Origin: Eledone cirrhosa
Lineage: Eukaryota
Direction of reading: 5' to 3'
Length of the DNA stretch: 64,000 nucleotides
Assembly (NCBI GenBank): GCA_964016885.1
Contig: OZ024747.1
Span: 86,614,001 to 86,678,000 of the forward strand
Made by a program: the position numbers and the translations under genes. Positions 1-64,000 of the stretch are shown piece after piece. The notes beneath the pieces were generated by a model. It ran no database searches, was not told the origin of the DNA, and saw only the letters and a program-made list of their open reading frames with translations. Each line of letters opens with the position of its first letter. Position 1 is the first letter of the stretch.

Positions 1-654
1 CGGTGCATAGGCGCCGATGCTCCATTTTATTAGGTGGGGCGCGGGGAGGCTGACCCTGTACCCATCTTTCTCTACCATTTTTTTGGCTTCTAATTCCTCC
101 TGAGTTTCCTGGAATGCTTCGCACTTTTTTGCTACTCTGGCAAAAGACAGGGTTGTTTTCTTATTCTCATTGTTGCTGTTGTTGTTATCGTTATTTTTGT
201 TATTGTTAATTTTAGTTTCAGTTGTGGTGGTGGTGTTCGGTGTGGAAGAGTTTATTTTGGGTGAATTCATTTCGACATCTCGAGATAATTTATTTTTTTC
301 TTTTGTTTCTGATGTCGCTGTGGTGGTGGTGGTGGGGGTGGCGGCTTCAACACCTTCAGTCATTGGTAATGGCGGGAAATGAATGTCTGCCTGAGACAAA
401 TTAAAAATATTGTTACCGCTTATATTTTTAGTGTTGGCAAACGTAGTAATATTTACAATGGTGGTGTCGGTGTGAGGTGTTAGTTTGTGAGGAAGGTGTG
501 ACAATAAAATGTTTCCATAAATGGCAATTTTAAACAACTGAAAATAACAAACCTTTGCGGAGCTCACGATAATACGATTTACTACGTAGGTCGCCAATAA
601 TAATAATAATAATAATAATCATAATAATAATGATAATAAAAATAAAAACAATAA

Positions 655-873
655 TGGTTTCTTATATAGGCACAAGGCCAACAATTTTGGGGGAGGGGAA
701 AGTCGGTTAAATCGACCCCAGTGCGTGACTGGTACTTTATGTTATCGACCTCGTACAGATGAAAGGCAAAGCTAACCTCGGCAGTATTTGAAATCAGAAC
801 GTATAGGGCTGTAACTCTATGCTGCAAAGCATGGTGTCCGATGCCCTACCGATGCTGCCAATCCATCACCCTC
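655..873 (-). mobile_element. tRNA-derived SINE (family S1, long form)
   Basis: Minus strand shows an A-box-like TGGCAGCATCGG and a B-box-like TTTCAAAT. The core GCCTTTCATC..GGTCGATAA..AAGTACCAG is shared with many other copies in the window, and an (ATT)n tail follows. Confidence 0.85.
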
Positions 874-984
874 AAAATAATAATAATGACAATAATAATA
901 ATAATAGTAATCAGCTTCTCTGAGAGATTTCTCTCATTGAGATGTTTAATTATTAGAGGCTAATTAACCTTTAATCAATATATG

Positions 985-1056
<72 letters not shown>

Positions 1057-1060
<4 letters not shown>

Positions 1061-1520
1061 ATTTAAAAGAATAGAGGTGTAACACACGAGTTGTGATATA
1101 TTGGTAAAAGGAAAAGAAAATGCTGACAAATTGTTCCCAGTGAAAAATAGTTTAATTAGGAATAAGTAAAAATAAGTAATAAGTATTGGTTAGTATTCAG
1201 TTTTAGTTTTAAGTTTTTACCGGTTGCGCATTTCTAATGCTTTTCAAAAATAATTTTGAGATAGAGCGCCCGTGATGTTTGCTCTCATCTGATTAGTTTT
1301 GGAAATTCTACCTGTTTTATGTGAAAAAAGTGGCTCCAGAGGTATTAAAATAATTTTCGCGCCAATTCGTGTTGCAAAAATTCTTGTGGTCAAAACAATT
1401 TTGATTGGTCGGTAGAGGTCACGTGAATGTTAAAAATTGATTTTGCGCCAAATGTAGGTTTGTCGAAGAGTGTCCTTTTTCGTCTGATTGAGAAGTCACT
1501 GAAAAATAAGTCTTTTAAAA
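1057..1520 (-). mobile_element. HHR-element family N copy abutting (TA)n; degenerate hammerhead at 1213-1250
   Basis: Tail GAGGTGT..ACACGAGT matches 31848-31868 and 55430-55440. Minus strand reads TTGAAAA gcat-tagaa-atgc GCAA ccgg TA aaa. The right boundary is uncertain. Confidence 0.55.
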
Positions 1521-2341
1521 CAAATATGTGTGTGTGTAGTAAAGAGGTTCATTGTTGTGATAATTGTCAGTAGGGATGTGGTGTGAATTGCAGTCATGTT
1601 GAAAGGTCAACAGTTCAGGTGCCTATTAAGACAAATATGTGTGTGTGTGTGTGTGTGTGTGTAGCAGAGTAATTCGTGGTAGAGGGATCGGTCAGTAGGA
1701 ATGTGTCTGTACGTATGTGGGGGATATTTTAACATGTTGAAAGATATATTTCAGCTCTTGTCTTACGGAGATGTGTGTGTGTGTGTATATGTCTCTTTGT
1801 ATGTTAGTGTACGCGTGTGTATGTGTGTGTGTATATATATGTGTGTGTGTGTGTATATGTGTGTATGTGTGTGTGTGGGTGGTGGCGGTGGACCAGTATT
1901 TTTGTGATACTGGTAAAAATGGTGTACATTCGATATTTTCAGTTCTTGTGATATCCCGGGCATACAGAAATGCAGAAATTTCCGGTAAGCTGTGTATTGT
2001 TGAAAGAGTGAATATCTTTCAAGGGTTATATAATAGTATTTGTCTTAACCCGAGAGCCGATATTTTTAATCGCTGTCCTACACGCTGTTACGTAAATTGA
2101 AAGACTCGGAATAACCATAAATTTTACCCGGAATGAGATAATTCAAACGAAAATTGTCTCCCCTATCACCAAACTATCGTCGTCCACTATGCAGAATCCA
2201 GTCAGCTTATATACACTTCACCGCAGCCATACACGCGGGTTGAAAATCCGCTCGGTGATACGCGCGCCTTCGAGTTTCCTGATTTGTGATGGAACTAACT
2301 CTCTCTCCTCTTCTCTCTCACTCTCTCTCTCTCACTCTCTC

Positions 2342-2392
<51 letters not shown>

Positions 2393-3414
2393 AATATTGT
2401 AGAATTGAATACCTAGTTTTATCTGTTTAATATTCGTTTTCTCAGATGCACTTATTTATCTACATATTTAATACATTTAACACGATGACATTAATTTTAA
2501 TAGACTCATTATCCCTTTTAAATAAAAAAAACTGAATAGCAGGTGTTCTTTATTTGGTTTCACAGTGTTACAGAATTCTCTTCTCATTTTTTCCACACCC
2601 TTAACAAAAGCTTGTTTGATTATTACTTCTGGTTATGAAATATATTTTCTCTTACATTATTAAAACTGTTACTTTATTTACAGAGTGCTTTTTTTTTTAT
2701 AAAGAATATAAACTTGAACATTTGGGTCTTTATAATAATTGTATTGTAACCTGATGTAAGATTACCCATTTGTAAATTCATGTCTGGTAACGAATATCAT
2801 ACTTGTATTACCGATTATTATAACTCTTTGTATTTACAATTATGTAGCTAATCGGTAATATATATTTTGTGAAGCTACTGGGCTATTTCTCCAGATCTTA
2901 TCGTAAGCCAATATGATCACTCCAACTCTCATTGTTTCAACTCAAGCTTGTTTTGTTAACATGTGGTCTTAGTTTATTTCGTCAGTATATTATTGCCCTT
3001 AGCGTTGTTACAAATTCCTATCTAATATTCTTCGCACTTTTCACCACTTAGTGTTATACAAATGCGAAAAATATCTAGTGTTAACAAATGGGAAAATGAC
3101 GATTTTGTTTCAATTAACTGTGTCATGTCAGTAACTACTCTGGAATAATTCACGCTTAAACAATTATACAATTCTCTGATGAACTATCATGAAAATCATA
3201 CATTTGTAACAGACAAAGATTTGTAGTGTCTTCAAGTTTGTCTTTGGCGATGGAAAATGTTTTTATTTGGTCGCAAAGTATCAAATAAAGAAAACAAAGG
3301 TGAAGATCAAGCGCATAAGCCAAATGTCCTACACTAGAGTACTGCTTAGTAGACTGATTAAGTAAAAGAAGCCCATCTTAAGCTAAATATATATATGTAT
3401 AATTTTCCATAGTC

Positions 3415-3800
3415 ATCATCATGATCTTCATCGATTATCATCTCAATGCTAGACGAGGGCCTTCTCAAGCTAATGTCAATTGTTTCTGTTTTGTGTCACC
3501 AACATACATGTAATATCCATAAATTTATCGATCTCATTTCTCTATCTCATTCTTTTTCTTCCTCGTCTGATTGAATATATCCCCTTCGCTCTCCATTATA
3601 TTCACAGCTTTCTCCAAATGTTGTAATTTGATTGGGCCCCATGCCCAACCTACTTCAATTTTCGATTTTTAAACGACTATATGATGCCTTGTATTACTAT
3701 CTGTTCTCTAACCATGTGATGAGATATTCCTAATATACATCATTCTATATTCCTTTGTGTTGTTCCAAGCTTCTATACTACTATTTGAGTCATCGACCAT
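3415..3800 (-). mobile_element. Degenerate RTE-like LINE 3' end
   Basis: Interrupted minus-strand translation resembles TQRNIE.CILGIS..WL.EQ..RKLK.VGH, and it ends in a (TGA)n-like tail. Confidence 0.5.
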
Positions 3801-3999
3801 ATTATACACTAATAATTAACTGATATATATATATAGGTATTAGGATTGGTGCTCTGAAATAGCGACGTATACATGAATGTATGAGTATATTTGGCAACAT
3901 ACCGTATGTTTAATTAAAAACATTTAGAAGACCATACGCTATCGGTTTTAAAGTAGTGACTATGTCATTTACTTCTTTTCTGGCGAAGGAAGGGAGAGA

Positions 4000-4041
4000 A
4001 GCTAACAGTCTGTTTCACGCTGGTTGGCGATCATCAGAGCC
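4000..4041 (-). ncRNA. Minimal type I hammerhead ribozyme (family A)
   Basis: ggct CTGATGA t-cgc-caacca-gcg-t GAAA cagactg TT agct. Confidence 0.85.
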
Positions 4042-4333
4042 ACGCGCACCCTGCTTCCACCAAAATTTATAGAAGCTGGATTCTTCCAGTAATAATCAGG
4101 AGCTGATTATACAGTAAGTGACATAGTCACTACTTTAAAACCGATAGCGTATGGTCTTCAAATATACTATATATACATTCATGTATACATCGCTATTCGC
4201 TATTTCAGAGCACCAATTCTAATATCTAATTTTTGCTGGACTGGCAATCGCACTGTATAATCAGCTCCTGATTATTACTGGAATTCTATAAGAATCCAGC
4301 TTCTATAATTTTCGGTGGAAGCAGTGGGTGCGT

Positions 4334-4375
4334 GGCTCTGATGATCGCCAACCAGCGTGAAACAGACTGTTAGCT
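4334..4375 (+). ncRNA. Minimal type I hammerhead ribozyme (family A)
   Basis: ggct CTGATGA t-cgc-caacca-gcg-t GAAA cagactg TT agct; stem III is ACAG-A-CTGT, with a GUU site. Confidence 0.85.
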
Positions 4376-4502
4376 TCTCTCCTTTCTTTCGCCGAAAAGA
4401 AGTAAGTGACATTATCACTACTTTAAAACCGATAGCGTATGGTCTTCTAAATGTTTTTAATTAAACATACGGTATATTGCCAAATATACTATACATACAT
4501 TC

Positions 4503-4586
<84 letters not shown>

Positions 4587-4588
<2 letters not shown>

Positions 4589-5068
4589 GTGTGTATAATG
4601 GTAGCTATGGTGCTTCCATAGGCGGTATGCCAAAATTAGCACTCAATATTCTTACAGAGCAGAGTGTGAATAGTATAAAAAAACGAAAAATCAGTGATGC
4701 ATCTGGACTCAGTTTATTGCGTGTTACAATTGTTTTGCCGGCAGGTAGCTCGAGACATGATCACTGTATGGATCTGGATCTGGCTGATTCTACGGCTGCA
4801 GGTTCCTTCGGATACATGCAATTCTTTCGGAGCACCTTCAAAAAACATCTTCCACTCTTGTAATACCATTGGCATGAAGGTGTCTTTTGATGATAACACC
4901 CCAGTGAGAAAATTTGCTCCAAAAGAATTGCATGTGTCCGAAGGAACCTGCAGCCGTAGAATCAGCCAGATCCATACAGTGATCATGTCTCGAACTACCT
5001 GCCGGCGAAACAATTGTAATACGCAATAAACTGAGTCCACATGCATCACTGATTTTTCGTTTTTTTTA

Positions 5069-5074
<6 letters not shown>
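4587..5074. mobile_element. Fold-back element family Q in (TA)n with HHR-like motif (4934-5022, +)
   Basis: Arms 4670-4834 and 4915-5074, tail 4587-4669. Motif reads gtgt CCGAAGG..long stem II..GAAA caattg TA atac. Confidence 0.8.
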
Positions 5075-5138
<64 letters not shown>

Positions 5139-5880
5139 CTGGAACAGCAAGTAAATATCGAATACGTCCATATGAAAGAATTGGAAAGAAACTTCAAAAT
5201 CGAGCAAAGCTTAAATGCAGATCTATTAAAACAGACAATATATGATACTGAAATTGAAATTGTATCAGTTACCGCTGTTCATCGTCTGTATCGCTATATA
5301 CTCCCTAATTATTTAAAACATAATCCACCACAAGAAATCAGTGACAGCGATGCTGATAAAAACAAAAGTGTCGACGATGTTGACGACAGCAAAACTACAG
5401 TAAATTAAATGAAACATTGTAAAATTGATATCGAAAGAAAAATAGAATATTTCTTTTCTCCAGTTATTTTTAAACTCTGTAATTAACGGTAAGTTAATCT
5501 ATATGGTATCGTTGTAAAACATATCGTTGGCAACATTATGATAATTATCATCATCAACAGTAACAACAGCAACAAAAGCAGCAGCAATGCTATCAACATA
5601 TGCAGTTGTTCCCAAACCAACAACTTGTTAATGTTACTTGTAAATACGATCATGCCACCAGCACCACCATCACTATCACCCCGATAACGACGACTACCAC
5701 AACCTCCATAAATACTACTGCATCGACTGGATTTTCAAGAAGTTATTGTGTTTTCTTAAAAGAAAAAATTAAATTAAATTAAATAAAAATAATAAAAGCG
5801 AACAAAATTTAGCTATTTTAGTCTTTGATTTCTGCGTTTAAAGATTTTTTTCGATCATATTCTTTTGAGAATACAAAATA

Positions 5881-5983
5881 TAATTGTTTCTATTTTTGGC
5901 ACAAGGCCAGCTATTACTCCAGTGTATTACTGGTACTTTATTTTATCGACCACCGTAAGGATGAAAGGCAAAGTTAACCTCGG
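5881..5983 (-). mobile_element. SINE S1 (short subfamily), 3' half
   Basis: Matches the 3' half of 62852-63040. Confidence 0.8.
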
Positions 5984-7072
5984 CAATGGCTAAATATATC
6001 TGGATAAAATAAAATTCTGAATTTCGTTTTCCCATTTTTGTTGTTATTATTGTTATCATTGTTGTTGTTGCTACTGTTGTTGCTCTTGCTGCTGGTATGC
6101 AAGATATACGATTTCTAACCTGGCAGATTTTCAGTATTTACCAAGTAGAACTGAAGAAATATACGTTTATTCATTTATTTATTGAAATAAAAAACATCAT
6201 TGTCTTCGGGAGACTCAGAATATCTTGGAGTTATTTAACATACTGGGTGAGAAACATGGTTTGTCATGTTTGGATATTTAAACATAATTATATTTAAACT
6301 ATGATGCCTGAAGGTTTGTGTTTCTGCTATCATATTAAGCACAACGAAGGAGTAGAGAAAAAAAAAGGTTTTGCTGATAGTCATGTTACTGATTCCTTTC
6401 GACTGTAAAGTCGTATTTTACGAGAATATTTCTCGCATTCCAAATGTAACTATACTTTTTAAAAACTATTTTATACTGAAGCTAATAGGTTCAATAACAG
6501 ACAATAACATTAACATGCTTCGCAAAGTAAGAGTACGCACCGGAGTGATCACTCACTCCATTCAAAACGTATTCATTTCCTTTATTTCCAATCTGTTGAA
6601 GATAGGAACTACGTATTTCCCACAATTTTGCACCGAAACTAGTAATTTCAATGGAAGACATAATAATATAAAACTACTTATTAAAACATGAATATTGACA
6701 AGTATTGAGATTACTATATTTAGAGTTCATTTCCATTTATATTTCCTGAAAAAGAAAGTTATACTCATACATTTACTTAAAAGGAAATTGATATTTATAA
6801 TGTTCTAATGCATTTATTTTGTAAATGTCACTGGTTTGGAGACAATACATCCACGTGTTTCTTTTTCATGTTATTTACCTACTTGTAGGTGGCGTTGTAG
6901 TCAAGTCGTTCGTGCATCAGATTAGAAATGCCTCGGTATTTGTTTAGACTCACTGCACTCTGCGTTAAAATCCCACCGAGATCAGTTTTGCTTTTCCTCT
7001 TTTGAAAATCAATAAATATAGTACCAGTCGAATAATGGAGTTGGTATTCCTCCCCACCCTTTCTCTCTCCCC

Positions 7073-7331
<259 letters not shown>

Positions 7332-7494
7332 CCATCTATTTGCGTCTTTCATTCTTTTGAAGAAATCAGCAGGTTTGCTGAGCTAGGTTTGCTGAGAAGG
7401 ATGAACTTTGCAATGTCTAAAATACAAATATGTCAGGACGGCGTCCTAACGCCCTCATCAGGTGTTAACAGAACTTTACCTTTTATTTGTATAT

Positions 7495-7790
7495 GAAAGC
7501 GTGTGGCTTAGTGTTTAGGTTGTTTGGTTCATGATAATAAAATCACAAGCTCGATTTCGGGCGGTATGTTGTGTTCTTGAGCAAGACTCCTTATCTTACG
7601 TTGCTCTAGTCTACTCAGCTGAAACAATGTGTTGTACCTGTTATTTATAGAGCCAGCCTAATCACGCACTGTGTCACACTGAATCTCCATAACAACTACA
7701 TAAATAGTATGTATGCCTATGGAATAAACAACCACGTGCACGTTAATCTTCTGAGCAACTGCAACAATTGGTGAAACTGACGGAGGCCCA
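7495..7790 (+). mobile_element. tRNA-derived SINE (family S2), diverged
   Basis: GCGTGTGGCTTAGTG A-box-like start. CTTGAGCAAGAC..TTAT.T.ACGTTGCTC is shared with 53346-53466. Confidence 0.7.
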
Positions 7791-7877
7791 TAACATAAAT
7801 TTATCTATCAACCAACATTTTACTCTTTTCTCAAGATGCCAAGTATTTCTTACAGAACAATGTCTCCAATACTAAAA

Positions 7878-7956
<79 letters not shown>

Positions 7957-8931
7957 GTATATAAATAATTTACTTTTCGTAGCCAACTCTACTCTACACT
8001 CCTCATTTTCTGTTGTATGGTAGAATGTAGGTGGTATATTACTGTTGTTTTTTTTAACCTCAGGTCAACTCTAATAGTTATCAAAAGTATATTGCCGCCA
8101 GAATCTTGCTTCTTTAAGGTTATTTAGAACTAAATTATCGACTGCGTGGTTCTTTATGATTTGGGAGCTATTTGGCTGTTAATTCTAGCAGTTTATGCAA
8201 GGACATAATTGTTTCTGTCAGTATAATGATGTTTAGGGCTTTGCTACTGGTGTTTGCTGTTATATTATTAGTGTTGATGTTACATGTTGGCCTTCTTTAT
8301 TAGTGTTTCTGTTGTTGTGATGGTGGTGGTCCTAGGGACTCTTGTGATTATTGTTACATATAGTACTGATAATGTCAGTGTTGATTGTAATGTAAGTGAG
8401 AATTTTGATGGTGGTGAGATAGTGCGAGCAGGAAAGTCTTGGAAAGATTAAATATTTCCCGACGGCATTTGATACAGAATACATATCATGTATAGCGTAA
8501 TGTCCGTTAATTTCCCCAGGTACACATATTTAGTTAATGCCACCACTAAGAAATAACAAGTAAAAGTAAAGGCGACTATTAAAAAACTTTGTTTTAAAGA
8601 AATATATATATGTGCAGACTTAAAATTGAATTATTTAATGAACATAATGACAATACCAAGAAAAGCGATATATATTTCTTTAACCTGTATTATGTTTACA
8701 ACAACAGTACTAACGGCATTAATAAGGGTTTCTCACAATCTCAGTGGTGATGCGGCCAGAGTAAATTTAATCCTCCCCACAAAGGTATAGAGGAACGTGA
8801 ATCTTTGGGAAATTTGAACATAAGGCGTAACAAAATACCACAAGGCATATTCAAAGGTGCTATACGAATTCTACCAATTCCGCACCTTTATAATAATAGC
8901 ACTAACACCTAAAATAATGATGATGAGAGTA

Positions 8932-8983
<52 letters not shown>

Positions 8984-8989
<6 letters not shown>

Positions 8990-9145
8990 AAGAAAGTGTG
9001 GTAAGAAACCAAGTGGACCTTAACGCACCAGAGTATTCGATACTTTGGGTAGTAGAGTGGGTAATAAGAAAAGGGTCAAGTCCCCGACGGCTGAGCTCCG
9101 GCCGTTTCGACAGCTAGATCCAAACTAGTTCGGATTTCCCTTTTT

Positions 9146-9148
<3 letters not shown>
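8984..9148 (-). mobile_element. HHR-element family C (3' half of hammerhead plus tail)
   Basis: Minus strand: ggatctagctgtc GAAA cggc-cggagctca-gccg TC gggg. Homologous to the copies at 13628, 25383, 48973 and 54361, and TA-flanked. Confidence 0.8.
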
Positions 9149-9175
<27 letters not shown>

Positions 9176-9180
<5 letters not shown>

Positions 9181-10360
9181 AAATGTGTGAGATCCTTAGT
9201 ACAGTTAGATATATTTGAAAAAAAGGAAAAGAATGACTTCACTTGTAGTGTTAAATAATTTGATTTAATTTTATAATATTATAATATTATGAGTTGGTAG
9301 ATTTAGTAAGTTCTTTGTTAACTTCGGTGGGAAGAATTTTAAAGATTCCTGGTTAACTTCGTTGGAGAACGTTCTCGCATTCGTCGGTGGCGATTGTCAA
9401 ACAGAGATCAGGTTTTATTGAGATGTGTGACTATATATAAGAGAGATTTGGATATGTCTGGGGTGTGGGGTGTGGTGTTAATGAGTGTTTATGAAGATTT
9501 GGAGGAATTAAAGCATACACGCACACACACACAGACATATATATATACACTCAGAAAATGGTGAGGTTGCAAGATAAGGGTGTTTGAGAAGGTGGTTGTA
9601 AACATCCCCTCCTGCTGGTTTTATTTCATTAGCTGACGTTTGATGAGTATATAATGGCAGGGTGATTTTCAAATTCGTTTCTTATAGCTGAATCAATTAT
9701 CTTAAATTTATAAAGAATATCTTCTACAAATTTCTATATCAAAGATGAATTTAGGTGCGTGTCTGGGTTTTAATGAGGGGTAAGATACATGTCTTTTGAT
9801 AAAGTCCCATGTATCTTACACCTCATTAAAACCCAGACACGCACCTAAATTCATCTTTGAAATAGAAATTTGTAGAAGATATTCTTTATAAATTTAAAAA
9901 TCACCCTGCCATTATATACTCATCAAAGGTCAGCTAATGAAATAAAACCAGCAGGAGGGGATGTTTACAACGACCTTCTCAAACACCCTTATCTTGCAGC
10001 CTCACCATTTTCTGAGTGTATATATATATGTGTGTGTGTGTATGTGTGTGTGTGTGTGCGTGTACATATGTGTGTGTATGCTTAAATTCCTCCAAATCTT
10101 CATAAACACTCATTAACACCACATCCACACCCCAGACACACCCAAATCTCTCATATATAGTCACACATCTTAACACAACCTAATCTCAGTTTGACAATCG
10201 CCACCGACGAATGCGAGAAAGTTCTCCAACCATAGTTAACCAAGAATCTTTAAAATTCTTCCCACCGAAGTTAACAAAGAACTTACTAAATCTACCTACT
10301 CATAATATTATAAAATTAAATCAAATTATTTAATACTACAAGTGAAGTCATTGTTTTCTT

Positions 10361-10368
<8 letters not shown>
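9176..10368. mobile_element. Large fold-back element family E (arms about 570 bp), possible Penelope-like fragment
   Basis: 9225-9791 is the reverse complement of 9808-10368, with (TA)n on both sides. A frameshifted HLIKT.H / FKIIDSA / NLKI..LY / NQQEG-like relic lies near the centre. Confidence 0.8.
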
Positions 10369-10459
<91 letters not shown>

Positions 10460-10984
10460 GGGAGAGAGAGAGAAAGAGAAATAGAGAGAGAAATAGTGAA
10501 GGCAAAATAGATTTAGACGTCATTTGACATCAGTGGAAGACCCAGAACGAAATAGCAAAACATTCTCTACCGACTCTGTCCATTCTCACGTATATGTATA
10601 CAGACTTTCCTATGAACAATGCTACGGCTTCCGTTGTTCGAATAACTGGAATACTCGCTGTTAGTACAGACACAGTTCCAATACACATTCTCTCTGTCTA
10701 TTTCTCCTTCACGACCAAACATATATATATAACCATCACACAAAAGTTCACCTAAAACACACAAACGTAGATATTTAGACATCTTGTCTGTAACTAACAA
10801 ATTCTGTTCTTTAAAAATTTGCATATTTTTCTGAGACTTTGAGTCTAGTCATCATAAGCCTGAACAAAGAACTTTCGAAAACATCTGCACATAATCTTAA
10901 GATATCACTAGTTGATTTATTTTTAGTTTCTTGTTTATATATATATTTATATTTATAATATATATATATAGTAATAATAATAAA

Positions 10985-11180
10985 TTTGAAGACTAAAATC
11001 CAAAGAGGGCTCGATAAGGATAAATATATAAGAACCGTAGAGCAAATATTTATTAAAATAATAGATTAAAGTTTAAGCAAAGAATCACTGCTTTCACCCT
11101 TAACGGGATCTTCTGAAACTAAAAAAGTCAATCTGTGAACGCAGAAGTAAATATTTCAAAAACCGTTGCAACCGTTTTTT
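10985..11180 (-). mobile_element. HHR-element family G with variant hammerhead at 11071-11119
   Basis: gttt CAGAAGA t-ccc-gttaa-ggg-t GAAA gcag-tgattct-ttgc TT aaac. Further pieces at 11521-11592, 25652-25735, 49147-49190, 51503-51662 and 55675-55700. Confidence 0.75.
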
Positions 11181-11292
11181 GCAAAATATAATATATATAT
11201 ATATTATATTTTAATAAATATAATATATATATATATGTATATATACACACATATATATATATACACATACACACACACACACATATATATAT

Positions 11293-11383
<91 letters not shown>

Positions 11384-11418
11384 TACATATATATATATAT
11401 ATACAGATACATATATAC

Positions 11419-11484
<66 letters not shown>

Positions 11485-11610
11485 ACACACACATACGCAT
11501 ATATATATATATATATATATATATTTATTAAAATAACAGATTAAAGTTTAAGCAAAGAATCGCTGCGTTCACCCTTAACGGGATCTTCTGAATATATATA
11601 TATATATATA

Positions 11611-12401
11611 CAAGTTAATATAAATTAATATATATGATAAAACACAAATACCAACATATAAGTGTTTGTATTGTAAATGACTAAGTTAGCTAGATTGAAA
11701 AATACTAATTATAATAATACAGTTTGCCTGTCTCGATTTAAAATAATAAATCAATAAAAACAAACGATATTGGAAAATGGCCGTGGTACTTAGACAAATT
11801 TAAATTTCAAAATCAAACCTGTTCTGTAGATAAGTTTAAACTTCAAAATCCAAATAAGTTTCGAGATGAAAAAGTGAAAAACTACCCCGTTCAGCTCTCC
11901 TCAGTAAGTACCCTGAACAATTGGTATGATTCACTTCAAAATATTTAAAAAGGCTGTTTAACGCACATGGTTTTCCAGTTTCTAGCTGCCGCATACTCGT
12001 TTTGCTAGAAATAACAGTCGTTTATATGGGGCTAAAGTTAGCTCTACATAAGGAGCAGTGATACTAAGAATAATTATTTGGATTTTGAAGTTTAAACTTA
12101 TCTACGGAACAGGTTTGATTTTGAAATTTAAATTTGTCTAAGTACCACGGCCATTTGCCAATATCGTTTGTTTTTATTGATTTATTATTTTAAATCGAGA
12201 CAGGCAAACTGTATTATTATAATTAATATTTTTCAATCTAGCTAACTTAGTCATTTACAATACAAACACTTATATGTTGGTATTTGTGTTTTATCATATA
12301 TATTAATTTATATTAACTTGTATTACACGGCTCAGAAATACTTCTTTCTTTGAGCTATTTCATTGTAAAGGACTGCTTGAGTTTAGAACTCATTATTCTT
12401 A

Positions 12402-12404
<3 letters not shown>
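11611..12404. mobile_element. Fold-back element family H in (TA)n
   Basis: Arms 11611-11857 and 12074-12321, tail 12322-12404. The tail end ATTATTCTTAGT recurs inverted at 12062-12074. Confidence 0.85.
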
Positions 12405-12436
<32 letters not shown>

Positions 12437-12518
12437 GTTATTCCGGGTTGAATCGGAGGTAACCACAGTAAGTAAGGTACTCAATACATTGCAGAGTATA
12501 AAAGTTTTAATATAGATG

Positions 12519-12569
12519 AGATTCTACAGGACTAGAACTGTTTCATTCTTTAGAAATCATCAGGAATCT
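12519..12569 (-). ncRNA. Minimal type I hammerhead ribozyme (family B)
   Basis: agattc CTGATGA t-ttc-taaa-gaa-t GAAA cag-ttctagtc-ctg TA gaatct. Confidence 0.9.
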
Positions 12570-12825
12570 GGGTATCAAAAAATAAGTATGGTATTTATAC
12601 AAGTGGTAGGAGAGGGTGGGGAGTGGGATGGGTGTAGGTCATTGGTTGATAGAAAAGGGAATTCATTAAAAGCTAATTCTACAAAGCTATAGTTTATTTT
12701 TATTTTTATTTATTTTTGTTTTGAGAGTAACAAAGGCAGACAGAACTCTATAAACAGGTTCAGGATGGCATGCCATTCCTTATTATTAAGTTTCTCTTAA
12801 GCTAACAGGTGTCTATAAGATACCC

Positions 12826-12876
12826 AGATTCCTGATGATTTCTAAAGAATGAAACAGTTCTAGTCCTGTAGAATCT
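12826..12876 (+). ncRNA. Minimal type I hammerhead ribozyme (family B)
   Basis: agattc CTGATGA t-ttc-taaa-gaa-t GAAA cag-ttctagtc-ctg TA gaatct. Confidence 0.9.
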
Positions 12877-12888
12877 CATCTATATTAA

Positions 12889-13000
<112 letters not shown>

Positions 13001-13211
13001 AAAGATATGTGCGTATTGTTCATCATTCACCTATTTTAGCCAGTCTGTGAATTAGTTAGTGTCAATGAATTCTCAATCTATATCCTACTCCCGCGGCTTT
13101 GTCATAATTATGATCTTTTACTAATACGTCGTTGTCTCACACTATCTAGTCATATATCCGCTAACCAAATGCCACTCTTATCTTTCTCTCTCTTCGCAGC
13201 TATCTCTTTCC

Positions 13212-13278
<67 letters not shown>

Positions 13279-13466
13279 ATAAAGTATATATCCCTACACG
13301 CAAAAAGCGTCTAGGGACACATGTATTGTCCAACCATATGCCAATGTGATGTGGTTCAATGGCAGGTTAATAAATTAACGAGCCTGAACATATATAATGA
13401 AGGTTTAGCAAATAAGAAAAAGTTTCAAAATAAATTTTAAAAGATTCACTGTACTCACTATGGTTA

Positions 13467-13551
13467 CCTTTACCGAATCGGTTTCGAGTCTCAAAAATAA
13501 ATGGACAGTCCTTGCGGCCTTCCATTTCAAAGATAAACTCTCGTCAGAAGG
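13467..13551 (-). ncRNA. Type I hammerhead ribozyme with extended stem II (family P, element about 13275-13570)
   Basis: cctt CTGACGA gagt..aaatgga..tccattt..actc GAAA ccg-att-cgg TA aagg; all core positions are canonical. Confidence 0.9.
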
Positions 13552-13568
13552 GTCTTTTCACTAATCAA

Positions 13569-13627
<59 letters not shown>

Positions 13628-13632
<5 letters not shown>

Positions 13633-13822
13633 AGATTCAGGACTCCGACGGTTGAGCTCCGTTTCAACAGCTAGATCCGAACTATATCGGGTCTAGCTGT
13701 CGAAAAGGCCGGAGCTCAACCGTCGGAGTCCTGAATCTTTTCATATTACCCACTCTACTACCTCAAGTTTCGAGTACTCTGGTGGGGTATGGTCTAGCTG
13801 GTTTTTACCACACCCTATCTGA
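13628..13822 (+). mobile_element. HHR-element family C, palindrome centred on stem II
   Basis: Arms 13628-13680 and 13687-13745 around acagctagatccga-actata-tcgggtctagctgt; tail runs to 13822. Confidence 0.82.
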
Positions 13823-13837
13823 TATATATATATATAT

Positions 13838-14192
13838 AGATTCCCGAGTTGTGTCGGCGGGTAACCACAGAACCACAGTCTAAAAAAATCACTCAATATA
13901 TTAATAGAGTTTTGGCATTTTTAAAATTTTATATAGAAGTGTCCTCTACAGGACTAGAACTGTTTCATTTGAATAGAATCATCAGCAATGTAAATTCTCG
14001 ATGATTTTATACAAATGAAACAGTTCAAGTCTTGTAGATGTCATTTACTCTATTACCTACTCCAGCCACCCGGCCGATGTCATACTGGGTCAGGGCTCTA
14101 TATAAAATAAAACAAATACCTATACTCTACCAATGTATTGAATACCTTTTTAACTGTGGTTACACCCTCCCTGACATGACTCGCTAATCTAC

Positions 14193-14197
<5 letters not shown>
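13838..14197. mobile_element. Older head-to-head family B element with two degenerate HHRs (13943-13989 -, 13994-14040 +)
   Basis: GAAACAGTTC(T/A)AGTC(C/T)TGTAGA occurs on both strands, and both ends carry the CTGTGGTTAC tail. Confidence 0.75.
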
Positions 14198-14249
<52 letters not shown>

Positions 14250-15562
14250 ACACACACATACACACACGCACACACACACACATACACCCCCCTCCATATA
14301 TATATATAATGCTGAAAGCATACAAAAGTCTGTATCAACTAAACAAAGATTCATTTGCTTCGTCAAAATAATAAAACATTTTAAATCTAGATGTATGACC
14401 GCCCACCAACTATTATCTCTGACGTTTGAAATGGCGATATGTACTAGTTGAAATACTAGAATACCAAACTACAACTAATCTGCTTGAACAAGCATCGTTA
14501 AGTATGATATCGCAACCAAAAGCAACCCACGTGTTTAGTGTTGATCGATTATTAAAATAACATTTTAAACTTTAGCCTTATAAAATGAGTAGTTCGTAAG
14601 CAATCACTGTCGGCTACAAACATATGCTCTTGATATTTCTTAATTTCATTACAGGTGTTTAATAAATTCACAAACATTCTAGTGACTGGTGTGACGAACT
14701 TTAAAATGGATGAAGCAGTTATCGGCAGCTCATTGCTTAACCATTCCGAGCTATAACTACTACATTTGAATGTATAGACGGGATTATCTCACAATTACAA
14801 GTTATGAATGTATTTCGTTCAATCGACAGTCCATGCTACAGTCCCGTCTTACACTTCAGTTGCAAAGACAAATGGAATCAGACACATCAAAATCTAACAG
14901 GATGGCACATCACCACATTTTACAAATGCCAACACATAATTACCAATGAACCCATTTTGTTGACAGGTCCACTAGAGGAGACTCCGTATCGTTGGCATAC
15001 CAGCTTACCTGACTTAGCATAACTTGATCTTTATTGCTGAGACGTGGTAATAACATGGGTCTCCAAGCCGGGCAGGTCACAGAATCTTTGTTGAATCAAA
15101 GTTTAACGAGTGATTCCCGACAAAAATAGATAATGTCAATCAGAAGGAAATATTGGGTGCAGTGCAGGAACTCTTTTTACCGCTCTTAATATGTAAAGAA
15201 CTTAGAGTAATTGATTGGAAGAATTGGTAGAGCAACGGATGAAATGTCATTGCCGTATTTATTCTGGCTTTTTACATTCTGACTTCAAATCTCGTCGTTG
15301 TCATATTTTCATACTTCCGGTGTCGATAAGATTAGTGACAGTCAAATACTATGGTTGATTGAGTCAACTTTGCCCTTTGCCCCAAACTTTTCTGGCCTTG
15401 TAGTCCAATAAGAAATCAATATATAAATGATCTACATAGTGATAATTTTTAAAATATCCTGTAACATTCACTTTATTTAGTTATATGTTTGCCGGTATTT
15501 ATACTATTTAGTTTATTTGAATAATAAAATATTACCATTAATTTCCGTTGAAAAACACATCT

Positions 15563-15564
<2 letters not shown>

Positions 15565-15644
<80 letters not shown>

Positions 15645-15820
15645 ACATTCACACACACACACACACACACACGCACACACACACACACACACGCACACAC
15701 ACACAGACACAAACACACACACAAACACACACATACACACACACACACATATATACACACACCCACTCACATACACACACAAGTCTCCCACACACACATA
15801 TAGACAAACACACACTCACC
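15565..15820. repeat. (CA)n-rich compound microsatellite
   Basis: Directly visible; the source of several spurious ORFs. Confidence 0.95.
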
Positions 15821-16359
15821 CCCCTGCCAAACATATGATTATGTTTGATAGGTCTTGAGGTAAGGGCTGTGTCCATGACAATTGCAAGCCCTCCAAGACC
15901 TAAGAGACTGATGCTGTTGATGTTCATTTATTTATATATATATTCAAATTTTTGCAGGTAGAGTCCACAAGAAAAGCCACTCAGAGCTATAATTCTAGAC
16001 GGACGAGGTCCTGCGAGGAAAGAAGTGAATGTAGTGGTTAGTGAGGGGATTTGGGGACATAATTTGGGTGATGAATGGAGAAGAGACGAGAGGGCATAAG
16101 CATGCCTGCTCCTCTTTTGGTGATTTGGTGGAGATTTTAGGAAGTTGTGTTACCATGTAGACGTTTTCTCCGGGATGGGTGGAATCGGTAGAGTGGCCGA
16201 CGACATTCGGCGTTTTATTTTATTCGTTCAAATATTTTAGTAACCTCAAAGAGGTCAACTTGGCCTCTCATCTTTCGCGATTAAAGAAAATAAAGTATTA
16301 CTCGTGTATTGAAGGTGCTCGCCATAGTTAAGATATTGGGCTTACAAATTAAAACTTAC

Positions 16360-17341
16360 CTGAATAATTAGAATTTTCATCCCAGGCTGCCCACATCTGA
16401 CACACGAAAAAAGGTGACCAGCATATAAAATAGCAGGCAACTACACTTAAAGATAGAGCCACAGATCGCACTTTGGCCCGAGAAATTCCTCTGTTGTAAT
16501 TGACACTCTGTCCTTCCATATTCTCATCGGAAAAGCCTCGAGTTGAATTGTTTTGTCCAATACGAGTAGATACACGATTTGTGAGAAAGGTTCGATTTCG
16601 TATTCGGGAACTGCCCAAAGTAGAACGTGCTCTCTTCCACACAGCATAGCATATCATTCCATAAAACAGAGTAAGTGCTACTGTGGGTAAAATCCAAATT
16701 GCCACTGTTAACCAAGTGATGTAAAATTTTAAAGTCCATTCGGGGTTAAAGGTCGCCCGGCAAGTGAGACCAATACACGTGTATTTCATGCTCCATATGA
16801 AAAACTGTGGAATACTGAATAGAAACGATAGTACCCACGCAATGAAAACCATAACATGCACCCTGGCAGTTGTCCACTTGTGACTGGATAAAGGGTGACA
16901 TATGGCAAAATAACGGTCAATGGCTGTTGCCACAAGGACATAGCTGGATGCATATACAGCTACACTTTGTAGATAAGTGATAACGCGGCAAAGTAAATCA
17001 GTGCCGAGAAATAAGGACGTAATGTCCCAAATCATTTGAGGTAGGTTGTTAAAGAAGGCGACGAAGAGGTCAGTCAAAGACAGGTGCAAAATAAACAGAT
17101 GCATGCGAGTCAATTTTTTTCTCTGCTTGAACAACGTTATTAGAACAACGCTGTTACCTAAGACAGTAACTATGATTAAGGTGGCCAGGGTAATAATTTC
17201 GGCATTAGCGAGCGCTTCGTCACGTTGCAGCAGTTGAGTTTCATTCTTTGTCTCGGAGAAATTATTCCATATTTCCGTCGACGAAAAATTATTCCATATT
17301 TGCGTCGAGAGTTCATTTGGGTTTGTAGTGATGTCTATCAT
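16360..17341 (-). CDS. CTR1: Vasopressin/oxytocin-family class A GPCR, cephalotocin receptor 1-like; first coding exon (TM1-TM6)
   Basis: Contains GNSVV (TM1), RMHLFILHLSLTDLFVAFF..LPQMIWDIT (TM2), ASSYVLVATAIDRYFAICHPL (TM3), ISRAKVRSV and CWSPFFVCQMWAAWD (TM6), plus N-terminal NFS glycosylation sites. It is very similar to the O. vulgaris CTR1 sequence as I recall it. The exon ends at CAG|GTAAGT (GT at 16359-16358), the intron position typical of this receptor family. Confidence 0.93.
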
Positions 17342-17467
17342 AGCTGTTACTTTGATTTTTGTTGAAGAAAATATATACTGAATTGGAAAGTATTAGTAAA
17401 TAAACGTATCCTTTTTTATTAGTAAATTCGATTGTAAACAGAGTATTGCCAGTTAAATTAGCCACAG

Positions 17468-17525
<58 letters not shown>

Positions 17526-17675
17526 TGGAGATGATAACGTAGTAATTTAGGTTGTTTGTCAATCCGTAAAAGTATTGTCCTGATCAAAAAATAAACACGG
17601 ATGGGTTGTAATTAATTCCACGTTTCTTCGAAGCATCTTCGATACCTGAAAAATAAATTGAAATATTATTTCATA
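17342..17675 (-). other. Probable 5' UTR part of the exon with splice acceptor at 17647-17646
   Basis: Minus strand reads TTTCAATTTATTTTTCAG|GTATCG, a polypyrimidine tract plus AG about 300 nt upstream of the ATG. The putative UTR contains a (TA)n tract. Confidence 0.5.
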
Positions 17676-17717
17676 AATGGAGTATATACATGACCGATAT
17701 ATATATATATATATATA

Positions 17718-18540
17718 CTAGCAGCAGTACCCAGCGTTGCCTGGGTAGGTAAAATAATATCTGCTTTGATGAAAAGGTGTTGATCCTAGCGACTGCTTCT
17801 CGATGACTCATCTATGGCCACACACAGGCCATGCGGGGAAGGGTGGTGATGAATCTCTATCACCGAGAAACGCGGGTGAGTGACGAAGGGGCATGCTGGG
17901 GGAGGGAGTTTCGAATTTGAACGAAATCGGTTGAAAAATGTGGGAGCTAGAGCCGAAAAGGCGGAAATTTGAGTGAAAAGGTGGTATTTTCGAAAATTAA
18001 AGCGGCTGCTACGCCGTTCCTAAACAAAATAACCAAAATGTAAAGCCACTTTAAGACGTGAAATAATCAGATCTAGCGTAGTGTAAAATTTGAACAAAGT
18101 AGGTTGAAAAAGTGGAAATTTGAGCCTAAAAGTGGTATTTTTGAATATTTAAGCGGCTGCCACGCCGTCCCTGAACAACAAATGCAAAATATAAAGCCAT
18201 TACAGGATGTGCAATGATAAATTCTATTTTGCTTTAAAATCTGAACGAAATCGGTGGCAAAATGTGGGAGCTAGAGCCAAAAATCTTATTTTTCGATAAC
18301 CCCCCCCCCCCCCCCCCCCCAAAAAAAAAGGTGACCCCCCCTATCGATTTTTATCTGCAGAATGACCCAGGAATAAAAAAAAAACGATACCCTGATATAT
18401 AGAAAGCACTCCCCGCTGAATAATCTATGAGTCTGTAAAGTTTCATGAAAATCGGTCGTAAGATGTAGGCCCCTATAGGTAATACACAGACACACAGACA
18501 CACAGACACACACGCATACTTAATTTTATATATATACAGA
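17718..18540 (-). mobile_element. Non-autonomous Helitron
   Basis: Minus strand: A|TCTGTATATATATAAAA, then (GTGTCT)-type repeats, hairpin ACCCAGGCAACGCTGGGT and CTAG|T. Internal roughly 160-nt tandem subrepeats at 17913-18285. Confidence 0.85.
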
Positions 18541-18555
18541 TATACAGTATATATA

Positions 18556-20358
18556 CAATGATATTTAATAAATGGAAACTATATTTATAAAACCATATTT
18601 ATTCTATTATATATATTTCAAGGGCACCAAAACTTTGGTACGCTTTCATCAGATAAAATACAAAGTTTGTTTTATAAATGTTGACATAACCAAGAAAAGA
18701 CACCTTAACGGTTCAAGTGTTTCTTGGTTAGTGAAGGGGAAGGAGAAGAAAAGTCAGATGTTTCAAATTATTAAGATGAATCTGCAAATGAGGTTGAGAT
18801 ATAGGGCTAAAAAAACGTTATTTTAGACGCTATGCAGAATTTAAATAATTAGAATATATGTATGTATGAGTAGGAAGAAGAAAAAAAGAAAGAAGAGCTT
18901 GTATTTACCTTAATTTAAAAGGAATTAACAATTTTCGGGAATGGTGGAATATGATTCCAGAATTTAAATTTATTTAGCTATATTATGAGTTATAATATTG
19001 TATATATAATCAATTAGATTATATGAAGAATTATGGTTGTAAGTAGATTTTATCTTATTACATTACAATAGGTTGTAAGTATATAAATATCTATATACTT
19101 ATATATAGATTAATAATTGTGCATGTATAAGTATTATAGAAATAGAAATAATCTACAATTATTAGTTGTTTATATTTCTAATATGAGTTACGAAGGAAGT
19201 TGATGTTGCATTTTACATAAACAACACATAGTTCAAGTTGTAAGAGGAGAACAATTTGTAGATTTAAATATTTTGTTCCAACATTGAAAATGTTTTCAGA
19301 ATATTGTTAATTTAGCGAAGTTATATAGTTTATCATACATATTATATTATAATATAATGTTTATGTTTGCACGATTGAAAAGGGAAAGATAACTCCAATC
19401 TTGTTTGTTAACCGTTAAATTTGGTGAATAATTTACTCGGAAATATATAGAAAAAATTATATATTATTTTGTGTGAGATTAATTTCAATTATATATTATT
19501 TTAGTCGAAAGATGTGTGAAAGTTTGAAGATAAAAGGAAGAGGAAAAAAGTAATGAGCATTTCGAAGAACTATCGTAAAGAGGATAAACTTTCAGAATGT
19601 CAATTAAAGATTATCAATCTACATCTAAAAAAATATATTTAGAGGGGTATCATTAGGAAAATAATGTCAAAAGGTAAAAATAGTAAAAAAAAATATTAAA
19701 AGATAAAAAAAAATAATGTCAAATGGTAAAAATATTAGAAATATTAAAAATTAAGAAGGAAGATCATTTTAAACAATGATATACTTAGAATATGTAATAA
19801 AATAAAATCTACTTACAACCATAATTCTTCATATAATCTAATTGGTTACATATACAATATTATAACTCGTAATATAGCTAAATAAATTTAAATTCTGGAA
19901 TCATATTCCACCATTCCCGCAAATTGTTAATTCCTTTTAAATTAACGTAAATACGTAAATACATATATTCTAATTATTTAAATTCTGCATAGCGTCTAAA
20001 ATAACGTTTTTTCAGCTCTATACCTCAACCTCATTTGCATACTCATCTTAATAATTTGAAATATCTGACTTTTCTTCTCCTTCCCCTTCACTATCCAAGA
20101 AACACTTGAACCGTTAAGGTGTCTTTTCTTGGTTATGTCAAAATTTATAAAACAAACTTTGTATTTTATCTGATGAAAGCGTACCAAAGTTTTGGTACCC
20201 TTGAAATATATATAATAGAATAAATATGGTTTTATAAATATAGTTTCCATTTATTAAATATCATTGAATATTATACACCAGAAAACTTGTCGAGTACTCT
20301 GAATCAGTTATAAACATTTATATTTGTTGAATTACCAACAAATTGAATATCCCTTTGG

Positions 20359-20362
<4 letters not shown>
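18556..20362. mobile_element. HHR-element family D, large fold-back (arms about 500 bp, AT-rich spacer)
   Basis: 18556-19060 is the reverse complement of about 19797-20266; tail 20267-20362. HHRs at 18600-18660 (-) and 20162-20222 (+). Confidence 0.9.
20162..20222 (+). ncRNA. Minimal type I hammerhead ribozyme (family D)
   Basis: tattttat CTGATGA aag-c-gtacc-aaagtttt-ggtac-c-ctt GAAA tatata TA atagaata; stem III is the palindrome ATATATAT. Confidence 0.88.
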
Positions 20363-20417
<55 letters not shown>

Positions 20418-20419
20418 TA

Positions 20420-20457
<38 letters not shown>

Positions 20458-20461
<4 letters not shown>

Positions 20462-20638
20462 TAGTAACACAACAGTTAGTTCACCATACCGACATTAATT
20501 GTTTCTCCTTATGATCCGCATAAGGTGAAACAATTGTTCTCGGTATGGTGAACTAACTGTTGTTACTACTTCTACCAAACTCGTCCCATGGACTGAGTGC
20601 TCTACCACTACGGATATTACCTTCCAGTGTTCTACCTC
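20458..20638 (+). mobile_element. HHR-element family I, palindrome centred on stem II
   Basis: t-ccttatg-atccg-cataagg-t GAAA caattg TT ctcg; arms 20459-20507 and 20528-20571. A second copy lies at 55242-55358. Confidence 0.78.
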
Positions 20639-20667
20639 TCTCTCTCTCTATATAAATATATATATAA

Positions 20668-20711
<44 letters not shown>

Positions 20712-21485
20712 ATGTCCAAGGCGCCACGCAGTAGGACTGGACTGTGAACCATGTGGTGTTTTGAAGCAAATTTGCGACTCTATCGTGATAAATGTTTAAA
20801 AAATGACAGGCGTTATTGGTGTTAGTGTTTCCTGTCAAGGTTTGCTATTCAACATAATTTACACCCATGGCATCTTGTATTTATTAATGAATGGCAAATA
20901 AACAAATAATATATGTTATGTTGATAAATACATTTAACAAAACATTATTTTGTTAACATCTCTCGTCACGATTTGCCATTCAAACATAAACCATATCTAC
21001 GATATCAATCATATTCAACTGGACCTCAAAAATGTCTCTAAATTATTAGATTTTCTTGTCAGACAAACCACATATTTGAAATAAATCAGACCTAAACTAT
21101 TTTCAGATTTCTTTCTAGCTTGTACTAGCCAGAAGAAAAGTTTGAAAATACTTGGAATAAATTTGTGGCAGATGATAAACGAGACTTCAAAATCTACCCC
21201 AACCTTGTAATCTGCAGTCAAGGTTTTTCTGTAGGAAACTTAAATTATTATGTAGCAGCTTGCATAGTAGTGTTTAATTTTACCTACGAATCACAAATAC
21301 TATCCCCGCATGTAAAACGTTGCTTCATGCCTCATGTTATATAGGTCCTACCACTAACTTATTAGGGAAAACAGCTTCAAAACGCTTGTTGTTACAATAA
21401 CAAATACGTTACGTTTCAGATTTTCTGAGGAAGAATGTTTTGCATAGATATGGTTCTGTGTTTAAAACTATAGAGGCTGATATAT

Positions 21486-21668
21486 AATGGTTTCTTATGT
21501 AAGCACAAGGTCAGTAATTTGGGGCGGGAGAGTCGATTAAATCGACCTCAGTGCGTGACTGGTACTTTATTTTATCGACCCCGTAAGGATGAAAGGCAAA
21601 GTTAACCTCGACGGGATTTGAATTCAGATCATAAAGGGCCGTAACTCTATGCTACAAAGCATGGTCTG
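21486..21668 (-). mobile_element. SINE S1 (long form)
   Basis: Homologous to 655-873. Confidence 0.85.
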
Positions 21669-22338
21669 ATATATATAATGCTATGTTAACTGTGAAAGTT
21701 TGAGACAAAGCGAAGTAGTTAATTAATGTAGCGAAATTATTTGGGTTTGCAGAAGTTGACTGAAGTAAAGAGAAAGTCCATGTCTTTGTAGTTTTTTCCT
21801 TTGTCTTTTTTTAGTGCATTCCTCCCATGTTGAGATTCGTATTCGATAACGTCTTACTTGCGCGGATCATTTTAACACACATTTAAAAATAAACATTATT
21901 CTGTCAGCAATCTTCCTTCCTGTCTTCTGCTTCTAATTTTTTCTCTCTTTCTCTTTCTATCTCTCTCACTCTGTCTTTGCCTATTCTTCTCCCCCCACCC
22001 ACACTTCCTGTATCTTAGGCCACTTACACACGACCTAATTTATCTAAGTGGTTCGAGGTATCGCCAGTTGTTCTGAGCCCTCTCTTCGTAGGGCTACAGT
22101 CTAAATTATTTAGCGTATTTTATCTCTTCCGTTTTAGTTGAAGTACATTGGCGTGTAGCATGCTTTTGGCTTTATTAGAGTATTTTACTCTATGTTTCCC
22201 ATGCACACTTGAATAAATGATCTTGACTTTAATTAACCGAAACAATAAGGATTTCTAGAAGTTGACTGAAGAGACAGAACTATCCTTTTTTCCGTTGTTC
22301 TTAAGTGACATCTTCTTTTCGATAGACACACACACACG

Positions 22339-22464
<126 letters not shown>

Positions 22465-22794
22465 GATAGACAGATAGATCCATTTTAGATCCAGTCATCT
22501 TCTCAACAACAAAGATGAACAAACCTGCCTCAACACTTAGTTTTAAATATTTAATTCTTAATTCTTTTTAATTCTTTTTAATTCTTTTTAATTGTAAAAC
22601 TCAACATTTGATGCGATGGATTTCATTGATACATCGAAACCGGTTATATTTTATATATTTTATATACATTATAAAACACTTTTTAAAAAAGAATTGTCCC
22701 TCTCATTTTTTCAATAATGTCGCTTTGACGAATCAAAGAAGAAAAAAAGAGAAACAGATCCTTAAATATATTTTCCGTGCTATTTCGAATCCCA

Positions 22795-23605
<811 letters not shown>

Positions 23606-24401
23606 AATGGAAAGAAAAGCTGAAGTGAGATACCCTACATAGATAGTACAACTGAATGAAATAAACTGAGACACAATGCAGTGGTGAATGAATGCTCGAC
23701 TGATTTACTGAATAGGAAATAATATAATGAATAAAACGTATGACAAATCTGTAGAAAAACGAATTGACGTGTTATTCTGCTTCACTGCAAATTATCAGTA
23801 GATTCTATGGCAGTCATCAATGCATTGTAATTGAAATTATCTACCTATTATTCCTTGTTTGACTGTCACGCAATGTAATAAGGAATCTCTTCGTCCTCTG
23901 TCTTTACAGTTTTCTATTTCCGATGGAAATTGGTATAATGCCATCCTTAAATGTGCAATGGTGTTTGGGGGTAAAACCGTGCATTGTGAAGAATCGCAGA
24001 GCTTCTATTTACACACCTGTTGAAAACAATCAATAGATTTACACGTACGAGTATGCTTGTGTCCATGAGTGCATGAGTGAGCCCCTGCGTGGGTATGTGC
24101 GCTTTTGAGGATTTTTCATTACGTTAGCAATTTTCTAATCCACACAAACGTGTTGACTTTGATATATTTATTTATTTATTTATTTATTTACTACAGGCTT
24201 TCTAATATCTGTCATATTTTGCTTTATGTATTTTTATTATGTAAGTTATGAGGATTATATTTATATAGTTATTTCTCTCTCTCTTTCCACAAATGCACAC
24301 ATACATGCACACAGACACACACGCACACACATACACACACATATACAGACACACGCACACAGACACAGACACACGCACAAAGACACACACAGACACACAC
24401 A

Positions 24402-24440
<39 letters not shown>

Positions 24441-24456
24441 TTATACATATATATAT

Positions 24457-24660
24457 AGTAGACGGCTCAGAGAAAAGAGTACTCAATACCTAGAGATAGT
24501 TTTAATAGTATTTTTATTAAGGCTAAATAGTGAGTTTTCATGCACTGGAGTTTCGTCTGTTTATCACAAGGTCAGGGTTAGGGTTCTAGTCTGATGACCC
24601 TACAGTAAACAGGTGAAAGTCTAGGAAAACACGACTCACTATTTAGCCTTAATAAAACGA
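24457..24660. mobile_element. HHR-element family K, fold-back
   Basis: ttttattaaggctaaatagtgagt (24513-24535) is inverted at 24634-24657; tail 24457-24510. Confidence 0.8.
24587..24641 (+). ncRNA. Type I hammerhead ribozyme (family K)
   Basis: tagt CTGATGA c-cct-acagtaaac-agg-t GAAA gtc-taggaaaacac-gac TC acta. Confidence 0.88.
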
Positions 24661-24681
24661 ATACATACATATATACACACA

Positions 24682-25331
24682 CAAGGGTACACAATAAAAT
24701 ACAATGAAGATATATATTAGTTTAACACTTGATATGTTAGGTAAAAAGTCTTCATCTTTCGGACTTTAGTCCTTCACCAGAAAATGAAACGAGAGCCAAA
24801 GATAGAGTAGGAATATAGCCGAGAGAAAGAAGAGGAAAAACTGAAAGAAATTCGAGAGAAAGTACGTGTGTGTGTGTAATAAGATACTATGGGTGCAATA
24901 GAGCAATGACCCGGTGGAAGTGGAGTGAAAAGATGGTAAAACATAGGTGGAGGGAGAAAAAGAGTGAGGAAAGGTTAGAAGACTAAAATGGAACGTAAAG
25001 GGTGATAGGAGACGAGAATAGTGAAAGAGATATTGGTTGAGAAAAGAATAGTTTGAGAAAGTTGTAGTGAATTGTGAAACATTGTTATAAGGGGAAAAGG
25101 AACAAAGTCAAGCAATCTAAAGAGATATCCAGGTAGACGTTCAAGTGGAGTTCGAGCAATATCCAGTTCCAGGGTGCAGATCTAATGTAGGAATCACCGT
25201 AAGCGTTCAAATTTGTATGCATGTGAAAAGTAAACGATTAAACAACACAGGGAAAGGGTGCAGTCCAATCAAGATATATATTAGTTTAAAGTTTGATATA
25301 GTAGGAAAAGACACTTAACGTTTCGGATTCA
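24682..25331 (-). mobile_element. Direct-repeat-bounded retrozyme-like element family L (period about 564 nt)
   Basis: AAGATATATATTAGTTTAA..TTTCGGA occurs at 24707-24763 and 25271-25327. Minus strand shows CTGGTGA a-ggac-taaa-gtcc GAAA in one repeat and ..tcc GAAA cg TT aag in the other. Confidence 0.7.
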
Positions 25332-25382
25332 TACGCACAGACACACATATATATACATGCATACATACATACAGACATATAT

Positions 25383-25571
25383 AAAGAAAGTGTGGTAAGG
25401 AACCAGGTGGACGATAACGCACCAGAGTACTCGATACTTAGAGTAGTAGAGTGGGTAATAGGAAAAGAGTCAGGACCACGATGGATGAGCTCCAGTCGTT
25501 TCGACAGCTTGATCCGAAACAGCTACCTGTCGAAACGGTCGGAGCTCAGCCATCGGGGTCCCGACTCTTTC
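25383..25571 (-). mobile_element. HHR-element family C
   Basis: Homologous to 8984-9148; palindrome centre at about 25503-25531 (stem II). Confidence 0.8.
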
Positions 25572-25577
25572 TCTCTC

Positions 25578-25633
<56 letters not shown>

Positions 25634-25742
25634 ATATATATATAGTTATTAATTAATATTTGCTCGATGGTTCTTATATATTTGATATATATTTATCCTT
25701 ATCGAGCCCTCTTTGGATTTTAGTCTTCACAATTATTATTAT

Positions 25743-25829
<87 letters not shown>

Positions 25830-27806
25830 AGGTTGTTTGTGTGTGTGTGAGGTTGCGTGTGTGTGCACTTTACAAGATTTAAGAGTATGCTGTAGCTATT
25901 TATACGATTTGTTCACTAGAATTACATCAACCCCATAAATCAAATGATTTACATCCGTAGCTTGGTGTCAACTTACTGATGGATTTCATATTATTGTTAT
26001 TTGTTGGTTTCGGTTGTTTCGGTCCTATTATTTTAGTTACTTATATATACTACTCCATCATTATTATAACTGAATTGTTTCAATAAGTACCATATTTAAA
26101 GTGTAGTGTCTAACTGGGCCTCTGTTCTGAGTCTCCTTTACGCCGATTATATACTGTTCTAACCGAAAGATTCGTGCAATTCAAAATCTTTTAATATTCA
26201 AGGGTTCAAAGATGCTGGAAATGTAGAATTTTTACGGCTCGAACAAATTGCTTTGCGGCATTTACTTACAGCTCTTTCCGCCCTGAGTTTAAATCCCACA
26301 GAGATTAATTTGGCTTTTCTTCATTTGGGGGTCGATAAAATAAAGTACCTCTCAAGTTATGTAATTCGATGCAATCAACAATCCTCATACCCCACCAACA
26401 AATAATATTGTGGGTATTTTGCTTAAATCTGAAATTATATCTAAAAGAGTCAAAAGAATATTTTTATTTCCAAAATCCTGTACTATTTTACTCATTTATT
26501 ATTTGATTTAGTATTGTTTCCCTAACGAAATACTCAAATTTGATCATCAAAATCAGAATAAATTGATAAAAAAATATTTTTTATGGTTTCTTATTCGTCC
26601 TCCACGCGTTATTCTTTAGAATGTTTCAATATTTGCCACACCCCTTCCATGGACGAAATTTTACGACTGAAAATAGTAAATTAATAAGATAAAAGAATAG
26701 CAATTCTATTGCTTATCTAATCTTTTCCATCAGGATTCTCTCATATTTTGTGGCATGTATCTATGCAAAGCTTTAAATAATGGTCTCATTTTTGTTTGTG
26801 ATTATGCATGCTCTATTTTTATAGATGATATCCCGTTGGTTCCGTTTACATTTTCAAATTCAGAGTTTCATTATTATTATTATCCTCCAGTTGCACCCAT
26901 AAACCAATCATTGTGGTGTAGATAAACTAAAATGTAGCATAGAAAGAAGTCGCAAAACGGGGTTATTAAATTAAATATAAGAAACTAATATTTTACTGTT
27001 TCATTAAACTCATAAAATGTGGAAAGTGATATAAGACTAAACAATGCAAAATGGACGATAAGATGAAGGTAACGAAAAAGTAAGTTACCTGAAAACCCAT
27101 TTTCTTGTTGCTGCTGTTGTTTCTTTTATCCTAATATTTCGGGACTTAAAATTCCCTTCTTCGGAATATAAGGAATTTTCAGAGAAAACATATTCCGGTT
27201 TCTACTCTTTGGAATTAAATTTAAATTCCATAAACCACTTTCAAGCGTTGTTTGATGGTTACTTTGCTATTCTAAAAGGATCTGTTCTCACATTATGTTC
27301 CACTAAAGGTTCTACCTTTATAGAGGTAAAGCTCTAAATATTTTTAGAACTTCACTTATTAATTTTACAGTTATTTTATTTTAAGACGGGTTAAAAGAAT
27401 AATTGAAAAGAATCTGTAAACACGTTCATCCATTTTGTTTCTCATAATGAGTATATTGAAGAAAAAAATACAAATTTTCTATGAAATATATAATAAATAA
27501 ATAGCTCCTAGTTTTGACGAAATAATTTCTTACATGTAGAATCACGTACGTTAGGAAACATATCATAAACATGTTTTTCTACGTACATAGTTTAAACAAT
27601 AACAAATTCATACATTGTAAGGCTTCACATCTCATCAAAAATATTTTACTAAAACAATTAAAGTAAAAAGAAATCTAATGCTTTCTATTATCAGTTGCCT
27701 CAAATAAAAATATTTTATGTAGAAATATTTTATGAAGAAATATTTTTCCTGCTATCCTCTTATGAATAAGCTTTCAGATTTATTTCTTCACCGTAAATAT
27801 TCGATG

Positions 27807-27899
<93 letters not shown>

Positions 27900-28274
27900 C
27901 TTTTCCGCTCTTTCACTTTTTTCTTATTTTTCTTATTTTCTTTCTATACTATATTCTGCTTGTGTTTATTTCTTCATTCTTTTGCTCAGTTTCCTATCCT
28001 ATATTTTCCTCTTCCTTTCCACATATCTAAAATAGAAACACCGATAATCTTATACATTTAAATATGAACTGATATATTTATTTTCTTCTTCTTTATGTAT
28101 GGTATGTAGTGTCACACTGCATACTCAGAGAGGAGAGAGCAGTGTGACAACACGCTGGCTGGTTCCTCTCTGAGTCAAAAACATAAACACACATGTTTAC
28201 TCTCTTTTTTTCTGTGCTTTTCCTTAAAGTCTATCACCATTCCGTTGGTATGCATCTATTACGGAACTTACACC

Positions 28275-28330
28275 CAGCTGAAGATGTCACCGGGTTCTTA
28301 CACAACCTGGTCACTGAAATGTGCATAGTG
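28275..28330 (+). ncRNA. Type I hammerhead ribozyme (family M), one stem I mismatch
   Basis: cag CTGAAGA t-gt-c-accgggtt-cttacac-aacctggt-c-ac-t GAAA tgtgca TA gtg. Confidence 0.72.
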
Positions 28331-28563
28331 TTTGCATGAATAAAAAATGAAGGAAATTCAACATATTTGGCTTCCTGTCACTTCACTTTATAATATATAT
28401 ACATGTATATAGATGTGTGTGTGGGGGGGGGGGGGGGGGTGAGAGAGAGAGAGAGATATATATATATAGAGAGAGAGTCTTGGGTTCAATCATAACTAAT
28501 TAAGAAGCTATTTTCGCCTATTGATTTTCCAGGTTCAAAACACACATACACACATATAAATAT

Positions 28564-28636
<73 letters not shown>

Positions 28637-29584
28637 AAGAAGGAGAATGAGAGAGAAAGAAAGAAGGAGAGTGAGAGAGAGAGAAATATTAAAATACTGT
28701 CTGTATATACATATACCGGGTGTCTCGCATTTTTCTATAAAAACAGCATGTGGCAAATGTCATCGTAAACGCACATGTTCTGGTTTTGTGAAGTTCTGGC
28801 AATTTTTCCATGCCGTAAATTGTATAATTTTACCATAACCGTAACACAGTTTGCTAGGCATAATGATAATTATAATGAAACATTTTCCTGAATGCTATTC
28901 CCAGTATCTGTCCAACACTTTTTGAATGTATAATAATGAATTCTCCCAAATGCGCAATAACTGCCTGTCATTCATTCATTTATTACAAGTCTTATGACAG
29001 GATCATTTAAATGCCTATTACAATAGTCCGGCTAGGAATGTTGAGGTTATTAAAATCAAACCCACAGATTACCGCATACAACATTGCTCATATATTTACT
29101 AGAAAATCTTTCATCAGATAAGTATTTAAATATATTGAGGATAGCGCATGCGCCTAATGTTCTACCATTAACTTACACATTCAGACGCCTTTCAGGACAA
29201 AACACCACATTCCAGCGTTAATCTTTATTCTGTTAATTTGTTTCGCTACAAACACGGATATAGATGTATGCCATAGAAAAAGTGAAAAGTCCAATACTAC
29301 TAAAACTCTAAATAATTAAAGAACTAAAGAAATTTTACAATGGTGGAAACATCTATTTTGTTTTGATTTGCTATGGTTTTCACTCCATAATTTCCAGACT
29401 TTCAGTGTACTGGCTTTTTAACACCCACGCACTTCTTTCAACCGCACAGACACACAAATGTACTCAGCCCCCCCCCCCCCCCCCCCCATCTATATATATT
29501 TATATAAAATAGTTTAGACAAGTTGATAACACAACCATCTAAGGCAAAGAATAATTCAAAGCTCAAATGTGATTTTATAGTCCA

Positions 29585-30160
29585 CAGCAAGTTAGGTAAA
29601 TGACATTCTCCTCTGTACTGATTTCTTCAGAATCCATTGAACAATATAAATAACATTTATCTTTGATATCAGACATCTCCATTTCGATGATGACATGTTT
29701 AAAATACAGTTGGTAAGACATTAACACTTTATGGAAGACTAAACGTACAAATTAAAATGTATTAGTGATAAAATATAACGTGCTATAACTAACCAATATT
29801 TACTTGACTTCTAAAATTTAATGCAAGTATATTAGACTCTACAATAACGTTGTAGAAACACAACCAAAGCTCATAAATTTAATCATTCTTATTAATTGAA
29901 GTAACAACATTTTTAAGCATAACATTAATAGAGTATATTAAAAAAAAAACAATATAAAAATTATGTAAGCTTTTTTAAGAAATTAACAGCCTAACGAGCC
30001 TGTATTAATAGAAGTGAAAAGATTATTTCTAGTGTCACAATAATTATTATAGAGTAAGTTCAGCTTGGAGATGTCTGACATCGAAGGTAAATATGTTATT
30101 TATATTGTTTAATGTATTCTGAAGAAATCGCTACGGAGGAGCATGATGAAACATCTTGCT
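29585..30160. repeat. Old inverted repeat (arms about 80-95 bp, spacer about 385 bp)
   Basis: 29606-29680 pairs imperfectly with 30066-30143. The arms contain CTGAAGA. Confidence 0.7.
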
Positions 30161-30926
30161 GAAACGTTCGTAAATCAATAAGGTAATTTAATGTGATAAT
30201 GTTTACAATATTTCATTGAAATATTCTACCGTTTAACTGTATGTTTATCAGTATATCATTATCACTCAATACTAGTGCGTATGATATGGCTGTTTATTGT
30301 CTATGCACTTAAAATATCCAAATAGTAATAGATTCATAATGGAAGTTTTAGCGATAGTGTCTTTCTATGTAGTTGAAGCTTTATGAGACTGTTCTTTCAA
30401 ATCAGCGGGGAAAAGACGATGAATTCATTAGCTGCAGATAAAGTTTAGTGAAATGCTTTACCAGGAGGATTTACAAAAGTCAAGATATAAGACAATTGTC
30501 ATTCTTTAGAGAGAAAGAATAAGAATGAATATACACGTTTTAACACCAAGTTTGCTAAATACCGATGGGAAAATGAAAGAAATAGAGGAGTGGGTTGGAA
30601 CCATTTATGTGGGAAGAGAGTAATTAAAAAGAAACGGTGAGACACGATATGAGAAGCTGGGGAATGGCTCAGGGTAGAAAAAAGAAAAGTGTGAGGGAGT
30701 AGCAGCCGAAGTTTGTTTACAGAGACAGGTCAATAGAAATGGGTAATAAATGGTGAAAACAAATGATGGGAGGTAGAAGCGAGAAAGTATGGATTAGGTA
30801 GCAATGGAAAGAAAGACACAAAGAAAATAATACAGTCACTCACACAAAGACGGATGTAGGGATGTAGCGGGAAAATGAAATGAAGTAACGGAAAATTGAA
30901 CTCAGAATATATATATACATATTGTC

Positions 30927-30977
30927 GGCTTCCTGATGATTTCTCCCGAATGAAACAGTTCTAGTCCTGTAGAAGCC
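30927..30977 (+). ncRNA. Minimal type I hammerhead ribozyme (family B; element about 30922-31062)
   Basis: ggcttc CTGATGA t-ttc-tccc-gaa-t GAAA cag-ttctagtc-ctg TA gaagcc; stem I covaries relative to the 12826 copy. Confidence 0.9.
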
Positions 30978-31061
30978 TTTTCTAGATTAAATATTTATAC
31001 TCTGCTTTGTATTGAATACCTTACTTACTGTGGTTACCCCCCGATTGAACCAGGAATAAAC

Positions 31062-31102
<41 letters not shown>

Positions 31103-31113
31103 TACACACACAT

Positions 31114-31152
<39 letters not shown>

Positions 31153-31344
31153 TCAATATACATACATTTATACACTTATATATATATTTTGGGATTGTAA
31201 AGTCCCCAGTTACTGTAGGTTCACACTCGATGTGTAGTTTTCAGTATGTATATTGGAGGCGTACTAAGCATAACAGAAGAGCTTTTGATTTCAGAGTAGG
31301 GCCAGATTGATACATATCGAACCTTGGACAAAGAAGCAGTAGTC

Positions 31345-31512
31345 ACTTCTTGACTTTATGAATGAGTTTTTCTAGTCCCAACTTGTCCTTGCACCAACAA
31401 GATATCAGAAGAATATTTTGGACCTAGTGTTTTGTAACCACACTAACACTATATATAATATTACAGTAGAAAAAACCCTTCTTTCAGACCATAACATGGT
31501 TCTCTGTAACAT
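31345..31512 (+). mobile_element. CR1-like LINE APE endonuclease relic
   Basis: LLDFMNEFF*SQLVLAPTRYQKNILDLVFCN..LSDHNMV, with the PTR, LDLV and SDH motifs. Confidence 0.75.
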
Positions 31513-31526
31513 GAGATTCCACCATA

Positions 31527-31574
<48 letters not shown>

Positions 31575-31597
31575 AAAAGAGAGAGAGAGAGAGAGAG

Positions 31598-31898
31598 AAA
31601 AAGATGAAATCGAAAATGCAACTGGAGTCTTATTTTAAAAATATATATATATTTATTTGGTTCCTTTACCGGTTTCGCAGTTCTTCTGCTTTTCAAAAGT
31701 AGAGTTGAGATGGAGGGTCTGTGGTTTTTCTCACATCTGTGAGAAAAACCACAGACCCTCCATCTCAAGGAACCAAATAAATATGTATATTTTTAAAAAA
31801 TAAGACTCCAGTTGCATTTTCGATTTCATCTTTTTTCTTTATACTTTCACTCGTGTAGGACACCTCGGTTATTTTTCATTTTGTAAAAAAAACCTCAC

Positions 31899-31905
<7 letters not shown>
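31598..31905. mobile_element. HHR-element family N, fold-back; variant HHR at 31665-31699 (-)
   Basis: Arms 31598-31664 and 31769-31835, inner palindrome 31706-31768. Minus strand: ctt TTGAAAA gcag-aagaa-ctgc GAAA ccgg TA aag. Confidence 0.82.
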
Positions 31906-33002
<1,097 letters not shown>

Positions 33003-33023
33003 AATATATATATATATACATAA

Positions 33024-33142
<119 letters not shown>

Positions 33143-35280
33143 CATATATATATATTTATATTATTATTATTGTTGTTGTTGTTGTTTTTGTTACGCTAGA
33201 TTACCTTATCATTGTCAAGATTACACTTAATTTGAAATTCCACCAATGAGAGAAAAAGAAGAAATATTGCATCATTCTGCTCCTTTCTTTCATTTCCCCC
33301 ACTTTATTCTCTCTCCCTCACTTCCACGCTACTTTGCTTTCATTTTTGCTTTCTTCTGTTTTACATACTCTAATATAAGGTGGGCCTTTCGTAAAAATGA
33401 AATGTGTTACCCATGGCAAAAATCAATTTTTATTATGACGCAGTGTTTATTCACACTTCTTAATCAAACTAGACGACACGTTAACCACTCGGCTACTGCG
33501 TCGTTTCATTCGTCTTATTAACCACCTGAAGACCTATACAAATACAAGAGTAAAAAGAGAAACTGATAAAACTAATATCAATATTACAGAGCGTGTAATT
33601 GTTTGAAACTATATGTGGCCTCTATAGAATTTCATATAGCCACAGGAACAAATAGGTCAGTTCAATTTCACCTATACATTGGATAGGTGGGAAATAATTT
33701 TTCAAGCTGATAATGAAGTACCATTGTTTGAAAGTTTAATCAACACAACAATTTGAAACTGTTCCTTACTTCTTTTTTTAATATCACCCGCTTCTTATAA
33801 GGCGTGGCGTTTATAACACTACATTCTTTTTACTATTTGTTAAACGGTGTATTTATGGAAAAGGAAAATGTGATATAGCTACGTTCATCTATTTACCCAA
33901 GGAATTAGAATCGTAACTGAAATTAAATAAATCTATGATGAAACTAAGACTTAGTTAAAGTTTGTCCCCCCCCCCCTCACTGTGAGTTATATCAACATAC
34001 TCTTGCCTCATCGTTTTCTCGAATAAATTATCCACCTATTACTGGACGAACGCTTCAAATTGGCAGTATCGCCAGAGCGTCGCATAAATGATTTGAGTAT
34101 CTGCTTTGAATTTTATTTCTTCTTGAATCGATACAGAGCGGTAGATTGGTAAAATTATTATAACGTTGGGCAAAACGATTTGCGATATTTATTCAGGTTC
34201 TTTGTATTCTGAGTAACCTGGTCGACGAGGCGAATTTCTTTGTGTCAAAGTCGGCAAGATGTGTTATAACAAATATTACTTTTGTATCCCCACACGAAAA
34301 TTCTATGACAAGCACAAAACGCACATCAAAGATGTATCTAGGGCCCTTTGATGACCTGGCGGTGCATAAAAGAAAGGGGTCGATATCTTAGGTTGATGAG
34401 TCATTCATATGTTGACTTTTAATTTCCACTGACATTAGACACTGTCTAAAAAAAGAATGTTTACCCAATATCAATGACAACTGATGTAGTAGAAGGAAAG
34501 TTATAATTGATTTCATTCCGTCAACTGGAGGTCGAGAACTTTTCATTAAAATCTCACAAAAAAAGACATTTCGAGTAATACAACTATTTACGGCTGTACG
34601 GAGAGAAGGTTAGATTGAATTATGTTTGCTACACACACATGTATAACTGAGGACGCGATACAAACCATCGACTCGTTTATCCAATAGTTCCAACACATTA
34701 CATTCTTGGTCAAAAATAAATTCTACCTTACTTGTATTCTGAACCATTCTCTAAAGCTTAATGAATAGAAAAGAACCATAGGTACACATGATATAACAAT
34801 TGTCAACAAGAAAAAATCGATACAAGAGAACAATACAATAATGATGTATTACTAAAATGCTTAATAGAGTTGTAAATGAGCGGTAACCATTCATTGGAGG
34901 AGAGAAACAGATAAAATAAAAGATGTATAGGAGAGACGAAAGATGTATAAGACAGACGAAAAGAAAAAAGAAAACATCGGATAAAAAGTATTTATACTTC
35001 AAAACAACTTGATAGTTTCACTAATGTGCAATTTCCGTGTTTGAAGTAAAACAATAACAACGGCATAACAAAAATATAACTAAAAACATCTCTGGGCTAT
35101 GATCTTGTCAGCTTTTGAAAATCCCATATTTTTATTTGATTTCGATCGGAACCTAACCACGTTGTAGAACATATCTATTAACAGAAAATAGATTTCAACA
35201 TTCGTATTGCATATTGATTCGCTTCGAGATTGGAAGATTTTATCTTATCTATTATTAAACTTTGGCCCAAAGCATATTTT

Positions 35281-35281
35281 A

Positions 35282-35347
<66 letters not shown>

Positions 35348-35366
35348 AACGACTACTACTACAACG

Positions 35367-35452
<86 letters not shown>
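35281..35452. repeat. (ACT)n microsatellite adjoining the LINE tail
   Basis: Directly visible. Confidence 0.97.
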
Positions 35453-36795
35453 ATCATCATCATCATCTGGTGCCATGTCTGTTCCAGATATCGGCGATTC
35501 CACAAAGAATCAACTTCACCAAACTGTATCTTCTGTTTATCTGGCCAAATCACTACAATTGCCTCTTTCTAATAGGACGAACAAGAAATCTTTCCATGCA
35601 GCCCTATCTGAAACCTCTTCGATTCATTTTGAGATGGCTGATCTCGCTATCTATTCTTATAGCAACCTCTTGTCCCCAATATAAATTTGGAAGGACTCGC
35701 TGGTCTTCGCCATCTACATGTAATTCTTGGAGTATACTGAATAGATCATGTCTCACTTTGTCAAACGCTTTTGAATAGTCTATGAAGCATAAACAGATGT
35801 CCTTTTGAACTTCGATTGATCTTTCTAATACCGTGGATAGGGAGAAGTTGGCGTTTTCTAGTGCTCTTGTTCGGAACAAAACTGAATTGGGTATCTGATA
35901 TTTCCGAGTAAATTTTTCTCTCAATTTTTTTCTTGAGAATGCAGAGGAGAAATTTTGTTATGTAACTCATACAACTAATTGTTTTGTTTCGGTCACACTC
36001 CGTGGTCCTGGGCTTCTTTAATGTCCTGGAGGAGTACTCCACAGTCATATATGATGTTAAACAATTTCGTAAGTTCAGCAATTCCTATTTCAACTAGGAC
36101 CTCCAGTAACTTGGTTGTTATTTGATCTGAACCCAATGCCTTGCTACCCTTCATTTTATTCAGTGCTTTATGTGCTTCATTCTTGAGAATTGGTGGATCT
36201 TCAAAGTTTTATTTCTTATCTGGGGTGGGGTTGGGGTTGCGTTTATCATAAAATAGTTCTAAATATTCCAGCCATCTCTTCAAAATATTACTTTTGTGCA
36301 TAAGAATGTTTCCGCCTTTTGCTTTTATGCAGCCTATTTTTGAAGACGATTTTCTTCCGGAAATCTCTTTCATTTATTCATGCCTGTATTTGCTGTCATC
36401 CCCGTTATAGCATTCGATTACTATGAACTGTTCGTTAATCCAAAATAATTTGTTGCATTCGTTCTTAATGTTTTTACCTAATTCGCGATAACTCTGTTGT
36501 TTTGTTTTTTCACTTTCCGCCATTGCTCGTTGAAATCTCAGATATCCTGAGTCATCTATGTTTTATGGTCTTTCCGCCATGTAGTTTTCTGAATGTCTTC
36601 TTTTGCCGATTTTTGAATGCATTCTTTCATGTTCTTTCATATCTCTTCAATATTTATAAAATAGTCCAGAGCGTTAAAAGTATTCCTGACACAAATGGAA
36701 TATTTTAGTTTTACATCTCCATTTTCCTTCAAAAGGTTGTATTGGAGTTTATGTTGGAATTTGGATCTGCTGGTCTTTATCAGTCTTAGATTCAT
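35453..36795 (-). mobile_element. RTE-clade LINE relic (RT region, internally deleted)
   Basis: ERSIEVQKDICLCFIDYSKAFDKVRH, LYWGQEVAIRIDSEIS and TISCMSYITKFLLCIL; (TGA)n 3' tail. Confidence 0.88.
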
Positions 36796-36809
36796 ACTAC
36801 TACAATAAT

Positions 36810-37710
36810 AATTATTAATTCTTTATTGCCCACTAGAACCGAAACATGTAGGGCCGTACAAAAGAGAGGAACAGTGGGATCAAAACTTGTAAAAAAGATA
36901 AGAGATAACAATAGAGAATATAATTATAACAATAAAAATTCCCCTAATTGGGGAAGAGTACCACCCAGGGATGATTTATGAACCCTACCGATCCTAAACC
37001 ACTTTACTCTTCAAGAGGACCCGAGGAGGCCGTTCCTCTCCTCTTTAAACTCTCCAACATACATGTGCACGGTTAGAGTAGGCCCGTTCACTTGGACTAT
37101 CTTCGCTATTTCACTGACCTTTGAATAAATGTATTGGGAAGTAGCACCTCCCTCACCACCCTCATCTTCCTTTCCAAGTGGAACTTGAAAAAGTTGAGGA
37201 AGAATTGGTGGAAGAGAAACGTGTCTGTCTTCAGTCCTTTCAGCTACGTCTACTACACAAACTCTTTTGCTACAACGACAAGACAGTGGAAAATTGCATG
37301 CACTTCTCAGCCCCCAAACGTGTGTGTGTGTGGGGTGGGTGGGTGGGGGTGGGTGGGTGGGTGGGGGGGGGGGGGGGGGGGGGAAATGTTCATGATGGAC
37401 TCGGTCGATAGGTGAATCCGTCCTAAACGCAATAAGAGTTATTCAACAGTTAGCAGTGACTCACACTGGACGAGTGCGTGCAGAACAGTTTCATCGCCAT
37501 ACGCGCATCATGGTCATGTCCGTCTGACAGCACTTTCGTACCTGTAGAGTTCGTCTCGAACTGGCAGTGACCCCCCCCCCCAGTTATTTCTGGAAGTTGT
37601 CCATAGCACCCGGTTCCAAATCCTGGAACCGAGTGCTATTCCGAACAGACTGATAAGTTCGATTTCATCGACGCTCAGAGCCTCACCGAGGACGTCGTCA
37701 CACTTGTTGT
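36810..37710 (-). mobile_element. L1/Tx1-like LINE ORF2 3' relic
   Basis: Minus strand gives NFQK, GSLPVRDELYRY and DETVLHALVQC (zf-RVT/CCHC-like), with frameshifts. Confidence 0.7.
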
Positions 37711-38161
37711 TTCTCTGTTGCTACCTTGATGCGACAACCGTCGTTTTCGTGATTGTTGTTGTTGTTGACGGTGGCCTTGTTGGTGATGTCTATGGTGATG
37801 TTGATGATAGTGGTGGTGGTAGTGTCACTATTGTCATCATTTGCACTCCAGTCCCAGGCGCTGTCACGTGACATGAACTTCTCGCTGCTGAATTTGGAAA
37901 GAGGTGTCGCCTCAATTTTGACGAAAAATGATGGTGTAGATTACAATTTGTAAAGTTCGAAGATTTGGGCCAAAGGCACACATATTATGGGGTCGCCTCT
38001 CTTCAGAGCAAAGACTGATGCTATGTATCCACTTTCTAACATAAAAAAGTATAGCAAATAACGATTTAAACGTGGGTAAATTACAAACACATGGGCACTT
38101 ACAACAACACTTCTGAACAAACCAATAACAACAGTAACAATAATAATACCACCACCACCAC

Positions 38162-38478
38162 CAACAACCACAATAATAATATTAACAATAATGATGATGA
38201 TGATAATGATAATAATAATAATTGTTTCTATTTTTGGCACAAGGCCAGCAATTACCCCAGTGTATTACTGGTGCTTTATTTTATCGACCCCGTAAGGATG
38301 AAAGGCAAAGTTAACCTCGGCGGAATTAACTTTGTCTTTCATCCTCACGGGGTCGATAAAATAAAGTACTAGTAATGCACTGGGATAATTGCTGGCCTTG
38401 TTCCAAAAGAAGAAACAATTATCACCATCATCATCATCATTATTATTGTTAATATTATTATTATTGTTGTTGTTGTTG
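38162..38478. repeat. Head-to-head palindrome of two SINE S1 3' halves including their flanking microsatellite
   Basis: 38218-38314 is the reverse complement of 38325-38422, and the flanks are also inverted. Confidence 0.85.
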
Positions 38479-39624
38479 CCACTAGAATATCCTTATTTGA
38501 GTTGAAAACTGACAGTTTTGTATTGATATTATTATTCAAAATTGTGTTCCAGCTTCTGATATTGCATCTAATGTGACGAATGTTTATATGTCTACCGTTT
38601 TCAGTGTACTTTGTTGTTGTGATTTGCTATAGGTTATTATTGTAGGTTTTGTTGACGTATTTAATCTTATTTCGTTGTGATCATTGGTGTTAAAGTGGTT
38701 ACTCTCTTTCCTGTATATTCTTTCATTTTAATTTATTTTTATTTTGTTTATTGGTGTTATTGCTTGTGAGGCAGGCGTTCTAAGATGCTGTCTTTCATTG
38801 TGCCGGTACCTATTTCGATTTTGTTGTTGCTATTGCTGTTCTTAATACCATGAGATGTCATTTGTGTAATTGTTATTGGTGTTGTTGTTATAGGCGATGA
38901 TCTTGTATTTGCTGTTGTTGCCAATACGCTTAATATATTTTAACAATGGATGGGCATATAAATCGTGAAGTTTACAATGTAATCCCGTATTGAAAATACT
39001 AAAAGAAACCTGTTATTGAATGGAAATTCATCGTAAACAAGACACACTATCGATCTTTGATGCCCAGTGTAGAGAGCTGTTAGCAGTTTAAAGTAACAAA
39101 TAGAAAAGAAAGAGGAGGAAAGAGGATGTGAGACAAAAAGGGCGGAGAAAAGAGGAAGAAAGGTGTAGGTGGATGTAAACGAGGAGTGGCAAAGGTGAAA
39201 ATGAAAGAATAGGAAGGAAAACAGGGAAACAAAATGTGTCAATGCGAAAGTGAAGCTAATGAGAAACTATATGTGGATGTTCTATATAGAATACATCACA
39301 TACGAACACATACATAAAATAAATCTAAGTTTAATTTCAATGGCGTGCAAACAATCGTAAAACACACACACCTACTTAAATACATACATTCAAATATAGA
39401 CACACACACTAACACCTGATCATGATCACGATCATGTGTGTGTATGCATCTATCTTTGTATATGTGTAGCGCATGCACTTGAAAAAGAGATGGTTGAAGA
39501 TAATGATGAGAAGGAAATATTCATTTAACGATATTGAAATAATTAGCTATATATGAGTGGAAGCGAAAACGTATCTGTAGAATGTCCTCCTTAATTTCCC
39601 GACTGAGGCACTCGTATTCGGAAT

Positions 39625-39682
39625 GGTCACACACTCTCTCTCTCACACTCAAAGATATACATACATGGGTGTGTACACACAC

Positions 39683-39781
<99 letters not shown>

Positions 39782-40023
39782 CCTCTCACACACACATATA
39801 CACATACATGGGTGCATACACACAACTCTTTTTCTCTCTCTCTCTCTCACACACACATATATACACATACATGGGTGTGTACACACACAACTCACTCACT
39901 CTCTCACGCACAAAGATATACATGGGTGTGTACACTGAAAACTCTCTCTCTTTCCCTCTCTCTCTCACACACACATATACACATACATGGGTGCGTACAC
40001 ACACAACTCTCCCTTTCTCTCTC

Positions 40024-40082
<59 letters not shown>

Positions 40083-40170
40083 TACATTTACATGAGTGTG
40101 TACACACACAACACTCTCTCTCTCTACCTTTTCCCCTCCCTCTCAAACACAGGTACACACATACATGGCT
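39625..40170. repeat. Compound minisatellite, about 7 units of (CT)n-(CA)n-CATACATGGGTGTGTACACACACAA
   Basis: The ACATGGGTG(T/C)GTACAC motif recurs between (CT)n runs. Confidence 0.85.
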
Positions 40171-41677
40171 GTATGGGTCGAAGAATACGCATGGGATTGT
40201 TATACATTCCAATAGTATGTTATTAACAAAGCTGATGGGATAGAAAGTCCGCTTCGAAATCACGACGTCCCAAATTCGGCCCCATAGTATGGAATGTTAG
40301 GCAAGTGTGTTTACTACGAAATTGTTTAGCTAGAAAATATTATTGGACCCGTCGTTATGTTTGTAAATGCAAATCAGTCCAGCCTTGTCATATATTTTGT
40401 TTTCTCTGACATGGCTAGGGACACGGCTAGGGACTTAAGTTAAAGGTACACATGTTTACTCAATCCCTTAGAAGTTAAGTTTATACTATTCAAAAATAGC
40501 TTTCGCTATCCGCTCATATCAGTGAACAGCAAGAGCTAGTTATTTGCTTTTCTCCGTGTTTTCAACAGTGGGTGTTTGTCTTGACTAGCTCACGGAACAT
40601 CTACAGTTGACAAAAATATTATGGAACCTAAAAACGTATGGCAGTAATGATAGCAATGAATATAATATGGCCATACCATCACAGGATGGAAAATGGTTGA
40701 TGTCGGATCCATGTTGATAATGCTTGCTTGGTTCACGAGTTAATTGTTTTTATTTTTAATAACTTTATTTATAAGCTATATTTAATTTCAGAGAGATAGG
40801 CAGACCAGGTATGGAGCACAGCAATGGTAACACGATACAGGCTGTATTTCTTTCCGTCATAATCCAACAGAGATGAAGCATGCCCAAATGGTTAAAAAAA
40901 GTTCGCTTCACAACCAAAAGGTCCAATGGTTGTGTCCAATGCGTGACATCTTCGTTTACGATAGCTTCGGATACCCAAAGTTTGTGAATGACATTAATCA
41001 TAGGAAAACAGATTAGAATTTCGTCAGATTGACTGTGCCAATGTTTCAAAGGTCCGATGAATCTATTATAGAATTTCTTTAAGAGCATACATATCTGTAG
41101 ATATTGCATTTTAATTTCACGAGCAGATTGTTCCGTTGATTGAAAAATTAGAATACCCATTGACGAAACAAACGAAAGTCAATTCCACTCCATTTTATTT
41201 CAATAGAATACCAACTGGACATCGTACATCTATAAGAGACTGATGCTTATTAAAACCTATTAGCAAATATTCCTTTCTGCTCGAAGTCTCGTAATAATAC
41301 TAACAATGATTCAACGGTACACCACTTACGAGCATAACGTAGCATTTTTAAAATGGATAGAAACATACTCAATGGGAAGTCTAAATATAGTGAGTAAAAA
41401 TAAAACTTAAAATGTCTTCGCCTACATTAATTTTCAAACAGCGGACGTCCATGAGAATATTACCCAGTCATTGTTCCATAGTATTAACTTTGTAATCAAA
41501 ACATTTCATTAGAAAATAACGACACTACTGGCATGCTATAAATTCTGCGAAATAAATGCAAATGACTATGGAAGTTGTTTAGCTCCATATCGTCTCAGTC
41601 TTTATCGATTAAACCTGTAATCAAAGTCACTTTAGCCATATACATCACATAATGTTAGTTGTCTCTATAATTGCAAT

Positions 41678-41830
41678 GAGGTGGCGAATTGGCAGAATCG
41701 TTATAACGTTGGATAGAATGCTATGTAACATTAGTTTCGTCTCTCTGCTCTCTGAGTTCAAATCCCTCCGAGGTCAAATTTGCCTTTCATCATTTCAAGG
41801 CCGATGAAAAAGTACCAGTTTAGTACTGAT
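41678..41830 (+). mobile_element. SINE S1, diverged
   Basis: TTGGCAGAATCG..GAGTTCAAATCC..GCCTTTCATC..AAGTACCAG. Confidence 0.75.
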
Positions 41831-42224
41831 GTCAATTTTTCCTCTAAACCTCTTCATTAATTCCTCTATCTCACATTCTGTTCTATTCTGGAAGAAATTT
41901 ACTGTACTCAGTAAAATGCCCAAGGAGCGCCGTATGCCAATATGGCACCCAATCGATTCCATCAAATGTTACGGGACTATACCATAATTGGAGTATCTAA
42001 TGTACCAGTTTTACTTTAAGGAGTGATGATTGGTATTTATAGCAGGTTGAGTGTTGTTGAAACCCTGTTCAGTCTTCAAGAATTAAAGACAGTGAAGCCA
42101 TGTTCAGTATGTCTTTCACATTTCAACACAGTAAAGTGTGTAGTTTGGGAGGTAAGGGAGAATCGAATGTTGTTTCTAGCTGATAAATTGATTGCATAGA
42201 ATTTACTTTGTTGGTTCGTGTCAA

Positions 42225-42890
42225 TAAAATTGAGACTGAGTTCTAATTTAGGCACAATTCCTAGAATTGGTTTAGGTGAGGAATGGCGAGTGCCCGGAAA
42301 ACAGTACTTGATGGGTACTTTATAATATCAAACGATAGAATCATGAATGGTAAAAATGATTTCGACGTGATTTCAATTCAGAATTTAAAGTGTAATAGTA
42401 AATGGGCAGAAATATTTTTCCCACTCTCAAAATGATCCTGTTAATTCACAAGACTTTTGTTAACACAATTATTAATGGTTTCTGATTTAGTCACAAGGCT
42501 AACAATTGTGGGGGAGGGAGGGGACAGTCGATTAAATCGACCCCAGTCCGTTACTGGTACTTTATTTTATTGATCCCATAAAGATGAAAGGCAAAACTTA
42601 CCTCAGCGAGATTTCAACTCAGAATGTAAAGGTCCGAAACTCTATCCTGCAAAGTATGTTGTCTGACGATCGACTGACACTGTCAAAAACAAAATTAATC
42701 ATGATTTTTCATTTAGGTATAAGCAAACAATTTTGATGAAGGGGAAAGTTGATTAGTGCGTTAGTAGTATTTTATTTCATCGAGCCTATAAGGATGAAAA
42801 GTAAAGATAACCTCGGTGGAATTTGAAATCAAAACATAAATCAAAACATGTCCTACGCTCCACCCATACTGCCAATCCATCGCCCTAAAC
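42225..42890 (-). mobile_element. Cluster of three SINE S1 copies (42225-42450, 42474-42685, 42700-42890)
   Basis: Each shows AGG(C/T)A.AA..GGTAC/GTA TTT..GATGAAA.GC/TAAA homology to 655-873. Confidence 0.7.
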
Positions 42891-43845
42891 ATAGTTAATA
42901 ATGAGAAATATTAAGCTATTTTGAAAAGATGCATAACTTTCATTGCTGAAGTATAAAAAATTAAAGATAAAACTATATCCTATATAGGACAGCATTAATG
43001 CAAGGATATTTCTGTTGGTACACATTACGGGACAGAACAAACGAAAAGTTCAGTTAGGCAAGATTAAATTAAATTAATTCTTCAAGCAAATCTGTTACAT
43101 ATTCTGCCATTCGTCACCCAGCTTGCACTGTAAGACATCACCATCAGAAACTGCTGAATGGAAATATCAACTTTTTTGCCACCTCCCTGCGGTATCGCAC
43201 CCTCCATGATTGCCAAGTTACATCGCTGCTATCAGTGAATTTTCGGGATTTATATTTCAGTCTCTAATATATATTCCTTTCATCATCCATCCACCTATCA
43301 CAAGAATCTGGATACTGTGATAACCATTCCAATCCTTTAGAAATTATTGTTTACACCTCATTGAGAACGTGCACTTTATTCTCAGTGTTGGTCATCATCT
43401 CAACTGCCTCGTGATAAGAATAATTGTTTCTACTTTAGGCACAAGGCCAGCAATTACCCAGTGCATTACTGGTACTTTATTTTATCGGATAAGAATAATG
43501 AAGACGTTTCTACTTTGATTTTCAGTTCTTGAATTACACATATACTATCCTTTCTAAATCCAGTACCAGCCAGATAGAACATAGTGATTCTAGCTGAAAA
43601 TCTCTCAACACCTCCACTTCTACTGATAACATTATATATATTGCCAAACTCAACATTAAGATGTCGCATTTCTTAACAAAGAATTCATAATATACAACTT
43701 TTATAATGGTCATTTAATCGGGGACTTTAGTATTGATCGTTCAGATAAGTAACCGCTTGAGCCAGATGAAACGTTTCACCTCCAAAGTTTTATTGATTTT
43801 GTGGCAGAGTAAAAAGTAAAAATAAACTAAATATCTTGTCAGTAA

Positions 43846-44485
43846 TCTATATATATAAAACTGAGGTTGTCTGTCTGTCTATCGATTTTTGGCACACATC
43901 TCCTCTTAGAATCTCTCACGGAATTGCACCCAAATTGCTATACTTGTACATTGAGCCCTAGCGAAGACATCGGAAAAAAAATATTTCAAATTGACCCGCC
44001 CTATCTGACGAAATTGAATATAATGTATCGATTTTTGAGCGTAAGTGATCAGTTATTTCCCTTTGTTCTGTTTACATTGAGCCTCTGCGTGCAAAAATTA
44101 AAAAAATTACGCTGGCTTTCTCAGCGTTTAAAATGACATTAACACAATACACGAACAGTTGTCGAGACAGCAAAATTTTGACCTGCAAAATTCATCAGTT
44201 CGAACACTAAGCTTCCGTTTTGCTTCATTTCCATTTAAAAGCCTTTTAAAACAATATTTTTACTTGAAAACAAGTCTATTTAAAGATTACGTAAAACAAG
44301 CAAATATTTCGTAAAAAAAAAGGAAAAATTATATAAGTTTATTTAAAATATATGTATCTGTAAATTTCGTTAGGCGTGCAGATAGACAGTCGTGCAGACA
44401 GACTTTAAGCCAAAAAAGAAACTTAACATTGTAACTTTAACACAGCTACTGAGCGACCCCGAGCAACGCCGGGCTTTACTGCTAG
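43846..44485 (+). mobile_element. Non-autonomous Helitron
   Basis: A|TCTATATATATAAAA, then (GTCT)n, hairpin CCCGAGCAACGCCGGG and CTAG|T. Confidence 0.87.
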
Positions 44486-44844
44486 TTGTAAATATTACAG
44501 CTATTCATGGCAGATATTCAACAAAATAGAAATATTCATTGTACATTGAAGAAGGTAGCAAAGAACATAGATAGCAAAGAATATATATATATACATATAT
44601 CGAGGTTGATAAAAGAAGTACCAGTCTAGTACTGGGGGTCGAGTCTTCTTCTATATCTCTTTCTCACTTACTCTCTTTCACTATCTATCTGGAAGAAATC
44701 TGCTGTATTCAGACCTGAAGAGGGATGGGTTCTGCCAGGTTTAAAATGCCGTTGAAACGCCGTATGTCAATATAGCGCTTCTACTACTCCTTTAGGAGTT
44801 ACGGGACCATGTATGCATATGTATATATATGTATATATATATGA

Positions 44845-44953
44845 AATCCTTCCTGGCTTTAGAAATGGTAGAGGGACAACGGACATGATCTTTACGCTGA
44901 GACAGCTGCAAGGTGTTTATCGATCTGACAAAGGCTTTTGATACAGTCAATAG
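44845..44953 (+). mobile_element. LINE RT fragment
   Basis: DMIFTLRQLQ / VFIDLTKAFDTVN. Confidence 0.7.
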
Positions 44954-44993
44954 TATCAGTTGATTCAGTCCTTGATGAAAATCAAGCTGACTG

Positions 44994-45416
44994 CTACACA
45001 ACAGATATCCTTAATTCTCTTGAGCCACATGGAACTCCTACACATAAACTTTTCCTGAAGGTTGGCGTCCCAATAATGCTTCTAAGATCCTCCTAAATTA
45101 TGCAATCGGACAAGGTTTATTGTGAAGACATTACCACCTAATGTGATAGAAGCTACCATCATCACTGGGTGTGCCTCAGGGGAAGATATCAAACCAACAG
45201 ACATGCCATTTGAGTTCAAACGAACACAATTCCCAGTGCGACTTTGCTTTGCAATATCTATCAATAAAGCTGGAGGTCAGACTGAAATCTACTGGCTTGC
45301 ACTTAAGTTAGCCTCGTTTTTCTCATTGTCAACTTTACGTTGGCTGTTCCAGAATGGGTAGTTTACAAGACTTACTTGTATATGCTCAAAACCAGAAAAC
45401 AAAGAATACCGTTTAC
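44994..45416 (+). pseudogene. Helitron RepHel PIF1-type helicase C-terminal relic
   Basis: LNSLEPHGTPTHKLFLKVGVPIMLLR / PPKLCNRTR..NVIEATIITG..PTDMPFEFKRTQFPVRLCFAISINKAGGQT / FSHCQLYVGCSR; frameshifted. Confidence 0.9.
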
Positions 45417-45711
45417 AATTTATCTCCACCTCATAAAAGTGATAAATTTTGTATTTTTATTTTTTATTAATTTTTGTATTATGATCAGAATTGATTTCAT
45501 CATGTACCTCAATTGAAGAATAACAAATTTCTATACAACATGTTTTGCTTTCTTCTAATATATAAAGAACACTTTCACACTCGGGTATCAGTGGGGGCCT
45601 CTGTTAGAGGGCCTGCGACTGGCCCTTTATCTATTTGGCTACCTCTCTATGTGCCTGTCTGTCGTACACGCCGCAAAGAGCTTTTTTGTGGTAACCTGTC
45701 TTAGCTTCTAC

Positions 45712-45775
<64 letters not shown>

Positions 45776-46117
45776 GATCGGGTTATATCTATTTATGTAT
45801 TAATATTTCTGTCTTTGTGTATTCCTATTTATCTATCAACGTTGTGGTAACTGGTTTTGCTAGAAATAACAGCGAAATAAAACACTAACTTCAACACACA
45901 CACGCACACATTTGAAACTATCTATGTATTACTATTTCTGTCTCTATATATTCCTATCAATATATCTCTCAGCAAGTACAGAAAGCTTTATCCAAAGGAG
46001 AATCAAATGGATTTGTCTAATATGTATATAAATGTGTATGTGCATATATATACGTATGTTTTATTAGTATGCATTTACAAGCACACTCACGCTCAGATAA
46101 TCACCCATTACCCATCC

Positions 46118-46170
<53 letters not shown>

Positions 46171-46550
46171 TATATATATATATATGATTATCATCGATTG
46201 CTATTACTTTTTACAGTTATTAATACCCCCATTTACTATGTATAGCCATGTCTTTAGATGTTGCTATAATGGCGATTCTTACTCTACTTCAGACAGTAGA
46301 TGAAAGTATTTAAAAAAATCTTTTCAAATTTTCTCCTTATCTATTGCTACTCCGCCATATACTCAGCTCTCTATCAGTATCTATCTGTATTTTGTGATTA
46401 TTTTTTACACACAGACCTACTGTGTGGTTGTCTATACGAATGTTTCGTTTACTTATACCTCTATCCCTATCTATAATCAGGCATATACACAGACACCCAC
46501 GCGTTCTCGCTCGCCAGTGCACAAGCACCATACACTATTTAACCATATTA

Positions 46551-46734
46551 TGGCTTGGCAGTATCGGTAGAGGGTCGGACGCCATGCTTTCCAGCATAGT
46601 TACGTCCCTTTGCGGTCTGAGTTCAAATCCCACCGAGGTTACCTTTGCCTTTCATCCTTATGGGGTCGATAAAATAAAGTACCAGTAATGCACTGGGTAA
46701 TTGATGGCCTTGTGCCAAAAGTAGAAACAATTAT
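46551..46734 (+). mobile_element. SINE S1 (short subfamily)
   Basis: TGGCAGTATCGG A-box, GAGTTCAAATCC B-box and shared core. Confidence 0.9.
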
Positions 46735-47737
46735 TTTGTATCTTACTATATTTCCCCACGTTCTTTATCTCATCTTTCTTTTCAAATGTTTTTCTCAAAT
46801 CTTTTCTCCATTTTCTCTATTTATTGTTTTTTATTCCCCATCATCCTCTTCTTTTCCTTCCCCATTCTCTACGGACTTATCTTCTCACTCATTTTTCATT
46901 TATTTGGCCCCGTCCCATTTTCGTTTTCACTGGCTCCTCGTATCTCTGCTTTGCTGACATACATAATTTTATATTAAAATATATTAACTGACATGTATCT
47001 AACTATCGAACATTATTTTATATTATGTTAACTTCTATGTTTTCACATTTGATATAATGCATTTTATTGGTATCTCTTCACGTGTTTCTTTTATGTGTGT
47101 AATTTCTATATCATCAGAGTAACTACATTAAACATTTGCTTTCGTGTTTGTGATTCTTCAAAGTTCTAATAACTCGGCGTGCTTCAGGCATATTTCCAAC
47201 TTATTCGTATGAAATTTAGCCTAAAAGTATTCACTATGCACTTCAAAATACGACCCACTCACTAGAAACTCTATGAATGCGTTACTCGCACACAAACAAC
47301 ACTTTAAAGGCAGCCACAAACCACTTCAAACTTTTCGAAAAAATTCCATAAAAGTAGTGGTCTATTCTAATGCACGTTTATTGGCATCAAATCATTTGAC
47401 TATTTGCACTTGGAATCATTAAAAAAACGATGGTCTTGTACTTTATAAATGCATTACTAATACATATCTACAGTCATGTGAGGATGGGAAATGACTGAAA
47501 AGGAAATATAGTTGTTTCTATTCAGAAGAGCCGGATATTTAGATGCTGACATCTAGTGTATGTCATTAGCCCTAGATATGCGTCGGTTGCAAGTTCTAGT
47601 TGTTAACAAGTGAACAGCCTTACAAAGAGTGAGATTTCCATTGGCACATGTAAGCTTAACAGGGAGTTTCATCAGACACAATATGTGGCAAAGCTCCTGT
47701 AATTGCTATGCCCACATATATACATATATATTTATAT

Positions 47738-47848
<111 letters not shown>

Positions 47849-48871
47849 AATATATATATGCAAGTTTGTTTTAAAATAACAAGCGAAGGATGAGTATTGA
47901 TGTACGTCAACACTCATCCTTTTCCATTAAATTTACCCACACACACACACACGCGAGCACACATACACGCACACGCACACACACACACGCATACACATAC
48001 ATATATATATATATATGTATATATGTATTCGTGAATAATAATAATATAATAATATCATAATATTAGGACTACCTTTTTCCCATGTTCTGTAATAACCACT
48101 AAACCTAATTCTTTCCCCCGAATACAACAGCATCTAGAATCCCTTCCATGTTATGTCAGATTATTCCTTGAAATTAAGTCTGGCTTTGACAAAAAAGACA
48201 TGAATTTTTATTCTTTTAATATTGATTTCTAGATGACAGTCCCCAAAACATAGATATTATTTGTATGGTATAGAACATGCAGTTATGTAATTAGATACCG
48301 CAAGGAGTTTTGTGATATGCTTTAATGAATACGACAAACTATAATTCTTTATAGTTCCAATATTACCATATCTTGCACATTGAATAAAATTCTGCATATC
48401 GTTAAAAAACCAAAAAAAACCCAAGAAATGTAAAAAAAAACAAAAACAGAAAAGGGAAACTATTGGAAGGGGAATTCTGTTGAATATTAATTATTTTTAA
48501 GTCTATTATGGAAATGTAAAAGGAAAACATGTAATTATTTTCGTAAGAGTTTATTTTTTTAAAAACATTATGCTATGTAAATATTGAAATTTTGATCGAG
48601 TTTTGATGATTAATCCATAACTTAGTATAGAATTAATACCAATAATATTGCAACAACAAATCAATTATATAGACTAACACAACGAGACCATCATAATGAT
48701 AGCACCAAATACTAAAAAACGCGGAAGTATTAACAAGAGACATAATGAGTAACAGTAATATCAAAAAGATCAATAATTATTATTTTTCGTTTCGATCATA
48801 ATGTATTATCATAAAAAAGAGAAACAAAAAATAAAATTGGAAACAGATCCCCCATTACACACACACACACA

Positions 48872-48909
<38 letters not shown>

Positions 48910-48925
48910 CACATACACACACACT

Positions 48926-48972
<47 letters not shown>

Positions 48973-48974
<2 letters not shown>

Positions 48975-49126
48975 CAAAGAAAGTGTGGTAAGGAGCCAGG
49001 TGGACCATAACGCACCAGAGTACTCAATACTTAGGGCAGTAGAGTGGGTAATAGGAAAATGTTCAGTCCAGAAATAGCCGTCGAAACGGCTTGAGCTCTG
49101 CCGTCGGGGTCTTGAACATTTTCCTA
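48973..49126 (-). mobile_element. HHR-element family C
   Basis: Homologous tail, with an inverted half HHR GAAA cggc-ttgagctct-gccg TC gggg on the plus strand. Confidence 0.78.
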
Positions 49127-49480
49127 TATATATATATACACACACAATCCTTATCGAGCCCTCTTCGGACTTTGGTCTTCGTAATTATTATTATTATATA
49201 TAAAAGATGGCGTAGGCATACAATACAACAGGAGGAAACATAATAGCACCACTGACGATGTTGCAGATGTGCAACGAAAGAACTTAGACTATATATATGT
49301 CTTTGTGTCTATATTATATCTGTATTTTTTACCGTTGGTCAGTCAATGGTAACATTGAGGACCGAATAAATTAAATTAACCGATATAAAAGACACAGAAG
49401 CGAAAACCAACTAAACAGTGAGTGTGTTCTGTTATTAATTCTGGCAATATTATTACACAAATATGACCCTCCCCAAGTAT

Positions 49481-49603
<123 letters not shown>

Positions 49604-49683
49604 TATATAATATATATATAATATATATATATATAATATATATATATAATATATATAATATATATATAATATATATATAATAT

Positions 49684-49754
<71 letters not shown>

Positions 49755-49846
49755 ATATATATATTATATATATATATATTATATATATATTATATATATA
49801 TATATTATATATATATATTATATATATGTATATATATATATATATA

Positions 49847-51430
49847 CAATGATATTAAATAAATGGAAACTATATTTATAAAACCATATTTATTTTATTA
49901 TATATATTTCAAGGGCAACCAAGACAACATTGGTACGCTTTCATCAGATAAAATACGAAGTTTGTTTTATAAATAGAGACATACCCATGAAAATCATACC
50001 GGTTGGATAGTGGAAATATATTAGGGATTATTCAAACTTATGTGTGAATATGCAAATGAATATATAAATTGAAAAACAACCGTTTATTTAAATGACACTG
50101 GAGAAAGAGAGAGAAAAAGAGAGAGAGAGAAAAATATATTACGAGACAGATAGAGAGAAGAAATTAACAAGAGGATGAATAAAACTCATATAACGTAATT
50201 TGGGGGAAATATATTCAATGGTACGTGTATTTACGATTAATTAATTGTTAAAATTCTTTAATATGATATTTACTGGTATAAGTAGATAGAAAAATAAATG
50301 GATAGAAGAATAGATTTGAAAAATAACTAAATAAATAAATAAATCAATCAATAAATGGATAAATGGATAAACGGATAAATAGATAAATAAATGAATATAT
50401 GGGTATATCGTGTTATAGATAATTGTTTTAATGAGTTATGAGGGATATTGGTTTTGTATTTAATGTAAGTAAATATTAAGTTAAATTAAATTAAGTTAAC
50501 TGAGTTAATAAGAATATTTATATTTATTTTATATATTTAAAAATGGGAAGATACGGAAAAAAACTCCAGTTTTGTTTACTTATTCGTTAGTATTAGACTA
50601 TTTTGTCAAAATAAGTATAAATGTTAAAGATATATTTAGCCAGAATTAGTGTTTATAAATCTAATAAAAGATATTGAAAAAATATTAAAAACTCGGGAAA
50701 ATTTTTTAAAAAAATAATTTATAAGAGATAAGTAATTTTTTTTTAAATTAAGTAATTTTTAAAAGTAGATAACAAATTAAAGGAATAAAAAATAAAGAAT
50801 TAAAAATTATTAAGATTAAAATTAAAATTTAAAAAATTATAATTATATATGTATATATTTTAAGAAACTTTAAGTGAAATTATAGCAAATGTTATAGATA
50901 AGATTTAGAGATATCAATATATTAAAACCAAGTGGATAAGATTGTTATGGAAATAAGTAGAAATATTATAAGTGTAATTATAATTTTATATAGTTCTAAA
51001 CGTTGAAATCAGGCGATGTCTACAAGAACTAAATAAATTCGTCCATACATTAATAAAGTTCTTACATTTAAGTATGAAAAATATTTTCTCAACACACAAT
51101 TATTTAGATATTCATTTGCATATTCAGACATAAGTTTGAATAATCCCTAATATATTTCCACTATCCAGTGAATTTCCAACCGATAAGGTATGATTTTCAT
51201 GGGTATGTCTCTATTTATAAAAGAAACTTTGTATTTTATCTGATGAAAGCGTACCAATGTTGTCTTGGTTGCCCTTGAAATATATATAATAAAATAAATA
51301 TGGTTTTATAAATATAGTTTGCATTTATTTAATATCATTGAATATTTACTCCAGTATACTGTTGAGTGCTCTAAATCAGTTATAAACATTTATATTTGTC
51401 GGACTTCCAACAAATTAAATACCACTTCTA

Positions 51431-51432
<2 letters not shown>
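49847..51432. mobile_element. HHR-element family D, large fold-back; HHRs at 49891-49955 (-) and 51232-51296 (+)
   Basis: Arms about 49847-50065 and 51105-51340, tail to 51432. Motif: tattttat CTGATGA aag..ctt GAAA tatata TA ataaaata. Confidence 0.9.
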
Positions 51433-51508
<76 letters not shown>

Positions 51509-51541
51509 CGAAGACCAAAATCCGAAGACGGCTCGATAAGG

Positions 51542-51592
<51 letters not shown>

Positions 51593-51903
51593 GACTCGTA
51601 GAGCAAGTACAGTTTAAGCAAAGAATTTCTGCTTTCACCTTATTACAGGATATTCCTGAAACTTTATATATATATATTGAAAATTGCAAACTTGACTGCC
51701 ACCACTGAATATGATCCTGAAGATTGCGAAAGCATGAAAGTACTTGTTCAATTAACATTTAACATTTAATATTCTAACATACTATTTCATTATAATATAA
51801 TTTTAAAGGATTGTAAATAAAACGAGTAAATCAGACAAAGTTGGAATTCCTTTTATTAATATCTTCTATACACAATCCTACACACTCGTGTATATTTATT
51901 TAT

Positions 51904-52059
<156 letters not shown>

Positions 52060-52111
52060 ATATATATATATAAAGAATTAGTATATCTAGTAACATATAT
52101 ATACACAGATG

Positions 52112-52198
<87 letters not shown>

Positions 52199-52247
52199 GT
52201 ATATATGTATATATATATGTGTGTGTGTGTGTGTGTATATATATATA

Positions 52248-52348
52248 CAGGGTGACCAGAAAAATGCATACACACCCTGATTACCTGTATAGGAAATATT
52301 TATTAGAATGTTGTTTCAAGTATGTATACATTTTTTAGGGACACCCTG
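52248..52348. mobile_element. Tc1/mariner-type MITE
   Basis: TA|CAGGGTGACCAGAAAAATGCATACA ... TGTATACATTTTTTAGGGACACCCTG|TA, with imperfect TIRs and a TA target duplication. Confidence 0.8.
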
Positions 52349-53345
52349 TATATATAATAATGATATTAATGCGAGTAAATCTTATTCATTTACTAGGTGT
52401 TTTTAGCTCAATGCAATGATAGGATCATGGTAGGATCTGTTACATTGTTATAGATTCTTTACAAAGTAAAGACTTTAATGTTTGAGGCATTAAATAACTG
52501 ACAATTGTTTCTACCCAGGTTATGCTATACATAGTGAATCATTTTATTTAACAATTCACCATTAGTGTGTATAGACTGTGGGTGTCATCAGAGTTTTATG
52601 GAAATACCGATTTTGTTATTATTTTATTTTAATTAAAATCTGCGTAAATTTGCAGCTTCGAGTTTGGTAAACTAAATGATCCCGTAAACGATTTTCTCTT
52701 ATTTAGAATATGGACACGTAATATACGTACGTGTCTGTATTTACTATGATGTAAGCCTATACTATAGCGGATAAAATTTAAGAGATCTTATATAGATTAA
52801 TGCAACGATGAAAATTATTACTTACAATGTTTCTTGTTTATATTCAGTCTATTTATCAGTTATATTTGTATTCAGAATAGCCTGCAAAAGAAACGGCAAC
52901 ACTCAATACAGAATCATGCAAATAATTCAGTTGCGTTTCGTAATTATGATAAAAAATATCACAAAAAAACAGTTTTTACTGCAGAAATCGATTAAAAATG
53001 TGTGCGATTCACCACAAATGGCAGTAGCTGGGTGGGAAAGTAAAAGGGTGAATTCTATATAGACATCTCTTTCTGTAATTTGTCCTGTAAAAATCATTTC
53101 CATGTACACACACACACGCACACACGTTGAATGCCTTGTTTATTTGCTTCTGCATAATATCTCTCTATATATCTGTATAGTTTCCATGGAGCCATGTATG
53201 GTATACATCATTTGATGTTATGGACTTTTGCCAGATATGTACATATAAATCCAACGAAGAAGAATTCCAAGTACATCAACATGATATATCATGTTATTTT
53301 CTCACAGGCTCTTTGCAAAACATATATTTATATATATATATATTG

Positions 53346-53466
53346 GTGAAGGCGCGTGGCTGAGTGGTTAGAGAATTGGATTTGCAATCGTAAAGTTGTA
53401 AGTTCGATCCCTGGACTGGGCGATGCGTTATGCCCTTGAGCAAGACACTTTATTTCACGTTGCTCC
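53346..53466 (+). mobile_element. SINE S2 5' half (tRNA-like head), interrupted
   Basis: TGGCTGAGTGG A-box and GTTCGATCC B-box. Confidence 0.8.
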
Positions 53467-53468
53467 TT

Positions 53469-54321
53469 CTACCTGGAGTTGCGACCGATAGACCAATTGG
53501 AAAGACCAATGGAAAAATTGTTTCCTCAGTCTGATTTGACGAAAGTCGATCGACTGGCCGTTGCTCGCACCAACCGGAGGTATATGGTCTTTAAAGCGAT
53601 GAAATACCTATGATGGTTGGAAGAACACTGATGAAGGACAAACTTTTTCATATGTAACCCATTTGCAACGCCGCAGCTCCATTATTATCATATTTACACA
53701 TATATTTTTTCCTCTGCTGCTACCCGTCTGTTTCGTTTTTTGTATCTTTACCCTTTCTAGCAGTCTCTCTCTCTGTTAGCCTCTTCCTCACCCTTCACTC
53801 ACTCATTCTCTGTCACTACCTCTCCTCCTCCTCTTTCTTCCCGTTTGACCTGTGTGTGATTCTTTTCTCTCGCACGCTGGCCAAGCTGGTATGAATTTTT
53901 TTTTTTTTTTTTCTCTCTCTCGTCTACGATTTCACAGAACTTATGTTTACCGAATTCGCAGACCAGACCCCTTCTTCCCCCCGTTAGACCTGTGCGAAAT
54001 TCCTTCCTTGCTCACATTTCAATCAGGTTTGATGGTCTTTATTCTCTCGTTCACGATTTCACCGAATTTAAATTCATAGAAATCTGGGACTTGTCTCTTT
54101 CTTCATCACTTTCTGTTGCTTAAACCATTTTGTTTGTTTACCCTCGCGTCCCCTTTATTTACGTGTCCCAACGACTTTTTTTAGCCGTTGCTCGCACCAA
54201 CCGGAGGTATATGGTCTTTAAAGCGATAAAAGACCTATGATGGTTGGAAGATCACTGATGAAGGACAAACTTTTTCATATGTAACCCATTTGCAACGCCG
54301 CAGCTCCATTATTATCATATT

Positions 54322-54326
<5 letters not shown>
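53469..54326 (+). mobile_element. Direct-repeat-bounded element family O (about 140-bp repeats, period 627 nt)
   Basis: 53557-53697 is nearly identical to 54184-54325, and each contains CTGATGAAGG. The interior is pyrimidine-rich and the element ends in (TA)n. Confidence 0.8.
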
Positions 54327-54360
<34 letters not shown>

Positions 54361-54365
<5 letters not shown>

Positions 54366-54552
54366 GAATCAGGACCCCGACGGCTGAGCTCCGGCCGTTT
54401 CGACAGCTAGATCCGAACTAGACCAGTAGTGTTAGTACGGTAGTGATCTAGCTGGGGTCCTGATTCTTTTCCTATTACCCACTCTACTATCCTAAGTATC
54501 GAGTACTATGGTGCGTTATGGTCCACCTGGTTCCTTACCACACTTTCTTCGG
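54361..54552 (+). mobile_element. HHR-element family C
   Basis: Inverted half HHR at 54376-54420 followed by the plus-strand tail. Confidence 0.8.
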
Positions 54553-54830
54553 TATATATATATATAAATCCAGTAAAAAGTTTGTTTATCCGTGTGAGCT
54601 GGGGTGCCACTTTTGTAAAATCAGGAGTAAGCCGGGGAAAGCTCTCTACATTCGTAGTGTGCAGTTTTCGATGGAGATTCAGTATAAGAAAGATGCTGTT
54701 TACCCAAAGTGTTTATTCATCTAGTCATTGTAATTATTTCTATAATTATTTCTCTAATGAATGAACGCTTTATGTAAACATACCATCTTTCTTAATATTA
54801 TTCTTGTGTCTATATATATATATATATATA

Positions 54831-55026
54831 CAATATATGGAAACTATATTTATAAAATGATAATCATTTTATTATATATATTTCAAGGGCAACCAAGGCA
54901 TTCTTGGTGCGCTTTCATCAGATAAAATACAAAATTTGTTTTATAAATAGTGACATAGCCGTGGAAAACAACCTCGACGGTTGAAAATTCGGTGGATATC
55001 CCAACAAATTAAATATAACTTCTCCA
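54831..55026. mobile_element. HHR-element family D short copy; HHR at 54866-54928 (-)
   Basis: attttat CTGATGA aag-cgc-accaag-aatgc-cttggt-tgcc-ctt GAAA tatata TA ataaaat; a plus-strand tail end follows at 54997-55026. Confidence 0.82.
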
Positions 55027-55189
55027 TATATATATCTCTGAAGAAGTGACAACTGATTATAAATTTGCTATACACTTGCTAACATTATATGATTACGCAA
55101 GCAGCGATACATAGGTATTCCGTCTGTTACAGAAACATATGTCAATACCTAATAAATTCCTTTATAAAAGCACTTTCATTTTATATTCA

Positions 55190-55246
<57 letters not shown>

Positions 55247-55377
55247 CAATTGTTCTCGATATGGTGAACTAACTGTTGTATTACCACTTCTACCTAACTC
55301 GTCCCATTGACTGAGCGTTCTACCACTACGGATATCACCTTCCAGTGTTCTACCTCTCTCTCTCTATATATATATAC

Positions 55378-55560
55378 AAAAAAAAAAGAAAATGAGGGGG
55401 ATTTTTAAATGAAAACAAAACTAGATATCGTACACGAGTGAAAGTATAAGGAAAAGAAATCGAAAATCCAACTGGAGTCTTTTTAAGAATATTTATTTAA
55501 GAAACAAATATATATTCTTAAAAAGACTCCAGTTGCACTTTCGATTTCTTTTCCTTATAT
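55378..55560. mobile_element. Family N fold-back lacking the HHR
   Basis: AAATCGAAAAT(C/G)CAACTGGAGTCTT arms match 31608-31632. Confidence 0.78.
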
Positions 55561-55580
55561 CATTAGATAAAATATATACA

Positions 55581-55622
<42 letters not shown>

Positions 55623-55720
55623 GGAAATCAGTAAAATCGAATCTCTGGCGGTTTGCAAGTAAATTCGGCCTACTTATATTAATCTGTTATTTTAATAAAT
55701 ATATATATATATATATATAT

Positions 55721-55805
<85 letters not shown>

Positions 55806-55992
55806 AAAATGAGGTAAATATCTCACTGAGTACTAAGTACCCATAGAGATATATAGGGTGTCTATAATATAATTGTTGTTCTATGGTACTAATTAGAGAT
55901 ACCAGAACTATAAAAATTGATGAGCAGAACAAACAAACATTAAACAATCCTTTAAATAAATTAAAAAATAATTTAACTATCTACCTGTTCAT

Positions 55993-56115
<123 letters not shown>

Positions 56116-56177
56116 ATTTTTATATATATATATATACTGTATATATTTTATCTAATGATTCTATGAACTTACTTTCT

Positions 56178-56258
<81 letters not shown>

Positions 56259-56264
<6 letters not shown>

Positions 56265-56415
56265 TAATATAGATGAGATTCTACAGGACTAGAACTGTTT
56301 CATTCTTTAGAAATCATCAGGAATTATTATATATATATATATATATAATTTTTAATATAGATGAGATTCTACAGGACTAGAACTGTTTCTTTCTTTAGAA
56401 ATCATCAGGAATTAT
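56259..56415 (-). ncRNA. Tandem pair of family B hammerheads (56276-56324, 56364-56412)
   Basis: Two direct copies with an 88-nt period, each consisting almost only of the HHR, separated by (TA)n. Confidence 0.85.
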
Positions 56416-56419
56416 TATA

Positions 56420-56463
<44 letters not shown>

Positions 56464-57513
56464 AAAGAAACTATAAAAACTAGATTGCCAGTTTCTAACA
56501 CGATCAGACCACACCCCATATGCAATTTCTTAATGTGCAGCGATGATTTATGTATTTTACTACTTTCCACTGCACTTTCAACAACGAGTAAGCTGCAAAC
56601 TATGGTGCATCGACGAAACTTTGCATATAATATAAATGAGGTTATACTGCCACGATACTTTAATATTTCGTTACGCAATAGGTGGAAAGTAATTTGAGAA
56701 AATGTAAAATAAAGCCGGGAAATCAAAGAAAATGGACGTGCCAGAAAACGTAGAGATAAATGATGTGATTCCTACTATAAAAACGAAACGTATGAGATAA
56801 CAATGACTTTATTATTTTCAACGAGTTTTTTTTTACTGAATATTTCTAGAAAAATAATTTCTTTTGACAACTGAAGAATGCTGAGGGTTAAATGAATTAG
56901 TTTTTGTTTTATTTTTCACTTAAAATGTTTATGAAAATATAATTATATATCATATTATTATGTTTACAGAAAAGTCTGTGAGATGAAGAGGTTTGATCCC
57001 ACTGCACAGCTTTTGGAAAAGTTTTTACTACCTTGTGCTATACTGTACGAGTGAATATTTTGTAGACTGAAACAGGGAAAAGCCCCGGCATTATATACGA
57101 TCAAATTTTAGTTTAGAACAAGCAAAAAATTAAACACAGGCAAAAAAGTTATAAGCAAGGAAAATTGGTGTACAATGCAGGAGTCAATACAGTCAATAAG
57201 GCATGCATGAGGAAAGGGTTATAATGCAGTTGAAATAAACATATTTTGTGTGGGGTGATAAAGCATGTTATAATTGTTATAAATGTTTAAGATAGTGTGC
57301 AATTTGTTAGAGAGGCATGTGGTGATAATGTAGGTATTTGTTATGTAAGGTGTAATGCAAAGCACTTGATAGAGTTGAGTATGTGTGTTCTTTCAAGCAC
57401 AACTTCTTTTTAACCCCTGACTCTCCACATGATGCCTTTGACACTAATAACAATTATGTACCCTAAATGTTCTAAATGACTAGGATTTTAGTTACATGTT
57501 TCGACATTCCTTA

Positions 57514-57560
57514 TGCTCCGATGATTCCAGACTTTTCTCTGGAAGAAACAATTGTCAGCA
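57514..57560 (+). ncRNA. Type I hammerhead with U4C core variant (element about 57097-57700)
   Basis: tgct CCGATGA ttccaga-cttttc-tctggaa GAAA caattg TC agca. A 24-bp inverted repeat links 57097-57120 and 57567-57590. Confidence 0.78.
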
Positions 57561-57746
57561 AATAAATGTTCTAAACTAAAATTTGATCGTTTTAACACTG
57601 TGTATCTCAACTCTGTAAACCACTTGAAAATTTGCATTGAGCCTTTTGTCATACCGGTAACCGGCTAGTACATAGTACTACCCTACATATTTATAGTTAT
57701 ATCAAACATATATAAATATAAATATTCTTATTACTATATATATATA

Positions 57747-58195
57747 CAATATATTAACAAATGGAAACTATATTTATAAAACCATATTTATTTCATTATA
57801 CATATTTCAAGGGCCACCAAGGCAAACTATGGTGCGCTTTCATCAGATAAAATATAATATAGGTTAGTTTTATAAATAAATATTGACATACCCTGACAAA
57901 ATGCAACCATTCTGGTTGGAATCTCCTGCAGATTCCAACCAGAATGGTTGCATTTTGTCAGGGTATGTTAATATTTATTTATAAAACTAACCTATATTAT
58001 ATTTTATCTGATGAAAGCGCACCATAGTTTGCCTTGGTGGCCCTTGAAATATGTATAATGAAATAAATATGGTTTTATAAATATAGTTTCCATTTGTTAA
58101 TATATTGTATATTTACTCCAATAATTTGTTGAGTGCTTTATATCAGTTATAAAAATATTTTGCTTGTTGTATCCCAACAAATTAAATATAACCTC
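57747..58195. mobile_element. HHR-element family D, near-perfect palindrome; HHRs at 57789-57854 (-) and 58000-58065 (+)
   Basis: Arms 57747-57924 and 57930-58107 with a 5-nt spacer; tail to 58195. Confidence 0.92.
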
Positions 58196-58206
58196 TCTCT
58201 CTCTCT

Positions 58207-58298
<92 letters not shown>

Positions 58299-58436
58299 CA
58301 AAATATGAGGTTACATAAATCGTTTTTTGTTATTTTTATAAAAATCTCCAACGTAACTAAAAACTGCGATTGTTGAGAGCTTTCTCCTGTTCGCTCCTGT
58401 TTTAACAAAACAATCTTTTCGGAACACACACACACG

Positions 58437-58496
<60 letters not shown>

Positions 58497-58554
58497 CACA
58501 CACGCACGCACACACATATATATATATATACGTATGTATATGTATATATATAGT

Positions 58555-58742
58555 AATAATTGTTTCTACATTTGGCACAAAGCCACCAATTATCCCAGTA
58601 CATTACTGGTACTTTATTTCATCGACCCCGTAAGGATGAAAGGCAAAGTTAACCTCGGCGGGATTTGAACTCAGACCATAAAGTAACTATATACTGCAAA
58701 GCATGGCATCTGACTCTCTACCGATACTACCAATCCACCGGC
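58555..58742 (-). mobile_element. SINE S1 (short subfamily)
   Basis: Reverse complement of the 46551-46734 type. Confidence 0.9.
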
Positions 58743-59616
58743 CTTATATAGTAATAATAAGTAAGGACGAGGTGTCAAAATATTAAGTGTATTCAGCTTT
58801 GACGCACATTGCGTGATTAATCAGCTCAAGGTTCGATTTTTATCGATCGGGTCCGACTCTGGCATCAAAGACTCATGAGACTTCTGTTTGCTTAATGACG
58901 GAATACTTCGGATCCAACTTTAGAAAATATATATATTCGTTCTAATTCATTTGGGGTGGTCAGTTGTTCTTTGTTTTCATACGTTGTTTTGGGAAGAAAA
59001 AAATGTGAAGAGATGGAATTTTGGAATGACGATTTTCTCGATAACGTCTTCATATAGATTTTCCATAAAAGAAATGCTTGTACAATTTGGAATATATATT
59101 TGCAACGCAACCATCTATAGAATTAGTTGTGTCAAGTTAATCAGCATTTACAGATATTGAATATCTAATCGATGTCTTCAGTTTGCATAGTTTTATTCCG
59201 CATCAACATTTCATGTCTATCATATTGGTTTGTGACGTCGACACAACAAATTGAATATGAGTGAAAGGTTATAGTTGTTTACGTGCAGCCCTTTAATGCT
59301 TCATATTTTATCGATCCTTTAAGAAAATCTGCTATATAAACTTTTGTGGGATTTAAACTAAAATGCCGTAAGAATAATGTTAATAATGCAATTGTGTGAA
59401 TAATAGATTATGTATTTGATTTCATTTCATAGAAGATCCCTACACGTAGAGACCATAAGAGAAGGATATTGTAAAGAGACTGTATTTATCAGTCAATATT
59501 ATATAATCCTCTGCTACAATACATATTGTGTCTGTATAGTTCACATAAATGAACGGTGAGATTTTCATCCAATAGTGTGGGATTACTAATTGCAACCTTT
59601 GTATCTAATTAAGATA

Positions 59617-59734
<118 letters not shown>

Positions 59735-59804
59735 ACACACACACACACATATATATATGTATTTGTATATATGTATATATGTATACTTATATATATATAT
59801 ACAT

Positions 59805-59843
<39 letters not shown>

Positions 59844-59879
59844 TATATATATATATAAATATATATATGTATATGTATG

Positions 59880-59912
<33 letters not shown>

Positions 59913-60061
59913 GTATATACATATATACATACATACACACACACATACACACACATACACACACACACACATACACACATACACACACACATACACATAT
60001 ATATATAATAGTAGAGATCGAAGAGGAAGAGATAGATAGAGAGGGTGAGAAGAGGGTCCAA

Positions 60062-60245
60062 GGATTGGCAGTATCGGTAGAGGGTCGGACGCCATGCTTT
60101 CCAGCAGAGTTACGTCCCTTTACGATCTGAGTTCAAATCCCGCCGAGGCTGACTTTGCCTTTCATCCTTACGGGGTCGATAAAATAAAGTACCAGTAATG
60201 CACTGGGTAATTGCTGGCCTTGTGCCTAAAGTAGAAACAATTATT
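60062..60245 (+). mobile_element. SINE S1 (short subfamily)
   Basis: A-box, B-box and core intact. Confidence 0.9.
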
Positions 60246-61789
60246 AGATCTAAGATATGTGTATAGTCTATAGTTGCAAGAGGCACCATGTATCGCTTTC
60301 AATTCTCAGCTCACTTGGAGGCTCTGAATCTTTCTGTGTCAACAATATAAACATACATGCATACATACATATGTATATATGTAAGTATACACACGTACAT
60401 ATGATGATTACTTCGTATTATTAGAAGTTAGTCGACTCAAGATCATCTCAATGTTTCTAGCAAGTTTACAACCTCCCATAAGCACGGAGGTGACTTTCCA
60501 ATCCATCAACTGATTTACAAGTGTATTGGAACAAGTAACAGATGGCTGTCTGGCTGTTTGCCTGTCACCCTGCTTGTCTGTCTGTCTGTCTGTCTGTATG
60601 TATCTGTGTATGTGTGTGTGTATGTATGTGTATGTGTGTGTATATATGTATATATGGGTGTGTACATATATACCGAATAACGTTTGAGGCAAAAAATAGT
60701 ATTGTAGAAATCTTTGATATTGATGGAAACATTGTACTTAATAAAAACAGGATCACTTTTTAATTTTGATCAAAATATGCATTTTAATACGGAGATATTA
60801 GTGGCAAATAGACAGTAATGTGTAGTAAACCGCACACTTACTTTTAACGACTTTCACCGAGGATGAAGTCCAACTGAAACGATTCATATCTTAAGAAAGT
60901 AATAATAGCAACCTTTAGAAACATCCTGTGAATCAATCCAGTGGCCAAATTAACGCGACGAAGCATTCGATTTCAGAGAAGATACGCTTACCTCGGATCA
61001 TGTGTCTCGATGTTTTTACGATAGTTTTCTAGTGTTCTTTTTTGTTAAAACTGAGTCCTATTTTAAAGCTAAACAATGCATTTAAGAAAAACATAGTCTT
61101 ATTATGTCGAACATTCTCCGCCTCCGGCTTCAAATAGATTGTTCGAAATACCGGTTTAACTGCGTTATAACCACTTCTCTTTGATAAGTATCTTTTGATC
61201 GAAAAAATGTTGGCTGCTATCTTGATAAGGATTTTGTCGACATATCAATGAAATATGTTGTTTCAATGAAGAAGTGGAGAATGCATTTTGTTTTATTGAT
61301 TTTTCTTTTGCTGCGTCTATATGAAAAATAGAAACCTTTCTGTTCAAGTATAAATGCATCAAACAAGTATGAATACTTGTTTGTGTATGCATGCGTGTGT
61401 AAGTGTGTGAATCCTTCTATGCATGTGCATACAATGTTTCGCTGTCTCCATTCCTTTCAATATTTATGGAATTTATGGGGTTTTTTTCATGCTTTCTCCA
61501 ATTTAACCGTTGTCCCTTTTATTAACCCTTGATCTTCTCGGTTCTTGCTAATCCAAAATTATCCTATCATTTGGTATTTAACTTTTATCCAATGAAGAGG
61601 TCTCTCCTAAACGTTAGGCCCCTCTTGTCCATATTATAAGGCTTATTCCACGATTTAGGCGCCTATAAGTTTGTGTACTTAGGCTCACTAAATATGCACT
61701 GTTATTAGAGTAAAATCTATTATCAATGGCAACGTTTGTCAACTTTTAAACACATAGAAAATCAGAGTGATACACAAACTCGACCATGA

Positions 61790-62330
61790 AACCGCCTACA
61801 TCTCAACAAAAAGAAAAGAAGCTGGTAGTTGTTGACAAATTCGTCTACCTAAGATGCGAATATTGATGAATAATTAGAGTATAGGATCTCCAGGGCTTGA
61901 TCTGTGTTTGGAAAGAAAGCATGGAACAGGAAAGGCATCAGTATCCAAACAAAGTGAAACTTCTATAAATCTATCAGTGGTCCTCCTCCTCTTCTCTACA
62001 GTTATCATACCAGGAGGTTCAATTCATTTCATGAGATGCTTGAAAAGAATTATGAAAGTCAAGCAAGAAGACAGAATTTTAAACACAGAAGTGTTTGGGA
62101 AAGCAGAATCAGAAAGTATTCACGCCATCTTCAAACGCTCTCAACTGAGATGGACAGGCCATGTGCCGCATCAAGACTAAGGAAGCGCTATAAGGACTTT
62201 ATGAAAGAACTTTAAAAAGACTGCGAACTTCAGCATGATGTCTCTGAACTTGCAGTTCGGGGTAGATCCCTATGACAATCTCTTATTCGCTCCGGATTCA
62301 ACAGCTATGAGCAACAGATAAGAAAATCGA
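61790..62330 (+). mobile_element. RTE-clade LINE 3' relic
   Basis: VVDKFVYL, GISIQTKVKL, MRCLKRIMKVKQEDRILNTEV..SQLRWTGHV and RKRYKD. Confidence 0.82.
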
Positions 62331-62851
62331 AAATCGAAAAGCTGCAACTTCAAACCCTCAATTTAAACATACGGCAGATTAATATTTGTAAAACTTAGAA
62401 ACTTAAGCATAAAAAATTATTTTATTGATTGCTCAATATGTTAGGGGTTTCGTCACACTTCATGGATTACAGTCACTGGTGTAACCGTGAAATATTCTTT
62501 TTTCCCTTACGTTGTCGTAAATGACCTAACTCATTTGCGAAACTGTTTCTGTTGAAAGCTTTGTTGTTGCGGATCCATTTGCTGCCTTTTTAATCACATT
62601 TGGACAAGTGGAATCTGTATTATTTTCATTATTTTCAAAGCTATTATCGTCTAGTTGAGAACTAAGCTTTACATACTCGTGTAAATATTAACATTTTCTG
62701 CCATATACTTATACTACTTCAGACGTAATTTATCACTGAACCTGTATTTATGTGCTGTGAAATAGCTGCTCGAAATACTGAAGCTGATGTGACTGACTAA
62801 ATCAAGGCGCTGCCTCCGCATAGCCGCAGTTTAAGGATTGAAACCAACGAA

Positions 62852-63040
62852 ATAATAATTGTTTCTACTTTTGGCACAAGGCCAGCAATTATCCCAGTGT
62901 ATTACTGGTACTTTATTTTATCGACCCCGTAAGGATGAAAGGCAAAGTTAACCTCAGCTGGATTTGAACTCAGTCCGTAAAGCGACGTAACTATGCTGCA
63001 AAGCATGGCGCCCGACCCTCTACCGATACTGCCAATCCAC
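62852..63040 (-). mobile_element. SINE S1 (short subfamily)
   Basis: Homology to the other S1 copies. Confidence 0.9.
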
Positions 63041-63441
63041 ATAATACCAATAAATGAGAGAGTATTGAGGAAAGCAGAAAGATTAGAATAAAATCAGGAT
63101 GAATAATATAGAAAAATGCAGAAATATAAAGGCTACCCCGAAATAAGAAGAAATCTACATTCAATCGTGAAATATATGATAGTCAGAACCACTAAACGAA
63201 TCAGTAAATATTTAAATATTAATATTTTCATAATTATAAACACCATGTATGCCTGAGTAAAATGTGCTTTTGGAAATGGGAATAGTATATAAAAATGGTA
63301 AGAAGTGTGAGAATAAATAACAGCGTAGTGAATGCAAATAAATACACGGTGAATCGTGTTGGTTATAGAAGAATGCTACAGGAATCCTATGTTAAAGATT
63401 AGTAATATATGATAGTTGGAAATGTGTAATGTCGAAGATTC

Positions 63442-63579
<138 letters not shown>

Positions 63580-63778
63580 CCTTTCTTTATCTAGTTATGG
63601 AGTCGGCTGCGCTCCGACAACTTTAAATGCCCCAGACATGCCATATATCTCAATGGTGTCGCCGATTACTTCATCACGATTTCGGTGGCTAAAGAATGGA
63701 ATGATTTAATATGTGTGATGGGGTCAAATATATCTTATCTTAAGTAGCTTTTAAATGATTCAGAAACGATGTGGAAAC

Positions 63779-63964
63779 TGATGGGTTGGCAGTATAGGTA
63801 GAAGGTCGGACGCCATTCTTTGCAGCAAAGAGTTACGGCCCTTTATGGTCTGAGTTCAAATCCCGCCGAGGTTAACTTTGCCTTTCATCCTTACGAGGTC
63901 GATAAAATAAAGTACCAGTAATGCACTGGGATAATTGCTGGCCTTGTGCCAAAAGTAGAAATAA
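63779..63964 (+). mobile_element. SINE S1 (short subfamily)
   Basis: Homology to the other S1 copies. Confidence 0.9.
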
Positions 63965-64000
63965 ATTTGTGGTTCGCAGAATTTATTCGTTCTACGATAT

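Follow-up and report, generated by a model that had tools for sequence, protein, structure and literature searches.

Results

Genomic setting and features of the locus

The window (the whole 64-kb stretch of DNA that was analysed) is AT-rich and microsatellite-rich animal DNA. It contains a large coding exon of a vasopressin/oxytocin-type GPCR on the minus strand (16352–17392; Pfam 7tm_1, E = 3e-39; V1a receptor, E = 5e-67), broken LINE-like fragments on the same strand (35607–36822, with a weak RVT_1 match at 35607–35957, E = 0.0055, below the family cut-off) and, on the plus strand, a Pif1 helicase fragment that is probably a Helitron remnant (44929–45358; Pif1_2B_dom, E = 2e-8). A GC-richer stretch at 37453–37940 holds several open frames of 60–107 codons, with no Pfam match in the three scanned. 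The 64 kb also hold 25 local inverted repeats. Long perfect stems in the window reach 15, 24, 30 and 39 bp, whereas shuffled sequences average at most 0.02 stems of at least 15 bp, an excess indicating that this DNA is subject to active processes generating inverted repeats. Additional fold-back palindromes, large or perfect, lie at 4673–5071, 9219–10365, 32095–32903, 31705–31768 and 55469–55535.

The features of the locus under study are as follows.

28095–28109, no strand: TATG-like low-complexity 5′ flank, overlapping P0
28102–28124, plus: P0, a second fold-back that overlaps the S1 5′ arm (−11.2 kcal/mol, z = −3.2); likely the second snap-back product
28110–28120, plus: S1 5′ arm, an inverted copy of 28139–28149 just outside the repeat boundary (summed depth 3.7/0/0); likely the first snap-back product
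28123–28134, plus: S2 5′ arm; other copies align from 28124–28128 onward
28123–28175, plus: imperfectly palindromic 53-nt rod hairpin with which the repeat begins at its 5′ end (−32.9 kcal/mol, z = −5.65), most of it covered by three contig groups
28124–28395, plus: diverged interspersed repeat copy, from contig alignment (~273 nt if its start is 28123); likely a solo Penelope-like element pseudo-LTR
28139–28149, plus: S1 3′ arm; its partner in the lowest-energy fold is 28150–28161 inside the rod, not the S1 5′ arm
28164–28175, plus: S2 3′ arm, with no difference among the 40 variant rows listed of 146
28270–28331, plus: damaged type I hammerhead, found by the descriptor scan only if four extra letters were allowed before the core
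28274–28277, plus: 4-nt insertion separating helix I from the catalytic core; many other copies lack it
28393–28421, no strand: (TA)n/(TG)n microsatellite at the 3′ junction, where other copies instead continue with an AC-rich extension

Two perfect stems in crossed order

S1 joins 28110–28120 to 28139–28149 (11 bp) and S2 joins 28123–28134 to 28164–28175 (12 bp). Both stems are GC-balanced and 100% complementary, at exactly the positions given in the first-pass annotation, and they stand in crossed order, the two-helix arrangement of an H-type pseudoknot, with loops of 2, 4 and 14 nt. When we scanned for perfect stems with loops of 3–40 nt and a span of at most 90 nt, excluding low-complexity arms, S1 and S2 were the sole crossed pair in the 64-kb window with both stems of at least 10 bp. 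Across 580 block-wise dinucleotide shuffles, the mean number of crossed pairs was 0.031 at a minimum of 10 bp and 0.0017 at a minimum of 11 bp, the latter being a single pair in 580 shuffled windows. The pair is therefore not explained by chance, as the annotation had also held.

Two helices absent from that annotation complete the picture. P0 (28102–28111 with 28115–28124; nine Watson–Crick pairs and one G–T pair, 3-nt loop) overlaps the S1 5′ arm, and in an inner helix the S1 3′ arm pairs with ‘loop 3’ of the supposed pseudoknot. All 46 stem letters of S1 and S2 are still perfectly paired in a copy that is ~13% diverged, a degree of preservation that is somewhat surprising under neutrality, even when selection by the stem finder is taken into account.

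The stems lie at the 5′ edge of an abundant repeat

We aligned assembled contigs of the same organism, from three runs (X1–X3) of one sample, to 27900–28400 at 80% likeness, obtaining 721, 711 and 696 aligned contigs in X1, X2 and X3, respectively, most of them 80–95% alike. The stretch 28124–28395 clearly belongs to an abundant repeat, of which it is a diverged copy. Summed depth (X1/X2/X3) was ~4 or zero over 27968–28018, 3.7/0/0 over 28104–28120, where the coverage comes from the window’s own contig only, 43/42/30 over 28121–28137 and 568/357/461 over 28172–28188; it reached 12,800–15,800 over 28308–28324, depth not being equal to copy number. Leftward, depth drops about two- to threefold per 17-nt bin, such that few contigs are expected at 28104–28120 even with the element continuing. 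Among the 24 pieces listed of 2,160, the leftmost other copies start at 28124, 28127 and 28128, with 222–699 unaligned letters upstream; these starts recur in all three runs and were therefore counted as three loci. Further copies in the same 24 start at 28141, 28148, 28154, 28167 and 28169. Divergence from other copies is ~13% (18–21 differences in 133–154 letters). In the three runs of this one sample, zero other contigs cover the S1 5′ arm, in local alignments that clip ends.

Single contigs cross both the hairpin and the hammerhead regions (for example, 28141–28378 and 28148–28362), and the two are therefore parts of one element, which bears out the earlier assignment of the stems to the same element as the ribozyme. 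One X3 contig switches strand from 28148 to 28219, a 5′ inversion in another copy. Behind 28395, loose ends with the AC-rich extension were found in 13/12/16 contigs (median 45/55/22 letters), and in X2 and X3 a 29-letter AC-rich piece after 28395 is followed by a return to 28355, that is, a tail and a partial tandem. Within the 64-kb window, blastn and nhmmer found no other copy of 28124–28395 (best other nhmmer E = 0.27), and scans of a metagenome collection returned zero matches to the S1–S2 pattern and zero to the hammerhead pattern. Viral collection scans gave one match per pattern, neither extending beyond the pattern itself, and we treated both as chance. The viral match to the S2 pattern (contig L001, 501–543) is an inverted repeat flanked by near-tandem GC-rich units and is otherwise unlike the window.

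The rod hairpin is shared and the crossed fold is not favoured

S2 forms the 12-bp base of the rod, which has ~22 pairs and is predicted to be more stable on the plus than on the minus strand (−32.9 versus −28.3 kcal/mol). Among the 40 variant rows listed of 146, in which rows at contig ends may be under-represented, five fall in 28121–28192, all in loop 3 and none in the stem arms; they amount to four places and a second allele at one of them. We refolded the rod with the commonest other allele at 28153, 28158, 28159 and 28161, omitting two minor rows; the 28159 allele accounts for just below half of the depth. Of the single-allele refolds, three stabilise the rod (−34.8, −33.7 and −37.9 kcal/mol) and that at 28153 weakens it (−30.4 kcal/mol). 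All four alleles jointly give −35.4 kcal/mol, a value equalled or beaten by 7 of 81 letter choices at the same places and by 95 of 3,000 random four-letter changes in loop 3. These modelled energies lend modest support to the rod as the fold of the family.

For the locus as a whole, the lowest-energy fold is nested and comprises P0 and the rod (−41.8 kcal/mol), versus −28.0 kcal/mol for the best fold forced to contain S1, which lies ~14 kcal/mol higher. The pair probability of S1 is 0.0 on both strands in the nested ensemble, a model that cannot score pseudoknots. We made a rough estimate for S1 and S2 together by adding loop penalties from the Dirks–Pierce model to the two stacking energies (−47.5 kcal/mol); at −35.5 kcal/mol, the crossed fold is still ~6 kcal/mol above the nested one, in a calculation that ignores the problem of the 2-nt loop. 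It is doubtful that a 2-nt loop 1 can span a 12-bp helix. If transcribed, the locus is predicted to fold as two adjacent hairpins. The first-pass annotation had proposed an H-type pseudoknot or a two-state switch; with the S1 5′ arm in no other contig, an S1 probability of 0.0 and a more stable nested fold, neither a working pseudoknot nor a family-wide switch is supported.

Other RNA classes were also considered. By eye, SECIS elements, HDV-type ribozymes, and readthrough and antizyme pseudoknots were rejected on their familiar motifs, there being no non-canonical core, nested P3 or leading-in frame. Rfam gave zero gathering-level matches in the window and nine weak matches up to E = 10, mostly generic miRNA hairpins and none a hammerhead; a microRNA precursor was rejected at a best score of 21.8 bits versus a gathering score of 70. 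A protein-coding reading was likewise set aside, as a 72-codon frame at 28110–28325 and three other frames over the repeat have no Pfam match.

A damaged hammerhead downstream

The hammerhead consists of helix I (28270–28273 with 28328–28331), the core at 28278–28284 with an extra U, helix II (28286–28314), GAAA (28316–28319) and a near-palindromic helix III (28319–28326), with the cut predicted after 28327. The core CUGANGA with its extra nucleotide (28278–28285), the GAAA and an NUH triplet (28325–28327) are all present. Three departures mark this copy. Helix I does not directly adjoin the core, from which it is separated by the 4-nt insertion; exactly these four letters are lacking in 8/9/2 contigs (X1/X2/X3), and in 53/53/46 contigs a loose end before 28278 ends in helix I letters. 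The G10.1–C11.1 pair is absent, with a T at 28315, a place that does not occur among the variant rows listed for other copies. Finally, helix III is one transition short of a palindrome, presumably through CpG decay.

Alleles in other copies affect the helices in different ways. At 28264, the common allele (524 of 607 depth in X1) would, by eye, pair with G28334 and lengthen helix I. In helix II, pairing would survive the alleles at 28292 and 28307 given an unaltered partner, and a pair would be lost with the alleles at 28295 and 28311 (the latter with most of the depth) in the absence of a compensating change. The minimal hammerhead consensus described for metazoan Penelope-like elements (PLEs) has CUGANGA and an extra nucleotide, a long helix II and a short helix I (PMC4209133). 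Given the fit to this consensus except for the insertion, the T for C11.1 and the helix III transition, the motif is probably a real family ribozyme, predicted to be inactive in this copy.

The window holds several other hammerhead-like repeats, and other repeats with a hammerhead core form five pairs in head-to-head orientation. A second type I family is better preserved and has seven copies (18652−, 20170+, 49947−, 51240+, 54921−, 57846− and 58008+), with an 8-bp helix I and, in five of the seven, an AT palindrome in helix III; six of the copies are arranged head to head as three pairs, and 57747–58107 is a 98.6% palindrome with a 5-nt loop. A third hammerhead-like family forms a head-to-head palindrome (4037−/4338+, within 3873–4500). 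A further repeat family carries a hammerhead-core-like motif with a very short helix II (12563−, 12832+, 13985−, 30933+, 56320− and 56408−); it did not pass the hammerhead descriptor, and its 12563 and 12832 copies are head to head.

Identity of the repeat

The hammerhead, the optional 29-nt 3′ extension, the staggered 5′ ends and the one 5′ strand switch fit a solo PLE pseudo-LTR (pLTR), and, judged from these sequence traits, the repeat is likely to be one. Contig alignment shows it to be interspersed and multi-copy with staggered 5′ ends; the 29-letter piece after 28395 in X2 and X3 corresponds to the optional 30–40-nt tail; and the 53-nt rod, with the strand switch at 28148 in the one X3 contig, corresponds to the palindrome or inverted 5′ piece. 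No PLE reading frame is tied to the family, the four frames over the repeat having no Pfam match. Inverted 5′ copies are described as typical of PLEs, and 30–40-bp tails are also described (PMC8557442); rotifer PLE pLTRs are reported to carry 5′-terminal palindromes of 18 and 38 bp and a 31-bp tail, together with a model of self-priming (PMC3846280). By analogy, the rod would most likely be the self-priming palindrome of the kind described at pLTR 5′ ends.

Discussion

Origin of the crossed stems

We favour, with moderate confidence, a reading in which the crossed stems are an overlay of two things: S2, the base of a hairpin shared by the family, and the S1 5′ arm, a copy-specific snap-back scar at the 5′ edge of a decayed repeat. 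The stretch 28102–28122 is almost wholly two nested inverted copies of adjoining sequence, and of the P0 letters outside S1, seven of eight match their partner; in the window, 42 of 127,984 places show such a match. During insertion, first-strand cDNA would have reached its 5′ end near 28123, folded back near 28139 and copied ~11 nt, yielding the S1 5′ arm; a second fold-back over a 3-nt loop would have copied ~8 more nt, yielding P0; and the snap-back product would then have been joined to the TATG-like flank, the copy decaying afterwards into one whose hammerhead is predicted to be inactive. We infer this order of events from the bottom-strand reading of 28102–28123. By eye, neither microhomology nor a target-site duplication is clear in the low-complexity flanks, and target-site duplications are described as not always present (PMC3846280). 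Snap-back of cDNA at 5′ junctions is a measured category for R2 protein insertions, often after full-length cDNA (PMC11371274), and snap-back repair synthesis (SD-MMEJ) from short inverted primers makes new inverted repeats beside breaks (PMC5728401). The first-pass annotation had held that stems not conserved in other copies would point to local micro-inversions; this appears to apply to S1, whose 5′ arm is in no other contig, and not to S2, which other contigs cover.

A related process could have acted later: 28102–28122 may postdate insertion and stem from replication template switching or polymerase-theta-type repair at the hairpin base, with no RNA function. SD-MMEJ-like synthesis would yield such repeats near breaks (PMC5728401), a late origin would explain a perfect S1 in a ~13% diverged copy, and the window has an excess of long perfect stems (15–39 bp, with shuffles averaging at most 0.02 at 15 bp or more). 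However, the insert lies within 1–5 letters of the alignment stops in three contig groups, which points to an insertion junction, and P0 already bears one transition and hence is not brand new. We consider a post-insertion origin unlikely.

Alternatively, S1 could be true element sequence preserved in the longest copy, the family RNA alternating between P0 with the rod and either an S1 fold or a threaded S1–S2 knot, as a means, for instance, of regulating hammerhead cleavage or self-priming. In favour of this, the stems are GC-balanced and free of mismatches, an alternative partner exists for either arm of S1 (P0 or the inner helix of the rod), as in a switch, and the decay of depth does not strictly exclude a rare longest copy; interleaved helices of at least 10 bp in crossed order, which need threading, have been named prime RNA knot candidates (PMC4829277). 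Set against this are the confinement of the S1 5′ arm to this contig in all three runs, energies of ~14 kcal/mol (S1 state) and ~6 kcal/mol (rough pseudoknot) above the nested fold, a 2-nt loop 1 that would have to span a 12-bp helix, and the low-complexity flank beyond P0, and we regard this possibility as quite improbable. A four-helix module upstream of a PLE hammerhead, with two interleaved stems competing against two hairpins to gate self-priming or cleavage and the window holding the lone copy long enough to show it, seems just as doubtful. If true, either would bear on how PLE RNA controls priming or cleavage, and on the existence of natural RNA knots. In the titles and abstract openings of the literature searched, we found no pseudoknot upstream of a hammerhead in a pLTR, which is no proof of absence.

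It is very unlikely that the repeat is instead a non-LTR retrozyme monomer or another non-autonomous hammerhead SINE, with the rod as part of a self-paired circular RNA. A size of ~270–300 nt and a type I hammerhead do fit retrozyme units of 150–450 bp, the U–U mismatch at the base of helix II has an axolotl retrozyme precedent (PMC7229834), and a preprint makes the case for a pLTR origin of retrozymes (10.64898/2026.07.22.740005). Yet the five joints and two extension rows listed, from contigs that are short, include no joint of a 3′ end to a 5′ end; in each run, only one or two contigs can be placed twice; no second unit appears in contigs that extend as far as 699 letters upstream; and both the tail and the extra U behind the core are traits of PLEs. 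Co-option by the vasopressin/oxytocin-type receptor gene, as its cis-regulatory element in RNA or DNA form, is scarcely credible: the receptor exon (16352–17392, minus strand, coding exon start ~10.7 kb away) is in the window, the stems are intact while the hammerhead has decayed and the heptamer at 28171–28177 is AP-1-like, but G–U pairing makes the plus-strand fold the more stable (−32.9 versus −28.3 kcal/mol), the gene lying on the other strand, and repeats of this kind are common in the window.

Under the favoured reading of a hairpin overlaid by a snap-back scar, the pseudoknot is probably an accident of the 5′ junction on a decayed PLE-type pLTR, an ordinary jumping-gene remnant rather than a working pseudoknot. 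As one more decayed hammerhead-bearing repeat, it would then matter little in itself; it would also document compactly, in genomic DNA, two snap-back rounds in succession at a PLE-type 5′ junction, and serve as a warning that scars of this sort look like perfect pseudoknots when repeat-rich animal DNA is scanned.

Comparison with known systems

The locus resembles H-type pseudoknots and the X–Y–X′–Y′ knot candidates (PMC4829277) in its crossed order and in helices of 11 and 12 bp; unlike these, it has a 2-nt loop 1, a more stable nested alternative and an S1 5′ arm that no other contig covers. Its likeness to R2 snap-back junctions (PMC11371274) and SD-MMEJ products (PMC5728401) lies in a short antisense stretch, copied from nearby element sequence, that separates the 5′ end of the element from the flank, whereas here the process is read from one old genomic copy, in two nested rounds.

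The hammerhead is like the minimal PLE hammerheads (Cervera and de la Pena 2014, PMC4209133) in its CUGANGA core with an extra nucleotide, long helix II and short helix I, as well as in its short, near-palindromic helix III and its U-rich 5′ and AU-rich 3′ flanks. It differs from their consensus in the four extra letters before the core, the T for C11.1 and a helix III one transition off a palindrome.

The repeat as a whole compares with the pseudo-LTRs of endonuclease-containing PLEs, namely Pen2 and Pen3 of Adineta vaga (PMC3846280) and PAc of Anolis (PMC11167929). Unlike in those elements, no RT/GIY-YIG frame is linked to it, the inverted piece is only 11–21 nt and doubly folded, and the hammerhead is damaged. 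In common with them, it has a unit of ~200–270 nt, a palindrome at the 5′ end, an internal type I hammerhead and an optional tail of ~30 nt, together with inverted 5′ pieces, a partial tandem and an AT-rich or microsatellite target. PAc reverse transcription starts 111–118 nt into an ORF that begins at stem II (PMC11167929). This copy ends 112 nt past the ATG at the start of helix II, and its frame from that ATG stops at 28326–28328; the likeness in distance to PAc is suggestive only.

Follow-up and report, generated by a model that had tools for sequence, protein, structure and literature searches.

A U3-A8 minimal hammerhead motif in an abundant octopod repeat of likely Penelope-like origin

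Genomic setting

The analyzed stretch of DNA, hereafter the window, comprises 64,000 nucleotides from Eledone cirrhosa and is rich in microsatellites. It contains a large exon of a cephalotocin receptor 1 orthologue (16349-17392, minus strand) with 85% identity to the Octopus bimaculoides protein and 78% identity to that of Argonauta, which identifies the host as an octopod. The last exon of the receptor was not found in the window, and a weak tblastn match at 3895-3818 was considered for that role and rejected. Two copies of a 151-bp unit occupy 17955-18293, just upstream of the receptor exon. A near-palindromic segment at 4465-5070, in which opposite-strand open reading frames (ORFs) encode the same peptide pieces, suggests another inverted duplication. 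Peptide fragments at 35604-36084 (minus strand) and 61878-62180 (plus strand) are presumably remnants of LINE reverse transcriptases, and one at 45086-45361 (plus strand) we take to be a remnant of a Helitron/PIF1-type helicase; the pieces of these fragments that were scanned gave no Pfam match.

Three copies of one repeat family are the subject of this study. Copy A (31598-31900) bears a hammerhead motif, copy B (1060-1530) a diverged one, and copy C (55407-55559) none.

The hammerhead motif of copy A

The right arm of copy A holds a minimal type I hammerhead motif with a U3-A8 core (31664..31699, minus strand), identified with a structural descriptor and from the letters themselves. On the minus strand it opens with the 5' strand of stem I (ctt, 31699-31697), followed by the core UUGAAAA (TTGAAAA, 31696-31690; U3 at 31696, A8 at 31691, A9 at 31690) and a 4-bp stem II (gcag at 31689-86, ctgc at 31680-77). 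The GAAA box (31676-73) overlaps the palindrome ACCGGT of stem III (31673-68), and the motif closes with A at H17 (31667) and the 3' strand of stem I (aag, 31666-64), which gives a stem I of 3 bp. The predicted cut falls between 31667 and 31666, that is, after A17. The core boxes UUGAAAA, GAAA and UA are arranged as in type I hammerheads, and positions 3 and 8 make a Watson-Crick pair. G10.1 comes immediately after A9, with no extra base between the two; the G10.1-C11.1 pair is present, and the stem III insert is a 2-nt CG. The sequence-only reading had described this minus-strand motif with its UUGAAAA core, and both the letters and the full descriptor bear that out. It had also located the motif correctly (31665..31699) except at one end, which runs one base further, to 31664.

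The diverged copy and its compensated changes

The second hammerhead, which has the same U3-A8 core and had been placed at 1213-1250 beforehand, was recovered at 1215..1250 (minus strand). It lies within the body of copy B (1060..1530, minus strand), whose left edge is at (TA)n and whose right edge is approximate. The two copies are 78.9% identical over 76 nt and differ at 6 of the 36 motif positions. Four of these six differences make up two compensated pairs, one in stem I and one in stem II, so that stem II shows covariation between the copies; the others are a change in loop II and A13C (GCAA for GAAA), a lesion absent from the earlier account. The ACCGGU palindrome is present in both. When six changes were placed at random 1,000,000 times, two compensated pairs resulted in 579 trials; the structure had been chosen with the sequences already in view. 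A13 is conserved in hammerheads, and copy B is probably dead because of A13C.

Copy B has no inversion, and its layout comprises a longer upstream region, the motif, the downstream segment and a tail-like end. The upstream part resembles, when compared by eye, a loose-end consensus of the family built from reads. A motif cluster upstream of the hammerhead (1330-1460, minus strand) includes CCAAT, CACGTG and two TTGGCGC, which we take to be promoter motifs, possibly those of an internal promoter of the element. Since the last exon of the receptor was not found in the window, copy B may lie in sense orientation inside a receptor intron.

The family in public reads

Four of 20 sequencing runs (X1, X2, X18 and X4) were compared with 31606-31900 at 80% likeness and with a 3% variant floor, positions 31606-31667 being masked. 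X1 and X2 represent one sample, possibly close to the source of the window, and X18 consists of RAD reads, possibly from few loci. Matches were found for 7,555 contigs in X1, 6,534 contigs in X2 and 3,692 reads in X18, depths that do not equal copy number.

No A>G change at a frequency of at least 3% occurs in X1 or X2 anywhere in the compared stretch. C3 would appear as an A>G change at 31696 and is therefore below 3% in both runs, where variants at 30% were detected only 4-5 nt from U3, at 31700 and 31701. The one at 31700 would extend stem I to 4 bp. A T>C change at 31691, corresponding to G8, is not among the 40 of 78 variants listed; the remainder include a single T>C for X1 and X2 and, for X18, six T>C and an A>G, so that G8 may be present in the family as a minor fraction. 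In X4, which carries a second species label, a single contig covers the motif, and the five of its ten differences that were itemized include no change at position 3 or 8. U3 is thus the family state, as the sequence-only reading had proposed in calling U3-A8 a natural, family-level variant: it is found in both window copies, and C3 is rare in X1 and X2.

The wobble-keeping change C11.1U reaches about 5% in X1 and X2. The variants listed for X1 give no indication that the core is under selection, being not visibly sparser in the motif (three variants) than in the next 41 nt (four). In X18, a consensus of 175 reads leaving the ribozyme-less arm of copy A begins TTGAAAAGCA, with an agreement of 0.77.

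Chance tests and standard searches

The full structural descriptor matched one site in the window, or two when A13 was left free, and none in any of 300 block-wise dinucleotide shuffles of the window. The bare core pattern without stems gave 16 matches against 12.4 expected and is not enriched, and the signal therefore resides in the stems and the palindrome. If the motif were a coincidence, or a C3-G8 hammerhead copy of the ordinary kind that had undergone two independent transitions, the explanation would draw on just this commonness of the A/T-rich core in the window. The shuffles speak against it, as do the U3-A8 pair common to both diverged copies and the rarity of C3 in X1 and X2; we regard it as very improbable and largely refuted.

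Rfam returned no match to the motif at gathering score. At E<=10, 31560-31920 gave 31 matches, none to a hammerhead family; the top ones were miRNA hairpin models lying on the perfect fold-back of copy A, far under their own thresholds, and were rejected. The earlier expectation that CUGANGA-type searches overlook the variant is consistent with this lack of any Rfam hammerhead match. No viral contig scanned contained the family motif. A metagenome scan that allowed any base at positions 3 and 8 gave six loci, none with U3-A8 together with both stems and none sharing the family flanks apart from one 33-nt, motif-only match (L002). Neither scan yielded a member of the octopod repeat family. The contig at L002:4001-4031 has CUGAUAA, a 4-bp stem and GAAACCGGUA; it is hammerhead-like with a C3-A8 mismatch and lacks stem I. 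The resemblance is probably due to chance, and the locus was treated as unrelated to the octopod family.

Predicted folding and cleavage

In anatomy the motif corresponds to the minimal hammerheads of Penelope type. Stem III is too short for a single molecule to fold as a hammerhead, and two RNA molecules would instead pair through ACCGGU. Copies paired in this manner would cut the RNA of the element after A17, and because U3-A8 retains the Watson-Crick pair between positions 3 and 8, the chemistry would be standard. Two-strand fold prediction does form the 6-bp palindromic ACCGGU duplex. The predicted minimum of the dimer (-19.1 kcal/mol) lacks stem I, while the hammerhead fold is at -15.5 kcal/mol; monomer folds are unremarkable, with z-scores of -0.4 to -1.1, and +0.4. 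A dimer that favors a fold without stem I fits the low or protein-assisted activity described in the available parts of PMC4209133 and PMC11167929. Dimer folding and cleavage after A17 are what we infer from these features.

Could the motif be a hammerhead-derived family feature that has lost cutting and spreads as a passenger in the terminal repeat of the element? The stem I of 3 bp, unformed in the predicted dimer, would fit such a history, and so would the fourth pair of stem II, where 31686 varies in the reads with no compensating change among the variants listed. According to the accessible text of PMC11167929, mutants of the Anolis hammerhead had no effect on insertion in vitro, and minimal hammerheads as reported in PMC4209133 have low activity in vitro. 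Against this stand the compensated changes in both stems between subfamilies, the retention of the 3-8 pair, and the activity in vitro of U3-A8 ribozymes (PMC3088659, from the passages available). We consider loss of cutting unlikely, and favor a motif that would still cut as a dimer.

Insertion structure

Copy A represents an insertion truncated at its 5' end and accompanied by an inverted partner. Its ribozyme-bearing arm (31598..31736, minus strand) consists of about 37 nt of upstream segment, the motif and about 68 nt of downstream segment; it is tailless and is followed by (CT)n(TA)n. In the inverted arm (31737..31900, plus strand) the upstream segment is joined straight to the post-cut segment, and a tail and then (TA)n follow. 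The arms, 69 nt long and 94% complementary, form a fold-back around a perfect hairpin at the inversion junction (31705..31768). Missing from the inverted arm are 40 nt that begin upstream of stem I and extend through H17; the 3' strand of stem I is retained. The observation that the opposite arm had lost the ribozyme segment therefore holds, with that strand of stem I left behind. Copy C (55407..55559) comprises two downstream segments of this family, inverted relative to each other, with the ribozyme absent. In copies A and C alike, only one of the arms carries a tail, of about 40-60 nt.

Two of the three window copies (A and C) are thus 5'-truncated with an adjacent inverted copy. All three adjoin (TA)n, in a window that itself has 117 tandem-repeat entries, and many family contigs end at 31836 or 31843, where they run into (TA)n. 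Several different inversion joints occur among the family reads. Interpretation of the fold-back as a MITE was rejected, since copy B is uninverted, the inversion joints differ between records and most records extend upstream. Copy A itself is probably inert, because it stands alone with no partner nearby, its stem I is 3 bp long, and its fold-back would sequester that stem; in a read-through transcript, this long fold-back would lock the 3' strand of stem I.

A GT donor-like site lies within the motif (31669-31668, minus strand), and a pyrimidine tract with AG in the tail (31857-31858, plus strand). Penelope-like elements (PLEs) can carry introns; speculatively, in an intact copy the two sites might delimit one of about 95 nt. 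Copy B has not retained the AG.

The inverted 5'-truncated arms, the one-sided tail and the (TA)n flanks are the grounds on which we read the repeat as Penelope-like. PLE tails measure 30-40 bp and are found at one end only, and a bias of insertion toward microsatellites is a trait of the Neptune and Naiad clades. The available parts of PMC8557442 list inverted copies with 5' truncation, tails on one side and a bias toward (TA)n as PLE traits, and the octopod insertion structure matches the Penelope structure given there and in PMC11167929. No reverse transcriptase or GIY-YIG gene stands beside any of the three copies in the ORF list, and Pfam, run on 5 of the 97 ORFs of the window, found only a receptor and no reverse transcriptase or endonuclease. 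Membership of the repeat among Penelope elements is likely, short of proven.

Positions 31736-31739 form a recurrent boundary, at which the fold-back turns and many family records start beside (TA)n; it may mark where transcription starts or where truncation is favored. An alternative reading makes the repeat a non-autonomous, PLE-derived unit of SINE or retrozyme kind, about 170-200 nt long, with transcription starting near 31736-31739 and mobilization in trans, rather than a set of truncated fragments from an autonomous PLE. Many copies do start at 31736-31738 beside (TA)n (31 contigs in X2 and 183 reads in X18), no ORF lies near any copy, and a preprint (bioRxiv 10.64898/2026.07.22.740005, in the portion available) ties retrozymes to the pLTRs of PLEs. 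However, as many or more records extend upstream at 31739 (47 and 43 contigs, 445 reads), like copy B; a tandem array of the unit is absent from the window, and stem I is not of the canonical 6-bp type. We hold a separate unit of this kind to be quite unlikely.

Our preferred reading, to which we assign a probability of roughly 0.8, takes the motif as a minimal type I hammerhead sequence, with a U3-A8 core, in an abundant octopod repeat that is likely the terminal repeat (pLTR) of a PLE; two copies would pair via ACCGGU and would cut the RNA after A17.

The arm junction

Identity between the inverted arm of copy A and the downstream segment begins exactly at 31666, the first base past the predicted cut, with a 2-nt AA microhomology at the joint that permits three placements. 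The right arm of copy C seems to start at about the same place, in an A/T-rich tract; the local aligner preferred another register, and this junction is therefore tentative. Among family records, 6 of the 15 joints listed (6 more are not itemized) land at 31767-31768. The reference arm itself begins at those positions, and we therefore count only the joint with known intervening letters, a contig joint seen in X1 and X2 that links an inverted arm to 31767 with one base between.

These joints hint that ribozyme-less arms start at the scissile bond. The reverse transcriptase would have run to the 5' end of an RNA already cut by the ribozyme and then switched by means of the 2-nt microhomology. 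We advance this as a doubtful proposal; a plain deletion, or a pile-up induced by the reference, may account for the joints instead. No description of junctions at the cut site was found in the portions available of the literature on PLE hammerheads, one review included. In Anolis, the available text of PMC11167929 reports that no RNA reads ending at the cut site were found, and the role of the hammerhead in Penelope-like elements is termed unclear in PMC8557442, as far as its accessible part goes.

Comparison with published hammerheads

Natural U3-A8 cores were reported by Perreault et al. (2011), and such ribozymes are described there as having proved active in vitro before (PMC3088659); the description of U3-A8 as a known compensatory variant agrees with this covariation in print. 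The covariation is the same as ours, in a general survey whose available passages contain no cephalopod case. In PLEs, U3-A8 was spotted in Cercyon of S. mansoni by Cervera and De la Pena (2014), whose descriptor with a U3-A8 core gave about 1,300 matches in Schistosoma (PMC4209133). Its supplement, in the part available, gives UUGAAAA in the PLE-linked row S. mansoni(4) and UUGAUAA in another row. Any novelty implied for the swap thus falls away, because it is published as natural (PMC3088659) and in minimal PLE hammerheads with the identical UUGAAAA (PMC4209133).

The Schistosoma Cercyon minimal hammerheads, as seen in the available text, resemble the octopod motif in being type I with U3-A8, a G10.1-C11.1 pair, a short stem I and a palindromic stem III region; they are mostly single dispersed copies with U-rich 5' and AU-rich 3' flanks. 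The octopod motif differs in lacking an extra base after position 9, in having the 2-nt CG insert in stem III and in its shorter stem II; its host is an octopod, and no PLE gene was found beside the window copies, whereas the S. mansoni(4) row is PLE-linked. An extra nucleotide after position 9 occurs in most published minimal hammerheads, but two published rows also lack it, and for this reason it does not define membership (PMC4209133, in the rows available). Stem I of minimal hammerheads has 2-5 bp; here its length is 3 bp, one pair being changed in a compensated manner in copy B, and 4 bp in the 30% variant. Drosophila, shrimp and mosquito PLE rows of the same source share the short palindromic stem III insert with the octopod motif and differ from it in being C3-G8, and the shrimp row also has a 4-bp stem II and no extra base after 9. 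No octopus row is contained in the available part of its supplementary file 2.

In the Anolis Poseidon element PAc (Frangieh et al. 2024, PMC11167929, from the text available), the hammerhead lies about 90 nt upstream of the first of two reverse transcription start sites that define the tail; the 3' ends in the octopod family follow the cut site after about 70-77 nt and after about 115-135 nt. PAc is unlike the octopod motif in its C3-G8 core, in an intact ORF that overlaps the motif and in activity that was demonstrated and is assisted by protein. Non-LTR retrozymes (PMC7229834, available portion) likewise place a type I hammerhead in a short, low-GC animal repeat, but they form tandem arrays with mostly canonical hammerheads, whereas the octopod copies are dispersed, inverted and minimal; no tandem hammerhead units of 150-450 nt, a retrozyme trait, were found in the window. 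The giant squid genome has 235 Rfam hammerhead_1 loci according to the available part of PMC6962438, and no cephalopod description of this repeat family was found in the portions of the literature available.

As to dimers, work by Lunse et al. in 2017 reportedly concerns PLE hammerhead dimers, to judge from its title, and may already cover this architecture.

Significance

The octopod motif is best described as a U3-A8 minimal hammerhead of Penelope type, a kind already in print for which the octopod host is new. The U3-A8 swap itself matters little, as it is known and predicted to keep the chemistry. With this finding, octopods join the hosts of U3-A8 hammerheads of Penelope type, which CUGANGA and Rfam searches overlook.

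The arm junctions, if they do mark the scissile bond, would carry a wider implication. The abundance of the family permits a purely computational test of whether the 5' ends of insertions pile up there. If they do, the octopus genome would preserve fossil traces of in vivo cutting of the retrotransposition template by a U3-A8 Penelope hammerhead, something yet to be demonstrated for Penelope-like elements.
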